DNA of 64,000 nt from Wickerhamiella versatilis (lineage: Eukaryota): NCBI GenBank assembly GCA_030867685.1, contig JAQOWU010000003.1:1116001-1180000 (forward strand), in the 5' to 3' direction. The translations under genes were made by a program, and so were the position numbers. The notes beneath the pieces were generated by a model. The model was not told the DNA's origin, did not search any database, and saw only the letters and a program-made list of their open reading frames with translations. Numbering within the stretch: position 1 is the first letter of the stretch; each line of letters begins with the position of its first letter. Below are positions 1-64,000 of this stretch, piece after piece.

Positions 1-1539
1 CATCATCATCCTCTGCCCTATACTGCTCGCTTCGCTTGTATAGCAGGATCCACGGTTGTAGTTGCCCATCTTAGCGGTGAGGAGAGCTTAGTCCAGTGGC
101 TTGAAACAGGAAAGAATCTATCGGTACGAGAGGAAAAACATTACCCTGGTGCTATCACAGCTCTTAGCCCCAGTGTGGTTTGCTGCAACCAGCGTCTTTA
201 TGTTGAGGACCGTCAACTAGAACTGCCAAGTTTGCCGAGCTCGGTACTCGTTGATGAGGATTGCGTTTATGTTGGACTTGTATGTGGCACTGTCATTTTA
301 TACAGATTGCCCGAGCTAATTGAAGTTGCCACTTATGACATAGGGAAGGGTACACCACCACGGCTGCTCACCTTAGGCGATGGCCGTAAAATTGCATCAG
401 GGGAAAGGACAATAGCTATTTCATCAAACCATAGCACAGAAATATCTAGTTGCCCCCCAATTCTTGGTGTAGCAAGCCTAGGGATAGGTGGTTACCATTT
501 AATTATCTCCGAGAAGGGGATGCATGTTTGCGAATTTGAAGGATGGAATTCAGTTTCAGTAAAAAGGTATGAAGGGGTCCCTGGCAGTACTCTTGATGTG
601 GGTACGTCTCAGGAATTGTGGTCAGCAGCAGGCTATCTCGTACGACATAAAAAAGCCATTCATCGATTAGACTTCAGTCAGTCAATTGATAAAATTTATG
701 CCTTACCGGGAGGAAACTGCCTATATGCATCGAATAATGAAATTGGCATACTGAATAGTTCATTCGAGCGAGTTGATCATAGAGAATTCGCTGAAATATC
801 TCGGGTGTACCGCAATGACAATACATCATTTCTTGTACTGCATCAGGGTGGCTTTTTCTTAGTAGAAATCACCTTGGAGCCGCCCAAGCTTCATGTTGGT
901 GATAACTTAGAGGAGTCACCAGTTTGGGATTTTGAACGGTGTGATGTATCAGATGGCGTTATTTTATTCCGATCAGATCATGCAGAATATAGCATGGCAG
1001 AGTGGCATGATATGTCGCGTTTGCCTTATGTCTACCCAATTGTAGCGCGGGATGAGCCACCTGCAGCTGCACTGCTCTCTCAAAAACACTGGTGCATGGT
1101 ATTTGACCAGAACAAAACATTACATACTTTCTATAGGGATTCGAAAATGGGCGAATTTGTGCTTGGGGATGCAATCAGCGCTTTCTGCCGTCCCGCGCCT
1201 ATGCTTTTACGTATGACCGAAAAGTTGCCATTAAAGCCTTCTCTGTTCTTTGCCACAGAAAACGGAGGCCTCTATTTGTATGCTTTGCTGGAAGAAGATG
1301 TTGTAGAGCCTCTAAAAAGACTTCAAGATGTTATATCCCACAGCTACAAAGTTATAACGAGACCACTTGCAGACTTTCAAGGGTTTTCACAAAGCGAGAA
1401 CACTGATATCGATGGATCTTTACTAAATTCCTACATGAGCCTTGCGCAGAATGTGAGAGAGGATATGTGCCGAGAAGCTGGTATCCTGCCGTCGGTTATT
1501 TCCAATGTAGTCAATGGGATTTATACTATTTTGCATTAA
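1..1539 (+). CDS. DDB1/Mms1/Rse1/Cft1-family beta-propeller protein, C-terminal part (5' truncated by window)
   Basis: Frame is open from base 1. Beta-rich repeats end in LFFATENGGL...LKRLQDVI...DIDGSLLNSYMSL, like the CPSF_A/DDB1 C-terminal helical domain. Confidence 0.6.
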   Translation, partial: HHHPLPYTARFACIAGSTVVVAHLSGEESLVQWLETGKNLSVREEKHYPGAITALSPSVVCCNQRLYVEDRQLELPSLPSSVLVDEDCVYVGLVCGTVILYRLPELIEVATYDIGKGTPPRLLTLGDGRKIASGERTIAISSNHSTEISSCPPILGVASLGIGGYHLIISEKGMHVCEFEGWNSVSVKRYEGVPGSTLDVGTSQELWSAAGYLVRHKKAIHRLDFSQSIDKIYALPGGNCLYASNNEIGILNSSFERVDHREFAEISRVYRNDNTSFLVLHQGGFFLVEITLEPPKLHVGDNLEESPVWDFERCDVSDGVILFRSDHAEYSMAEWHDMSRLPYVYPIVARDEPPAAALLSQKHWCMVFDQNKTLHTFYRDSKMGEFVLGDAISAFCRPAPMLLRMTEKLPLKPSLFFATENGGLYLYALLEEDVVEPLKRLQDVISHSYKVITRPLADFQGFSQSENTDIDGSLLNSYMSLAQNVREDMCREAGILPSVISNVVNGIYTILH

Positions 1540-1637
1540 ATCCATGCTTATATTATTTCGAGGCCTTTGCAATGCCCCTAAGTAGATACGATTTGGTACA
1601 TACATGTAACCAGCACAAATGATCATCGACACACATG

Positions 1638-2288
1638 TTAGTCCATATTGTTCAAGAAGGCTGGGTTGACTTGTATCTTAGACTTGAACTTGTTCCACCA
1701 TTCATCGAAAGCCTTAATTGGAACCTTACCAGTTGAGTCAACAAAGCCAGACATATAGTTGTATGCATGTGAAACGATTTTGTTGGCTAAGCTGGCAATG
1801 TCTTGTGGGGAATCTGGAGCAGGCGCTGGGGCAGCTTGAAGTAGCTTTGGTGGCTTCGCAACGGCAGCACGGGCTTGCTCCAGAGCAGCTTGTGTCTGTT
1901 GGATCGGCTCCAAAGCAATTCCAAGCACTATGTCATGTCCCGAAACAACGTCCGAGTCGTCCATCATTACATCCACATCGTTGACATTCGCGGACACCGC
2001 GTTTGTATTAAGTTTGTAAATAGCACTCTGTTTTGTTAGAGTTAATGCACCTAACAGTTGGAAGTCATTGGAGGTGGGTAATTTAGCATATACAGCAGCA
2101 GCAACATCGGGTGGGAATTGCGTCCCGGGCAGCAAGAAAAGTGAAATATGGTTAATTCGAGATGCATTTGCAATATTATAGACAAATTTCATGGGTTCCA
2201 CTTGCTGGAAATTTGTGTCCACAGGTCTTCCTCCGCAGACGATACCAAAAACCTGCGGGCTCCCAGTTTGATCCACAGCTGTGTTCAT
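1638..2288 (-). CDS. OPI10: Hikeshi/Opi10 family Hsp70 nuclear import factor
   Basis: FGIVCGGRP...INHISLFLLPG...KQSAIYK, and C-terminal AYNYMSGF...FDEWWNKFKSKIQVNPAFL. Confidence 0.92.
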   Translation of the reverse strand: MNTAVDQTGSPQVFGIVCGGRPVDTNFQQVEPMKFVYNIANASRINHISLFLLPGTQFPPDVAAAVYAKLPTSNDFQLLGALTLTKQSAIYKLNTNAVSANVNDVDVMMDDSDVVSGHDIVLGIALEPIQQTQAALEQARAAVAKPPKLLQAAPAPAPDSPQDIASLANKIVSHAYNYMSGFVDSTGKVPIKAFDEWWNKFKSKIQVNPAFLNNMD

Positions 2289-2310
2289 GGTTCTGATTAC
2301 ATCATTGCGC

Positions 2311-2318
2311 TTCGAGAA
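2311..2318. promoter_or_regulatory. Heat-shock element dyad TTCgaGAA upstream of OPI10
   Basis: TTCGAGAA about 22 bp upstream of the ATG. Only two nGAAn units. Confidence 0.35.
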
Positions 2319-2475
2319 GGGCCCTTCCCTTGGCCAAGGCCAGGCCGGTTGGTATGGGTCGTTGCCTGATACTACGGCGCTAGATGGACATCAGCAGGGC
2401 AATACATATTCCCGATATGCATAGCATGTTGTGTGTTGGTAAGAAGATCCTGCAACAGTTTAGACCAGATGTTAT

Positions 2476-3330
2476 TTATGAATTCGAGTAATAAATAAAA
2501 GATGTAGCACACCCCCCAAAGACCTTTATAGTACTAGGCTCGCCTCTGATAGTGAAAGCCGAAGGGCAGTTGCCATGTTCTCCCCAACCCCACGTTTCAA
2601 CTGTCCTCTCGGGCCGCACGCCTAGCCCATGTTCACTTCCTAAGGCAACATCTTCGTAGTCGTAACGAGGGGGATTGGTTTGCCCATGGCTATTATTTCC
2701 AATAAAGTGCCATACATTGCTGCGATAACCGGCGAAAGACCAGCCGCTGCGGACACATTCTGATGCTGGTATAGTCCACGGTCTTCCAAGTACGGCACCA
2801 GACCCCAAGATCGTAAAATCACGCCCACATGCAAAATTATCACTGGAAACAGGTAGTCTTGAAAGATTAGGAACCTCCTTTACGCCCTCGAAATCACCAA
2901 GTTGGCCTTTTCGAGCAGCGCCCCATCCCCATAGTGTTCCGTCGGCAGTGCCGATGACAGTGTGCCTCATGCCGGAATCTATATGTCTGATACCCTGGAG
3001 TTTCCCGACGAATTTAGCAGCTTCATTGGTCCCCATAGTGACTACCCATATACCACCGGCGTCGTCGACTAAAACCGTAAAGTCCCAGCCGGCTGAGCAC
3101 TTTTGCCATTCTAGGGTATGAGGATGCTTTATTTCATAGAAACTAGAGTATCCCGACCCCGCAAGCCAGGCTCTACCAGCATTAACTATACATGTGTGAT
3201 TACCGCCGCCAACGACATAAATATCTCTCCCTTCTTCGAGATCTAGAGGTATGGAAGTCCATTGATCTACATCTTCTGTATGCCCAAGTCCTAATTGTCC
3301 CCGGCCGTTAGAGCCACAAGCCAAAAGCAT
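2476..3330 (-). CDS. ATS1: RCC1-repeat protein Ats1/Kti13
   Basis: MLLACGSNGRGQLGLGH start, GGGNHT, GWGAARKGQLG, GSEHGL, WGWGEHGNC, FGGCATSF. ATG at 3330 preferred over TTG 3360. Confidence 0.88.
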   Translation of the reverse strand: MLLACGSNGRGQLGLGHTEDVDQWTSIPLDLEEGRDIYVVGGGNHTCIVNAGRAWLAGSGYSSFYEIKHPHTLEWQKCSAGWDFTVLVDDAGGIWVVTMGTNEAAKFVGKLQGIRHIDSGMRHTVIGTADGTLWGWGAARKGQLGDFEGVKEVPNLSRLPVSSDNFACGRDFTILGSGAVLGRPWTIPASECVRSGWSFAGYRSNVWHFIGNNSHGQTNPPRYDYEDVALGSEHGLGVRPERTVETWGWGEHGNCPSAFTIRGEPSTIKVFGGCATSFIYYSNS

Positions 3331-3413
3331 TGGGAACTCTCTACAGATGCAGCCAACCAAATAGACGAATAGTGATTAGTAATCACTATCCAGCTTAAAG
3401 GGTTCGAACACAA

Positions 3414-3848
3414 ATGTTGCGACTAAGTACTCGGGCTGCTTTGCGCTCTCCAATCCAGCATAACGTGCGGTTCAGCCATCATGTTGCATACGGTCCAGCC
3501 GAGCCTCTCGGCTGGTACATCAAATGGGTGGCCGGCCTGAGCGTGGCCATTGGTGCTGTCGCCTACGACCGTGTTTATACTGACAGGGCTATCACGAAAT
3601 GGATCACGCCTGCAACAAACAAGGCAGAGATAGACAGGCAGCGCGAGAGGTACGCCGATTTGCAGATTCGCGATCAGGATCGGGCTATCACTATACTTGC
3701 GCCAAAAGAGCGATCCCAGATGGAGAATCTTTCCCCCCATCCTGTTCCAGAGGGTTCATGGCGTGCCACACACTCTGGCTCAGTTCTTGATACAAGCAAG
3801 ATTGGTGAGCGCCGTCCGAGAAAGGATGTCCTCCCTAAAGAGATTTAA
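3414..3848 (+). CDS. Mitochondrial single-TM protein, probable complex I accessory subunit (fungal 17.8 kDa/NDUFB5-like)
   Basis: Arg-rich presequence, one TM segment (WVAGLSVAIGAVAY), C-terminal PEGSW...GSVLDTSKI resembling the 17.8-kDa subunit family. Confidence 0.5.
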   Translation: MLRLSTRAALRSPIQHNVRFSHHVAYGPAEPLGWYIKWVAGLSVAIGAVAYDRVYTDRAITKWITPATNKAEIDRQRERYADLQIRDQDRAITILAPKERSQMENLSPHPVPEGSWRATHSGSVLDTSKIGERRPRKDVLPKEI

Positions 3849-4252
3849 TCGATGGAGCGCCAATAGCGTGAAATCGTGCCGTGCTAAATCTTTATTTGAA
3901 TGGGCTGGGAGCTTTATAGGCATTTTAGTGGTATTGTTGGACTTGCACAGCCGTAAACTGTACCAATTGAACAGGGTCTACTTATAATATCCGGCCACAA
4001 CAAGGAGATGAACTCCAAGCTTAGTTCTCTGATCCTAGTATTATTAAATAGGCTATAGCTGTAGATTATCGCTGTGGATCATCATTCAAGCCACATGGGT
4101 TGTGTGAAACCTCACATTATGTAAATCCTAGTCTTCCAACGTCTAGACTCCGAGCAATATAACATAACATGCAGGATGTAAGGCATTATTAACATATAGT
4201 CGTTAAGTACTTAAATGTGGGTAACTTTACGTATAGCGTAGGTCAAATCAAA

Positions 4253-4969
4253 ATGGTGTCTTTGCCCCACCGTGCTGCGATCGCTGTAACCTCTTATAAT
4301 GGTCCATTTTATCCTGATGGTAAGAACACTGGAGCCTTCTACAGTGAAGTGTTGCATCCATTCAAGGAATTCAAGAAGGCTGGTTTCGATGTCGATATAG
4401 TGTCTGAGACTGGATCTTTTGGCTGGGATGAGCACTCAATTGAGCCCGCATTCGCTTCTGAAGCCGAACTTCAGGAGTCCAAAGAGGGTCCTTTCGCTGA
4501 TGCGGTGAAATCCGTGAAGAAGCCCAGTGATGTCTCTCCTAGTGATTACGGTATTTTCTTTGCTGCTGGCGGACATGGTACGATCTTCGATTTCGAGGAT
4601 AAGGATGTTGGTCTCTACAAGCTCGCTGGAAATGTGTGGGACCAAGGTGGTATTGTTGCTGCGGTCTGCCATGGACCAGTCCTGCTCAATGGCATCAAGG
4701 ATAAAAACGGTGAGTACATTGCCAAGTCCAAGAATCTTACCGGTTTCCCGGACTCCGGCGAAGTTGCGATGGGCTTGACAGGCTTGCTGGACTCCAAGGG
4801 CTGGCTCTACACAAGTTCTCCTCTGAAAAAGCTTGGAAACTACATTGCACCTGAGCAACCATTTGATGCCAAGGTTGTTACTGATGGCCGATTGGTGACC
4901 GGTGCAAACCCTGCGTCAGCTACCCCAACAGCTAGTGCGGCGCTTAAAGCCTTTGAGGCTCTTGCTTAA
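4253..4969 (+). CDS. HSP31: DJ-1/PfpI family glutathione-independent glyoxalase (Hsp31/Glx3)
   Basis: FYPDGKNTGAFYSEVLHPF, FFAAGGHG, AVCHGP nucleophile, DGRLVTGANPASA. ATG 4253 in AAAATG context. Confidence 0.93.
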   Translation: MVSLPHRAAIAVTSYNGPFYPDGKNTGAFYSEVLHPFKEFKKAGFDVDIVSETGSFGWDEHSIEPAFASEAELQESKEGPFADAVKSVKKPSDVSPSDYGIFFAAGGHGTIFDFEDKDVGLYKLAGNVWDQGGIVAAVCHGPVLLNGIKDKNGEYIAKSKNLTGFPDSGEVAMGLTGLLDSKGWLYTSSPLKKLGNYIAPEQPFDAKVVTDGRLVTGANPASATPTASAALKAFEALA

Positions 4970-5141
4970 TACAAATTAACCGAGAAACAACAACAAATCT
5001 AGCTTAGCATTTCTAAAAGACTAAAATTTTTTAAAAACTTTTTGCAATACATTGTGATTGTGGTATTACAATCAGACAGAGGGATTAAAACGAAGCAGAA
5101 TAGTTAAATACCGGGCGGTACCTTGTATAAGATGCCGAAAA

Positions 5142-8100
5142 TTAATCCGAATAATCCTCGAAGTCTTCGTCAGAATCCTCATCATAATCCTCCTCGAGCT
5201 CATCTTCGAAGTCCTCCTCAGCTTCCTCAGGCTGTTCCTCGTGGCCCTGAGGCTGAGTCCTTGCTGGATCAGAAATGCCCCCTTGTATCTGTGATTCCTC
5301 CGATGGTTGGTCCTTAGGAGCATTTGTACGCTCAGGATTCGCTGCGGGTGGCAACACATTATCAGCTACCTGTGCATCATGCTCCACTGAAGGTAGATTA
5401 CTATGGGAGTCCACCTTGGACTCATCGCCTTGAACTGGATTGCTAGGAAGGTTTCCTTCCACTGATTCCTGTTTCATAGGCTCTTCCTTCACAGGTTCCT
5501 GGCTGACCAGCTCCTCTTTAGCAGGTTCTTCCTTAGCAGGTTCTTCCTTAGCAGGCTCCTCCTTAACAGGCTCTTCCTTAGCAGGCTCTTGCTTAACAGG
5601 CTCCTCCTTAACAGATTGTGGCTGTTCTGGTGCTTCTTCTTTGGCATAATCCTCCTTAGCTGAAGGCTTCTCCTCAGCACTAGCGGGCAGCTCTTTCGGT
5701 GCAGCGATACCAGTAGCTTCCGGGGTTTTCTGGTCAAGCACCCAGGTAGCCACAAGACCCTCGGCCTCGGCATCAATCTCGTTCTCATTTTCCTCAGAAA
5801 CATGTTTATCCAAGGCAAGCTTTGTGTTCGCCAGCGTGAGAATGGATTCTTCTATGGTATGCTCCGTAATTAAGCGGATAACCCGGACAGGTCTAGTCTG
5901 TCCAACCCGATGTGCTCGATCTTCAGCTTGCTTATCATCATGTGGGTTGAAACTAAGATCAAAGACGATGACCACGTTCGCGCAAGCTAGATTGATACCA
6001 AATCCTCCAGCTTTTGTACTTAAAAGGAATGCCGAAATCTCTTCTTCCTCATGGAACTTGTCAATCATGTCTTGTCGCACATCGACGGGGGTTTGACCAT
6101 CCATGCGCAAAAACTTCATTCCTATCATACCAAGCACTTTTTCCAGAATGTCGAGAATCTGTGTGAACTGTGAAAAGATAAGAATGCGATCTTTCCGCTG
6201 CTGCATATCCTTGAGCAAAGACTGAAGCTTCATTATCTTACCTGAGTTGAGGAATGAGGTATCTGGCAGAGCATGCTGCCCTATTGTCAGAGAGAACTTG
6301 GCACAGAGATTATTTAGCTCGAAGTCATTCATGACCTGCATATCCTCAATTATGTATTGTTCATTGGCACTCTTGTATTGCTCTTCCTGCATTATTTCTT
6401 TGGCCATTTGTTTCACCAACTCATCATTGTAATGCCGCCGGAAAAGAAGAGGGTGCAGCGCAGCCTTTCGCAGCTGCATAAGAACATTGTCGAGTGCTTG
6501 ACCTGCTTGACGGGCTTTTCTTCCGCCTTGAACCTGTTCATGAACAGCATTATCAGCAGCCTCACGGATGGAGCCTCTATTCTGGTTTAGCTCTTCCTTG
6601 TAAAGCTTGGCCTGGTCCTCAGTCATTTGACATTTTGCAACCTCATGGCTCTTAGGCGGCAAATGCTGCAATACTTGCTCTTTACGCCGCCTAAGAATAA
6701 ATGGTGCCATCATGGTCTTTGCCTTTATGATACGCTGTTCTGATAACAGTAGCGACCGCTCAGGATCCGGGCTACCTTCACGGGCATCTGCAGAGGTAGT
6801 TTTAGCCTTGAACTTGAAAACTTCAAGCAGTTCCTCCCTATTAGCTTCAAATAGACCTGGAAGAATAAACGAAAGAAGCGATACAAGTTCACGAAGATTA
6901 TTTTGTAAGGGCGTTCCCGTAAGCAAAACTCGGAAATTAGCACGAAGTCGCATGAGCTTGTTGTACCGTTCAGACTGAGAATTCTTCAAAAGGTGGCCTT
7001 CATCATAAATACAAACATTAAATTTGAGTGATTTCAAAAACCCCATATCCTGCTTTCCACCCGTTGCCAAATTATATGTGGTAACCAACACATCAAAGTT
7101 TGCACCATTTGAAATGATGGTATCTCTAATTTCCCCACGTTCTGCTTGAGAACCATAGTAGGGTTCAACCACCAGCGAGGGACAAAATCGTGCAAATTCT
7201 CGAAGCCAGTTTTCGAGAGTTGATGAGGGACAGACGACAAGGTGGGGGGACCGATCGCCTTTTTCCTTGAGATGAGCCAAAAACGCAATTACTTGACAAG
7301 TTTTTCCCAGTCCCATCTCGTCCGCCAGAATGCATGACATGCGCATGCGATAAAGTAAAGAAAGCCAGTTGATACCGACTTGCTGGTACGGCTTCAGTTC
7401 CACGTCAGGGGCCACTAGGGCGGGTTTTTCCTTGAAAAAGCCATTACCACCCTTGACCTCCGTCACTCCTAATTCTGCATCACCCCTGATGTCAATTCCC
7501 CATTCGTGGATACCCGCATGCACTCGCTTACCCAGCTCGGCACACTGTTGTATGAGGGAGTCTACAGCCTCATAGCCACGCAAGGTGCTCAATGCCGCCT
7601 CCACTATCTTGGTTCCTGCAGCCTTCTTAACTGCACCCCGCTTCCGCTTCTGTGGTTCCTGCTTTGGCTGCTGGCTTGGGACATCCACCTTCTGGGCTTG
7701 AAATAGGGTCGCATAGGGGCGCTTCTTCACCAAAGCCTCAGCCATTTCTTGTGTACAAGCCGACACATCGATGATGGCAGGGATTGGTGCAGTATTTAGA
7801 AAGTGGAGGACGCGTTCCTCGAATTCGCGGGCAGATTGAGGGTCATAGTCCTCTCCACCAGACTCATCTGAGGCCGAAAATTCATCCTCATCGTATTTAC
7901 GATACTTTCGAGACATCACTGGCTGATCTTGTCGAGGAAAAGTACTAACACCTGGATATGGCATTGTGGGCATAGGGGCCTGCATAGGCATACCTGGCGC
8001 CACGCCAGCGGTGTGACTGAACTTTTGGCGAATAGTCTTGGCAGGACGCATTATTTGCTGTCTTAGTTGTTGCTGTTGCTGGCCTGGAAGATTTCCTCGC

Positions 8101-8711
8101 GCCTGCATTTCCCGCAACCATGCAGCTGCCGCTTCATATGTTTTTCTGACTCTAAGCGATGTTGCCAATACCGCGTCTTGTACATCAGGGAACGCTGCTC
8201 TCAACATGGCCATCATGCGAGCATTATGTTCGCGGTTCAAGGCCATCTGAACTGATGGCGGTGGTGGGGGTAATGGCTGGCTGAAGTATCCACCTGCTGC
8301 TGGCTGCTGGCCGTAAAAACCTCCAGTCGGGGGGTTAGCTTGACCATAATACCCACCTGTCGCGGCAGGCTGGCCATAGTATCCGCTGCCCGACACAGCG
8401 GGCTGCCCAGTGTAACCAGCCCCTGCACCAGGGATCCCTGAATAGCCTCCTCCCGCTGCTGGTTGATTGGCATATCCCTCGCTACCATAATAGCGGGGTG
8501 TTCCACCAGGCGGTTGCGGTACATATTGTCCATACGCGGGTTCTCCAGCCGGATAGCCAGGATAGCCTCCATAACCTGCAGCAGCAGCACGACTTGCACG
8601 CTCACGCTCAGCAGCAGCGTAGTATGATGGATGGTGATGGCGTCCATCATTTCCAAGGTAACCGAGCCGGTTTGGTGGGGCCTGGTCCCCAGCACCATTC
8701 GGTCGCTGCAT
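5142..8711 (-). CDS. FUN30: SNF2-family chromatin remodeler Fun30/Fft3/SMARCAD1
   Basis: LKPYQQVGINWL, ILADEMGLGKT, YDEGHLLKN, LLTGTPLQNNL, FNPHDDKQAEDRAHRVGQ, and a CUE-like segment (LRAAFPDV...AAAAWL). Confidence 0.93.
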   Translation of the reverse strand: MQRPNGAGDQAPPNRLGYLGNDGRHHHPSYYAAAERERASRAAAAGYGGYPGYPAGEPAYGQYVPQPPGGTPRYYGSEGYANQPAAGGGYSGIPGAGAGYTGQPAVSGSGYYGQPAATGGYYGQANPPTGGFYGQQPAAGGYFSQPLPPPPPSVQMALNREHNARMMAMLRAAFPDVQDAVLATSLRVRKTYEAAAAWLREMQARGNLPGQQQQQLRQQIMRPAKTIRQKFSHTAGVAPGMPMQAPMPTMPYPGVSTFPRQDQPVMSRKYRKYDEDEFSASDESGGEDYDPQSAREFEERVLHFLNTAPIPAIIDVSACTQEMAEALVKKRPYATLFQAQKVDVPSQQPKQEPQKRKRGAVKKAAGTKIVEAALSTLRGYEAVDSLIQQCAELGKRVHAGIHEWGIDIRGDAELGVTEVKGGNGFFKEKPALVAPDVELKPYQQVGINWLSLLYRMRMSCILADEMGLGKTCQVIAFLAHLKEKGDRSPHLVVCPSSTLENWLREFARFCPSLVVEPYYGSQAERGEIRDTIISNGANFDVLVTTYNLATGGKQDMGFLKSLKFNVCIYDEGHLLKNSQSERYNKLMRLRANFRVLLTGTPLQNNLRELVSLLSFILPGLFEANREELLEVFKFKAKTTSADAREGSPDPERSLLLSEQRIIKAKTMMAPFILRRRKEQVLQHLPPKSHEVAKCQMTEDQAKLYKEELNQNRGSIREAADNAVHEQVQGGRKARQAGQALDNVLMQLRKAALHPLLFRRHYNDELVKQMAKEIMQEEQYKSANEQYIIEDMQVMNDFELNNLCAKFSLTIGQHALPDTSFLNSGKIMKLQSLLKDMQQRKDRILIFSQFTQILDILEKVLGMIGMKFLRMDGQTPVDVRQDMIDKFHEEEEISAFLLSTKAGGFGINLACANVVIVFDLSFNPHDDKQAEDRAHRVGQTRPVRVIRLITEHTIEESILTLANTKLALDKHVSEENENEIDAEAEGLVATWVLDQKTPEATGIAAPKELPASAEEKPSAKEDYAKEEAPEQPQSVKEEPVKQEPAKEEPVKEEPAKEEPAKEEPAKEELVSQEPVKEEPMKQESVEGNLPSNPVQGDESKVDSHSNLPSVEHDAQVADNVLPPAANPERTNAPKDQPSEESQIQGGISDPARTQPQGHEEQPEEAEEDFEDELEEDYDEDSDEDFEDYSD
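5466..5612 (-). repeat. Coding 15-nt tandem repeat, [AV]KEEP x ~10, in FUN30 C-terminus
   Basis: Repeated tccttagcaggttct/tccttaacaggctct units on the + strand. Confidence 0.9.
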
Positions 8712-8803
8712 ATCCTCAAATATTAATTAGTAAGAAAAAAGTCTCTTTTGGGGAAATTCCTGTTGACCGCCACTTTACGAATTGTTGCTAGCAGTGTATT
8801 TCT

Positions 8804-8920
8804 ACGCGTCAATAATGCTGTCGCTTTTTTTCCACCCTTAAACACGCGTTTGGGGGGTTGCGTCTTATATATCACGTGACTCCTATAATACATAACTTCA
8901 CAGATGCTAGTATAACGCGT
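8804..8920. promoter_or_regulatory. FUN30 promoter: three MCB elements (ACGCGT) and a Cbf1 site (ATCACGTGAC)
   Basis: ACGCGT at 8804, 8844 and 8915; ATCACGTGAC at 8871-8880. Confidence 0.6.
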
Positions 8921-9358
8921 GGTCAGGGTTCCCGTAGAGCTAATTTAGCGTGCCGACTATGAACATAAGAATAAGAAGAGAATTTGCGTCGTTTTTAGTG
9001 TCAATCCATCGTGGCTTCTTTTTTCCCCTTCTTGCTCACAACGTTAATGTAATGTAATATGAGCTAGATGGGTGGGCCGGACTATCTTGACAAAAACCGA
9101 CTAAGTGAGACGAGTTCATTAACTGTAGCTTTGACAGATAACATTATTTCCTAGAGGGAGTAGAAATATGGCAGGGAAATTCAAGAAGAAAAGGAAGGGG
9201 GGATGAGGTCCTAAGAGAGCTGCGTAGCTGTGCCCATTAAATTGAATTTTTTTATGAATGAGAGAACATAAAGTAGTTAGAAGAATGGGCCTGTCAATGT
9301 GTTAAATGGCCCGTTTGGACATTCTTGATTTTGTAAGCTTGCGAGAGTTCCCTTGGTG

Positions 9359-10147
9359 ATGGATTATAAGTCTCAAGGGAATGTCGCCTTTGGCCAGAAA
9401 GAGTGGACAAAGGCAGCTGAGCTATACACGAAGGCGTTGGAGCAAGATCCTAGAATGGTAGCTGCGCTTGCAAACCGTGCTGCCTGCTGGATTAAACTTG
9501 GAAGATGGGCTGATGGGCATAGTGACTGTAAAAATGGTCTTAAATATGCTGAGAAAGAGCAAAAGCTGGTTCCAAAGCTGCTGTGGCGGATGGCTATTTG
9601 TGAGCGGGAGCTTGGGCTGGATAACTCTGAGACAATTGCGAAGGGGCTTGAAGTTGCACCTGAAAACCCAGAACTTTTGCATGAATTGGAAATGGCTAGA
9701 AGCACGATTCCTATTAAGGATGTTGATGTCTTGCCTCCCCAATTCCAATCACGACAACCAGATATGCCACAACCATCCAAGCCAGTCGAGCCAGCCAAGC
9801 CAGCCAAGCCAGTCAAGCCATCAATAACCAGAAGTACAAAAATACCCAGCTTTGTCCCCCCACATAGACCCTTGACTTACTCAGGAGTAGCTGAAGCGAC
9901 TCGAGTTGCAAACGCTGAAGCGTACGACTGGTGGTATACTCTTGACCCAGAAGAATTGACCAGAGCACATCGCAATGCTGGATTGGAACCTAATACGCTC
10001 GATTATGTGAATAAAATGGTCGGAGTGCGTGGTGGATCGCAAGGAATTGCACTACTTAATGCCCTTTCAAAGTGTCCTCGCTATGAAAGTGCCAAACTCA
10101 TGGCAGATGAATCCCTCGCCAAGCAGGCAGAGTTGGCAATTCAGTAG
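9359..10147 (+). CDS. TPR co-chaperone with RPAP3-C-like domain (R2TP Tah1/RPAP3/Spag1-like)
   Basis: Carboxylate-clamp TPR (KSQGNVAF...ANRAACWIKL), Pro-rich linker, and C-terminal NAGLEP...LNALSKCPRY. Confidence 0.7.
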   Translation: MDYKSQGNVAFGQKEWTKAAELYTKALEQDPRMVAALANRAACWIKLGRWADGHSDCKNGLKYAEKEQKLVPKLLWRMAICERELGLDNSETIAKGLEVAPENPELLHELEMARSTIPIKDVDVLPPQFQSRQPDMPQPSKPVEPAKPAKPVKPSITRSTKIPSFVPPHRPLTYSGVAEATRVANAEAYDWWYTLDPEELTRAHRNAGLEPNTLDYVNKMVGVRGGSQGIALLNALSKCPRYESAKLMADESLAKQAELAIQ

Positions 10148-10331
10148 TAGCTGTTCCCTCGAAAGAAAAAAAAAGATCATATGGCATCCGCAGAGCCATT
10201 GATCGGTAATACACGATTTATAGTTTAATCGACTACATTATTTTCTCGTAACTATCTCAGATAGTCGCTCTGACGCACTTACATAACGCCGAGTGTAATC
10301 ATCATCAGATCCTGTTGAAGCCGCGAATGCC

Positions 10332-10937
10332 ATGTTTCTCGCATTGTCTCCCGTCTCGAGACGAGAGCATTTGCGTTTGCAGCTTGAGATGTTCGTAGAT
10401 GTTCAGATGCTGTGTGCTTATATGTACTATCCATCATTGTGGCGTTTCCTGGTGACCTTCATCTTACAGGCGGGAATATTGCCACATTTTTCGAACTACT
10501 ATCGAGCAATCCGACTGCCCAGGAACAGACGCATCACAATGCTTCTTCTAATGACATTATTTTTATGGAATCTTGGAGCTCATTTATGGCAACGGCCACC
10601 ACCACCTGATGCTGGTGGTCTTCTGCATGGGATCGTACTTACAGAGTTTATAGGGGTAAAGCTGGCATCTCGGGGACTTATATTAATGTTTGACGGATTT
10701 TGGTTCTTTTCCGAGCTTCTTCTATTCTGCATTGTGTATAGTGAGGAAGCTACTACAGTCGACCATGACATTCCAGAATTATTGAGTGGGGACTCTGTAA
10801 TTTGCAGTATTGACATCTGGAAAATATTATGCTCCAATTGGAACTATCGGTTGGAATTAGATGGTGAGGAATCAAACTTCGAAGAAGATCGATCCAACAC
10901 CCGACTGCTTCGATCGCCCTCAACTCAAGATGCGTGA
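10332..10937 (+). CDS. DSC E3 ligase complex subunit Dsc4/Vld1-like (DUF1746) membrane protein
   Basis: YMYYPSLWRFL...Q, NL.AHL...PPPP...LHGIVLTEFIG, LILMFDGFW pattern. Confidence 0.7.
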   Translation: MFLALSPVSRREHLRLQLEMFVDVQMLCAYMYYPSLWRFLVTFILQAGILPHFSNYYRAIRLPRNRRITMLLLMTLFLWNLGAHLWQRPPPPDAGGLLHGIVLTEFIGVKLASRGLILMFDGFWFFSELLLFCIVYSEEATTVDHDIPELLSGDSVICSIDIWKILCSNWNYRLELDGEESNFEEDRSNTRLLRSPSTQDA

Positions 10938-11155
10938 GGATGCATGCCAGATACGTTGTAAAAATACCAGGGACGCATTCTTCCTAACTTATAATTTGGT
11001 AAATATATACAGTAAATAAGGCGAAAAAGATTTATTAGTTCTCTAATTATTGCTGACCTTATGAATTATAATATATCCTAGTTCAAGGACTGTGGAATAA
11101 ATTAAATTGCTTAGATGGGAGCACATTACATTATTCGAAAAAATAGCGGTTCTCC

Positions 11156-12109
11156 TCAGTAAAAGACCCTCTCAGCCTTCTTCTGTTCTTGCTCAAAGGG
11201 TAAGTCTACCACCTGGGGTCCTAGTGTGGGGAACACATGCCCGCCAGGCTGTGGTTCCTCCTCTTTATCTTCGTCCACTACCAGTGACTCACCCTCTGGG
11301 CGGTTCGTACTAAGAGGAGCATGTGTTGTAGCATCCCAATAGTCAATAGGGGGCTCAATGACTTTGTCGGGATTCCAATCCGCAGGGGAGTCTGAACTAG
11401 CCTCCGCCGGTAGCCGGGACTTGGACAATTCATAAGATACCTCGTGCCATTCAGGGCTCGGCAATCCATCCCATGGCTTTACAGGACCGATGTAATGTAA
11501 AATACGGATATCCTTTCTGAAATGATTATAAGCTGGTTTGTACTGGTAGCCACCATTAATCGTGACATTATAAGTGAAGGGCACCCGCTTCCAGTGTCCA
11601 GCAAAGTATTCATTCAACAATCCCTGGTCAGAGCCATCGAATGAAGACCGAAAATCCAGCAGTTCCTTGTAGCACTTGTCGCTCGGCTTGAGGGAGAGCA
11701 CACCAGAATTGAAGATATCTGGCCAGCCTGAATCGGGGGCTGCCGCAATCCATCCCTCCTCTAGCGGCTCAAAAAGAGCCTCAGGGAGTACCATGGGCAG
11801 AGTATCGGCATCTAAATATACCACCTGGTCGAATGGTAGACGCCACAAAGCAACCTTTGTAGGCGCCTTTGCGAGCTCTGGACGATTCATTGACCGTAAT
11901 AGAGAGCTGTGACCAAGTGAGAACGTTTCTACGGTCTCAATTGTATTCCAAAATTGACGCAACACCGTCTTCGTAGCCTCAGAAACATCCTCTGTAACGA
12001 GGGCAACGCGATGACGCAGAGGATCCAACTTCGAGAGTCTATATCCAAGAACCTCAGCCCCGGGCAAATACGAGTCACTATACAACAGTGTAGCGTATGC
12101 TGCGGACAT
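11156..12109 (-). CDS. Glycogenin (GT8)
   Basis: AYATLL..DSYLPGA.VLG, VVYLDADT, AAPDSGWPDIFNSGV, SFDGSDQGLLN, ILHYIGPVKPW. Confidence 0.93.
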   Translation of the reverse strand: MSAAYATLLYSDSYLPGAEVLGYRLSKLDPLRHRVALVTEDVSEATKTVLRQFWNTIETVETFSLGHSSLLRSMNRPELAKAPTKVALWRLPFDQVVYLDADTLPMVLPEALFEPLEEGWIAAAPDSGWPDIFNSGVLSLKPSDKCYKELLDFRSSFDGSDQGLLNEYFAGHWKRVPFTYNVTINGGYQYKPAYNHFRKDIRILHYIGPVKPWDGLPSPEWHEVSYELSKSRLPAEASSDSPADWNPDKVIEPPIDYWDATTHAPLSTNRPEGESLVVDEDKEEEPQPGGHVFPTLGPQVVDLPFEQEQKKAERVFY

Positions 12110-12410
12110 AATGTAGATACAAAATTAGCAGGGCGTATGTGTACTCAGGATTCTGTTTTGTGGTATTAGGGTTACCTTGATACCCCGGAAGTCATTATTG
12201 AGGGGACGTCCTTAGATATCTGCTGCATGCAGTTATAAAATTAACACAGATGAATGACTCAAAACAATTTATTCATATGGATTTACATAAATACGCGACC
12301 GCAGAGTCCCCTAAGTAAAATGAAAACAGAGTATTTTTTTTCCCAATGTACCTAGAGTTGTAGCTATATTGCAATATTTATATGTATGTAAATAGTTAGT
12401 TGGGCAGACT

Positions 12411-13415
12411 TTATTTGACAGAGCCCGCAACAGATGCAGTTGCAGAGCCTGGAGTGGTTGTGGTAGTGGTAGCAGTAGTAGATACCGGCTTCTTCTTAGG
12501 GGCCTGTTCCTTGAGGGCCAGCAATTGACGGGAGCGGAAAGTTTCGTAGTGGTCCTGGGCTGTAGACTCAATGAGATCTAGAAGGTTTGTTGTGAGTAAA
12601 AAGGATCTCAATAGAGCAAATTCACAGTGATTTGGGTCCTCGACGTTGATGATGCCCCACTTGTTCCGACGTACATGCACCAAGCCGCCATCCACTTCAA
12701 CAGTCTGCTCAGAGCCCACAACGGCAAAGGGCAGATGTGCACGAACTTGCTCCGCATAATGCTGTTCCTCTGTTTCCACATCACGAGGATAGAATCTAAG
12801 CCCATGCTCTTCGAACTCGGCCTGCAGTCGAGCCTTGAATGCAGCACGCTCGTCCAGGGTCATACTATCACTTTTTGCAATCACCGGAATGACATTAGCG
12901 TTTTCTGTAAGCTTTTTGAGAACGATTATGTCCAGTGGTTTCAGGCCATGGCCGGTGGGGGCAATGAAGAAGAGAACACAGTGTACGCGAGTATCATCAA
13001 GATGCCGTTCACGCTGTGCTGTCAATTCTTTGCGAAGATAGAGAGAGTGCTGGTCCTTAATGTATTTCATTAATGGCTCCCAGCACTTCTCATTGTTCAC
13101 TTGATCACCGTAGCCTGGGGTATCAATTATTGTAAGCTGAAGACGGACATCATTTTCTTGGACCACACGAGAAACAGTCTGTATCTCAGGTGTTCGTGCA
13201 ATCGAATCTTCAGCATTATCCCGGCCAGTAGAGTCGGACAGATGTGCAGCAAACAGAGTGTTCATCAAGGTCGACTTGCCCAGTCCACTCTGGCCCACCA
13301 ACATGACATTAAACTGAAACCCACGCTTCAGAATACGTCTCTGGTACTGAGAGGTAATTGTATCAAACCCCACATAGGTCTCTGGCGTAATAGGAACCGT
13401 ACTCAAATCTGCCAT
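12411..13415 (-). CDS. CDC10: Septin Cdc10
   Basis: YVGFDTITSQ, GQSGLGKST, DTPGYGDQVNN, AKSD; no C-terminal coiled coil. ATG at 13415 preferred. Confidence 0.93.
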   Translation of the reverse strand: MADLSTVPITPETYVGFDTITSQYQRRILKRGFQFNVMLVGQSGLGKSTLMNTLFAAHLSDSTGRDNAEDSIARTPEIQTVSRVVQENDVRLQLTIIDTPGYGDQVNNEKCWEPLMKYIKDQHSLYLRKELTAQRERHLDDTRVHCVLFFIAPTGHGLKPLDIIVLKKLTENANVIPVIAKSDSMTLDERAAFKARLQAEFEEHGLRFYPRDVETEEQHYAEQVRAHLPFAVVGSEQTVEVDGGLVHVRRNKWGIINVEDPNHCEFALLRSFLLTTNLLDLIESTAQDHYETFRSRQLLALKEQAPKKKPVSTTATTTTTTPGSATASVAGSVK

Positions 13416-13463
13416 GTCTTTGTCGCGCGCGCAGGGGTGATATATTAGTAAGAAACAAGTGAA

Positions 13464-13469
13464 ACGCGT
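13464..13469. promoter_or_regulatory. MCB element upstream of CDC10
   Basis: AAACGCGTT about 50 bp upstream of the ATG. Confidence 0.4.
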
Positions 13470-13733
13470 TAAGTTCGCGGTTCGTTCTGATATAATGTTG
13501 TGAAAATTGAGGCTGGAGTAGATGAATATCATAAGTTAGTTAGCTTTTAAACCCCGAGAGGGGCATGTCTTTTGATAAAGATAGAGAACGAACGCTCATT
13601 GGGTGAACTATGAAAAAATGAGGCTTCTGGAGAATAATTCATTCTTTTGCCTGTCGAAGGAACTTTTTTTTTCTATACTGCTTGTAGATGTTGGGTATTG
13701 GACTTTTTTCTCGCCTTACTCGAAAGTCTCTTG

Positions 13734-13766
13734 GTCACGTGTAATGGGTACCCTGAAGGTATATAT
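13734..13766 (+). promoter_or_regulatory. Cbf1 site, Zap1-type zinc-responsive element and TATA-like sequence upstream of the ZIP transporter
   Basis: GTCACGTG 13734-13741; ACCCTGAAGGT 13750-13760 (fits ACCYYNAAGGT); TATATAT 13760-13766. Confidence 0.7.
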
Positions 13767-13800
13767 CGGGAAGGTACAATAACGGTTGCCTCAAACCATT

Positions 13801-14595
13801 ATGGTCTTTGATGCATTGGTTTGTTTGCTATACTTTGCCTTGAGCTTGGGCGCGGTTTATTTACCTATCTCAGGCAAGCTGCCAACGAAAGGCTTGCATC
13901 TTTTGCGTCACCTAGGCACCGGATTAATACTTTCCACTGCCTTTATGCATCTGCTTGCCCCGTCTGCAGAGGTACTTAACAAGGAATTTGCATGGGCCAA
14001 TCTCCTTTGTCTAGTCGGTATAGCATTCGAATTTTCTGGCGAAGTTATCTCAACTAAATTATCCGGGGAGGCACACCGTGAAGCGCCTTCCCTACTTGGT
14101 ACCCACGATACCAAGGGCGGTTCTTCAACCTCTGATTTTACAGCTTTGATTGCACTCGAATCAGGGGTGGTTCTCCATTCTGTGATAATTGGGTTGACAC
14201 TGGCCTTAGAGTTCCATGTGGGACTGGGAATAGCCATTGCATTTCATCAACTGTTTGAAGGATTGGGGGTTGGTGCAAGACTTATCAATCTTGATAAGCG
14301 AAAGTCATTAATTTTCGCTTTTCTTTTCGCTGCATCCACGCCATTCGGAATTGTGCTAGGAAAAATACTAAGTACTTTACTTTTGGACCATTCGGATGCA
14401 ATGAACAAGGTTTCTAGCATTTGGGATGCAATTGCTAGTGGACTGCTGATATACACAAGTTTAGTCGAATTGCTGGCAGGTGAGTTCTTGGGAGCTCCCG
14501 ATCTCGTATCTGCTCCAGCATTGGACCTGTTTCTCTCGTTCACAGCATTCGTAGTTGGCTTAGCTCTGATGTCACTCTTGGCGATTTGGGTATAG
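13801..14595 (+). CDS. ZIP-family zinc transporter (Zrt1/Zrt2-like)
   Basis: GTGLILSTAFMHLL, LESGVVLHSVIIGL, FHQLFEGLGVG, GLLIYTSLVELLA, LMSLLAIW. Confidence 0.92.
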   Translation: MVFDALVCLLYFALSLGAVYLPISGKLPTKGLHLLRHLGTGLILSTAFMHLLAPSAEVLNKEFAWANLLCLVGIAFEFSGEVISTKLSGEAHREAPSLLGTHDTKGGSSTSDFTALIALESGVVLHSVIIGLTLALEFHVGLGIAIAFHQLFEGLGVGARLINLDKRKSLIFAFLFAASTPFGIVLGKILSTLLLDHSDAMNKVSSIWDAIASGLLIYTSLVELLAGEFLGAPDLVSAPALDLFLSFTAFVVGLALMSLLAIWV

Positions 14596-14652
14596 AGGTT
14601 CGGTAGAGTATGGTAGAATAGAGCGACCATTCATTTTAAGAGCCCAGGATAT

Positions 14653-15624
14653 TCAAAATGTTCTAGTTATTAGAAAATCATCAAATTCGCCCCATTCCGC
14701 GGGAGACTCAAAAGTGCAAGCGAGATCCCCACGAGTGCAAGTTGTTCCCGACCCAAGCATATGAGGCGGTACAACAGCCATTTTTGCCATTATAAATGGG
14801 TGCCACTCGGCAAGGTGTGTCAGTAAGGCACCTGCGTGATCTGTATCATTTAAAAAATCAGGATATTCCTGATTGATAGGATCCAGCATTAATTCAAGTA
14901 GGGCTATCGACACGAAACTCGAGCGAACAACGTAAGAAGATGCGGCAAGGCCTTGAGAAGCAAGTCCAATAACGATAGATACATCAGAGGCCCTGTTAGC
15001 CCTTGAAGTAAGGGCGGACCCCTCTCCCTCCGATGGCCTAATAGGCACGGCTCGGAGCATTTCACTTTGTAGTCGTTTCTGAAGTATTTGATCCATCGCA
15101 ATATGATGGTTTAATATTCGACCGCAGCCTTGAAGGTACCAGAACCATGTTGCTTGAGGAAAAGTTACCATGGCTTGACGTAACATTCTAACATGCGCCA
15201 ACCTCAGGGCCTCTGTCGCAGGTAAATATTCTGTGGCAAAATCTTGAATGTAGCGCGCAAAAAGCCCATATCCATGGTGCTCAGCATACTGTCTGCGCTC
15301 ATCAAGAATTCGAACTAGTTCCTCCATCGGAGAATCAGCATCTAAGGGGACAAGCACGACAACCTTCAAGGCAGACTTGTACGTAGATAGATACAGAACT
15401 CTCCGTGATTTATGAATCCCACCATGAACATGCACGAGTTGTGATGTGCGATATTCTGGCAATTTTTTGAGTGCAGGCAAGACCTCTCTGGTTCTGAGAG
15501 GAACTACTGCGGTGTATCCAATATATTTAGGTTCATTATCATGAACTCTATCAGAGAGCAGCGATTGTATAACACATGTCACCGTTAGGACTGCCACAAT
15601 AACCCCTGTCCAATAAATATGCAT
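14653..15624 (-). CDS. GT34 alpha-1,6-mannosyltransferase-like protein (Mnn11/Mnn10 family), type II membrane
   Basis: N-terminal TM, RRQYAEHHGYGLF, LRQAMVTFPQATWFWYL, ALLTHLAEWHP. Confidence 0.75.
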   Translation of the reverse strand: MHIYWTGVIVAVLTVTCVIQSLLSDRVHDNEPKYIGYTAVVPLRTREVLPALKKLPEYRTSQLVHVHGGIHKSRRVLYLSTYKSALKVVVLVPLDADSPMEELVRILDERRQYAEHHGYGLFARYIQDFATEYLPATEALRLAHVRMLRQAMVTFPQATWFWYLQGCGRILNHHIAMDQILQKRLQSEMLRAVPIRPSEGEGSALTSRANRASDVSIVIGLASQGLAASSYVVRSSFVSIALLELMLDPINQEYPDFLNDTDHAGALLTHLAEWHPFIMAKMAVVPPHMLGSGTTCTRGDLACTFESPAEWGEFDDFLITRTF

Positions 15625-15785
15625 TTATGGCAAACTCCCATCACATGAAACACGCCACTTGCGCATGGTCCCAAGTGAAGCTCTAAGGCCCTTACGAACA
15701 CTAACAAAAAAAAAGCACACACACACATAAACACTTTTAGTTAGCTTCTTTTACTTTACTACATAGATCAAATTAACATTACAAC

Positions 15786-17915
15786 TTAGTCGTAGTCCGA
15801 ATCTTCGGCAACTTGTCTTACAGGCTCCTCGGCAGGTTTTGGACGTTTAGAAGCTGGTTGGTTAATAGTGTCTGATGATGTGCTGTGTCGTTTATTGTTA
15901 TTGTTGACACTACCCGCTCCATCATGATTACTGGTCGGGTCCGAAGGCTCATTCTTGGCCGAAGCACGAATTGGCTCTTGGGGGCCCGGCGAAATAACAG
16001 GAGGAGTCACAGGAGGTGCAACTTTGCTCTCGTTACTATAGTTGCCAGCCCCATTCATACCAGCACTATGAACAGGACCAGCCGGAGACTCCTTCTCGGG
16101 CTGTGGTGGTTGGACAACGTCAGGCCCACCAGCATTTTCGTCAGCTTCCTCAGGTTGTTGACGTACGGCTGTTGGTGGTTGCGGTGGTGCCGGCAATTGT
16201 GGACGAGTCAATGCTTGGCCACCATCTTGAGCTGCAGAATGCTGCAAACGAGGTGGCATCACTGGCTGCTGCAGAACTGGCATACCCTGTTCAGAAGAGC
16301 CATTCTGCTGCACAGGCGGGTGCTGATTGTTTGCACCGAGCAAAAATCCAGGGTGGTTTTGACGCATTTGCGGCGGAAGCTGTTGTATTTGTGGCTGCAT
16401 CCGTGGATTTTGCGGTTCAGGCGGCGGTGGATCATCCTGCGCTTGCGCGTCCGTAGCTTGCTGATCCTCACCTTGTTGTGATTTTTCCAGCTGGGTTTTC
16501 AAATGCTCTATCCGGGCTTCGATTTGGGTGTTTGACGGATCCAGCCTGAGTGCTCGCTGGTATGCATAGAGTGCATCTCCGATTTGCTTGTTACAGCTCT
16601 CGTAAAGAGTTCCCAAATCATACCAAGCTTCGAATATATACGGATTAAGACCAATGGCCCTGCTATACGCATCCAGCGCATCACGGTATTGTGAGATTTG
16701 ATAGTAAAGCACACCAATTGAGCACCAGAACGTTGGATTACGGGCATCACGATAAACAGCCTGCTGATACGCCTCATACGCCTTCGAATACTTTGATTGA
16801 GAGATATAGCATCGTCCAAGTAAGTACCAAGACTGTGCATCAGCGGAATCATACTCAAGACTTCTCGAGAGGAAAGCAATGGCTTGGTCATGCTGTCCTT
16901 GCTGATGGTATAGCCAACCAAGCTGCTGCAGCACCTTCGCGTGATTTGGTGATTCCTGAAGCACGCGTTCATAAGCTTGACGCGCTAAATCGAAGGAATG
17001 CTGTTGCTCATGCACACTTCCAATTTGAAACCACAGATCTGCGGCGGTCAAGGGCTGTGGTGGCTTATTTAACACGTACCAGAAGCATTCAAGAGCACTC
17101 TGGAATCGTTGCTGTTGTTTATATATAATACCCAGACGGAAGTATACCTCATGCGCCTTGTCAAATTGGGGATCCAATTCTAATACCTGCGCAAATGCCT
17201 CTTCGGCATAGTCAAGTGAACCATAGCGGTCATAGAGAATCCCAATTCCATACCAAAGCCACGGGTCGCGGCGATCTGTATGGTAAAGTGCTTGTTGGTA
17301 TGCAGAATAACTTTCACTCAGCTCATCGGTCATGAGGAAGCAATGACCTAAGGCTGCCCATGAATCTCCATCATTGGGGCTTTGCGACAGAACTGTTCTG
17401 TAGGCTTCAATAGCTTGGCTATAGGCCTCACATTGTCGGCAACAAGTGGCTAGAGAACGAAATAAATTGGCTGATTGAACATGGCACTTCAACGCGTTCT
17501 CAAAACACGTCATACCTGTCTCATACTGGCCTACATTTTCAGCAAGGCGTCCGAGATCACACCATGTCTCTCCAATAAGTAATTCCAACTGGCGCCGTAG
17601 ATCTGGTTGTTGGTTCGTCTGGGTTATGGTTGACGGGGTGGTAGCCGCAACCGCTGGTGGCGGCGGCGGCGCTGTACCGGGGCCAACTGCGGCAGTTGCG
17701 GGTATAGCAATAGGCCCCGTGGCTCCTGGAGTGTTTGAGGCCCCGGGATGGGGAGCTATCATTCCCGGAGGCACAACTTGCGGTAGTACCGGCTCCCCCG
17801 ACGACGGTCGTTCTTTGACGTCGGTTGGAGGTTGTGGAGTACCATAAGGCATATACATGGGCACTACTGGTACTTGTGGAGGCATAGCCATCCCATTTAC
17901 GCGGGGTACCTGCAT
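15786..17915 (-). CDS. CYC8: General transcriptional corepressor Cyc8/Ssn6 (TPR)
   Basis: LWYGIGILYDRYGSLDYAEEAF, AYQQAVYRDARNPTFWCSIGVLYYQISQYRDALDAYSRAI. Confidence 0.97.
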   Translation of the reverse strand: MQVPRVNGMAMPPQVPVVPMYMPYGTPQPPTDVKERPSSGEPVLPQVVPPGMIAPHPGASNTPGATGPIAIPATAAVGPGTAPPPPPAVAATTPSTITQTNQQPDLRRQLELLIGETWCDLGRLAENVGQYETGMTCFENALKCHVQSANLFRSLATCCRQCEAYSQAIEAYRTVLSQSPNDGDSWAALGHCFLMTDELSESYSAYQQALYHTDRRDPWLWYGIGILYDRYGSLDYAEEAFAQVLELDPQFDKAHEVYFRLGIIYKQQQRFQSALECFWYVLNKPPQPLTAADLWFQIGSVHEQQHSFDLARQAYERVLQESPNHAKVLQQLGWLYHQQGQHDQAIAFLSRSLEYDSADAQSWYLLGRCYISQSKYSKAYEAYQQAVYRDARNPTFWCSIGVLYYQISQYRDALDAYSRAIGLNPYIFEAWYDLGTLYESCNKQIGDALYAYQRALRLDPSNTQIEARIEHLKTQLEKSQQGEDQQATDAQAQDDPPPPEPQNPRMQPQIQQLPPQMRQNHPGFLLGANNQHPPVQQNGSSEQGMPVLQQPVMPPRLQHSAAQDGGQALTRPQLPAPPQPPTAVRQQPEEADENAGGPDVVQPPQPEKESPAGPVHSAGMNGAGNYSNESKVAPPVTPPVISPGPQEPIRASAKNEPSDPTSNHDGAGSVNNNNKRHSTSSDTINQPASKRPKPAEEPVRQVAEDSDYD

Positions 17916-19144
17916 TCTTTCCGCTGGTCCCCCGCCTTCAGCCTGCTCAGTCGAGGGGGTACGGGGATGACACGTTGCGTAAGCGGTTATTTGAGGTTAG
18001 GGGGGTCGTTTTAGGGTCTCTTTTGTGTCAGCGGTGTCTGATTACGAGTGGGAAGTCGCCATTTGCTCCGAGGCAGCTCGGAAAAAAATATGATCTCCGA
18101 TTTTGGTTTTGATTTTATTTGTGGTGCTCAGCAGAGCACTATATGGCTACAGGTACTACTCAACGATCAAGCATCTGCATATGCCCAATGTCGCAGCTGT
18201 GTATGCGAGGCCTTTGGATCACATAAGCAGGCACAACGACAAGGGTAAGGGTGCTCGTCAGCTCTTTTAATTTGGTGACTTTAGCCAGGTGGCTCTGAGT
18301 ACTCTTGATCTTGCACGTGACTCCTTGTAAAGTTGCTTCTATCACTGTATTTCCTCGAAGCCGCAGCATTGGGGAAGGTAAAGATACGACATTATTAAAA
18401 TAAGTTTTAATTCTACGAAATTGAGTGTTGATAAATTTACATGTTTCATGTCTATCGTGCCGTGTGAGACGATCTAAAACTGACGGGGGGTGTTCTCCAA
18501 TGAGTTATTTTTATTTTTTGCTATAGGCATCTATAATCTCTTTTCTCCCTTTATATTTTCTTTTAGTTATTTAGTATGTTTTTTTAGATATGTCAACAAA
18601 AACAAACGCTGTTTAGTTCTGGGAAACGGAATTTTTAGCTTGCGGATAAACGCATAAGCTATAAATAAACCTCAGCTCATTAAACCACATGAGGACCAAA
18701 CCTGATCCATTTCCTTACTAAATTGCAGCATTATTCTTAGAGTTCTATACTGTTTTACCAGGTAACCCGCATATTATCTACTCAGACCATCTACTGTAGT
18801 CCTAATGAGAGCTCAAGCTACGCAGTGGAATTCGATAACATGATACAATTTATTAGCTGCTCCCAGTAATTTTCACGATCCATATCTATTCTTTCCCTAG
18901 CATATATTGATAAACAGTGTCCAACTGCTACGTATATATGCTTAAGACGATTAGAGGTAATACAGCTTATGGCACCTAATGTTGTAAAACTAATTAGGCA
19001 GAACTACAAATTCTGGTTGCAGCTAAGCTAAATATGGCAGCATTTTGCATTGCATAGTAGTAAGTGATCCATAAAGGGGATTCTTTATGGATCTATTGAG
19101 AGTTGTCCGAGACTTGCATCATTATCGCCCTAACCCAATGGTCT

Positions 19145-20914
19145 ATGGTGAAAGCGGATGAGTTGTTGAAGCAAGCTCAACAGCTGCGACCAGCGAAGCG
19201 AATTCGGCTAGACGCCCCAGAGGATAGTGAAGAACTGAGAGAAGTGCGCAAGCGAAGGCGTGACGAACACGAGCTCAACATTGCCCGACACCCTTCAGAT
19301 AGAAGTGCATGGTTCCGCTATATAAGATGGGAATATGAATGGGGGTCACTAGAGACTACCAGGGCTATTTACGAACGCTGCATCTCCGGGGATTTGGCCA
19401 CAGATTCTAATGTGTGGCTTAGATGGGCTGAAGATGAAGTTCGAAACCAAAAAATTGGTCAGGCTCGCAGCGTCCTCGATAGGGCAACGAATCTGCTCCC
19501 TAAATCATCAAAACTCTGGTTTCTATGGCTCCGTGTTGAAAAGGTTAGTGAAAATCCTGTGGAAATGGTAAGGAGGGTGTTCGAAAAATGGCTTCTCCAT
19601 CCCACAAAAGAGGCCTGGCGCGCTTTCACGGCATTTGAAATAGAGCAAGGCAACGCAAGGGAGGCCTTTAAACGATACGTTCAGGCAGAACCTTGCTTGG
19701 AGAGCTGGAAAGGGTGGGCTCAGTATTCAGAAAACCCCCGGGATGCCTGGACTGAAGCTGTTGATTCAGGATACACGGAACTGGCCGAGGACTGGGCGTG
19801 GTGGGAGGCTGAAAATGATGAAGTAGAACGCGGGCGTTTAATACTTCAGCATACTGGTAGACTATCGGAATTGGTGGGATACGAACGAGCTTGGGGACGC
19901 ACGCAGAATGTCAATGCCGCTCGATTTAAGTATCTTGAGCACTCATTAAGTTCTGACTATTTTCAGTACGATAAGTGGTGGGAGATATTGGATCAGGATC
20001 TTTCCTGGTCTCGAAACCTGGTACATGCGAGGCCTACGCAGCATAGTAAATCAATGAGCGACAGTTGGCGTGCATATGTGTACTTATGGTTGAAAGTAGC
20101 TAATAAAACAGAATTGAATGGAAAAGACCCAGAGGAAGTCTACGCAGCTGCAACGAAGTCGGTTAACCCCCTGGTTTTCAGTAAATTATCGATTGCGTAT
20201 GCAAAAGCCGAGGTTCGATGGGGCCGTATTGAAAAGGCGCGCAAAGTACTTGGAAAGGCCTTAGGAATGTCCAAAGGACAAAAGAAAAGTCTATTTCGAA
20301 GGTACATCGAGCTTGAGTACAAGCTGCGCGAACCTGATCGCGTGCGCAAGCTATATGAAGCCTGGATAATCAAATTTCCAACAGATATAGAGCCCTGGGT
20401 CTCTTACGCTAGGTTTGAAAGCTCACGGGAAGAAGTGGAAAGGGCTAGAGCAATATTTGCTGCAGCAGAGGCACCAGTCTGGCGAGAGTGGGCAGACTGG
20501 GAGGCCGATTTAGGACATTACGATCAGGCACGTTCTGTTTACAGCAATGCTCCCGATCCAGTGGCAGCAGCAGCTGAATGGTCAATGCTTGAGGTCGGCC
20601 TTGGCTTGGGACCGGACGATGAAACACCTGATGGAGACAGTATCCAAAGAGCACGCAAGGTGCTGGTTGATTTTGATCTAAAACTTAAGCATGATCCAGA
20701 AAGGCGTTATGAATTATTTGAGGTTCGACAACAGTTTGAGGAGCGCTATGGTGATCCATCCACTCTACAAAAACCTCGTGTGGAAACCCGTGTTATAGCA
20801 GGAAATCACGTTCAAACATTTGTTTTCCCAGACGTTGATCCCAGGATATCGAGGCTTCTTACCAACGCGAGACAATGGCAAACTGGTCGATCATCTCAAG
20901 ATAGTTCAAAATGA
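19145..20914 (+). CDS. CLF1: Pre-mRNA splicing factor Clf1/crooked neck (HAT repeats), diverged
   Basis: HAT repeats: ARSVLDRATNLLP, RRVFEKWL, LFRRYIELEYKLREPDRVRKLYE, FVFPD...LLTNARQW. ATG at 19145. Confidence 0.82.
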   Translation: MVKADELLKQAQQLRPAKRIRLDAPEDSEELREVRKRRRDEHELNIARHPSDRSAWFRYIRWEYEWGSLETTRAIYERCISGDLATDSNVWLRWAEDEVRNQKIGQARSVLDRATNLLPKSSKLWFLWLRVEKVSENPVEMVRRVFEKWLLHPTKEAWRAFTAFEIEQGNAREAFKRYVQAEPCLESWKGWAQYSENPRDAWTEAVDSGYTELAEDWAWWEAENDEVERGRLILQHTGRLSELVGYERAWGRTQNVNAARFKYLEHSLSSDYFQYDKWWEILDQDLSWSRNLVHARPTQHSKSMSDSWRAYVYLWLKVANKTELNGKDPEEVYAAATKSVNPLVFSKLSIAYAKAEVRWGRIEKARKVLGKALGMSKGQKKSLFRRYIELEYKLREPDRVRKLYEAWIIKFPTDIEPWVSYARFESSREEVERARAIFAAAEAPVWREWADWEADLGHYDQARSVYSNAPDPVAAAAEWSMLEVGLGLGPDDETPDGDSIQRARKVLVDFDLKLKHDPERRYELFEVRQQFEERYGDPSTLQKPRVETRVIAGNHVQTFVFPDVDPRISRLLTNARQWQTGRSSQDSSK

Positions 20915-21087
20915 TTCTCATATGAAAATAGAGCCATGAGTGGATCAATTATTATTACACTGCATCCAAGGCAATAATTTTAGGATTGCACCACCATCGG
21001 TGGACGCCGTTAACTTATCTTTTAGCAACGTTATAAATAATTTTCCAGATATTTTTCGATGTCTAAATCTACTGATTAGTCAGGAGC

Positions 21088-23841
21088 ATGGTGGTGAAGC
21101 GTACAGCGTCTGAAAGCTGTACACCAAAGGTGTTCGTACGCTCCACTAAGGCGGGAAATGCTATAAAGGTATTCAGGGAGGAATATCTACGGGATGATAT
21201 TCCATGTGGCTCTCAAAGATGCAGCAAATGTGCCAGCCTCGCAGTACCGGATGCCCGAGGCAATTTACTGGCACCACCTCTAGCCGCGGAACCTCATGGA
21301 ACGCTAAAGCGAGGCCCCCATTACGTTGTTGTTGATACAAATATCTGCTTGAAGGCTATTGATATTCTCGAGAATCCGAAATGCTTTTATGATGTGATTG
21401 TTCCCCAAATTGTACTTGAAGAGGTGAAAAACCGCAGTATGCCGATATATACAAGACTGAGAGCTCTTGTAAGTGGTGACCAGAAACGCTTTTATGTTTT
21501 TCATAACAGCTTCCATCGCGAAACCCATCTAGAGCGGAAGCGTGGAGAGTCGTCCAATGATTTCAATGATCGCGCGATCCGTAGAGTGTCCGAGTGGTAT
21601 ACGAGCCATCTCAATGGATTTCCGTGTATATTGGTTTCTAATGATCGTGCTATGGTAAAAATTGCGGAGGAGAGCGGCATAGACACTCTTCCTTTAGATG
21701 CATACGTTTCGGAGTACGGTGACACAACACTCATGGACTTGGTTGCCAGCACCAATGAGATATCGAGAGATAGAGGCAACGAAAGGGAAAAGAATTATCC
21801 AACCTACTGGTCCAGGTCTCATGTTCTTGGTGGTCTTAAGAGTGAGTTGCTAATTCAAGGGAAATTAGCTGTGTCTCGGTATAATTCACAGGAGGCAACT
21901 GTTCAGGGACCTAAAGGCCCGTTGTTGATTATTGGTCGAGAGCATATGAATAGAGCATTTGATGGAGACACAGTTGCTGTTGAACTCCTTCCCGAGTCGG
22001 AATGGTCGCGCTTGCTGACCGACGTAAATGATGACGACCAGGATGAAGTTATGCAAAAAGGCATCACTAAACAGCCTCAGGCTCGTGTGGTTTCGGTAAT
22101 TAAGCGGAACTGGCGTTTCTATGTGGGCCACATAGCCTCTGACTCTGTAGATCCAAAACTCATTGATGTAGGGTCACTGAGAAGCGTGCTATTTCGTCCC
22201 ATGGATCGGCGGGTCCCTCGTATCAGGTTTCGCACGCGCCAACCGAATGCTCTTGCGGGTCAGCGCATCGTGGTTGCCGTGGATGACTGGCCAGCCTATG
22301 CGCATCATCCAGAAGGCCACTTTGTACGAGCATTGGGTGATATAGAAAGTCATGGTGCTGAAACAGAAGCTATTTTATTGGAATATGATATTGAGTACCG
22401 TCCGTTTCCCAAGGCCGCTATCGACTGTCTACCAACGCTCCCCTGGACACCAGAGCCTGACGAAAAACGCCGTGACCTTCGAAATCTCGATATTTGCTCT
22501 ATTGATCCACCTCGTTGCCAAGATATTGACGACGCATTACACGCGCGCCAACTACCTAACGGCAACATAGAAGTGGGTGTTCATATTGCTGATGTTACGC
22601 ATTTTGTACGGGCTTGCACTGCTATAGATGATGAAGGTGCCATAAGAGGAACCTCGACATATCTTGTGGATCGACGTATTGATATGCTTCCTTCTCTACT
22701 TGGTACCGATTTGTGTTCTCTACGTCCAAATGTAGAAAGGTATGCTTTTTCTGTGATTTGGGAAGTAACCCCCGACATAGAGGTAGTTTCCACAGACTTT
22801 ACAAAGTCACTTATCAAGTCACGACATGCATATGAGTACGAGGAAGCACAGGCTGTTATTGATGATCCAGGGCAAACCCACTCTCTGGCTGTATCCATGA
22901 GAATACTCTTAGACCTGTCTCGAAAATTACGCCAGCGTAGAATGGACGCGGGTGCACTAAACCTTGCGTCTCCAGAGGTAAAGGTACATCTAGAGTCTGA
23001 GACTGCGGATCCAGCTGGAGTAGAGGTCAAAAAAGGAGTAGCAACGAATTCGCTTGTTGAAGAGTTCATGCTTTTTGCCAACATAGCAGTTGCTCGGAAA
23101 ATATATGAAGCTTATCCGCAGTCCGCAATGCTAAGAAGACATGCAGCACCTCCTGCAAGCAACTTTGATCAACTTAATGACGAGCTCAAGGTGAGGGGCC
23201 TGCCACAATTACGTGTAAGCTCGTCAAAGGCACTTGCAGAATCACTTGATGCTATTTCAGGTGAAGATCCTTTCATCAACACTCTAGTCCGTATAATGGC
23301 CACAAGATGTATGATGGCAGCAGAGTATTTCGCGGCGGGATCTTATAGCTATCCTGAATTCCGTCATTATGGTCTTGCCACAGACATTTATACCCATTTT
23401 ACCTCCCCCATCCGTCGATACGCTGACGTGATTGTCCATCGTCAATTAGCAGCAGCCATTGGGTATGAAAAGCTTCATCCAAGTCTACATTCTAAGCCCA
23501 AGCTTGATGCAATCTGTGACAATATCAATTTACGACATCGGAATGCTCAACTTGCTGGACGTGCTTCGATTGAATATTACGTTGGTCAAATGTTGAAAAG
23601 TCAACCCGAAGTTGCATATGAAGGGTACGTTGTGCGCGTATTTTCAAATGGAATTGGTGTGTTGGTGCCACGCTATGGGCTTGAGAGCGTTGTGAAATGT
23701 GAAGGTGAACTTGATGAGGACAACTATATTCTTGCAACTGGGGGAAGAAAAATACAGATTTTTGACAAAATAAGCGTTGTTATTCGTTCAGTTAAGAACG
23801 AGGCAACAGGCAAGAGGAACGTTGAAATGGTTCTCGCTTGA
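21088..23841 (+). CDS. DIS3: Exosome catalytic subunit Dis3/Rrp44
   Basis: CR3 and PIN (VVVDTN), RNB (SIDPPRCQDIDDALH), YTHFTSPIRRYAD. Confidence 0.97.
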   Translation: MVVKRTASESCTPKVFVRSTKAGNAIKVFREEYLRDDIPCGSQRCSKCASLAVPDARGNLLAPPLAAEPHGTLKRGPHYVVVDTNICLKAIDILENPKCFYDVIVPQIVLEEVKNRSMPIYTRLRALVSGDQKRFYVFHNSFHRETHLERKRGESSNDFNDRAIRRVSEWYTSHLNGFPCILVSNDRAMVKIAEESGIDTLPLDAYVSEYGDTTLMDLVASTNEISRDRGNEREKNYPTYWSRSHVLGGLKSELLIQGKLAVSRYNSQEATVQGPKGPLLIIGREHMNRAFDGDTVAVELLPESEWSRLLTDVNDDDQDEVMQKGITKQPQARVVSVIKRNWRFYVGHIASDSVDPKLIDVGSLRSVLFRPMDRRVPRIRFRTRQPNALAGQRIVVAVDDWPAYAHHPEGHFVRALGDIESHGAETEAILLEYDIEYRPFPKAAIDCLPTLPWTPEPDEKRRDLRNLDICSIDPPRCQDIDDALHARQLPNGNIEVGVHIADVTHFVRACTAIDDEGAIRGTSTYLVDRRIDMLPSLLGTDLCSLRPNVERYAFSVIWEVTPDIEVVSTDFTKSLIKSRHAYEYEEAQAVIDDPGQTHSLAVSMRILLDLSRKLRQRRMDAGALNLASPEVKVHLESETADPAGVEVKKGVATNSLVEEFMLFANIAVARKIYEAYPQSAMLRRHAAPPASNFDQLNDELKVRGLPQLRVSSSKALAESLDAISGEDPFINTLVRIMATRCMMAAEYFAAGSYSYPEFRHYGLATDIYTHFTSPIRRYADVIVHRQLAAAIGYEKLHPSLHSKPKLDAICDNINLRHRNAQLAGRASIEYYVGQMLKSQPEVAYEGYVVRVFSNGIGVLVPRYGLESVVKCEGELDEDNYILATGGRKIQIFDKISVVIRSVKNEATGKRNVEMVLA

Positions 23842-23942
23842 AGTAGTAAAAAATTAATGGAGACTGTTATAGCTATTTAAAATATATATAAGGAGAAGGG
23901 GACTAATAAGAAATATTTAGGCTTTGTTGTAGTATTTCCATT

Positions 23943-23949
23943 TGAGTCA
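23943..23949. promoter_or_regulatory. Gcn4 site (TGAGTCA) upstream of TRP2
   Basis: Exact TGA(C/G)TCA about 60 bp upstream of an amino-acid biosynthesis gene. Confidence 0.65.
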
Positions 23950-24007
23950 AATCTTCTTGTATAATAATTATGACTTATTATTGCAGCGAACAATTGAGTG
24001 AGTAAGC

Positions 24008-25516
24008 ATGGAAGTTGAGCCAAGTCTTGAGACTCTGAAAAAACAGGCGGTAAAGGCGCATAGCCAGGGTGCGAACACGTACTTAGTTCGCCATACTACT
24101 ATGGTGGATAGTATAACTCCTCATACAGCATACCTACGGCTAGCTAGGCCTGGATCGCCTGACAAGAAACAAAGCTTTCTGCTAGAGAGCGCCATCGGTG
24201 GAGAAAGAGTCGACAGATATTCTTTTTTGGGTACTAATCCTCGAAAGTCGATTGTAACAGGTCCGGGGAGACAGGATGGTGCCGTGGATCCCCTATCGCT
24301 GTTAGAGAAAGAGTTGGATAAAAGCGTTCCTTACCCTTCCTTGTCCCCCGAAGGGCTCCCTCCATTCACAGGTGGTGCTGTGGGCTATGTTGCGTATGAT
24401 TGTATCAAATATTTTGAACCCAAAACGGAGCGACCCCTCAAGGATACTCTTGGTATACCAGAATCGTTATTGATGATTTACGATACCATCGTATGCCTCG
24501 ACAGTGTATACCAGAAACTTCACATTATCCATAATATTCATTGTGATAATCTGCAAAATCTCGAAGAAAAGTACCAAGAAGCTATCGTCATTATCAAAGA
24601 GATTTTTGATAGACTTATGAAAGAGGAGGATTACACAGTTCCTCAACCACCTGTTACACCAAATGATACCTATACAAGCAATATCGGTAAGGAAGGGTAC
24701 GAATCACATGTAAAGAAGCTTAAGGAGCATATTCTTTGTGGTGACATTATTCAAGCAGTCCCTTCACAGCGCATAGTTCATCCGACTGATTTACATCCAT
24801 TCAACGTTTACCGGCAGCTGAGAGCTGTGAATCCATCCCCTTATATGTTTTATATCGATTTTGTGGACTTTCAGCTTATCGGCGCTTCACCTGAGGTTCT
24901 CGTTAAACTGGAGAACGGCAGAATTTTGACGCATCCGATTGCAGGTACTGTTCCCAGGGGTAAAACTGCCGCGGAGGACGATCAACTGGGTAGCCAGCTA
25001 CTTCACTCGTCAAAAGACCGTGCAGAGCATGTCATGCTCGTTGATTTGGCTCGTAACGACGTAAATCGTGTCTGCCAACCTTCGACCAGCTCTGTCGACT
25101 TTTTAATGAAACTTGAGCGGTTCAGTCACGTCACCCATCTGGTATCGCAATGTTCAGGTGCTTTGAGACCAGAGAAAACTCGATTTGATGCTTTGCGCTC
25201 GATTTTCCCTGCCGGTACCGTTAGCGGCGCACCCAAAGTCAAAGCCATGGAGCTTGTCAGTGAACTTGAAGGAGAGGTTCGTGGACCTTATGCGGGAGCA
25301 GTTGGCTCTTGGGGATTTGACAAGTCTCAGATGAACACATGCATAGCATTAAGGACAATGATGTACAAAGATGGCAATGTCTATCTCCAAGCGGGTGGTG
25401 GAATCGTTTACGACTCTGATCCCACAGAAGAATATGAGGAGACCATGAATAAAATGAGGGCTAATAGAAGATGTCTTGATGACGCCGAGCACTACTGGGC
25501 CCAAAGAAGCAAATAA
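24008..25516 (+). CDS. TRP2: Anthranilate synthase component I
   Basis: SFLLES, NPSPYMFY, HPIAGT, AEHVMLVDLARNDV, FPAGTVSGAPK, QAGGGIV. Confidence 0.97.
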   Translation: MEVEPSLETLKKQAVKAHSQGANTYLVRHTTMVDSITPHTAYLRLARPGSPDKKQSFLLESAIGGERVDRYSFLGTNPRKSIVTGPGRQDGAVDPLSLLEKELDKSVPYPSLSPEGLPPFTGGAVGYVAYDCIKYFEPKTERPLKDTLGIPESLLMIYDTIVCLDSVYQKLHIIHNIHCDNLQNLEEKYQEAIVIIKEIFDRLMKEEDYTVPQPPVTPNDTYTSNIGKEGYESHVKKLKEHILCGDIIQAVPSQRIVHPTDLHPFNVYRQLRAVNPSPYMFYIDFVDFQLIGASPEVLVKLENGRILTHPIAGTVPRGKTAAEDDQLGSQLLHSSKDRAEHVMLVDLARNDVNRVCQPSTSSVDFLMKLERFSHVTHLVSQCSGALRPEKTRFDALRSIFPAGTVSGAPKVKAMELVSELEGEVRGPYAGAVGSWGFDKSQMNTCIALRTMMYKDGNVYLQAGGGIVYDSDPTEEYEETMNKMRANRRCLDDAEHYWAQRSK

Positions 25517-25674
25517 ATAGTAGCTCTGTATCTTAATCTAGAAGAAATGAACAGGATTGTAGAACATGCTTGGTTTGATAACATATAATTTTAGAAATAC
25601 ACCTGTGGAATGTTTTAAATCACTGAGGCCTTTGAAAGCCATTTCACGCTTAGTCATCAAGGAACGGAGGAGGT

Positions 25675-28302
25675 ATGCGCAGACCGTACGTTCGCATCCA
25701 ATTTCAGCTTACTTTCTCTGTCTTCCTTTTCACGGCAATTTGCCTTGCAACGCTTGCTGCAGCAATATACACATTAAGCGAGAACACACTCCTGAAGTTA
25801 CAGCGTGATAACCTGGACCTCGCTTGTGAGTTACGCCGGGATGAAGTTATGCAATTCTTTGAATCAAAATTCTGGACAATCTCTATTTATTCTTTCAGAC
25901 GTGACATTGTTTCAATACTTTCTGATCCTTTCAATACACAAAACCTTATGCGAGAGAAAAGCTCAGTCTATTCAAATTTTGGCTTGAATGAAGAGTTGCT
26001 ACTGAAATTGTACCTTCAAAATGGCACAGAAATCTTGACAATCCATTCTGATTTATGGAATGCGTCATCAAATGCGAGCAACCTGTTACCCATAGAGTCA
26101 CCCTCTAAACAAGAAAGAAACAGATCAATGGAATCGCTCATGCAATATCAAACCGAGCTTCAGGGGCCAGTACAAGTAGAAAATGCAATCGTGCAAGGAA
26201 AATCTTCTAGCAATGAACTTCTGAGCCTAAGCGTGGCCGTTAATAACAAGGGACTGACTCCTTTAGTTCAAGATGCAAATGAAACATACATCGTTGGATT
26301 GATAACAGTCATTTTCTCGGCAAAACATATGGCAGACATACTTAGGGACACGAGTTACAATTCACCAAAGTCATATATTGGTGCGGGGATTTTGTGTATG
26401 TTAACAAATGGCAGTAAGAACGGTCAGGACCACACGCTGACAGGGATATTGCCGGAAATAAACGTCTCAATTAGCGAGCAACAATTAAAAAATGCATCAA
26501 CTGGATTTTCTCCTATCCGAGCAGAGGTTGTGGATACTCCCAAAGATGGTAAGCTTCTTACCAGTATAACCAGGCTCTACGATAGTATTCCCTATTTCGT
26601 GGCGCTAAGGCAGCAACCTAAAGGTTTCAATGCGATGCCCAATGCCTTACGCGATATTATTCTTATAACTGTATTTTCTATTGCTGGCGGTATGCTGATA
26701 TTCTCGTTGCTCGGAGCTAGTTTTGGATCTCGTCAAATTCTTCGTCTAAAAATGGCTACGAGGTATGAAAAACCCTCTAACAGCCAATGGACCATTCTTC
26801 CATGGTGGTTACAACCAAGACAGACTGGTCAAGCTCAAAGTGTTGACTCGGATGGAAAAGTACCGGAAAATGTTCCATTTAGATCTCATTTAAGAGATGA
26901 GCTCGATGACATTGCCCGGCGCTTCAACGAAATGAGTAACAATCTAGTGGCCCAGTACACCACTCTCGAGGAACATGTAAATAAGCGCAAGGAAGAAATC
27001 GAATCTGCGCGATTGGCAGCGAACGATGCAAATAATGCAAAATCACACTTCCTCGCTAGAATCACCCATGAATTGCGCACTCCTCTCAATGGAATCTTGG
27101 GTACGGCGACATTGTGCCTCGAGGACGATAATGTTGACCAGATTCATCAGTCTCTTAGAACAATATTTAAGTGTGGGGAGCTTCTATTACATTTAATGAC
27201 CGATTTGCTCTCATTCAGTGAAAACGAGGTTGAGAATGTTAAACTGGATGATAGAGAATTTACTATGTCTGAGATTGGGAACCAGCTAACTGCGATATTC
27301 ACAGAACAGTGCAGCCTAAAGGACATACATTTCGTTCTTGAAATAGAGCCTAATACCCGAGAGTATGTGCTCCATGGGGATACTAATCGCATTTTGCAGA
27401 TTATTTTCAATCTCATATCCAATGCTCTGAAGTTTACGCCTGCCGGTGGCAGACTGGTCTTCCGAGCAAAGATGACGCCAAATGACTATGATATCCGTCT
27501 GTTCACATTTGAAGTTGAGGACACTGGCCCTGGTATAGCTCCGCACCTTCAACAGAGAATTTTTGAGGAATTTGTTCAAGGTGATATCGGAGTGACCTCT
27601 CGTAGAGCAGGTGTTGGTCTTGGACTGTATATTTGCCAACATCTTGCCGAGCGAATGGGTGGCTCAATACAACTGAAAAGCGAGCTTGGAAAGGGCTCAC
27701 TATTTATTTTTAATGTTCCTATCAGGGTTGTAAAAGCTCGTGAGAGTACTCTGAACGATATGGAGGTGGACATGTATCCTGACTGTGAACTATACACTCC
27801 CACCAGCCCCTCCGGTTATAAAGGGATTGATTTTAGTTCCCTCAAAAACCCACAGTCTCCTCCGGTAGAGAGACCGGGCTTTTCTAGATCGAAGTCATCT
27901 TTGGACAAGCCTCTTTCAAATCTGAGAGTTTTAGTTGCCGATGATAATAATGTGAATCAAGAAGTTATGAAACGAATGCTGAATTTAGAGGGTCTTCATA
28001 GCATTGCATTTGCCAGTGATGGGTTTGAAGCTTTTGAAAAGACCAAGAAAGCAGCCGAAGACGGTAATCCATTTGATATTATATTTATGGATGTCCAGAT
28101 GCCGAACATGGATGGCCGTCAGGCGTCCAGACAAATCCGTGATGAATTGCATTACGAAGGGTCCATTGTAGCCGTATCAGCTTTTGCCAATGAAGAAAAT
28201 GCCGATGGTTGCATTGAAGCAGGGATGAACCTGTTCCTCACAAAGCCCTTACGAAGGCCACACCTCTGTCAGATTTTGCATGGCTTAGAGAACACGGACT
28301 AG
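25675..28302 (+). CDS. SLN1: Osmosensing hybrid histidine kinase Sln1
   Basis: Two TMs, H-box THELRTPLNGI, NALKFT, DTGPGI, GLGL, receiver domain FMDVQMP. Confidence 0.92.
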   Translation: MRRPYVRIQFQLTFSVFLFTAICLATLAAAIYTLSENTLLKLQRDNLDLACELRRDEVMQFFESKFWTISIYSFRRDIVSILSDPFNTQNLMREKSSVYSNFGLNEELLLKLYLQNGTEILTIHSDLWNASSNASNLLPIESPSKQERNRSMESLMQYQTELQGPVQVENAIVQGKSSSNELLSLSVAVNNKGLTPLVQDANETYIVGLITVIFSAKHMADILRDTSYNSPKSYIGAGILCMLTNGSKNGQDHTLTGILPEINVSISEQQLKNASTGFSPIRAEVVDTPKDGKLLTSITRLYDSIPYFVALRQQPKGFNAMPNALRDIILITVFSIAGGMLIFSLLGASFGSRQILRLKMATRYEKPSNSQWTILPWWLQPRQTGQAQSVDSDGKVPENVPFRSHLRDELDDIARRFNEMSNNLVAQYTTLEEHVNKRKEEIESARLAANDANNAKSHFLARITHELRTPLNGILGTATLCLEDDNVDQIHQSLRTIFKCGELLLHLMTDLLSFSENEVENVKLDDREFTMSEIGNQLTAIFTEQCSLKDIHFVLEIEPNTREYVLHGDTNRILQIIFNLISNALKFTPAGGRLVFRAKMTPNDYDIRLFTFEVEDTGPGIAPHLQQRIFEEFVQGDIGVTSRRAGVGLGLYICQHLAERMGGSIQLKSELGKGSLFIFNVPIRVVKARESTLNDMEVDMYPDCELYTPTSPSGYKGIDFSSLKNPQSPPVERPGFSRSKSSLDKPLSNLRVLVADDNNVNQEVMKRMLNLEGLHSIAFASDGFEAFEKTKKAAEDGNPFDIIFMDVQMPNMDGRQASRQIRDELHYEGSIVAVSAFANEENADGCIEAGMNLFLTKPLRRPHLCQILHGLENTD

Positions 28303-28678
28303 AAGTCTTTTTTATTTTCTTTTTTTTTGTTTGCTATTTTGGACTACCCTGGATTGTCCAAGCAAATAATGGCATTAGTATGCTAGTGTCAAAAAAAGAG
28401 CTCTTTAAGCATGTAACCTATTTATTTTCAAGTCAAAATAATTGCCTCAATAATAAATATTGAAAATCAAGATCATTAACCACTTCTGTGTAGGTTAAAA
28501 TGTCAGAAATGAACAGAAGAGGAACAACAAAGCAATGATGCTGTTACAGCTCAAGCGATTATGCCATTGGCATAAAAAGTAAAGCAAAGCAAAAATTAAG
28601 ATAGCTTGAAACGTGTTTGCCGATAAACTTAGCGAGATTTCGCTGAAAACATTTCTATTCATATATACGACTTATTAT

Positions 28679-29680
28679 TTATTTATTTGCACTCGCTTCG
28701 ATAGTCTTATGTATCTTGCCGAAATTGGCATTGAGACGTTGCTGAATGAATTCTCCTGCTGTAATGACAGGGTATTTTTCCTGGGCTCCTTGAAGAAGCA
28801 TTTCCTCATTAGCTTGAGCAAAGAAAACTACGCTGTACCGCGCACCTAGGTCGTCACCTGGCTGTGGAGAGCGTACCCGATGCAAGGTAGACTTAAGCAA
28901 ATCATCAGACCATCTTGTCAACATGTCACCAACATTGCAAGTAATAACATAGTTGCTAGGTTCAATAGGTGTCCACGCTAAGTTGTCAACATCTCGCCCG
29001 GGACAGACTTCGAGTCCACCTTGGCCATCGCGCTGATATAGAAGTGTAACTGTCGTCCAGTCAGTATGAGCCCCGGCACGCCAGAGCTTTGGGTCTAGAT
29101 TCTCTGGCTTCTGGGCATAATAGTTTAGGAATCTCAAGGTAGACTGATATCCCGGGGATGATGGATCATGACCTCTGCGGAATAGATCACTGGGGAGCTT
29201 CAACCGCTCAGTGAAACAGCTCAGGATTTGTTGAGATAAATTCCAATTGAGTTTTTCGAATTCTAATGCTTGCTCACGAAATCCAGGTATCTCGGCTTCA
29301 GGCCATAAGCCATCCATCCGCCCACGGGTAATTTGGTACGATTCTTTCTGATCTATCGTGCCTGTGGACGGACGAATCTGAGTTAACGATTCCCATCCTT
29401 CATTCCTTCGTAACGGATATTTCTTTTTGGACTGCTGATTGAGCTCGAAGAACTCTTTGGCCAGCTGGAATATGTTGTCTATTTTCTCGTTGGGGATACC
29501 ATGATTCTCAATCTGGAAGAATCCGATATTAACAGCAGCATCCCACAGGCTTTCTGATATCTCTTCCTTTCTCTGTTCAAAATTAGAAAAATCGATCAAT
29601 GGGATTGGCCTTTTCAAAGTTTTCCCAAATCCACCTAGACGCGACTCGACTTGTAGCTCACTGAGGCGTTCACCTGGCAT
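28679..29680 (-). CDS. 2-oxoglutarate/Fe(II)-dependent oxygenase (isopenicillin N synthase-like)
   Basis: IPLIDF, GFFQIENHGI, HTD...H iron triad (AGAHTD, STLHRV), RYS 2OG-binding motif. Confidence 0.93.
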   Translation of the reverse strand: MPGERLSELQVESRLGGFGKTLKRPIPLIDFSNFEQRKEEISESLWDAAVNIGFFQIENHGIPNEKIDNIFQLAKEFFELNQQSKKKYPLRRNEGWESLTQIRPSTGTIDQKESYQITRGRMDGLWPEAEIPGFREQALEFEKLNWNLSQQILSCFTERLKLPSDLFRRGHDPSSPGYQSTLRFLNYYAQKPENLDPKLWRAGAHTDWTTVTLLYQRDGQGGLEVCPGRDVDNLAWTPIEPSNYVITCNVGDMLTRWSDDLLKSTLHRVRSPQPGDDLGARYSVVFFAQANEEMLLQGAQEKYPVITAGEFIQQRLNANFGKIHKTIEASANK

Positions 29681-30022
29681 TGTCTTATCCTTAGTTTCTC
29701 TCTGTGCTTTCCTAATCGCTTGATTCCGCGGCTTCTTGATAAATATTACTATATGTGTTTAGGGTTATATTAAGCTTCTGCTAGAGCAAGGAATGAATCA
29801 ATACACATTGCAAAACAGCCATACTTTGATATAGTTTAAAACGTATTTTTCGTCTTGAAAAGGGGATCAGCATTTCATAGGATACATGTGACTGTTCAAC
29901 ACAAAATCAGTTGGATTTCGTAATCGTCGACATAGAGCAGTTACCATTAACAAAGTACACAAACTTCAAATCTGGACGCATTAATATTCTATCATAATGT
30001 TAATTACGTGTGAGCTAATGTT

Positions 30023-31603
30023 CTATTCCCACTCTACTGTGGCAGGTGGCTTTGAGGTAACGTCATAAACCACTCTTGCAACACCTGGGACCTCATTCAC
30101 AATGCGTCTACTAACTCGCTTTAAGAAATTGCCATCAAATTCGAACCAATCGGCTGTCATAAAGTCACGGGTCTCTATAGCACGGAGAGCAATGACTTGC
30201 TCATACGTCCTTTGGTCTCCCATGACACCAACAGACCGGACAGGCAGGAGGGCAGCGAAAGCCTGGGATATTTTATCGTACAAGCCAGAGCTACGAATCT
30301 CGCTGATAAAAATAGCGTCAGCCCCGCGAGCTATACGCAACTGTGGCTCTGTGACTTCACCCAGGATGCGTATAGCGAGACCAGGACCGGGGAAAGGATG
30401 TCGCCAAACCAGGTCATGAGGCACCCCAAGGAGTTCACCAAGCTGGCGAACTTCATCCTTGAAAAGTTCTCTCAAAGGCTCAATCAATTTCAGCTTCATG
30501 TCTTCAAGCAGCCCACCTACATTATGGTGTGTTTTGATGGTCTGAGATGGACCCTTGAAGCTGATTGATTCAATGACATCTGGATACAAAGTACCCTGCA
30601 AAAGGAATTCAATTTCGGAACCGTCTTTTGGCTTGATCTGTGCGGCTTCACGCTCGAAAACGTGGATGAAGGTATTTCCAATGATTTTCCGCTTTTTTTC
30701 AGGGTCAGTCACACCAGCAAGTTTAGACAAAAACTCATTACCAGCATCTATGACAGTGAGGTTAATGCCCAGCCCTTCCTTCATGGTCTTTTTCACTTCC
30801 TCAACCTCGTTAAGACGCATGCAGCCGTTGTCCACAAGAATTGCGTGGAAACGATCACCAATGGCCCTGGTCATAAGGCGCGCTGCAACAGTAGAGTCTA
30901 CACCTCCACTTACAGCACCAATGACTTCCGCATTGGGGCCAACAAGCTGCCGAATTCGTTCTATTTCAGTGTCGACAAAATTTTCCATAGACCAATTTGC
31001 CTTCGCATGAGCGATCTTGGTCGCAAAGTTATCAAGCAGACGGGTACCACTTGGTGTATGGGTCACCTCCGGGTGGAATTGAATTCCCCAGATCTTTTGT
31101 TGATAGTTTGCCACAGCTGCAAATGGACTGTTTTCCGTGTAACCCACGACATCGAAACCCTCGGGCAAGTGGGAGAGCTTATCACCATGAGACATCCACA
31201 CCTGGGTACTCTCTAGTCCCTGAACAAGAGGATCCACTTCATTTGCTACGTGGAAAGTAGCGCTTCCGTATTCCCGGTGGCTACTAGCTGTGACTGCCTT
31301 ACGGTCGTGAGTATACGCAATTTCTTGAAGCCCATAACAAATACCCAAGATCGGAACACCTAGCTCAAATACCGCGGGATCAACATGTGGAGAGCCCTCA
31401 GCATAAACGGAAAACGGACTGCCACTCAATATGACACCACATGGTCGCCAACTGAGATCTGCAATTTTCTGGGTGCAAGGAAGCATCTCAGCATAAATGT
31501 TACATTCACGCAACCTGCGTGTGATAAGATGGCTGTACTGGGAGCCAAAATCAAGAATCAAAATAGTGTCAAACACAGCTGAGACCTCCGTTGGCTGTAC
31601 CAT
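30023..31603 (-). CDS. GUA1: GMP synthase (glutamine-hydrolysing)
   Basis: [42 protein letters not shown]. Confidence 0.98.
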
Positions 31604-32122
31604 TTTGCAATGCCAAAGATTTTGAGATAGAAAAAATGGATGACTAATTGAAAGGTATCAGAGCACATGGATCCCACCTACCATGGTATCCATGACGCCG
31701 CTGTTATGGTGAAAACGTGTTCGCAAGCCCTTTCAAATTCGTTCTGTAAGTATGAAGTACTCTGTGTGTACCGTAGAGCTTTATGTGATTAATAATGATA
31801 GTCGCAGGCACATGGCCAGTTAGTTCCTGTATAGCCAACATTACTCTTTCTTGTTGCAAAAACTAGCCATAATTTTCGAAAGTAACCTAATTGAATGCAT
31901 TTGCTAGTATTGCTCAAACTAGGAAACTGGTCTCTTGCCGTGATATATGCTCCCGATATTAAAGCATGCATGCTACTTCAATAAGAACTTATCAATTGTT
32001 GCCTAATTCTCCTTTATGATTATATTTCTGGCCTCCTCTGTAAAGACATGACAATGCTATCCGCTGCGGCTTACGGCTATCACTGTATATTGAACTGTTG
32101 TGACATAAGCGCATGGAAGACC

Positions 32123-33049
32123 ATGAAGCAGTGGAATGATTATGACTGGAGTGATATAGAACCTATTTTCATCCCTGAGGAAAACCGGCAGCTTGCGCGT
32201 ATCAATTATAGCGAGGATTTTGCGGTTGCCATGGCGTATCTGAGAGCTTTACAACCTACCCAGGAAATATCAGAACGTGCGTTGACCTTAACACAGGACA
32301 TTCTTGAAATGAACCCTGCACACTACTCAGTTTGGGACTACCGATTCAAGATTGTGACGGAGATAGGAAATAAGGTGTATGACCCGAAGGAAGTTGGGCT
32401 TGTACGAATAGGTGCGTACCCTCCGATTGGAGAGGACGGTTCATGGCTCAACGATTTCACATTAGAGCACCCTAAGAACTATCAAATTTGGAATTATAGA
32501 CAGCATCTGGTGGACCCTACAAGTGAAGCGTTCTTTCGTGGGGAGCAGCTACTGGTGCATATAATTTTGGAAGATGACTCCAAGAACTTCCATGCGTGGT
32601 CACATTATAAATGGGCCATCCAAGCTGCACCAGCTAATACCTTCAATGTGGCTGAATTGCTTGAATATGCTGACTCGTTGTTGAAGGCCGATGTTTGGAA
32701 CAATTCTGCGTGGAGCTTTCGATTCTTTATCTTCCAATATTTCCCCGACGCCCTCGAAAAACACGCAGAGCTAGAATATGTCACACAGAAGATTGAGGAG
32801 GCACCACAGAATGAGTCGGTTTGGTCATATGCAAAAGGTATGTTCAAGCCCTCAGAGATCCTGCCTCTAGCTCAAACATGGAGTTCTCAATCTTGCCGTG
32901 CCAAGGAGCTGCTGGCAGCTCTGTATCATGGCAATTCCGAATATGATGAGGCTGCAAAGCTTTATGCTGAGCTCTGCATCGACGAACCAGTCCGCCAAGG
33001 GTTTTGGAGGCATATGCAAGATATGGCTAAGGACAGGAAGATACTGTAA
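32123..33049 (+). CDS. RAM2: Protein farnesyl/geranylgeranyltransferase alpha subunit
   Basis: YDWSDIEPI, NPAHYSVWDYR, PKNYQIWNYR, DSKNFHAWS, NNSAWS, PQNESVW. Start 32123 or upstream 32048. Confidence 0.93.
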   Translation: MKQWNDYDWSDIEPIFIPEENRQLARINYSEDFAVAMAYLRALQPTQEISERALTLTQDILEMNPAHYSVWDYRFKIVTEIGNKVYDPKEVGLVRIGAYPPIGEDGSWLNDFTLEHPKNYQIWNYRQHLVDPTSEAFFRGEQLLVHIILEDDSKNFHAWSHYKWAIQAAPANTFNVAELLEYADSLLKADVWNNSAWSFRFFIFQYFPDALEKHAELEYVTQKIEEAPQNESVWSYAKGMFKPSEILPLAQTWSSQSCRAKELLAALYHGNSEYDEAAKLYAELCIDEPVRQGFWRHMQDMAKDRKIL

Positions 33050-33182
33050 CAATAAGCTATATTGTCTTTTATAATAAACCAGTGACCCTCTATTAATAGA
33101 ATTATAAGATCAATCTAGTCACCAGGTTGTATAGGAAAGACATACCCATTCTTGGTTTGGCTGCGTTGCGTAAGCATCGTCA

Positions 33183-34298
33183 ATGGCCCTGCAGCAGATA
33201 AACGGCAATATATGGTTGGGCTCCTTCAATGGCCTGTCGGCTGTGCGGCAGCTAAAAGAAAATGGAGTCACGCATGTCTTATCTGTGCTAGATGTGCAAG
33301 CCATGGGATATTCCGAAGAAAAATTTCGAGAGAACGTCGCATCAAAAGGATTCAAGCACCTTTATTTGGACATGCAGGATGTAGAGGAAGAAAACATTTT
33401 GAAATTTTTTCCTGAGGCCGTTGGATTCATGGAAAGCGCAATAGGCGAGGGAGGAAAGGTTTACGTCCACTGCATAGCTGGTATTTCACGCAGTTCAACT
33501 ATCGTGTGTGCGTATCTTATGAAAACAAACAAGTGGACTGCCGATGAAGCGATCGACTATGTACGCTCGAGACGGCCTGTTGCAAATCCCAATGAAGGCT
33601 TCCGCGAGCAGTTGGAGGTCTGGTACCAGTGTGGCTACAGATTCGATGAGAACTTGAAACCGTACCGCCAATGGCACTTGAAGCAGCAGGCAAATGAACT
33701 TGATTATCAGCATGTACGTTCCCTGCCAACAAAATATACCAAGATAGAAATGCCTCCGATGGTTGTATGCTGGCGACATATCTTGATCATGCTTGTGCCC
33801 AAGGAGGTTGGTGCTAAGGTTGTTGGAGTTTTGGTAAATAATAGCAAGCATGCACTAACTGAGCCACTGAAATCATCGCTTGGGACAGATACTGACTGGA
33901 ACGTTGCACTCATAACATCTACTGGCCAGCATATCGATATCCCAAGAGAGCGCCTGGAGCATGTCCTTGGCCAAGTACAGACCCGGCTCGTGACCTTGCG
34001 GTGTCGTGCATGCTCGGGCATACTTGCCACATCTGCATCGTTCGTTGAACATCCAGTAAGCGTAACAGGACGCGCCTGCCAGCATTATTTCGTGGAGCCT
34101 ATAGAGTGGATGCGACCTGAACTGGAGAAAGGGGAACTTGAAGGAAGATTGGATTGTCCGCATTGCCACGGAAAACTCGGTTCTTATCTCTGGCAGGGCG
34201 ACCGCTGCTCCTGCGGCACATGGGTTACCCCAGCCATCAGGATTCAGAAGTCCCGCGTAGACCCCATGATCACCAAACAACGCTTGGAATCACTATAG
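33183..34298 (+). CDS. YVH1: Dual-specificity phosphatase Yvh1/DUSP12
   Basis: VHCIAGISRS and a C-terminal zinc domain (RCRAC...CQHYFVEP...CPHC...CSCG.WVTPA). Confidence 0.95.
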   Translation: MALQQINGNIWLGSFNGLSAVRQLKENGVTHVLSVLDVQAMGYSEEKFRENVASKGFKHLYLDMQDVEEENILKFFPEAVGFMESAIGEGGKVYVHCIAGISRSSTIVCAYLMKTNKWTADEAIDYVRSRRPVANPNEGFREQLEVWYQCGYRFDENLKPYRQWHLKQQANELDYQHVRSLPTKYTKIEMPPMVVCWRHILIMLVPKEVGAKVVGVLVNNSKHALTEPLKSSLGTDTDWNVALITSTGQHIDIPRERLEHVLGQVQTRLVTLRCRACSGILATSASFVEHPVSVTGRACQHYFVEPIEWMRPELEKGELEGRLDCPHCHGKLGSYLWQGDRCSCGTWVTPAIRIQKSRVDPMITKQRLESL

Positions 34299-34639
34299 CC
34301 AGAACGGCAATTATCGGGGACTCTCGATAGGACAATTTTGCTGAAGCAACTGCAACGTAAAGTGGTGATTTCTCTTTGACCAGAGTTCAACGAATTGGCA
34401 GATAAAATGTACACAAGGTCAACCGAATCTCTCACTCGACTTGGATGCGTTTTTGTACCTGTTTTCAGATGGAACCACAAGATAGCAACATTAATACCAC
34501 TCAATTTTCAGAAAAGTATAAACGGTAAGCATAAGGAGCCTATATTCATTTCTTTACACACATTTACGGACAACACCAGGGTTAGGGCTGGTATTATCGA
34601 TACGAATTTACGTGTGAACCAACTTCTACGTGGGATATA

Positions 34640-35398
34640 ATGACTGCTCAGGAGCCTACCCCCAAGAAAACAAAGATGGCTCACACTTTGATTCTTTTTC
34701 GTCATGGTGATTCAGAGTTCAATTCCGAAGGGAGATTCGCAGGATGGATTGACACTCACCTTAGTGAGAAGGGTCGCAAAGAAGCGGCCCATGCTGGCGA
34801 GCTGCTGAAGAATTTTGAGCCCAAGCCAGACGTTTTGCATACCTCGAAGCTCCAGCGATCCTGTGCAACTGCTGATATAGCGTTGGAAAAAATTGATCGC
34901 CTATGGGTTCCAGTATACCGGACCTGGCGCTTGAATGAACGTCATTATGGAGCATTGCAGGGGCGCGTAAAGCATGAAGTACTGGAAGAAGTCGGCGAAG
35001 AACAATTCATGACCTGGAGGAGAACCTACGACATTCCTCCGCCTCCCTGTAAAGAACCAGAGACTGACGAACGCTACAAGGGTCTCGATCCCCTACCTCG
35101 AAGCGAATCGCTTAAAATGCTATCTCAAAGACTTCTACCGTACTGGACAGATGTAATTGCACCACAGCTGAAAGAGGGTAAAACCGTGCTCGTGGTTGCA
35201 CATGGTTCTACGGTAAGGGCGCTTGTTAAACATCTTGATGGGGTCTCCGACGCTGACATCAAGTCTTTGAACATTCCGACGGGCATTCCGCTGGTTTATG
35301 AGCTCGACGATGACCTCAATCCAATTGGCCAACGGGTTTACCTTGACCCTGCCGCAGCAGTTGCTGGCGCGAATGCGGTCGCTCACCAGGGGCAGTAA
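34640..35398 (+). CDS. Cofactor-dependent phosphoglycerate mutase (Gpm family)
   Basis: RHG motif, WRLNERHYGALQG, AHG, NIPTGIPLVYELD. Alternative ATG at 34676. FAGWID and HGSTVR look more like the minor GPM paralog than Gpm1. Confidence 0.9.
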   Translation: MTAQEPTPKKTKMAHTLILFRHGDSEFNSEGRFAGWIDTHLSEKGRKEAAHAGELLKNFEPKPDVLHTSKLQRSCATADIALEKIDRLWVPVYRTWRLNERHYGALQGRVKHEVLEEVGEEQFMTWRRTYDIPPPPCKEPETDERYKGLDPLPRSESLKMLSQRLLPYWTDVIAPQLKEGKTVLVVAHGSTVRALVKHLDGVSDADIKSLNIPTGIPLVYELDDDLNPIGQRVYLDPAAAVAGANAVAHQGQ

Positions 35399-35531
35399 AG
35401 ATTGCCAGGTGCATTCTTTACCGCCGGCGATCAGCTGGTCTATAGAGGTATAAAAAAAAGTTCTAGCGAAAAAGAGCACACATAATCTATCGAAGATAGA
35501 GCAAGTTTAGTTAAATAACACCATAATCCTA

Positions 35532-36665
35532 TCAGTGGTTTGCCGTGGCCGTATCCTGGTTCCATGATAGATACGCATGGTCGCCCAAACGTCGGGGCTT
35601 TACTATGTGTTGTATTAAGAACGCAATACCAAGCACGCCAGATATCCCTGCAACAGCACAATATGCTATGCCTAAGAAGGGATTACGTCCTCCGATGGCT
35701 GTTCTCGTAGACAAAAGTAGATACTTCTTGCCATCATACAAAGTCGTATCGAAATTCAGGGTAATGTTGACCCGATAAGTCCCTGCATCCAGGTCGTGTG
35801 TATCGTTACGACGTGCCAGCTTTGAAAAGGTGGGCAAGCCAGCGGTGCGCATCCAATTCTGGAACTCCTCCCACTGCGAGACGTCAGGAATTGGGTTGTC
35901 GTCCGTGTAACCATGGGGGTATTTCTTTACCCAGTTACGCGGGGGCACAACTTCGTCGTTCTTATACTTTGTCTTCTTGAAACGGTTTTTATCAGACCCC
36001 CAAGCGATACCCTTTGTAGTCATGTTATATCCTGTTCCGTCAGTATTTTCGAGACTACTAAACGTATCATTAAACATGGAATTGGCAATTAGCCCACATG
36101 GATAATAAGGCTTGCCTTCCTCATTAACAATGAGCGGCTTGCAGTCGTTCTTCGACTTCAGGGTAGTATTGGACTCGGCGTGGCCCTCCAATTGACGCTC
36201 GTTGAAACTCAGTACATATCGACGATGATTTTGGTAGAAGTTTGTGAGCCTATAAAACATGTATACGGGATGCTTCATCGTCTTAGGCGTGGTAAACTCA
36301 AGAGTACAGGTATCGTCTGAGCGCATCCACCTTGGGGAGCTATGAGGCTCAGCCTTCTCGTTGAAGTGGTATTCGATCAGACTACTATTCATATTCGCAA
36401 AATTATCTGTAGGAGCATCCGTCGAACAATGCGTATAATCAAGCATCATTTCCTGAACCTGATCAGACGCGTGAATTAGCAATCCACCAAACAGTGCGAA
36501 CAGAGCCGCCACTCCAAAAAATAAAGGTAAAACAGTAGCAGGGGTTAGGATTGGCTGCCAGGCCTTCAGCCGCTGCTGCCTAAATGCAGTGTTGGGCGGC
36601 CTCCGGCTCTTGGTTTTCTTCTGCTCAACAGGCGGCGCTCTGTCGCTGTCCGAATCGCTGTCCAT
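35532..36665 (-). CDS. CDC50: Cdc50/Lem3 P4-ATPase flippase beta subunit
   Basis: RRPPNTAFRQQRLKAWQPIL, FYQNHRRY, PCGLIANSMFNDTF, WMRTAGLP, GGRNPFLG. Confidence 0.92.
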   Translation of the reverse strand: MDSDSDSDRAPPVEQKKTKSRRPPNTAFRQQRLKAWQPILTPATVLPLFFGVAALFALFGGLLIHASDQVQEMMLDYTHCSTDAPTDNFANMNSSLIEYHFNEKAEPHSSPRWMRSDDTCTLEFTTPKTMKHPVYMFYRLTNFYQNHRRYVLSFNERQLEGHAESNTTLKSKNDCKPLIVNEEGKPYYPCGLIANSMFNDTFSSLENTDGTGYNMTTKGIAWGSDKNRFKKTKYKNDEVVPPRNWVKKYPHGYTDDNPIPDVSQWEEFQNWMRTAGLPTFSKLARRNDTHDLDAGTYRVNITLNFDTTLYDGKKYLLLSTRTAIGGRNPFLGIAYCAVAGISGVLGIAFLIQHIVKPRRLGDHAYLSWNQDTATANH

Positions 36666-37182
36666 GCCAACGCTATCTTAGTCAGCGGATCGAAACTCTT
36701 ATTGGGACTGCCTGAACTTCGGGATTACAAAAGTAATTTTTCTTCCCCTGAATGGCACAGAATCATCGCTCATAGGGCTGGAAATTTCAATTTAGATACC
36801 TTCTAATAGCTTTAAGTCAATTAGTTGATCATGACATACCGCCGGTTGCTGATTGGATTAGTCATGAGGCCGTGTCACGATCGAACTAGCCACCGAGAAG
36901 CACACGTATAGCACGGTATAAAAACCGCGGCCACTGTATTTTGAGCGGACTTAACCGCTAGGATAGAAGCTGAAGTCTACAACCAAGCTATAGTACTACA
37001 TAGACGCATGGGTGCGAAAAAAAAAGCATCTCTATGATGCTCTACTGGGCGTTTGAGGTATGATATATGTAACTTTGAGAACCAGAGGACTGCGGACAGC
37101 CTCATTTTTTAGTGCTATAATGTAATTTCCCCCATATAACTTAGGCTATTCTACTGCTTATGTCAGCCTAATTTTTTCAAGT

Positions 37183-38475
37183 ATGTCGGCAAAGACCCAA
37201 GCAGATAAGAATATAGAGATCTGGAAGGTCAAAAAACTGATAAGAAACCTCGAAGATGCTCGTGGTAATGGTACATCCATGATTTCCCTTATCATGCCAC
37301 CTCGTACCCAGGTTTCGCTCACGAACAAGCTATTGACTGAAGAGTATGGTACAGCGTCTAATATCAAAAGTCGAGTGAATCGTCTGAGTGTGCTGAGTGC
37401 CATCACATCTACCCAGCAGCGTTTGAAGAACTACAACAGGGTACCTCCTAATGGTCTCGTCATCTTCTGTGGCGAAGCCACCACCTCGGAGGGAAAGCTT
37501 CGCAAACTGACGATTGACTTCGAACCATTCAAGCCCATCAATACAAGTATGTACATGTGTGACAACCACTTCCATACGGAGGCCTTGAGCGAACTTCTTG
37601 AATCAGACGACAGATTTGGATTTATCATTATGGATGGTAATGGCGCACTTTTTGGTACGTTGAGTGGTAACACACGTGAGGTTCTGCACAAATTTACAGT
37701 CGATCTGCCCAAGAAGCACGGCCGTGGTGGTCAGTCTGCAATGCGTTTCGCCCGGTTGCGTGAGGAAAAACGCCATAATTACGTGCGTAAAGTCGCTGAA
37801 GTTGCAGTTCAGTGCTTCATCACCAACGATAAGGTTAATGTCACAGGTCTTGTGCTGGCTGGTTCGGCAGACTTCAAAAATGAGCTCAGCCGCTCCGATT
37901 TGTTCGACGGTCGTTTGCAGGACAAGGTCATGAAGATTGTGGATGTGTCTTATGGTGGAGAGAACGGATTCAATCAGGCGATTGAGCTTTCGGCTGAGTC
38001 CCTTGCGAATGTCAAGTTCGTTCAAGAAAAGAAACTGCTCGAAAGCTACTTCGAAGAAATCGCAAAAGATTCAGGACTTTGCTGCTACGGTTATGATGAC
38101 ACGCTCAAGGCTTTGGAACTTGGTGCATGTGAAAATGTCATCGTGTTCGAAAACCTCGACCTCATTCGTTACACCCTAAGAGACGCCGAGGGAAATGAAT
38201 CCATTGCCCATGCCCTCCCCGACGCCCCTCGTGAGCAATACCTAGTCGCGAAGGACGGCTCAGAGCTTGAGGTCATTGGTGAGCAACCCCTTGTCGAGTG
38301 GCTTGCTGAGAACTACCATGAGTTTGGTGCAAACCTTGAATTCATCACCGACAAATCCTCAGAAGGTGCGCAGTTTGTGAGAGGATTCGGTGGTATTGGT
38401 GCTATTTTGCGTTACAAAGTTAACTTCGAGCAGCTCGTGGATGAGAGTGATGATGAATTTTATGACAGCGAGTAA
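37183..38475 (+). CDS. SUP45: Translation release factor eRF1
   Basis: GTS, TASNIKS, YxCxxxF, GRGGQS. Confidence 0.98.
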
Positions 38476-38614
38476 AAGGGAAGATATAAATCTAGAATTT
38501 TCTGTAAAGGTATTATGCTTTTAGTGGTCGTTCTACTAACCAATTAAGCAAGCTTTACTCTTACTGATGACCTAGAATGCTCTCGTCGTCGTATAGAAAA
38601 ATTATTCGAGATTA

Positions 38615-38698
38615 TTCCGGAACACTCGATAATACTCCCAAGATTCCCGAAGCCACTTCGAAATTGATGAGTCATCACGAACCTATGTGGGGTATAAA
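38615..38698 (+). promoter_or_regulatory. Stress-type promoter: two HSE dyads, a Gcn4/AP-1 site and a TATA box
   Basis: TTCcgGAA 38615-38622, TTCccGAA 38644-38651, ATGAGTCAT 38667-38675, TATAAA 38693-38698. Confidence 0.55.
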
Positions 38699-38737
38699 GC
38701 AATGACTTAACCGACGGCAACCTGCATTAATAAAAAA

Positions 38738-40279
38738 ATGCCTTTTTTCCAGCCATTTGTTGGTTTCTATTCACCAATTTCCGAGGAATTGTTCAATGAT
38801 GTTGCTTTGAACCAGCCACACGAACGCCCTTCCGCAGAGGAGTATACTAGGGGTACACCGCAATGGCCACATGCCTACCCATGGAATGTTCCACACCATG
38901 AAGTCGTGCCAAGAGGCGCTTGGCAGGTTCTTCCGCGCTATACAATCGGGGGAGATCAAGTAGCTGTGCGGGAAGGTCCTAGAGGACAAAAGCGGCGGCA
39001 TCACCACCGTTCCCGCCGACATGGACATGAGCATCGGGATCAAAACGATCACCAAGGCCATGTTCATGGACATCGTCATGGGCATCGTCATGGAACTCGT
39101 GAGTCATTCCGTGGTCGCGATAATGATCAGGAGGATGATGATGGTTCGGTTGGTGCACAAGATGTAAGTTCCTGGATCGCAGTTGCCATGCAAAATGAAT
39201 TGGCTCGCCGGCGTGCTGCTGAGAGGCAGATATATGTAGCCCGTGAGATCGAGCGACGTCGACGTGAGCAGGAGGCTCTGAAAGTTAAGCAACAACAGGA
39301 GGAGGCCATAAGATTGCGCTTGGAGAGGCTCCATCAAGCACAAGTGCATGTGATCGAGCGTGCTCGTATGGAGTGGGCTGCTGAGAATGCAATTGACCCA
39401 TTTAACCAACTAGTTGAGGCGCTCAGTGGACTTCAGACTCGGGTTCTTCTTTCCGGCGACAGTGAGCCTGAGGATGATAACAACAACAACATGCAACAAC
39501 AACAGCAACAGCAAGTTGATGAGAATGACAACACAGAGTCTCCAGTAGTGTATCTGCGTTTCGGTCCAAATGGTACTAATGAAGCCGTGGCCGATGATTC
39601 CAAGCCATCCGTTGAAGAGCCAGAGTCACCGGCGCCTGAACCGACTGATGCTAAGAACAGCAGTTCTAATAGACCAGACAATGATGGTCCAACTGTCGAA
39701 GTGAAATACCTAGAGCCAGAAACAGAAACCACTACGCCAGGTGTGGGCAAATATGATGACACGAAGAAGAAGCAGGAGGCTCAGGCCGCTAACGCCGAGT
39801 CTACTACAGATGAAAGGAGAAAAACGAAGGATATTATCCCTGACCCATTGGTAGAAGTCCAATCTGTAGAAATTCTCCTTAAGCTCCGCCAGGAATTGAG
39901 TCTTGTCGGTAGTGCGCTTCAAAGAATAGCTCAGAATAAGGCAGATGATTTGAGATCGACAAAATCACAGCTTAGTGTTTTGGGAAGTGCCTATGCACAA
40001 GCAGAAGAGATCTACACGAAGTTGGATTCGCTAAGCGTACCTCGTGAACAGCGGAAGGCGAAACATGATCTTACTGCTTCAGCGGTGGATCTCGCTGAGA
40101 AACTTGAATCTCTTATTGCGATTAAGTTGAGATGGTGTGATGAACTTAAATCAAAGAACGCTGGAGAAAGCGATTCTGATTCTGACATTTCAGTTGTTTC
40201 CGATGTATCTAATGGATCCACGGAGTCTAAGAAGCACCATGTGTTATTGGAAACAGTTGCAGATGACGGCAGTATTTAA
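38738..40279 (+). CDS. Orphan-like protein with His-rich tract, coiled coil, acidic IDR and a C-terminal BAG-like three-helix bundle
   Basis: 513-aa ORF; EEIYTKLDSLSVPREQRKAKHDLTASAVDLAEKLE resembles the BAG helix 2-3 pattern. Confidence 0.6.
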   Translation: MPFFQPFVGFYSPISEELFNDVALNQPHERPSAEEYTRGTPQWPHAYPWNVPHHEVVPRGAWQVLPRYTIGGDQVAVREGPRGQKRRHHHRSRRHGHEHRDQNDHQGHVHGHRHGHRHGTRESFRGRDNDQEDDDGSVGAQDVSSWIAVAMQNELARRRAAERQIYVAREIERRRREQEALKVKQQQEEAIRLRLERLHQAQVHVIERARMEWAAENAIDPFNQLVEALSGLQTRVLLSGDSEPEDDNNNNMQQQQQQQVDENDNTESPVVYLRFGPNGTNEAVADDSKPSVEEPESPAPEPTDAKNSSSNRPDNDGPTVEVKYLEPETETTTPGVGKYDDTKKKQEAQAANAESTTDERRKTKDIIPDPLVEVQSVEILLKLRQELSLVGSALQRIAQNKADDLRSTKSQLSVLGSAYAQAEEIYTKLDSLSVPREQRKAKHDLTASAVDLAEKLESLIAIKLRWCDELKSKNAGESDSDSDISVVSDVSNGSTESKKHHVLLETVADDGSI

Positions 40280-40410
40280 TATGAATGACTGTTTAACTTT
40301 AGATGATATTGGTATATATTGACTTATATAAAGAAAATTGCATATTTGACTGACAATTGATTATGAGCTTTATGTTTTAATACTTACTTATCTTACAATG
40401 ATTAAGTTCG

Positions 40411-40995
40411 CTATTTTCTTGCAACGAGAACTACCAATGATGACTGCACTAGATCGTCATCACTGCAGCTTGAGCAGCTAACATTTGAATTGTGCATGTG
40501 ACTGGCTTCACGGGACATCAAAATACTAGTTCGCAGAACCTTTGGTTCAATATTAAAATGTAACGATTGAAGCATCCGTATCAATTCATCCGTGGGCAAT
40601 TTGCCATGCGACTTGTTGTAGATTTCAACAATTACAAGCGCGCCCCCTGGTTTTAAAACCTTTTGCAAAGCCAAAAGCATTGCTTCTATGTCATCTACGT
40701 GATGAAGAACTAGAACGGCAGTAGCAACATCAAAAATATCTTGCCAAGGACACTCGGACGTGAGGTCCAGGCAGTGAGCAAACATTTCGTCTTCTGAAAT
40801 ATCATGTAAGTGGCAATTTGCATTGTATTGGGATACTGCATTCGAATCTATATCAACACCAACCTGTTTTCTCACGAGCGGAGCTAGCTCGCGACTCACT
40901 TGCCCAGTGCCACACCCAAGCTCGAAAACACTGAATGTATCATGAAGCACCCCAGTCTTTGCCACGAGACGAGCCAATCTAGGGGCAATGTTCAT
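40411..40995 (-). CDS. Class I SAM-dependent methyltransferase
   Basis: VFELGCGTG, VGVDID, FDVATAVLVLHHV, LKPGGALVIVE. Confidence 0.85.
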   Translation of the reverse strand: MNIAPRLARLVAKTGVLHDTFSVFELGCGTGQVSRELAPLVRKQVGVDIDSNAVSQYNANCHLHDISEDEMFAHCLDLTSECPWQDIFDVATAVLVLHHVDDIEAMLLALQKVLKPGGALVIVEIYNKSHGKLPTDELIRMLQSLHFNIEPKVLRTSILMSREASHMHNSNVSCSSCSDDDLVQSSLVVLVARK

Positions 40996-41094
40996 CTTTC
41001 GAAAATATAAATTTCAATGTGTACTTATATTTGCATAAGACTGGCAGTCCATTCTTTGGTTCTCGAGGACAGGTGACATAAGCCAGGTGTGTCT

Positions 41095-41997
41095 ATGAGC
41101 CGGTTTTTTAAGACTCCGTTGACCGCAGAGGTCAAGTTTGACGATGAAGATAAGCGTCAGTTTATCTCATCACAGGTGAGGAATGTTTCTGATGCCCGGA
41201 GCAGTGAGTTGGCCCCACTATACGACCGTGACGAAAGTGTACGGGGTTTTGTGACGTTACGGCCTCGGGACGGACGAAAGGTGGAGCACGTAGGTGTAAA
41301 AGTTCAATTTGTAGGTCAAATTGAATTAATTAATGATAAGGGCCAGCATGACGAGTTCATTTCTCTTGCAAAGGAGATAGTAGGACCAGGCGAGATTCGA
41401 CACGCAGAAACATATAACTTTGAGTTCAGAAACGTCGAAAAACCCTATGAAAGCTACAACGGCGTGCGGGCACGCTTGCGATACTTCGTAAGGGTCATAG
41501 TATATGGCAAAAATCGCGATGTGGTCCAAGAGCGCGACATCTGGGTGCACCAATTCGAGCCAGAGAGTGAACCAAGTAGTCTAATTAACATGGACGTGGG
41601 AATAGAGGACTGTCTTCACATTGAATTCGAATATACGAAGAGCAAGTATGATCTCAATGATGTTATTGTGGGTAGGATTTATTTTCTGCTTGTTCGCCTA
41701 AAACTGAAGCATATGGAGCTACTATTGCAGCGAAAAGAAATAATAGGTACTCAGTCTGAGATAGAGACTGTTGTCCGGTTCGAAATAATGGATGGTGCTC
41801 CTGTACGTGGTGAGCAAATTCCTATTCGTCTCTATCTTGAGGGATTCAACCTCGTCCCGACAATGCGTGATGTCAACAAGAGATTCAGTGTGCGAAATTA
41901 CCTGTCTCTGGTATTGATCGATGAGGCCGGGAGAAGATATTTCAAGCAGTCGGAGATTCAGCTTTACAGAAAGTTACCAGAGGCATCCGAAGCTTAA
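41095..41997 (+). CDS. PEP8: Retromer subunit Vps26/Pep8
   Basis: KVEHVGVKVQFVG, MDVGIEDCLHIEFEY, FEIMDGAPVRGE, RRYFKQSEI. Confidence 0.95.
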   Translation: MSRFFKTPLTAEVKFDDEDKRQFISSQVRNVSDARSSELAPLYDRDESVRGFVTLRPRDGRKVEHVGVKVQFVGQIELINDKGQHDEFISLAKEIVGPGEIRHAETYNFEFRNVEKPYESYNGVRARLRYFVRVIVYGKNRDVVQERDIWVHQFEPESEPSSLINMDVGIEDCLHIEFEYTKSKYDLNDVIVGRIYFLLVRLKLKHMELLLQRKEIIGTQSEIETVVRFEIMDGAPVRGEQIPIRLYLEGFNLVPTMRDVNKRFSVRNYLSLVLIDEAGRRYFKQSEIQLYRKLPEASEA

Positions 41998-42478
41998 ATC
42001 TGAATATTTAAATTATGTTTTTATGTACTGGGTGTGATGAGTTATTCATTTGCCACTGTGAATTGTAGAAAAAGCCTTTTTATAATAGAATCTATGGATT
42101 TCTGGTGAGATGGGATAAGACTGTCAGGATATAATGTTAAATTGATCGCCATATATTTGTAAATCCCAACGATATTTACCCAGAATTAATTTTAATCCTT
42201 TTTTGGTACATGAAGTATACTTCAGGCGTATTAGACTGAATTTTCTAGGTTTCTGCAATATCAATATTTCTCAAGGTAGACTAAACAAAAAAAATACACG
42301 TTGGAGAAGGAGATTCCCTTTCTTAGACTAAGCAATCCACACGCAGAGTAGAAAACCGAGTAAACAAAAATACGAATAGAATTACTGCTAATGTTCAAAA
42401 AAAAATTCAGGACCTAATGGCGGAAGACAGATTTATCAATCAGTTCATAAAACCAGACTTCTTCAGGTTATCTAAGCA

Positions 42479-44329
42479 ATGTTCCGACGGCCCTTGGCAA
42501 GATGCCTCCAGACATTTGCGCAGCAGGCTGCGAGGGTAATACAAATCCCCCCAAATTCCCCTCAAATCATCCATGAGCAGAACGTGTTGCTGAAAAGACT
42601 TTCACAAGAACTTACTGGTGACAATTTAGACCAAGCTTTTAATGTGCATCGCAGGGCCCTTGACGATGGCAGAGTGTCTCCACAAGTCGGAACACGCTTA
42701 ATACTTGCATCTATTGCTGCTGGTGAACCTGAAAAAGGTTTGGAGACCTGGGTGCGAATGTTGGAAGCCCTCGGACAAAGGGCAAAAGTGAATAATGTTA
42801 CAGTACGACCGGACTGGGAAGCAGCACGAGTGGCAGTGCTTGCTGCCTATATTACTAGCTGTAATAAGTCAAGAATGCCTGTAGACGCTGCTGTGGCTTC
42901 CAAACTCGTCCAAGGCTCTGCATTTCCCGCTGGCCTGTCCAGCTTAGCCAACTTTCCGACACTCAATCCAGAGACTCGAAAACTCTTGAAGGATGGGTTC
43001 AGGAAACTAAGGCAACAAAGTACGGATCTTGGGAGTAGAAACCATATACTCTCTATTCTTGGTGCATCTTTTGACGAAGTTCAAGCCCTCTATGGGGATT
43101 TGACGGATAGAAAGAACATACCTGAATCTGTGTGGGCGGCATTCATAAGACGCTTCGCCGAAACAAGACAAGTTGAAAGGGCGTTTGAAACATGGAACAC
43201 AATGATGGATTCAGGCATTAATCCGACTGCGCAGTCGTGGGCAGAGCTGCTGAGGGCAGGATCTCTCGCACCCCGGCATTCTGCTGAAATAGTCGATCAA
43301 CTTTGGGAGAAAATGCGGTCACAGGGTGTGGAGCCCAACTCGACGTGCTTTGCAGTTATGATTATGTCTAGGTTTCGTGCTAGGGACATAACGGGCGCAT
43401 ACGCGTTTTGGGATCAATTAAAGGCTACTGGTAAGGTCGATACATTTTCTACCAACGTGATGGTCTCAGGATTAGTCGATGCAAATAAGGATCCAACCAA
43501 GGTGTTGGAGGATAGTCCTGCGAAGCGGGATATTGTTACATACAACACCTTGTTGCGTGCCTCTGTAGCGGCAAATGACGCACCAAGAGCTTTACAGCTA
43601 ATAGACGAAATGCGGAACAACCATATTGAACCGGATATTACTACATATGGGTTTGTGCTTGACACTCTTCTACGTGAAGCGGAGAAGGGTCATAAAAGTG
43701 CGACAAATGTTATTGGTGCCCTTCTGCAGGAAGTGAAAGCCAAAAAACTGCGCCCTTCGGCCCAGTTTTATACCATTATTACTCGTGGCATCACGCGTCT
43801 GATTGGAAATATTGACTTGACCAGACGAATATATGCCGAGATGGTTCAGGCCGGCGTTAAGCCAGCGGTGGAAACTTTGGGAGCGCTGGTAAGTGCCGAA
43901 CTGCGGCATGGCTCATTTGATATGGCATTAGGGTTTTTTGATCAGATATCGCGCCGGGGGCTTACTCCATCTCCAGCAATATATAACCAGGTCATTGATG
44001 GTGCGTTGAAGCACGATCGGGCCGATGATGCACTGGCTCTGCTTAAGAGAATGGGTGAGAACAACCGCACTTCACCCAACAAGTATACCTATATGTTTAT
44101 CTTGAGGTGTTTCACTGACAAGCATGTCGCGGCTGCAGGCCCTTACCTGAAGTTGCTTAACGCAGCAATTTCAAGCCTTGCGGATAATCCACAGCTTCTT
44201 GACTATCCTTTGGCTGTCAGGGTGCAGAAAATCGCTGATGCATTGGAAATTGTGCCCTCAGGGCTCGTGGAGGCCGCGAAACTAGCTGAGGCTAAGGGTC
44301 GCCGTCGAGGTGGCGGAAAAAATTTGTAA
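42479..44329 (+). CDS. Mitochondrial pentatricopeptide-repeat (PPR) protein
   Basis: Presequence and many 35-aa PPR motifs (DIVTYNTLL, EPDITTYG, PSPAIYNQVI, PNKYTY). Confidence 0.88.
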   Translation: MFRRPLARCLQTFAQQAARVIQIPPNSPQIIHEQNVLLKRLSQELTGDNLDQAFNVHRRALDDGRVSPQVGTRLILASIAAGEPEKGLETWVRMLEALGQRAKVNNVTVRPDWEAARVAVLAAYITSCNKSRMPVDAAVASKLVQGSAFPAGLSSLANFPTLNPETRKLLKDGFRKLRQQSTDLGSRNHILSILGASFDEVQALYGDLTDRKNIPESVWAAFIRRFAETRQVERAFETWNTMMDSGINPTAQSWAELLRAGSLAPRHSAEIVDQLWEKMRSQGVEPNSTCFAVMIMSRFRARDITGAYAFWDQLKATGKVDTFSTNVMVSGLVDANKDPTKVLEDSPAKRDIVTYNTLLRASVAANDAPRALQLIDEMRNNHIEPDITTYGFVLDTLLREAEKGHKSATNVIGALLQEVKAKKLRPSAQFYTIITRGITRLIGNIDLTRRIYAEMVQAGVKPAVETLGALVSAELRHGSFDMALGFFDQISRRGLTPSPAIYNQVIDGALKHDRADDALALLKRMGENNRTSPNKYTYMFILRCFTDKHVAAAGPYLKLLNAAISSLADNPQLLDYPLAVRVQKIADALEIVPSGLVEAAKLAEAKGRRRGGGKNL

Positions 44330-45364
44330 ATAGCTTAATGGCTTTTTCACCACTGAGTGGAATAGCCAGGACTTAGACCTATGGGCAGAGCTAAGAGTAA
44401 TACATAGTATTGCCAAGAATGACGTAGACAGCTAAAAATCTAATAATATTACGAGAAGAACAAGGAAGGACCCTCCCTATAAATAAGCCCCCCAAAAGCT
44501 AACCCTCCACATGGCCTGGGGGAATGTGTGAATCAAACTCAAATATTTAGCATGGCCAGGCTTCAATTTTTTTTGTCATATATTATTATCTAAAGAGGGG
44601 TAGAATCTTTGAATTTAGCTGCCATTGAATTTCGCTTGATGACTGATTTTTCGTGTAGCTTCCCGCATGCATTTCTAACAGTGCGTGGAGAGCAGTCACG
44701 CATTAAGGCTAGGGCTTGTTTCAATCAACCCGAAACCACCCGCTTCCAAACCCATAGCTTATCATCGTTTCGGAATAATGTATATACTTATTTTACTTTA
44801 GTTACAGAGGTAATTCAAGATTCAGGAAATGTTTCATTGCGCGAGTGCCTATGATCTTGGTGGATTTTTCTCCACGGCACAGTTAGTAAAGGGTTAGGTT
44901 CTATCGTGTCGATTCGCCAAGCATTCGTATCTCGAGTAATTGGCTAACATGATTGGGGTCTACCTGGGCATTTTGGGGTTATAATAGTAGTCCTTTTTCA
45001 TAAACTATATTAATGCTAGACAACTGGGGGGTATGAAATGAAACTCCTGCGGCGTGTCCCGGAAGTACCTGTGCACGGCCCTTCTGATTTCTCTGCTCTT
45101 CTGATGTGAGGGCTAGGGCGAAAAGTCGCATAGTTCCGCTAGAGACAATAAACTACCAACTTATGAAAGAGACAGCTCAATGGCACAAATTAATTGCTGA
45201 TAAGTTTCATAAATATAATGGCAAATCTATCAGAAACATTTCAAAACGGTCAGCTCGATACATGTGGGTAAGGGGTACAGAGCTTGCACGAGTGTCGCGA
45301 ATAGAGGGAGGTAAACCTTAGGTCATTACAAAAACGACTGGTTCCCATGTGGAGTGTTTGACAA

Positions 45365-46861
45365 ATGATAAGTGGTATGCCTTCACCAAGGTCCCCAAGG
45401 CATGAATCGTCGCATAGTCTGGGGCCACCCACACCTTATGGATCGATTCAACCAGTGGAGCCATATCCAGCATTAGCAGAATCCAAAAACGAAAGAGTAG
45501 GAAGTTTGCCAGGGATATCGAGTTTTTTCCGTAATGTAAAGGAGGGGCAAGAATTTAATTCATCCAGTGCACCCCCAATACTTCCGCCACCCCGAGATGT
45601 TCGAATAGTAAACCGGTCGCCGGCACCAGAGGTAATCTTTGGACCCCGACCGCCGATGAAGCATCCCGAGGAACCGATGCAAAACATATCATATCACCAT
45701 CCTGGCGCATATTATCGGGATACGTCTTGGTTTCCCATTCCTGGCCAGCCAATGAATCGACCGCCTCCCCCGACACCGCCGGTCCAGGCACCACCACTCG
45801 CTGCAACGTACGTATCGTTGGCCGCACATCCACAAGCATATCATCCTAACCATCATCATCATCGACATGCATCAACAGGGCCTGTGCTTTACCGGGCGCC
45901 TACATACGTTCCCGTAGCACCTCAGGAGATTAAGCGTCGTACAAAGACAGGTTGTCTAACGTGTCGTAAAAGAAGAATAAAGTGCGACGAGCAGCACCCA
46001 ATTTGTAAGAATTGTGCCAAGTCGGAACGTATCTGCCTTGGTTATGATCCCATATTAGGTCCAGGGCGGGCCCAAAGGGCCCGTGCTGTCCAATTGAGGC
46101 GTGGAATAGTGCGCCGGATGCATATTGGGCATTTGGTTGAACCCAATAATCGCCTAGACTGCACGACCTGGAGCGCAGTCGCGGATTTATTCCTGGAAAA
46201 AATGGCGGGCCCGCTTGATAAGTTATTAGGGTCCCAAAGGCTCACAAAAATAGGCCGCAAAGTTCGGGAAAGAATATCTTCCCCAGAACGCATCAATCGG
46301 GTGGCTGGTGAATTAGAGGCAATGAGACAGCTCCTGAGCATGGCATTTGGTGAGGTTATCGACTTTGGCGACCTGGATATGCTTGAGATGAGTACAGCAT
46401 TTGAAAAGCTGCGAATGACAGATGACTATATCCTACTCAGGGCCATCAGTGAGGCCTTGGTACAGCAAGATGGTCAATTCCTACCCGTGCCGTCCTCGGC
46501 TGATGATGTCTTACTCCAGAGACTCTACGTTTTGAACCGCTTGCTTTACCAAGTGCCAAAACCGGGTGGGGGCCCTGTACCTGATGACCTCTTGAACAAA
46601 GTAATAGCGGCACCAGTGCTCACTGATGAAGTTTGGGCACTAGCTCGCGAAGTGTCACAGGGAGGCAGGTTGACCGAAGCCCAGGCTGGTCCCCTCTTGG
46701 CTCAGTTCACCGCTTCCCCCAGAACAACCTCTGTGGTTGTTTTACTCACTGTCAATGCGGGGTCAGACGCACGTCCTGAGATCCTTCGGGCCACCTCTCA
46801 GATATCCCTTGACCCCGTATTTGAAGCGATTTTAGAAATTGGGCTCGCCAATGTCTCTTAG
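45365..46861 (+). CDS. Zn(II)2Cys6 transcription factor
   Basis: [37 protein letters not shown]; Pro/His-rich N-terminus; about 1-kb upstream intergenic region. Confidence 0.9.
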
Positions 46862-47397
46862 TGCCCGTTATTTATTAATGATTAGTCTTCCTGGAACAAG
46901 CACGTAATGATTGTTGTATAGCTACTCCTCCTCTACTCCCCCTCTACTTCGACGCGGGATATACGCTAAGACTTTTAGGATACGATTCTCCGAGGTACAT
47001 AAGCCGCAGCCCTAATACTACTATACTTGTACCTATACCCACATCTGACACCTTCACCTTCACCTTCACCTATGCCTATATCTATATATATCCGCTGAGT
47101 AAACTCTTTTTTCGGTATGCCGGCTGAGACCCGGAGGCAGAAGTGAACTTTAATGACAGTAGATAGATATGAAATGAATATAGGAGGGACAAATAAGGCT
47201 TTATGTGTATATTTTGAGTTTAGGAATTCTCTTCAGGTCATTGCCATTGCTCTGGCTATTGCGCTATGGAACTCAGCCCCTTGTTGCTGACTGAGATACG
47301 CGAGGGTTCGGGCACACTCAAATTACAAAGTCATGAAACTCCCAGATACCCCTATCCCTTGATTTCTTTTTAGAACTGGAACTCTCGTGGTAGTCCT

Positions 47398-49260
47398 ATG
47401 AGAACGATTACTGGCTCAGGCAGAGGTTCCAGCCGGAATTACCAGTCTCTTCCGGGGGAGCCCAGCGATCAGACGTCAAATCCGTTTGCCAGTTCCAGTG
47501 AAAGGTCTTCTGGAGAAGACACCGAGAGCTACAAGTCTGGAACTAGTGGACGAGTGGTTTCTGGTGGATTCGACAGGTATCCACAGAGCACAACTCGGGG
47601 AGCTTCGCTTCTCGCACCACCGGCAGCATCCGGATCTTCCAGAGCAATGTCTATGTCCTCGGTGGATGAAACTGATCCATTTCTGAGCACCAATGAGTTC
47701 AGCCCGTTTGGTGGATATCCAGCGTCAGAGTTCCCGTTGAAGCTCGACGAGAAAGAGGCTGACGACTATTTGCATAATCCAGATCCTATTGTGGACGCAG
47801 CAGACGAGCGAAAGTGCCACAAACTTGATGCGCGCGGGTGGGGCTGTCTTGTTGCATTCCTACTTCTACTCGCCGGATTTATCGTTGTATTTATCGTGCT
47901 CCCTATATTGGACTTCACTGGTCCGGCCCAGAGGACACCAGCTCCGAACCAGATTTCCCGGTTGTCGCCCTACACCTACGGCAGGCTAAAGGGGTTGCGT
48001 AAAGTGATCGACGACGACACACCAGATGAAGTGAAGTCACGCGTGTCTCCTGTTACCGGCAAAAATATGTCATTGGTGTTCAGCGATGAGTTCAATGTGG
48101 AGGGTAGAACTTTTTATAGTGGCGATGATCCTTTCTGGGAAGCACCAGATTTCTGGTATGGTGCAGCAACTGAGGATTTGGAGTGGTATAGCCCTGATGC
48201 GGCTTGGACTGAGAACGGAACCCTTCATATTCGTCTGGATGCTTATAAGAACCACAATCTGAATTACAGGTCGGCTATGATTCAGTCTTGGAATAAACTA
48301 TGCTATTCGCAAGGGTACATAGAGTTTGGTGTCCGGCTTGGAGGTAGTGGTCAGATCCTTGGTCTCTGGCCTGGTATATGGACAATGGGTAACCTGGGGC
48401 GTCCTGGATTTCTGGCGTCTACGCAGGGTGTTTGGCCATACAGTTATCAAGCGTGTGACGCGGGAATCACCCCTAATCAGAGTGCTCATGATGGTATTTC
48501 TTATCTCCCTGGCCAAAGGCTTAGTAGCTGTACCTGTAAAGGGGAGGATCATCCTTCGCCAGGTCATGGACGTGGAGCTCCAGAAATTGATGTGATTGAA
48601 GGTACTGTCAATGATAAAAAACAACTTGATGGAAAAGAAATTCCTGCATCTGGTGTAGCATCGCAGTCGTTGCAGGTCGCTCCTATGGATATCTGGTGGA
48701 TGGTTGATTACGATTTCATCGAGATCACCAACCTGAGTGTTACACAGATGAATACATGGAATGGTGGTCCTTTCCAACAAACTGTTTCGGGTACTACTTA
48801 TCTTAATCCGGCGTGGTATGATCAATCGGAAGAGAGGGCATTCCAGAGGTACGGCCTTGAAGTCAACAACAATGAAACTGATGGATACATATCTTGGTAT
48901 GTGGGTGATAAACCATCCTACACGATGTATGCAGGTGCTCTCGCCCCAAATGGCAATGTGGATCAGCGTACTATTTCTAAGGAGCCCATGTCGATCATCA
49001 TGAACTTGGGTATTTCCTCGAACTGGGTTTATATCGATTATGCAGACCTGGTATTCCCCACAGTGCAAGAAATTGATTATGTCCGTATATATCAGGAGGA
49101 AGGACGGGAATCTTTGACCTGCGATCCTCCTGGCTACGAGACCACGGGATATATCCAGGATCACATAAAGGCATATTTGAATCCGAACCTGACTTCCTGG
49201 AGCGATGCAGGATACGATTGGCCTAAAAACAGTCTTATGGACGGTTGTCAATCAGCGTAG
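47398..49260 (+). CDS. KRE6: Beta-1,6-glucan synthesis protein Kre6/Skn1 (GH16)
   Basis: LVFSDEFN, QSWNKLC, LWPGIWTMGNLGRPG, GRGAPEIDVIEG, IDYVRIYQ. Confidence 0.93.
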   Translation: MRTITGSGRGSSRNYQSLPGEPSDQTSNPFASSSERSSGEDTESYKSGTSGRVVSGGFDRYPQSTTRGASLLAPPAASGSSRAMSMSSVDETDPFLSTNEFSPFGGYPASEFPLKLDEKEADDYLHNPDPIVDAADERKCHKLDARGWGCLVAFLLLLAGFIVVFIVLPILDFTGPAQRTPAPNQISRLSPYTYGRLKGLRKVIDDDTPDEVKSRVSPVTGKNMSLVFSDEFNVEGRTFYSGDDPFWEAPDFWYGAATEDLEWYSPDAAWTENGTLHIRLDAYKNHNLNYRSAMIQSWNKLCYSQGYIEFGVRLGGSGQILGLWPGIWTMGNLGRPGFLASTQGVWPYSYQACDAGITPNQSAHDGISYLPGQRLSSCTCKGEDHPSPGHGRGAPEIDVIEGTVNDKKQLDGKEIPASGVASQSLQVAPMDIWWMVDYDFIEITNLSVTQMNTWNGGPFQQTVSGTTYLNPAWYDQSEERAFQRYGLEVNNNETDGYISWYVGDKPSYTMYAGALAPNGNVDQRTISKEPMSIIMNLGISSNWVYIDYADLVFPTVQEIDYVRIYQEEGRESLTCDPPGYETTGYIQDHIKAYLNPNLTSWSDAGYDWPKNSLMDGCQSA

Positions 49261-49490
49261 CTTTTTTTGTAATATTTAAGCAATTTGTAGAAAGGAGCTA
49301 ATGCTCCATGAAATTAACCTATTTTATCATTACTTGATCCGACCGATATATCACAAAAAAAAATCATAAAAATTAAAACGTTATAAACTGCATGGCGTTT
49401 TTTGACCAGATATTCTCAACATCGGAGACCATATGGCAGACTTAAATCTAGCTGTGAATCTGGTTATTAATCTTTAACCAGTTTGCCACA

Positions 49491-50219
49491 ATGTTGCGAC
49501 CCCTGAGTAGACCTTTCACACATGCTCTCCGTGTCCAGAAATGGACATCAGTGCGCAATTTATTCATACAAACTGCGTCTACTCCAAATGAAGATGCTCT
49601 GAAGTTTCTACCCAGCCATGATGTGCTTGGTAAAGGTACCGGGACAGTCGAGTTCTTAAACGGTCGAGACGCTCATTCCTCCCCGCTAGCTCGTAAGCTG
49701 TTTGGTGTGGACGGGGTCCGTGGAGTCATGTTTGGTCCTGATTTCATAACTGTCGAAAAAGATGCCGAGGATAAGTGGCCAGTTCTGAAGCCTGAAATTT
49801 TCAGCCTCCTTACGGAACACTTTTCCAGCGGTGCGCCAGTAATAATGGAGGGGACTGAGGCCCATGAGGATACCCAGTACAATCAAGATGACAGTGAGGC
49901 GGTTTCAATGATCAAGGAGCTCATTGATACAAGGATCCGGCCAGCGATTCAAGAGGACGGTGGTGATATTGCATATAGAGGGTTCACTGATGATGGTATC
50001 GTCCTGCTCAAGCTTCAAGGTGCATGCCGCTCTTGTGATTCCTCTTCAGTGACTCTGAAGAATGGCATTGAGTCCATGCTTATGCACTATGTTGAGGAGG
50101 TGAATGGCGTTGAGCAAGTTCTTGACAAAGAAGAGCAAGTTGGGTTGGAAGAGTTCCAGAAACTTGAGAAGAGAATCGAACAACAGCACGAAAAAGAAGA
50201 CGTTGCTCCTTCTCTATAA
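49491..50219 (+). CDS. NFU1: Mitochondrial Fe-S cluster carrier Nfu1
   Basis: FIQTASTPNEDALKF, IRPAIQEDGGDI, GACRSC. Confidence 0.96.
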   Translation: MLRPLSRPFTHALRVQKWTSVRNLFIQTASTPNEDALKFLPSHDVLGKGTGTVEFLNGRDAHSSPLARKLFGVDGVRGVMFGPDFITVEKDAEDKWPVLKPEIFSLLTEHFSSGAPVIMEGTEAHEDTQYNQDDSEAVSMIKELIDTRIRPAIQEDGGDIAYRGFTDDGIVLLKLQGACRSCDSSSVTLKNGIESMLMHYVEEVNGVEQVLDKEEQVGLEEFQKLEKRIEQQHEKEDVAPSL

Positions 50220-50329
50220 CCGCCTACATAACATATTGGACATCATATAAAGATAGACGTACATATATTCGAGTGCATCCTACTCATTTAAACCTTTTTC
50301 CCTAATCTCTTAAATATTCGAGTACTCTA

Positions 50330-51880
50330 CTAGTGCCTTTGGCTGATCCAGTCGTCATATGCATCACAGGCTTGTGATATCCGGAGTTCTAGCACTGGTT
50401 CATCGTCAATCCATCGCATCAATTCGTCATTTGTCTTCTGCAATAATAGTCCAGTGACATGTGAAGCTCTCTCAGTATCACCTACCTTGGGGTGCAGCAT
50501 CACTCGTGGGTATAGTGCTTCACCAATTACCTGTTTCTCTGCCGCAGGGTCCTGGGCTGATGCGACGGCAGCAGCCAGGGTGGGCAATGGTTGCTGGGTA
50601 ACTGGCGCTGGAGATGCATTTTGAGAAAAGGCAGAAGCTCCTGGTACAGTGGTAGGATACGCCCAAGGAGTCGAGGCTGCAGCAGTTGTATAGCCATAGG
50701 GTGGCATGGCCATGTACCACATTTGAGGTGGTACCATTGAACCAGGCTGTGTCGGTCTCCATCGCGAGCGATCCCTTCGTTGTGCTCTCGCAACATATAG
50801 CGTAGAGCCCCAGATGTTCTTATTGTGCATTTCTGCTATTGCAGTGTCTGCATCCTCTGGCTTTTCAAAGCACACAAAACCGAATCCCTTGGAATTACCT
50901 CTACTATCCAGCATCACTCTGGCACTCACGACTTTGCCGAAACGCCGGAACTCCCGGGCCAACTGTTCATCGGTTATCTGCGAATCAAAATCACGAATAT
51001 ATAAGTTTGTAGATTCGTCTTCCTCCTGGGAAGACTGGTGCGAGTTTCTGTGCGCCCGTGCGACGCGCAATCGACGTCCATCAACCTCTGCGCCGTTCAG
51101 TTCATCAATTGCTCTTTGTGCTGCCGCCGCATCATGATATTTTACAAAACCAAAACCACGTGCAACTCCCAGCTCATTGAGAGGCATACTATAGCTCTCG
51201 AGTTGACCGAACTGGGCAAAAAGCTCATAAAAAGTAGATTCCAATGTTTGTGGGCTAATGCCCTTGACAAACAAATTCGACGGGTTCTCATTATTTTCTT
51301 CCGCGGAGAGCTTTGCAAGTCGTTCCTGGCGCGGTAAGTTTTGACCAACAAAAAGCTTGCGACGACTTTCCCCGAACGGTTGTCCATTCATTGATGTGAT
51401 AGCCCGCTCTGAGGACTCCTCATCCCTGTAAGTCACATACGCGAATCCTCGTGGAATACCTAGCTCATTTAGAGCAATTCGGCACGTGAGTATCTCACCA
51501 TACTGACTGAAATACGAATAGAGCTCTGGAGCGGTAGTTTGTGGATCTAAATTCTTTATGAAAATACCATGGCCCTCGATTTTGGGTGGGCGAACAAATG
51601 CGGCTTTCCCTGGGAAAGGTACAACACGGCATAGCGCCTGATTGACAAAAACACGACCACCGATTTCTCTCAATGCCTCCGCGGCATCCTCTGCCGTTTC
51701 AAAGTTCACATATGCGTGGCCCATGTTGCGTTGCCGCATCTGGTCCAGGGGAACACGTATACTTCGAATCGCTGGAGCTGACCGTAAGTTGCCAAATTCA
51801 GCCTCTACATGTGGTTCTGCGACCAATGGGTCAATGTCACACACGTATAAGACCTTCGTAGTCGCCTCCTCGCGCGTCAT
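50330..51880 (-). CDS. Divergent poly(A)-binding protein paralog (4 RRMs plus MLLE/PABC)
   Basis: Four RNP1/RNP2 sets, SKGFGFVCF, and C-terminal KQVIGEALYP...VTGLLL. First ATG at 51880. Confidence 0.85.
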   Translation of the reverse strand: MTREEATTKVLYVCDIDPLVAEPHVEAEFGNLRSAPAIRSIRVPLDQMRQRNMGHAYVNFETAEDAAEALREIGGRVFVNQALCRVVPFPGKAAFVRPPKIEGHGIFIKNLDPQTTAPELYSYFSQYGEILTCRIALNELGIPRGFAYVTYRDEESSERAITSMNGQPFGESRRKLFVGQNLPRQERLAKLSAEENNENPSNLFVKGISPQTLESTFYELFAQFGQLESYSMPLNELGVARGFGFVKYHDAAAAQRAIDELNGAEVDGRRLRVARAHRNSHQSSQEEDESTNLYIRDFDSQITDEQLAREFRRFGKVVSARVMLDSRGNSKGFGFVCFEKPEDADTAIAEMHNKNIWGSTLYVARAQRRDRSRWRPTQPGSMVPPQMWYMAMPPYGYTTAAASTPWAYPTTVPGASAFSQNASPAPVTQQPLPTLAAAVASAQDPAAEKQVIGEALYPRVMLHPKVGDTERASHVTGLLLQKTNDELMRWIDDEPVLELRISQACDAYDDWISQRH

Positions 51881-52098
51881 TCGCGCCTCGCTCGGAAGCA
51901 CCTGTGTTGATGATTAATACAGAACAGTTTCGGGAAACAACCAGGGCTTAATACTAGCTATGATCTCGATCTGTCGAGGCACGCGTAATCACGACTGGGC
52001 ACGGTTGAAATGCTTATTTTACTTCTATTAGGCTATGAGAGAGTAGATCGATCTAGGTTTTAATTCGTTGCTTACGCTTGATTCAGGGGTCATATGCA

Positions 52099-53091
52099 TT
52101 AGGACGAGAACGTGAGACCCATGACAGTACTGGGCATACTGACAAGTTTGAGAAAGGGACCCTGGCTTACTACCAGAGGCCGCCGAAGTACAACTGTTTC
52201 ACCGACAGGGTCAACCTCGGGACACTCCGCGATGTGGTCGATGCCACCAAGTCCAAGCATATCTAGATTATCAATGGATGCAGTCCCAAAGATATAGAGC
52301 TTGCCAGACTTACCAATGGCAAATGCTGGTGTATTGGAATCCAAAGCAATGATTATATCTTTAGAGGGTTCCGGTATAGGTACTTCACTTAGTGGCTCTT
52401 CATCACAATAGGAGAATACGCGGCCATGGTCAGTTAGCAAGACCACGAATTCGTGGCTAGAGACAACCTTCTCGAAACGTTCTCCCTGCGGGGGTCGAAA
52501 ATAAGGGGCTGGGCCTAGCAGCCCATCTTTCGTGATAAAAATGAGGGCATCTCCTCTCGTGGCAATCATTCTAGCGTTCACATTCTCGTTCAGGAAAACC
52601 TTGCGTCCACGGTACCAAATAAGCCCGCTTTCATGAAGGACGTAAAGATGACCCCACCGGTCGTCCAAAATCTGAACTATTGGAGACTTGTCTAACAAAT
52701 TCAAACCCATACCTTCTGGCGCTATTCTCCCATCAGAATACAGAAAAACAGGGTCTTGTGACTTTGGTGAACGTGTTTGTGACAACACCCCATATTCAAA
52801 CGAAGGATAGCCATTACTTACACCAATATCGATCGCGGTATGATGCGCCTGACATGGCCATTGGTTGTCGCCGCCCCATTCCCAAAGTTGGCAGCTCAGC
52901 CTCGACTCCATTCGTTGAAGCCAGGTGCTTCCAGGTGCTAGAAGAGCATCATTTGGAAAACTTTTTTTATAACAGGTGAATAGATAAGGCTCTGCTAATG
53001 CGTGAAGACCAGCCCTCGCAACATTAACTAGTTCTTTAGGTCCCAACAACGGAAAAATGTGCGTCGCCCACACATCCGCAGTGACTAACAT
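52099..53091 (-). CDS. F-box plus RCC1-like repeat protein (Saf1/Pof9-like)
   Basis: N-terminal F-box-like DVWATHIFPLLGPKELVNV, then LWEWGG, LYVLHESG, VVLLTDHGRVF, GKLYIFG...MLGLG. Confidence 0.65.
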   Translation of the reverse strand: MLVTADVWATHIFPLLGPKELVNVARAGLHALAEPYLFTCYKKSFPNDALLAPGSTWLQRMESRLSCQLWEWGGDNQWPCQAHHTAIDIGVSNGYPSFEYGVLSQTRSPKSQDPVFLYSDGRIAPEGMGLNLLDKSPIVQILDDRWGHLYVLHESGLIWYRGRKVFLNENVNARMIATRGDALIFITKDGLLGPAPYFRPPQGERFEKVVSSHEFVVLLTDHGRVFSYCDEEPLSEVPIPEPSKDIIIALDSNTPAFAIGKSGKLYIFGTASIDNLDMLGLGGIDHIAECPEVDPVGETVVLRRPLVVSQGPFLKLVSMPSTVMGLTFSS

Positions 53092-53419
53092 GGCCAAACC
53101 GTCACGGTATGGTCCTATAGCGATGGAGGTATTGAATAGTCTTTTGGCAAGGAATTGGGAAAACAATGGTTCTTTAATCAGACGCTATAAATTCCTCAGC
53201 CATACTGCTGCTTGTGAGTTTGTGGGCAAAACAGCGAAGCTGGCAGACAAGATGCAACATCATCCTGAGGTTAATATTCGATACAACCTAGTCACCTTCC
53301 TGCTTCACACCAACGATGTTAACGGCGCTGTAACAAAAGTAGATGGTAGGCTGGCGGATGCAATTGAACAATTGTACAGGGATCATAGTGACCAGGGGAT
53401 TGACACGCATGAAAAGTGA
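53090..53419 (+). CDS. Pterin-4-alpha-carbinolamine dehydratase family protein
   Basis: LIRRYKF...EFV...ADKMQHHPEV...YNLV...D..LA..IE. Alternative ATGs at 53057 and 53123. Confidence 0.85.
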   Translation: MAKPSRYGPIAMEVLNSLLARNWENNGSLIRRYKFLSHTAACEFVGKTAKLADKMQHHPEVNIRYNLVTFLLHTNDVNGAVTKVDGRLADAIEQLYRDHSDQGIDTHEK

Positions 53420-53856
53420 GGATGTAAGCTCATGAGTCTATTCTTGAGCGGGCATATCCTCCTCCTTTTTTTTTCCTATATGAGGAACCTTTTTCTGGGA
53501 CGGAAACGCTCCCCGTGCGGCTTATAATACCTCGTGCCGACCAATAATCGCGAGCATAAGCATTCCTTGAGAATTATCTCTAATCAGTATTTCGTCCCTA
53601 AATTAGAGCTGAGGATTGTGATCTGATTTCGTATAATATTCGCGACATACTGCTAGTTAATAACCGTTGACTATTGCTATAAGGGGTGAATGCTTCAGAG
53701 ACGCGAAAATCCATATGGATTAAAGTAGCATATAATATTGTAGAAATCCATACCAAACTAATGCGGCTCTCTCAGTGCACTATTGTGGTTTGAAAAAGAC
53801 TTATTTCTAACCTCGTGCTCAGACGCACGTTACTAAGAAACAGAAAGGCAGATGGA

Positions 53857-55113
53857 ATGGCCTCTGCCATCTTCTTCCTGGATAGTCAAGGGAGGCCCCT
53901 TTTGAGTAGAAATTTTCGTGGAGATGTACCACTTAGCTCTGTTGAGTACTTTCCTCAACTGATAGCCGAATCGGATGAACCGTTCCTGAGTTATCGAGGC
54001 GTTCACTACACGTATATCAGACACTCCAATGTGATATTACTTGCAATATCGCGGAAAAATACAAATTGCATGACCATTTCATACTTTTTGCATCAACTAA
54101 TAAATGCTCTTGGGGACTATGTGAAGACTGTAGAGGAAGAAAGCATCAGGGATAATTATGTTGTCGTTTACGAACTTCTTGATGAAATGATGGACTTTGG
54201 ACACGTGCAAACAACTGATATCAATCTTCTTCGTGACTATGTCACGCAGTCGACCTATAAGTTGGAGGTCTCCCAAGCAATAAGCGCGTTAACAGACAAG
54301 ATAAGTTGGAGACCACCCGGAATCTGGTACAAGAAAAACGAAATTTTCGTAGATGTATGTGAGACCGTGAATGCTATTGTCTCTGCGGATGGTACTCTAA
54401 GCGTATGCCAAATATTTGGATCTATTACCTTCCGTGTATATTTATCAGGGATGCCTCAGCTCAAGCTCGGCATAAATGATCTGAACCATTCGGCAATCAA
54501 GCCCAAGACTAAATATCGAGCATCTCGGTACGTGCCAATTGAGGATGTTGGAATGCATGAATGCGTGAATCTAGATGAATATGAAAAAAGTGGAACAATC
54601 TCGTTTATACCGCCTGACGGGAAGTTTACCCTCTTAACCTATCGTGTTAAGGAAGACCCTACTAGGCGCTCGTTATTTCGCTTGAACCATAAAACTAAGG
54701 TCATTTCTGGCTCCCGTATCCAGATCACTTGTTCTCTCGTCGCTAATTACAAGAAGCGCCAATCATGTACTTTTGCGGAATTTAAATTCCCAGTTCCGGA
54801 GGACTGTGATTCACCTAGGTGTAAGATCAGCCAAGGAAGCATTGTGTATGCACCAGAGGTGAATTCAGTCATATGGCGTCTTAAGGATTTCGCGGGAGGT
54901 CAATCTGCGTCGATGACGGCAGAATTAATGCTGAGCAGAACAGGAGATTCTCGGGTACCCAATGTACCAGTCACCGCATCATTTGAAATTTCGGGTTCTG
55001 CTTTATCAGGGATACAGCTAAGATATCTCAAGATCACCGAGAACATGCTTAAATATGAGGCACTACCATGGGTACGTTACATCACTAAAAGTGGGGACTA
55101 TGAATATCGATAG
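53857..55113 (+). CDS. Clathrin adaptor AP-1 mu subunit (Apm1/Apm2-like)
   Basis: MASAIFFLD, EESIRDNYVVVYELLDEMMDFG, LSGMPQLKLGIND, FIPPDGKF, ALPWVRYIT. Confidence 0.9.
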   Translation: MASAIFFLDSQGRPLLSRNFRGDVPLSSVEYFPQLIAESDEPFLSYRGVHYTYIRHSNVILLAISRKNTNCMTISYFLHQLINALGDYVKTVEEESIRDNYVVVYELLDEMMDFGHVQTTDINLLRDYVTQSTYKLEVSQAISALTDKISWRPPGIWYKKNEIFVDVCETVNAIVSADGTLSVCQIFGSITFRVYLSGMPQLKLGINDLNHSAIKPKTKYRASRYVPIEDVGMHECVNLDEYEKSGTISFIPPDGKFTLLTYRVKEDPTRRSLFRLNHKTKVISGSRIQITCSLVANYKKRQSCTFAEFKFPVPEDCDSPRCKISQGSIVYAPEVNSVIWRLKDFAGGQSASMTAELMLSRTGDSRVPNVPVTASFEISGSALSGIQLRYLKITENMLKYEALPWVRYITKSGDYEYR

Positions 55114-55125
55114 GGTGCTGCCGAT

Positions 55126-56538
55126 TTATATACCTTTACCACTGACATTGGCTTTGATGTCAGATATTGCCTTACGCTGATTATCAAGACTACTCTTCTG
55201 TTGTAAAACTTGGTTTTCGTAGAGTTCATAGAGTGATTGTTCTGTGCGATTAATGGCAGCAATACTACTTGTCTTCACTGACTCTTGATAATTTTTGATA
55301 GCATTCAACCAAATCTTTTGCATTCGATTCAGACCTACTACTATGCCCAGGCCCGCTAGTGCAGTCATAGTGTACATCGAATATCCACCCCAAATTACGC
55401 CTGCTATTGCTGAAAGTGCCAATGGAATCTGAACACCCAAAGCTGTAAGTACGGCATAAACGACTTTTTTCTGTAGTGACATAGACAATAACTCGCAGTG
55501 TGTGAGTGCCTCATTAAGAAAAACTTGAGGATTACAGGAAGCTGCAGCAGCAAGAATTGGGGGTACAGCTTGATCGATTCTTCCGGTTACATACTGTATT
55601 CCAGACTTTGCCGAGGGCATATAACGCCAAGATAGCCACTCCGTTAGCGTGGTCTCAACATCATCAGCCCTTCCATAAAGCTTGTACCATGCTAGGTCCT
55701 TTGTTAGAAGCTTTTCAAGTGAAGGAAGAACATCCCTCTGTAACTCTCGATGTGCACTACTAGCCCATTCGCGGCGCAATGCTTGGATTTCGGCATTGAG
55801 GCTAGAATTTTGCGTCAACGAATTCGTTGCCAAGTCTACTTGGGACTCACATGTTGTGATAATAGATTGAAGGAGGGCATTGCGAATGGCTTTTGGATCA
55901 GTCAGTGTCTCTTTTAAGTGGAATATTCCCGAGCGCTTGGCAAGGTCCGTATAAGTGGAAACATTGGCGGGTGATTCCCTTAAGAGTGCGCAAGCTGATG
56001 AATATTTTTCAAGGTCAATCGGAAGAGTCTCCATTTGGTAAAAGACCTTCTGAAATGGGTTCTGCACACCGTTATGCTCGTGAGAATCCAGTACAACCCT
56101 AAGAGAGGGGAAATCGATTGCAGGGGGAGTTTTTTGAGGGGAACATATGAAAACATGAAGATCTGAGCTTTCTATATGTTCTTGTGAATCTTCAACACCG
56201 CTGACTTCGACATATTCTACCGGCGGGCCACTAAAAGGTATTGGGTACCGAACCATGGAGTTCTGCGTCTCAATATACTCAAAAGAAGGACTTTGAACAA
56301 CAATGGTATCTTTAGTGAATGGCCGATTTGCCAAGGCTTCGCTCCATTTCGATTCGTCAGGGTCTAGAGGATCGGCCACGAGCGCGTCAAGTAAAGGTGC
56401 ACAGGCTTTTCGAGGCAGGCCCCAAGGGATCAGAGCTACCCTTGGAACGCTTTTATTTGCCGCATATGCATCTATCCTTCGCCATAATGCCCCCGTGTTA
56501 GGAAAAAGGCGCTTTAAACCGCGTACACCGGTAGCCAT
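55126..56538 (-). CDS. Conserved fungal probable mitochondrial membrane protein (Mmc1-like)
   Basis: LLDALVADPL, W...AHRELQ, LAWYKLYGRADDV signature, two C-terminal TMs. Confidence 0.55.
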   Translation of the reverse strand: MATGVRGLKRLFPNTGALWRRIDAYAANKSVPRVALIPWGLPRKACAPLLDALVADPLDPDESKWSEALANRPFTKDTIVVQSPSFEYIETQNSMVRYPIPFSGPPVEYVEVSGVEDSQEHIESSDLHVFICSPQKTPPAIDFPSLRVVLDSHEHNGVQNPFQKVFYQMETLPIDLEKYSSACALLRESPANVSTYTDLAKRSGIFHLKETLTDPKAIRNALLQSIITTCESQVDLATNSLTQNSSLNAEIQALRREWASSAHRELQRDVLPSLEKLLTKDLAWYKLYGRADDVETTLTEWLSWRYMPSAKSGIQYVTGRIDQAVPPILAAAASCNPQVFLNEALTHCELLSMSLQKKVVYAVLTALGVQIPLALSAIAGVIWGGYSMYTMTALAGLGIVVGLNRMQKIWLNAIKNYQESVKTSSIAAINRTEQSLYELYENQVLQQKSSLDNQRKAISDIKANVSGKGI

Positions 56539-56610
56539 AGTAAGCAACGGCAGCGGCAGCAGCTCTTATGATTATGATTTTAACATTTAACACGCAGAAT
56601 ATAGACATAT

Positions 56611-57231
56611 CTAAGGTTCAAGTCTTGAAAGCTCCCAACCCTCTCTATCTCTCCTGTAACTTAATCGATCAGCTATACCGTCCTCCCTACCCTGCCAAAA
56701 CTCATAAGCATCCGGCACCACCTGCACACGGCTAAAATTATGCGGCACTTCTAGAGACGTGTGATTGATTTCTTGATGTTTTAATCTTTGTTCCAGCTGA
56801 GCTCGGTTTGCCACTTTTTCGCTCTGGCTAAAAGCTGCATACCGTTCCCGGAAGCCCTGGGGTTGACCTTGCCAATATTCTTCGGTCGTTGCTGCGGGTA
56901 GGATCTGAGCTTTACCCTGTACCCTTATTGATCTGTCCAGAACTTGGTGATAAAATGTAAGGGCAACCCAGGGATTCGATCGAATGTCCTCTCCTTTTTG
57001 ACTGGTGGCCCAGTCTGTCGAAAAGAGAAAATTCCCATCATCTGTAAAGTCTTTCAGGTTAACGAGGCGTGCACTAACTCGTGCACTTGGCAGGTGAACG
57101 GTTGAAAGGGTCCCCACCAATGGCAGTGGAATATTCGCAGACCTTGCATCTTTTATCCATTGCCGCATAAGTACTGATGGATCATTGCCGGCCAATGATT
57201 CTAACAGTGGCTGCTGTGAGTACTTAGCCAT
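56611..57231 (-). CDS. Pyridoxamine 5'-phosphate oxidase-like FMN protein, diverged
   Basis: DP....QWI..A, LSTV...VSARLVNLK, KG.DI.SNP.VALTF, EFWQG...DR..Y...W...RLEP. Start 57231 or 57276. Confidence 0.85.
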   Translation of the reverse strand: MAKYSQQPLLESLAGNDPSVLMRQWIKDARSANIPLPLVGTLSTVHLPSARVSARLVNLKDFTDDGNFLFSTDWATSQKGEDIRSNPWVALTFYHQVLDRSIRVQGKAQILPAATTEEYWQGQPQGFRERYAAFSQSEKVANRAQLEQRLKHQEINHTSLEVPHNFSRVQVVPDAYEFWQGREDGIADRLSYRRDREGWELSRLEP

Positions 57232-57829
57232 GGTATGAAGCAGCCTAGACAGCTTGTAATAAGAGGTAGTAGTCATCTATTAACTGGGATCAAGTTCGCT
57301 ATGCTGACGAGCAATTGTGAAGCGTAGCCAATAAAAGTTCGTCTTGCAGCACTTCAGATGGCTCCAAAACTAGGTAGGGTAGAGAGAAATATGATTGATG
57401 CGTAGATCTTATTTAAGGAGGTTAATCGTATGACCGAAGGACCAACAATTGCTGTTTCGCCTTAAATGTAGTTTGCAGGAAACAGTTATAAAACTCTGGC
57501 CTCTCTACGTCCTTTTATAAACCATCAGAAGGTCCCACTACACTATAGGCTATCGAGCAGATCAAGAAATCACGATACCTCATGATGGTAGAGTTTCCTG
57601 AAATATCAGGTGGGACAATATTCAATAATACAGTCTTAACAGGTCCAAATGGGGTTACTGATACATATAGTAAAACACATATGTATCAAGTGGACTTAAA
57701 CTAAGCCTTTAAACACGTGTTTTTCATGTTTCTTCATGTGTTCACAGGCTAAGGCGTAGCATAAGTGAAACATTGATTGAGTACTAATAAAAGTGATCTA
57801 AAACTTGTATAATAAAAGCTTAGCATAAT

Positions 57830-58441
57830 TTAATGGCTTTTAGCCTCTGCTTGGCGTTTCCAATGGTCAACTTCTTTCCAGGCCGTTGCAAGCTCGGACT
57901 TCAGAGACTTCACCGTATTGCTCAATTCTGAGATCGTCTGCTCGCCGAGAAGCTTTTCCAAGGTCATCTTTTCTAAATATTGTTGCTCGTTGTCCCTCAG
58001 CTTCTTTATGTAGTCAACAGCGCGTTGGAGGATCTGACCCTTGTGCTTGTCACAGTCAGGCACAACCTTGGCCAGTTCGTCAATCCCGCGATTGATCCCT
58101 TCTCTTCGCCTTCTCTCTACTTCCTTGTGATTATCCTTCTTGATTTTATAGTATTCGTCGGATCCGGGCTTCACGGTACTCGCTGGAAGGCTTGGCGATT
58201 GGGTTGCTGCCACTACTGCTGCTGCAGTACGTGATGGATGATGGTGTTGATGCGGCGTGGGAACAGATGATGTTTGTTGAATTGCGCTGTAGGGACCAAT
58301 GCCAAATTCAGATTGAAGACCCATATTTTCAAATCCAGTGCGCGCGTTAGACTGATCATACTGAGGTATGTGCGGATTATCCTTTGGGGAAGATGTCGTG
58401 ATTGGTGCCCCATCCGGGGCTATGCCGCCGTTAACCTGCAT
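57830..58441 (-). CDS. CBF1: bHLH-ZIP factor Cbf1
   Basis: KKDNHKEVERRRREGIN.GI.EL, KGQILQRAVDYI, EKMTLEKLLGEQ. Confidence 0.92.
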   Translation of the reverse strand: MQVNGGIAPDGAPITTSSPKDNPHIPQYDQSNARTGFENMGLQSEFGIGPYSAIQQTSSVPTPHQHHHPSRTAAAVVAATQSPSLPASTVKPGSDEYYKIKKDNHKEVERRRREGINRGIDELAKVVPDCDKHKGQILQRAVDYIKKLRDNEQQYLEKMTLEKLLGEQTISELSNTVKSLKSELATAWKEVDHWKRQAEAKSH

Positions 58442-58462
58442 TCCAAATTTCTAGATAGTGGC

Positions 58463-58481
58463 GCACGTGAGTCTCACGTGC
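58463..58481. promoter_or_regulatory. Double Cbf1 site palindrome GCACGTGAG-T-CTCACGTGC upstream of CBF1
   Basis: Two CACGTG (58464, 58475) in a perfect 9-1-9 inverted repeat, 21 bp from the CBF1 ATG. Confidence 0.8.
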
Positions 58482-58969
58482 TTTTGGGGGAGACAAAGTA
58501 GACGAAACCCGTTAGTAAGGGAAATAATGCGGGGTAAGGGTGAATCGTAATAATAGCTGACATGTCTAAAGCCCAAGGCACAGTAAAAAAATGCTTCTAT
58601 AGGCTTAATTCTATCCTAAAATTTGATAAGAATTGAATCAATACAGGAATATTCGTGTTCTAGGCTTTTTTAGGAGCTCCTAGATGAAATTTTGGAGTGC
58701 AGTCATGCGTTCCCTCATAAAGGCTGTTATTACTAGCCTACTGTATAGTCAAATCGATGCAGACCCCTGGTAGTGAAGAGATGTACTGGAACCAATTTAG
58801 ATATCCTCAGTACGAGCGCACACCCACATAAGGACTGTAAACATTTGCCAAAATGAAAAACAATTTGTCAGCAAGGGAATCAGATTTCTTTCAGGACTAC
58901 TGCTGGTTAGTTACTTACTGCCTGTGAACAAGCGAAAAACCAAGGTATTTTTCGGAGATATCTACAGAT

Positions 58970-59818
58970 ATGCCCAAGTCTAGTAAGAAAAACAAGGACT
59001 TCGAAAAGACCAAACTTAAGGTAGGTAAAAAGAAGCCGCAACAGGCAAATGCCACGGATACAAGTTTCAAGTCTAGAGCTATTTCAGTACCAAGTCAACA
59101 TCGCTCAGAAGGGATTGATCATTACCTGAGTCTCCTGAGACATCACCAAGCAGCGGTGAGGTGCCAGGCTTTGGCAAACTTGGATCAATATGTGGATGCC
59201 GAACCAAGAAAAATCCTTGTTGCAACAGCACCTCTTATTACCGACTCCGACAGAAACGTTAGATCGGGCTGTAGAAATCTCTTAAAGCAGCATGAGCCAC
59301 ATTATGTTGCGGCGTCGACCGATGTGATTTTACTTTACGTTCATGCTGCAATGACCCATATAAATCCTGGGGTGCGTGCTGAGTCGATCCAGGTTCTCGA
59401 TTGGCTGCTAGACGTTGCATCTGAAGAAGTGCAAAGAATTGGGTTTGAAAAGACCCTACACCTATTTCCATCATTGCTAGGCTTTGCCGATAAAGGCTCT
59501 GGTGGTGTTGTGGTAGCACTTGCTTTTACCCCGAAAACACGCGTAAACCACCTGCAAGTATTACGAAAATTGATAAAACAGGGATCTACTCCAGATGCAC
59601 CTGCGTCGAATACATTATTCCATCCCGATACAGCGAAATTCCTTCTGCCTCCTGTAAGTGACCCCTATACGTCCGAGACAACCGAGGATTGTGCAGCACG
59701 TTTGGAAGTATTAGAGGGTCTTAAGCCAACATTCTTGAGTGGGCTATCCAATATATCTCGTGAAGGTGGGGAAATAGGGCGACTAGCGGCAAAAGTTCAT
59801 AGTGAACTGCCAAAATAA
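58970..59818 (+). CDS. IPI1: Rix1 complex/pre-60S factor Ipi1
   Basis: DFEKTKLKVGKKK..ANATDTSFKSRAI, LLYVHAAMTHI. Confidence 0.93.
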   Translation: MPKSSKKNKDFEKTKLKVGKKKPQQANATDTSFKSRAISVPSQHRSEGIDHYLSLLRHHQAAVRCQALANLDQYVDAEPRKILVATAPLITDSDRNVRSGCRNLLKQHEPHYVAASTDVILLYVHAAMTHINPGVRAESIQVLDWLLDVASEEVQRIGFEKTLHLFPSLLGFADKGSGGVVVALAFTPKTRVNHLQVLRKLIKQGSTPDAPASNTLFHPDTAKFLLPPVSDPYTSETTEDCAARLEVLEGLKPTFLSGLSNISREGGEIGRLAAKVHSELPK

Positions 59819-59982
59819 TAATCTCTAATGAAGCTTGAAATGGCTTGTATATATTTAACGTTTGCTTTAATATTAATTCAATGAGAAACCAGACATCACA
59901 TAAAGAGAAAAAAAAAGTTATAATGCTCATTCAAATAAATTATGGCTCACCTTTATTGCTTTAGTTTCCAGACCCGCGGAAA

Positions 59983-61185
59983 TCAAAATGTGGACCAATC
60001 GCTTGACTGAACGACAGATCCGGCAAAACTGGGCTCAACCGTGCTTTGCTGCGTAACAGGAATTGACAATCCCGCCGCATTCGTTGAATTATGTTCTTGT
60101 GGTTGGGCAGAAATGGATTGAGACGTTTGCACTATCTGGGACGAGCTTGCGTCTAATCGAGGAATGTCCGTAGCGAAACGAGCAAATTCTAGGTGGCAGC
60201 CATCACATGCGCGTACTGGTCTTCCAAATAAATTAAAATTAAGATTTCCGTCAAGTCCAATGGTATGAGCTGCGTCTTTCGTGCAAAAAATTCCACCACA
60301 CTTACGGCAATGATGACGTCGTCTAAGTAGCCCAAATTGCTTGTTGCACTTAATACAGCAGGATACGGAGTCATTTGAGGCCCAATGACGGCGGAGAGGT
60401 TGTAAAACATTCGCTGGTACAGCGGAAGCAGACCGAGAGGGGTTATAGCTATTAGCTGCGGTGGGCCTCAATACAGCTGGTATATATATCGGATGCCGTG
60501 GTCCCCTTAGTTGTCTGAGTACTGGGTCTCGTCGCGGGACCTGGCTTCGGCTTAAGTCGTCAGATGACGGGCGAAGCAATGTCTGACCCTTTGGTTGATG
60601 TAACTCAGTCAAACTGTCAGGGGACTTTTGTTGATTTGGACTTCCCGATGATGAATCTAAAGGTGAGCTTGGTGTGGTCAGGACAGCATGGGCCGGTGCG
60701 TAATTACGAAGTGACCGTATTGCAGTTGACACCCGTGGTAGCACTTCGCCACCGACTTTACTTCGCCCTGGGCTCACTGTATTTCTTCCACCCTCTCCAA
60801 ATGGTAGCCGTAGTCCAATATCCAACGATGATCTACGGCTGGGATGCGCGGAGGCCGGATTTCGAATCTTATCGTGGTCGTCCGAGATCAATGGGGGAGA
60901 GTCACTGGGGCTAAGTGCAGTCCCAGGGCTGCTATGCTGTAGAGCTCTCCGAGCTCTGCGACTAAGTGTGCTCAGCGCCGAATGTGAATTTGACTGGGAG
61001 GTTGGATTGATCTCCCTCTTCGCAAAGTCTAACCTGCCGCTCTCATGACTCGCTTCAGAACTCGAGGTACGCTTATTGGAATTTGATGTTGAATTTGCAA
61101 GACTTCCCTCATCTTCTGGCGAGGAAGTACTCTCAATCAAGTATGTTTTAGAGCGGTCACGTCCGTCTTGATCGGATCCAGCCAT
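59983..61185 (-). CDS. PIB2: FYVE-domain TORC1 regulator Pib2
   Basis: PIYIPAVLR motif, FYVE (W..ND...RRHHCRKCGGIFC...RACDGC), C-terminal GSV...WSTF tail motif. Confidence 0.85.
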   Translation of the reverse strand: MAGSDQDGRDRSKTYLIESTSSPEDEGSLANSTSNSNKRTSSSEASHESGRLDFAKREINPTSQSNSHSALSTLSRRARRALQHSSPGTALSPSDSPPLISDDHDKIRNPASAHPSRRSSLDIGLRLPFGEGGRNTVSPGRSKVGGEVLPRVSTAIRSLRNYAPAHAVLTTPSSPLDSSSGSPNQQKSPDSLTELHQPKGQTLLRPSSDDLSRSQVPRRDPVLRQLRGPRHPIYIPAVLRPTAANSYNPSRSASAVPANVLQPLRRHWASNDSVSCCIKCNKQFGLLRRRHHCRKCGGIFCTKDAAHTIGLDGNLNFNLFGRPVRACDGCHLEFARFATDIPRLDASSSQIVQTSQSISAQPQEHNSTNAAGLSIPVTQQSTVEPSFAGSVVQSSDWSTF

Positions 61186-61757
61186 ATGCGCTTACCAACA
61201 CACGAATCAAGGTAAGCTTATTACGGAAGAAAACCTACACACGTTAAGTGATATTTCTCACCAAATGATTGGATGACTCCCTCATTTTGGCCATCGATAA
61301 AACTAAAAAAAACCAATCGGAGCAATCGAGTTGAAACAGTAGACTTAGGTGGCATAGTAAATTAGAAGTTTTTGATTGGTTGGGAATGATAAGCAATAAG
61401 AACGCCGATCTGGTTCGAATTAACTTAAAGGACGTCATGTATGATCCTGATGTCGTTGTCGTCATGCGGATTTCCAGATTCATGGAAATTTGGAATCAAT
61501 CAATCATATTATATTAAAGATGATAGCCAGCCGGATACCTAAATTTGATTTTTTGCAATATGGCCAATAACATACTTAATGTGGCTTATAAAGGGAATTT
61601 TCTATAAAAATAAAAGATCTATAAGTTGGAGTGTCCAATTATTTATAAAATGACGGTTTCCCCTTCAAAGTATTTTTGTGCAGTTATGGTCATCTATTGT
61701 GAGTCCGAAATAAATTTGTCAGCCTTGAGAAAGCTCAAAGTCTGAAATAGAGCGTAG

Positions 61758-62867
61758 ATGCGCCTTCATATCGGACAGATTTCTCCTGCCCTTGCCACCG
61801 ATATTGGCGATTTGGAGTTACGGCTTGAAAAATATGGGGAGCTTTTGTCCGGTATCGACCTCCACAAGAAGGAACACGGCGAATGGTATTTCGGCTTTGT
61901 CAATATTAATCTTTCAGATTCGCAATTTCAAAAGCTAAGAAATGCTCTGGCCGGTGTACTGTTCAAAAAAAGTCGTCTCAAGATAGACAAGGCCAAAGAA
62001 CAACCTTTACCTCCTGTAGAGCGCCATTCAAAACCAGAGCTGAATCGTGATCAGATGAAGCGGTTGATGTCTCATAAGGCCAGTTTAAATGGTAGGCGAC
62101 GGGAGTCAAAGCGTTCTGATCTGGCAAATGCATCTTTCAGGGTCATTATCAATGGAAGAGTTCATAAACCATCTCTACGTAAACAGAAACTCTGGGGCAT
62201 TGACCGTAGACCTTTACAACGGCTGGCCTTTGAATATCGAGATGGCTGTTGGGTCAACGGTGAGGGGCAAATAATTGAAGTAGTAGCCCAGTCCGAACAG
62301 GATCGTAATGCCAGGCTTCTTGAAAACATTCAAACTGGGTACCTGAGCGATTCAGACTTCGAAGAATTTCAGTCGTCCAAAAGAACGCTACTCCCCCAGG
62401 AAGAACCAGACTCTGATCTTGAGATAATTCCAAAGCACGCATTGCAGGAAGATAAAAGGGAAAATGATGAGGTATTCGACTCTGATGAGGATGAGTCTCA
62501 CCAGGATCAAGCAGAGGAGTCTAAGCAGAAGCAGGTGCCAGTCAACCAGAGTGAGGTATTAAGAGATGCATTTAAGCCAGAGAGCACGCCATTTACCCTG
62601 TTTTATGATGCTGAGACATTGCCAGATGCTGAACCGGCAGAGCCAGCCGAGGCTCCTCGTCCACCACAGCAAAGAAAACTAGGCTTGTTTTGGAACTACG
62701 AGTCACCTTTGTTACGCTCTCAAAGCCAGGCCTTGAAGTTTCATGGCGATTTTGATCCTGATGCATGGCATGCACGCTTTTATGAAAAACGAGGAGACTA
62801 CAATAGGTATCTCAAGAGAAGAAGACGGGATTTCTTGAAAAAGCAACGAAAAATGCATTCTCGCTAA
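61758..62867 (+). CDS. NOP8: 60S biogenesis protein Nop8 (N-terminal RRM)
   Basis: RLHIGQISP...FGFVNI...KL...L.GV.FK.S.LKI..AK, KQKLWG, basic C-terminus. Confidence 0.8.
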   Translation: MRLHIGQISPALATDIGDLELRLEKYGELLSGIDLHKKEHGEWYFGFVNINLSDSQFQKLRNALAGVLFKKSRLKIDKAKEQPLPPVERHSKPELNRDQMKRLMSHKASLNGRRRESKRSDLANASFRVIINGRVHKPSLRKQKLWGIDRRPLQRLAFEYRDGCWVNGEGQIIEVVAQSEQDRNARLLENIQTGYLSDSDFEEFQSSKRTLLPQEEPDSDLEIIPKHALQEDKRENDEVFDSDEDESHQDQAEESKQKQVPVNQSEVLRDAFKPESTPFTLFYDAETLPDAEPAEPAEAPRPPQQRKLGLFWNYESPLLRSQSQALKFHGDFDPDAWHARFYEKRGDYNRYLKRRRRDFLKKQRKMHSR

Positions 62868-62949
62868 TTGTTATCATCACTGAGAAGTAGACTACACTAA
62901 CTTATCTCATAATTTCTTGCATTTTATTTCGAAATTTATAAACAAATAA

Positions 62950-63999
62950 TCAAGGGTTTTCTAAGACCCGTGTGTATTGTGTATGTTCGTTAATTGCCTT
63001 GATCATTTCGTTTCCAATCACAGATACATCTTTCAAAATATCTTTGAAATATCCTTGTGTATCTTCAAACAGCTTTTTATATGCTAGGAAGTCGCCATTT
63101 CGGACAGCGTTCGACCATGTACGAGCTGCAACAACGAATTCTATATCATCGCCGCGGTAAGCGGTGGTAGATAGTGAATCATGAAGGCAAGCATCTAGTA
63201 ACCCAGGCGTCATAAATATATACTCAGTAACTCCCAATAATATACGAAATAGCGGTGTTGAGCAAATCATATGATCGTATGGAATAATACCTGATTGATA
63301 CCAACAGTCCACAATGGCAAGAATAGACAATTGAGAATTGGGCTTTCGCACATCTGGCGTAACGTCCTTCGACAGGGAAAATTGACCTAATAGCTCGTCC
63401 GGCAGTAGCAAGGAGTGTCTTTTGTCTTTTATTACCTTTTCAAAGACAAAATCCCTTGCCTTATAAAGACGATCCCGCAAAACATCATCTTGAGCTGTTA
63501 CCATTAGTTTCATGAGGTCAGTGACTGAAGTAGCATATTGCAGTGTCTGGACGTGGGCCATAGGATTTGTGATGGCAAGGCCGGCATACACATGCCATGA
63601 ATTGCTATAGATCCTCATGGCAATATTAATTTTTGCATTCTCAAGACCACCCGTTAAACGAGCGGTTTGCCACGGGTATTGATCATTTGCACGCCAGGCT
63701 GTCCCCATACTAAGAAATGCCATATGTGTAACTGCTTGAACATCGGCTGCAATAACATCATGCTGCTGAGCAGTGAGTCGTACCACCGTGCTTCCGAAGC
63801 AGCTGAGAACATTTTCTACCATTTCTCGCGTTGTATCGCGAGCACGATGTTGTATAATAGCAAGTGGTTGGCCTCTCGGATCTACGGAAGGCCCATGCAT
63901 AGAATGAACCGTGACAATCTCGACATCACTGGGCAGGTACTTCTCAAATGCTGCTACTTCGGGTGCCTTGCAAGAGGTTTGGCCCCCGACACATGCTCC
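62950..63999 (-). CDS. TYR1: Prephenate dehydrogenase (5' truncated by window)
   Basis: Frame is open to the window end (GACVGGQTSCKAPE); HSMHGP, HD...ADVQAVTH.AFLSMG, RIYSN.WHVYAGLAITNP. Confidence 0.95.
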   Translation of the reverse strand, partial: GACVGGQTSCKAPEVAAFEKYLPSDVEIVTVHSMHGPSVDPRGQPLAIIQHRARDTTREMVENVLSCFGSTVVRLTAQQHDVIAADVQAVTHMAFLSMGTAWRANDQYPWQTARLTGGLENAKINIAMRIYSNSWHVYAGLAITNPMAHVQTLQYATSVTDLMKLMVTAQDDVLRDRLYKARDFVFEKVIKDKRHSLLLPDELLGQFSLSKDVTPDVRKPNSQLSILAIVDCWYQSGIIPYDHMICSTPLFRILLGVTEYIFMTPGLLDACLHDSLSTTAYRGDDIEFVVAARTWSNAVRNGDFLAYKKLFEDTQGYFKDILKDVSVIGNEMIKAINEHTQYTRVLENP

Positions 64000-64000
64000 A

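Follow-up and report, generated by a model that had tools for sequence, protein, structure and literature searches.

A probable zero-gap head-to-head gene pair around a shared CATG in the budding yeast Wickerhamiella versatilis

Budding-yeast promoters are usually described as nucleosome-free gaps of at least about 100 bases between genes. In the window analysed here, a stretch of 64,000 nucleotides from Wickerhamiella versatilis, two divergent genes have zero intergenic DNA between them, which raises the question of where their mRNAs begin and from which codons they are translated. The reading that we prefer, with a probability of roughly 0.6, is that they are truly arranged head to head with zero gap, as two intronless budding-yeast genes whose transcription starts cross by 4-7 nt at a shared CATG. 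This work covers one locus of a yeast that has been little studied, and what we propose about its functional consequences is hypothetical.

The shared CATG and its two genes

By direct reading of the sequence (...GTGACTAAC ATG GCCAAAC...) and of the frames of the open reading frames (ORFs), the CATG at 53089-53092 holds an ATG of each gene, that of the plus strand at 53090-53092 and that of the minus strand at 53091-53089. The first-pass annotation of this DNA had claimed that the start codons of two divergent genes share one CATG, and the letters bear this out. A CATG always contains an ATG on each strand, so what counts here is that the two ATGs start real genes. The minus-strand frame runs without interruption between a TTG at 53166 and its stop at 52099, and the earliest ATG in it, at 53091, begins an ORF of 330 aa; the earlier statement that this frame has only a TTG upstream is correct, with neither an ATG nor a GTG above 53091. 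The plus-strand frame, that of a pterin-4a-carbinolamine dehydratase (PCD), has three in-frame ATGs, at 53057, 53090 and 53123. The start proposed at 53090 is a real ATG within the CATG, but it is the second one, and the ATG at 53057, from which the frame reads MCVAHTSAVTN-MAKPSR..., had been overlooked. A PCD start at 53057 would result in a 35 bp overlap of the two ORFs, and the 31 bp gap (53092-53122) previously given for a start at 53123 was confirmed. Coding sequences of the two genes would share nucleotides if AUG 53090 (or 53057) and AUG 53091 were both used. The nine other divergent neighbour pairs in the window have 99, 268, 444, 517, 528, 572, 647, 922 and 1229 bp between first ATGs, in a tally of ORFs of at least 150 aa that begin with ATG (46 listed, 5 nested ones dropped by hand).

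The plus-strand ORF, with 109 aa from ATG 53090 (53090-53419), is assigned to PF01329 (PCD/DCoH) by profile and motif. It scored 66.2 bits against this Pfam family (cut-off 26, E 3e-18) over residues 28-106 of the 120-aa ORF. A comparison to PDB returned 11 sequences at E<=1e-3, and the alignments of PCD/DCoH chains begin at ORF residues 28-37. The HHPE motif is present, with QHHPEV aligned to hhp(e) of 2ebb, 1ru0 and 3jst; we take these histidines to have a catalytic role. A word-index search for PCD relatives returned one same-species cluster only.

For the minus-strand ORF (52099-53091), we relied on relatives, an AF2 model, Foldseek, strain differences and RNA. No Pfam family matched the ORF at E<=0.01. 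The RCC1/RLD profile PF25390 remained below its cut-off (13.5 bits vs 150, E 0.046), and the Pfam F-box profiles PF00646 and PF12937 had no match to the protein even at E<=5. The AF2 model, which was built from 4 sequences and has a pLDDT of 71, shows helices from residue 5, confident for residues 5-44. The top Foldseek matches were RCC1, Prp20, WBSCR16, HERC2 RLD and UVR8 (E 4.6e-8 to 1e-5), with TM values of only 0.41-0.46 on this pLDDT-71 model from 4 sequences. The model suggests that the protein folds as N-terminal helices and an RCC1-like beta-propeller. Relatives amount to 8 representatives at E<=1e-3, and one relative, P0002, is 62% identical. Alignment of N-termini to orthologs, which had been proposed as a check, showed that those of the distant relatives P0004 and P0005 coincide with ATG 53091; both start one residue before it and align from their own residue 6-7. 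P0005 has F-box scores of 20.1 bits (cut-off 24.3) and 18.3 bits (cut-off 20.5) over its residues 11-37, which are aligned with the N-terminus of the window protein. We use the term F-box-like for the minus-strand protein in the sense of a resemblance, not of membership. As for strain differences, 18 of the 33 listed in the minus ORF are synonymous. Strains differ least in residues 8-60, where 1 of 53 positions is changed in P0015 and P0016, compared to 22 and 19 of 270 in the rest of the protein.

RNA was analysed over the region 51950-53750 in runs X21, X22 and X24, which are from strains of the same species, and in X20, which by our guess is also RNA. The RNA strains are 1-5% different from the window and most reads are 95-99% alike; the CATG itself is read in the window strain. 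Both genes are covered by RNA in all four runs, with depths of about 20-190 over gene bodies (about 55-105 for PCD and 40-190 for the minus ORF). The two genes are expressed from opposite strands, as in a head-to-head pair, and the objection foreseen in the first-pass annotation, that one ORF is not transcribed, does not hold. It might still be argued that one ORF is non-functional, either a chance ORF or a pseudogene, given that the minus ORF lacks a Pfam match and has few relatives. We find this very hard to believe: besides the transcription of both, there is an excess of synonymous differences, the frames of the two ORFs are intact in 5 and 3 strain variants, respectively, the minus protein has a propeller model with RCC1-like matches, and the Pfam match of PCD is strong.

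Where the two mRNAs begin

The plus-strand motif TGACTAAC at 53082-53089 resembles a branch point, and together with a TAG at 53118 it had been put forward as a possible intron. Introns or spliced leaders would then give the true first exons, and the overlap of the genes would be an artefact. The motif alone speaks for this. No splice joints were found over 51950-53750 in any of the four runs at the depths given above, the two X20 contigs (52002-53070 and 53047-53534) are collinear with the DNA with no gaps, and the relatives of the minus protein begin at the same residue. The motif is not used for splicing in these data, and for practical purposes we regard an intron as ruled out.

The libraries behave as unstranded, and therefore strands were assigned from the orientation of tags and from the bias in read orientation. 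In X24, 6 reads carry loose letters ending with ...AGTACATGGG before 53083, which gives a tagged 5' end of the PCD mRNA at 53083 on the plus strand. On the minus strand, 6 and 5 reads of the same run continue with CCCATGTAC... at 53086 and 53089, respectively. CCCATGTAC is the reverse complement of the adaptor seen at the plus-strand end, and the loose letters presumably belong to a SMART-type template-switch adaptor. Among the ends listed, the mRNAs overlap by 4-7 nt; this single-base claim corresponds to 17 tagged reads among those ends, all from X24.

Coverage around the CATG was also compared between bins. The minus-oriented depth in X24 was 47.5 and 44 in the two bins to the left of the CATG zone and 7.1 and 4.8 to the right, and the plus-oriented depth was 8.5 and 6.8 to the left and 46 and 38 to the right. 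Past 53109, up to about 15% of the minus-oriented depth is left. Total depth dips in the bin containing the CATG (53048-53108): in X21 it is 44, vs 117 before (about 40%) and 79 after (about 55%), and X22 has a similar drop. The dip may partly reflect strain divergence, as at 52127-52194. In the ordinary RNA-seq runs, right-hand fragment ends of the minus mRNA pile up at 53067-53069 (18 and 10 molecules at 53067 in X21; 8 and 12 at 53067 and 12 at 53069 in X22), and fragment ends of X21 and X22 also accumulate at 53093/53101. We interpreted the beginning and end of a fragment in the direction of the molecule; if this is taken the other way, the ends at 53093/53101 would belong to the minus strand and would include the AUG. 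At the opposite end of the minus mRNA, 11 and 12 reads of X24 begin at 52025 and 52031, and the X20 contig on this side extends to 52002, which points to a probable poly(A) end at 52025-52031.

The first-pass annotation had envisaged 5'-overlapping antisense mRNAs, in effect with leaders of tens of bases, a long overlap and starts well within the partner gene. The overlap itself was observed, since the transcripts do overlap at their 5' ends (a single run for the tagged ends and another for the contigs, in strains at about 3% divergence from the window), but it is not long. The X20 contigs, which are unjoined and overlap by 24 nt, point to an upper value of about 24 nt in some molecules, and the contig starting at 53047 implies that some plus-strand RNAs come from further upstream, with an overlap of at least 24 nt. 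Leaders of such length would agree with these contigs and with the roughly 15% of orientation-specific X24 depth that runs past the CATG zone on each side, and they would place AUG 53091, which is conserved, and AUG 53057, which has a good context, within the mRNA. On the other hand, the tagged 5' ends at 53083, 53086 and 53089, the depth drop of the CATG bin in X21 and X22, the flip of read orientation at the CATG and the failure of the X20 contigs to join all argue against such leaders, which we consider unlikely. The locus also differs from a classical bidirectional promoter, as the start sites cross and no shared non-transcribed region lies between them.

Translation starts and promoter location

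If the pair is a genuine zero-gap one, both genes would start transcription within a zone of about 10 bp that holds the CATG, at 53083 on the plus strand and at 53086/53089 on the minus strand, with start sites that cross rather than flank a common promoter gap. Both mRNAs would be nearly leaderless, with leaders of 0-7 nt. Given the tagged 5' end at 53083, the codon at 53090 is the first AUG of that PCD mRNA. Short leaders promote leaky scanning (PMC13219423). With AUG 53090 only 7 nt from the cap, some ribosomes would probably scan to the next in-frame AUG (53123-53125, residue 23), and the 7-nt leader favours some initiation there. The Pfam match starts at residue 28, beyond this codon, and the ENA member P0012 (98 aa, on a contig of 843 bp) is called from it. 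The upstream in-frame ATG at 53057-53059, with context AAAAATGT, lies outside mRNAs that start at 53083 and would be carried only by RNAs such as the one represented by the X20 contig with its start at 53047.

The mapped minus-strand mRNAs would begin in or just past AUG 53091, which is conserved in the family. A full-length F-box-like protein would need either minority transcripts that start a few bases upstream or initiation at the near-cognate GUG of codon 7 (GTG at 53071-53073 in frame), the nearest such codon on mRNAs that begin after AUG 53091 and hypothetical in its use. Otherwise, the minus-strand product would come only from AUG 52911 (52909-52911, codon 61) and would be devoid of the F-box-like helices. 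Budding yeast is reported to have alternative start sites by which a start codon is either kept in the mRNA or left out of it (PMC13219423). Out-of-frame ATGs are found ahead of ATG 52911 at 53075, 53024 and 52952/52949. Homology favours AUG 53091, yet the mapped minus-strand 5' ends exclude it; a conserved AUG outside the mapped mRNAs is a paradox and hints at an incomplete picture of the start sites. Public calls of the minus-strand gene begin at codon 7, with the GTG (V) replaced by M. Such calls (P0001, P0003 and cluster members) were made automatically, and we gave them no weight as evidence on start codons.

The possibility that both proteins start at downstream ATGs had been named as a way out of the overlap. 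In that case PCD would be translated from AUG 53123 and its partner from AUG 52911, the intervening 211 bp (52912-53122) would serve as leader and promoter, and the CATG would be coincidental. Part of this finds backing in the data: the mapped minus-strand ends exclude AUG 53091, a 7-nt leader disfavours AUG 53090 (PMC13219423), and a start at AUG 53123 retains the entire Pfam-matched part, residues 28-106. The N-terminal homology of the minus-strand protein, however, supports AUG 53091. The frame is open for 60 codons above 52911, the two distant relatives begin at the same place as AUG 53091, the helices at residues 5-44 are modelled with confidence, and residues 8-60 vary least among strains. 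In addition, three small out-of-frame AUG ORFs lie ahead of 52911, and the start sites abut anyway, so that a promoter gap is not regained. Overall, we judge such a misassignment of starts to be quite unlikely.

The first-pass annotation had also placed each promoter inside the coding DNA of its partner. The mRNA 5' ends at the CATG support this placement: with an initiation-complex site 30-120 bp upstream of such ends, the core promoters would lie within the partner's coding region, and the predicted positions of the two initiation-complex sites are about 52960-53050 and about 53120-53210. According to PMC7849388, TATA and start lie about 30 bp apart, or 50-120 bp in the case of most budding yeasts. 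A weak TATA-like element with a T7 tract lies in the minus ORF at 52964-52975, 108-119 bp upstream of the plus-strand start (TATAAAAA on the minus strand with 0 mismatches, TATAACAG on the plus strand with 1 mismatch), and another weak one lies in the PCD ORF at 53186-53193, 97-107 bp upstream of the minus-strand starts (TATAAATT on the plus strand with 1 mismatch, at position 8). We rejected these elements as promoter evidence, as there are 5 matches with at most 1 mismatch in 500 bp on both strands, which is no better than chance. Under the zero-gap arrangement, each initiation complex would assemble on coding, transcribed DNA of the partner, and polymerases of one gene would traverse the core promoter of the other.

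Comparison to known gene pairs and significance

We compared the pair to three published systems. Mammalian head-to-head overlapping protein-coding pairs, e.g. INO80E / HIRIP3, are described in PMC11890862, and an interplay of sense and antisense is presumed to underlie their expression. Like these pairs, the two genes are divergent and overlap at their 5' ends, with each promoter in the transcribed DNA of the partner; unlike them, they are found in an intron-poor budding yeast, with an mRNA overlap of 4-7 nt, conserved start codons in the same four bases and leaders of 0-7 nt. Ordinary yeast divergent pairs with a shared intergenic promoter (PMC4551913) are similar in that they are divergent and both genes are expressed, but here there is no intergenic DNA at all, compared to 99-1229 bp for the nine other pairs of the window, and the start sites cross. 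The cases of Kozak 1991 and Higdon et al. 2024, cited in PMC13219423, share with PCD a cap-proximal AUG (7 nt here) followed by an in-frame AUG, and with the minus-strand gene start sites on either side of an AUG. The difference is that here both genes would be affected from one common initiation zone, and that the isoforms are predicted ones. Our limited open-access search of titles and abstracts found no budding-yeast pair with start sites crossing on a shared CATG. Two scans for related loci were negative within their scope: the two closest family members, used as queries against metagenome contigs, gave 139 pattern matches with none confirmed, and none of the 12 loci obtained with the neighbouring AP-mu protein as query (39-53% identity) encodes a Pab1 relative, an F-box-like protein or a PCD (tblastn E<=1e-3).

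The pair also bears on annotation: where a gene caller does not allow 5'-5' overlaps, one of the starts is moved, as in the public calls of the minus-strand gene at the GTG of codon 7. A more far-reaching idea, which we put forward as a speculation with long odds, is that the zone of about 10 bp may act as a reciprocal switch. With the polymerases of each gene running through the initiation-complex site of the other, the two genes would tend towards alternate expression, and shifts of the start by a few bases would set both the isoform of the minus-strand protein (full-length, non-AUG or without the F-box-like helices) and the first AUG of PCD (53057, 53090 or 53123). If this were true, the choice of start site and of protein isoform of two unrelated genes would be coupled at one CATG in a eukaryote that scans from the cap. 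As for the pair itself, it may serve as a compact natural test case for initiation complexes on coding, transcribed DNA, for possible mutual interference of opposed promoters, and for the translation of mRNAs with leaders of 0-7 nt in yeast.

Start codons on one CATG

Read directly, positions 53076-53101 are ...GCAGTGACTAAC ATG GCCAAACCG..., and the CATG at 53089-53092 is common to both start codons (53090-53092 on the + strand, 53091-53089 on the - strand), as the first-pass annotation had seen. Its statement that the - frame has only a TTG upstream also holds. Between TTG 53166 and its stop at 52099 this frame is uninterrupted, and neither ATG nor GTG occurs in it above 53091, so in a eukaryotic host the 330-aa ORF has no usable AUG ahead of 53091. 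The + frame, that of pterin-4a-carbinolamine dehydratase (PCD), opens with ATG 53057 and contains two further ATGs in frame, at 53090 and at 53123. The PCD start proposed earlier, 53090, is present; the in-frame ATG 53057 ahead of it had been overlooked, and the ORFs overlap by 35 bp if the + ORF is counted from there.

We compared the pair with the divergent neighbours formed by the 46 ATG-ORFs of at least 150 aa in the window (5 nested ones removed by hand, genes shorter than 150 aa uncounted). On this count the first ATGs of the nine other divergent pairs are 99-1229 bp apart, and the CATG pair is an outlier. The second very tight pair (40411-41997), with only 99 bp between first ATGs, consists of a - strand class-I methyltransferase-domain gene (194 aa, ATG 40995) and a + strand Vps26 gene (300 aa, ATG 41095).

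Pfam search identified the genes next to the CATG pair as encoding a Pab1-type poly(A)-binding protein (four RRMs and MLLE) and an AP-complex mu subunit. The AP-mu gene (+, end 55113) converges on an Mmc1-family gene (-, end 55126) with 12 bp between ORF ends (55111-55128), and their 3' UTRs must overlap. Metagenomes holding the sequence are mostly food or fermentation samples in the table of sequencing runs.

RNA ends and promoter layout

RNA was mapped on 51950-53750 using X21 and X22 (paired RNA-seq) and X24 (poly(A), single-end), all unstranded and under the same species label, together with X20, a contig set only guessed to be RNA. Most reads were 95-99% alike to the window, so the RNA strains differ from it by a few percent. 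Both genes were covered, with X21/X22 depths summing to roughly 40-190 across the body of the - gene and 55-105 across PCD; together with the homology and strain comparisons, this contradicts the reading that one ORF is not a gene. No splice joint was found in any of the four datasets over this interval. This contradicts introns as the source of the real starts and leaves the intron suggested earlier, TGACTAAC...TAG, unsupported.

Summed depth in X21 dips at the CATG (117, 44 and 79 in three bins around it), and the X20 contigs, whole at 52002-53070 and 53047-53534, are unjoined. Among the X24 ends listed, 6 reads carry ...AGTACATGGG before 53083, while 6 reads at 53086 and 5 at 53089 run on into its reverse complement, CCCATGTAC.... 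We take these loose letters to be the template-switch adaptor, which places a + RNA start at 53083 and - RNA starts at 53086 and 53089; this single-base placement comes from 17 tagged reads of one run. From left to right, minus-oriented X24 depth in five bins was 47.5, 44, 24.5 (CATG bin), 7.1 and 4.8, and plus-oriented depth was 8.5, 6.8, 14.5, 46 and 38. Such a flip is the expectation for sense reads starting at two abutting cDNA ends. Fragment-end pile-ups at 53067/53069 in X21/X22 (18, 10, 8, 12 and 12 molecules) and at 53093/53101 in X21 (6 and 8 molecules) were read, on our interpretation of the table convention, as right ends of - fragments and left ends of + fragments, respectively. 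They sit 10-20 nt inside the tagged ends; in ordinary libraries, fragment ends fall short of true RNA ends.

The two genes, both transcribed and both unspliced, have no spacer, and their mapped 5' ends at the CATG cross by 4-7 nt. The long 5'-overlapping antisense mRNAs expected from the sequence were not borne out, since they fit only the X20 contig and a minor read fraction. As that contig begins at 53047, some + RNA may start at or before this position.

An excerpt of PMC7849388 places assembly of the budding-yeast initiation complex ~30 bp, or in most species 50-120 bp, upstream of the start site. Because either distance reaches into the partner, each core promoter would lie inside the other gene's coding and transcribed DNA, in agreement with the first-pass annotation. 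Polymerases of each gene would thus traverse the other's promoter, and transcriptional interference is plausible. TATA-like words occur at 52964-52975 and 53186-53193; such words are too frequent for use as promoter evidence.

Three further features were observed in the RNA. Before 52067, three X24 reads carry the same tag in the + direction; this may be a + RNA that begins antisense to the - gene, in its 3' UTR and inside the gap that holds the PAB1 promoter. At 52127-52194, the C-terminal end of the - ORF, 8 strain differences cluster in 68 nt (5 nonsynonymous, in 4 codons) and depth is about ten-fold lower, probably from reads falling below the 95% likeness filter. Depth is 1-4 in a T-rich stretch right after the PCD stop (53414-53474) and partly recovers beyond it; the X20 contig continues through to 53534, and the drop probably reflects diverged strain sequence in the 3' UTR, not a transcript end.

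Identity and starts of the two products

The + ORF, ending at 53419, matches Pfam Pterin_4a (E 3e-18, 66.2 bits, cut-off 26) at residues 28-106 of the 120-aa frame, as well as 11 solved PCD/DCoH sequences, with the HHPE motif kept. Solved homologues align starting at ORF residues 28-37; projected onto the ORF, the first residues of the 101-aa and 105-aa chains would lie near residues 15 and 8. Judged by these alignments, 53090 (residue 12) would be the best-fitting start, with 53123 (residue 23) also compatible. Public gene calls put the PCD start at 53090 and that of the - gene at its codon 7, a GTG; being automatic, they are no independent evidence on start codons.

No Pfam family matches the - ORF (52099-53091) at E<=0.01, and at E<=5 its sole match is an RCC1-like domain (13.5 bits). 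A full HMMER pass across 1.84 billion representatives yielded 8 proteins at E<=1e-3: a same-species cluster (99% identity), P0002 (62% identical) and distant remainders. The AlphaFold model (input 4 sequences, pLDDT 71, pTM 0.70) has helices at 5-15, 18-44 and 57-65, then a beta-propeller, and Foldseek pairs it best with RCC1, yeast Prp20, WBSCR16, HERC2 RLDs and UVR8 (E 4.6e-8 and up, TM 0.41-0.46). The distant relative P0005 has sub-threshold F-box matches at the aligned N-terminal helices. The earlier label F-box/RCC1 is thus fair as resemblance; profile searches placed the ORF in neither family.

Both starts could be mis-assigned (true starts 53123 and 52911) and the CATG a coincidence. 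The relatives P0004 (422 aa) and P0005 (361 aa) oppose this, as each starts one residue ahead of the window Met (MHKLPVEIW... and MGHLNEDIL... vs M-LVTADVW...). Nothing in relatives aligns with the 25 codons upstream of ATG 53091, which is therefore the family-conserved start. The N-terminal helices are also confidently predicted, and residues 8-60 vary little: in the pair of strain proteins with the greatest divergence, 1 of 53 positions differs there, against 22/270 and 19/270 outside (18 of the 33 strain differences listed inside the ORF are synonymous). Mis-assignment would in any case restore no promoter gap, since the start sites would still abut.

Translation of the abutting mRNAs

The PCD mRNA from 53083 has a 7-nt leader ahead of AUG 53090, which has A at -3 (context ACTAACATGG). 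Short leaders promote leaky scanning, according to an excerpt of PMC13219423 citing Kozak 1991, and with the next in-frame AUG at 53123 two PCD N-termini are likely. A third, from 53057, would be likely on any longer mRNA. AUG 53109 opens a 3-codon out-of-frame ORF whose stop, TAG 53118-53120, lies 2 nt before AUG 53123; this arrangement (53109-53125) could couple termination to re-initiation at 53123.

Tagged - mRNAs begin at the G of AUG 53091 or 3 nt beyond, and so lack the conserved AUG. Further down, AUGs 53075 and 53024 open out-of-frame ORFs of 15 and 9 codons, and AUGs 52952/52949 are out of frame as well; the first in-frame near-cognate is GUG at codon 7, and the next in-frame AUG is codon 61 (52911). 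A minority of transcripts may start a few bases further upstream, as suggested by the up to ~15% of minus-oriented X24 depth that extends past 53109; non-AUG initiation or an F-box-less product would also be possible. This paradox, a conserved AUG outside the mapped mRNAs, is the weakest and most interesting point of the picture.

A literature search of limited scope returned no budding-yeast case of start sites crossing on a shared CATG. Mammals are known to have protein-coding gene pairs that overlap head to head, as PMC11890862 describes, and the CATG pair is of this same known kind. Its unusual feature would, provisionally, be the near-leaderless mRNAs of both partners.
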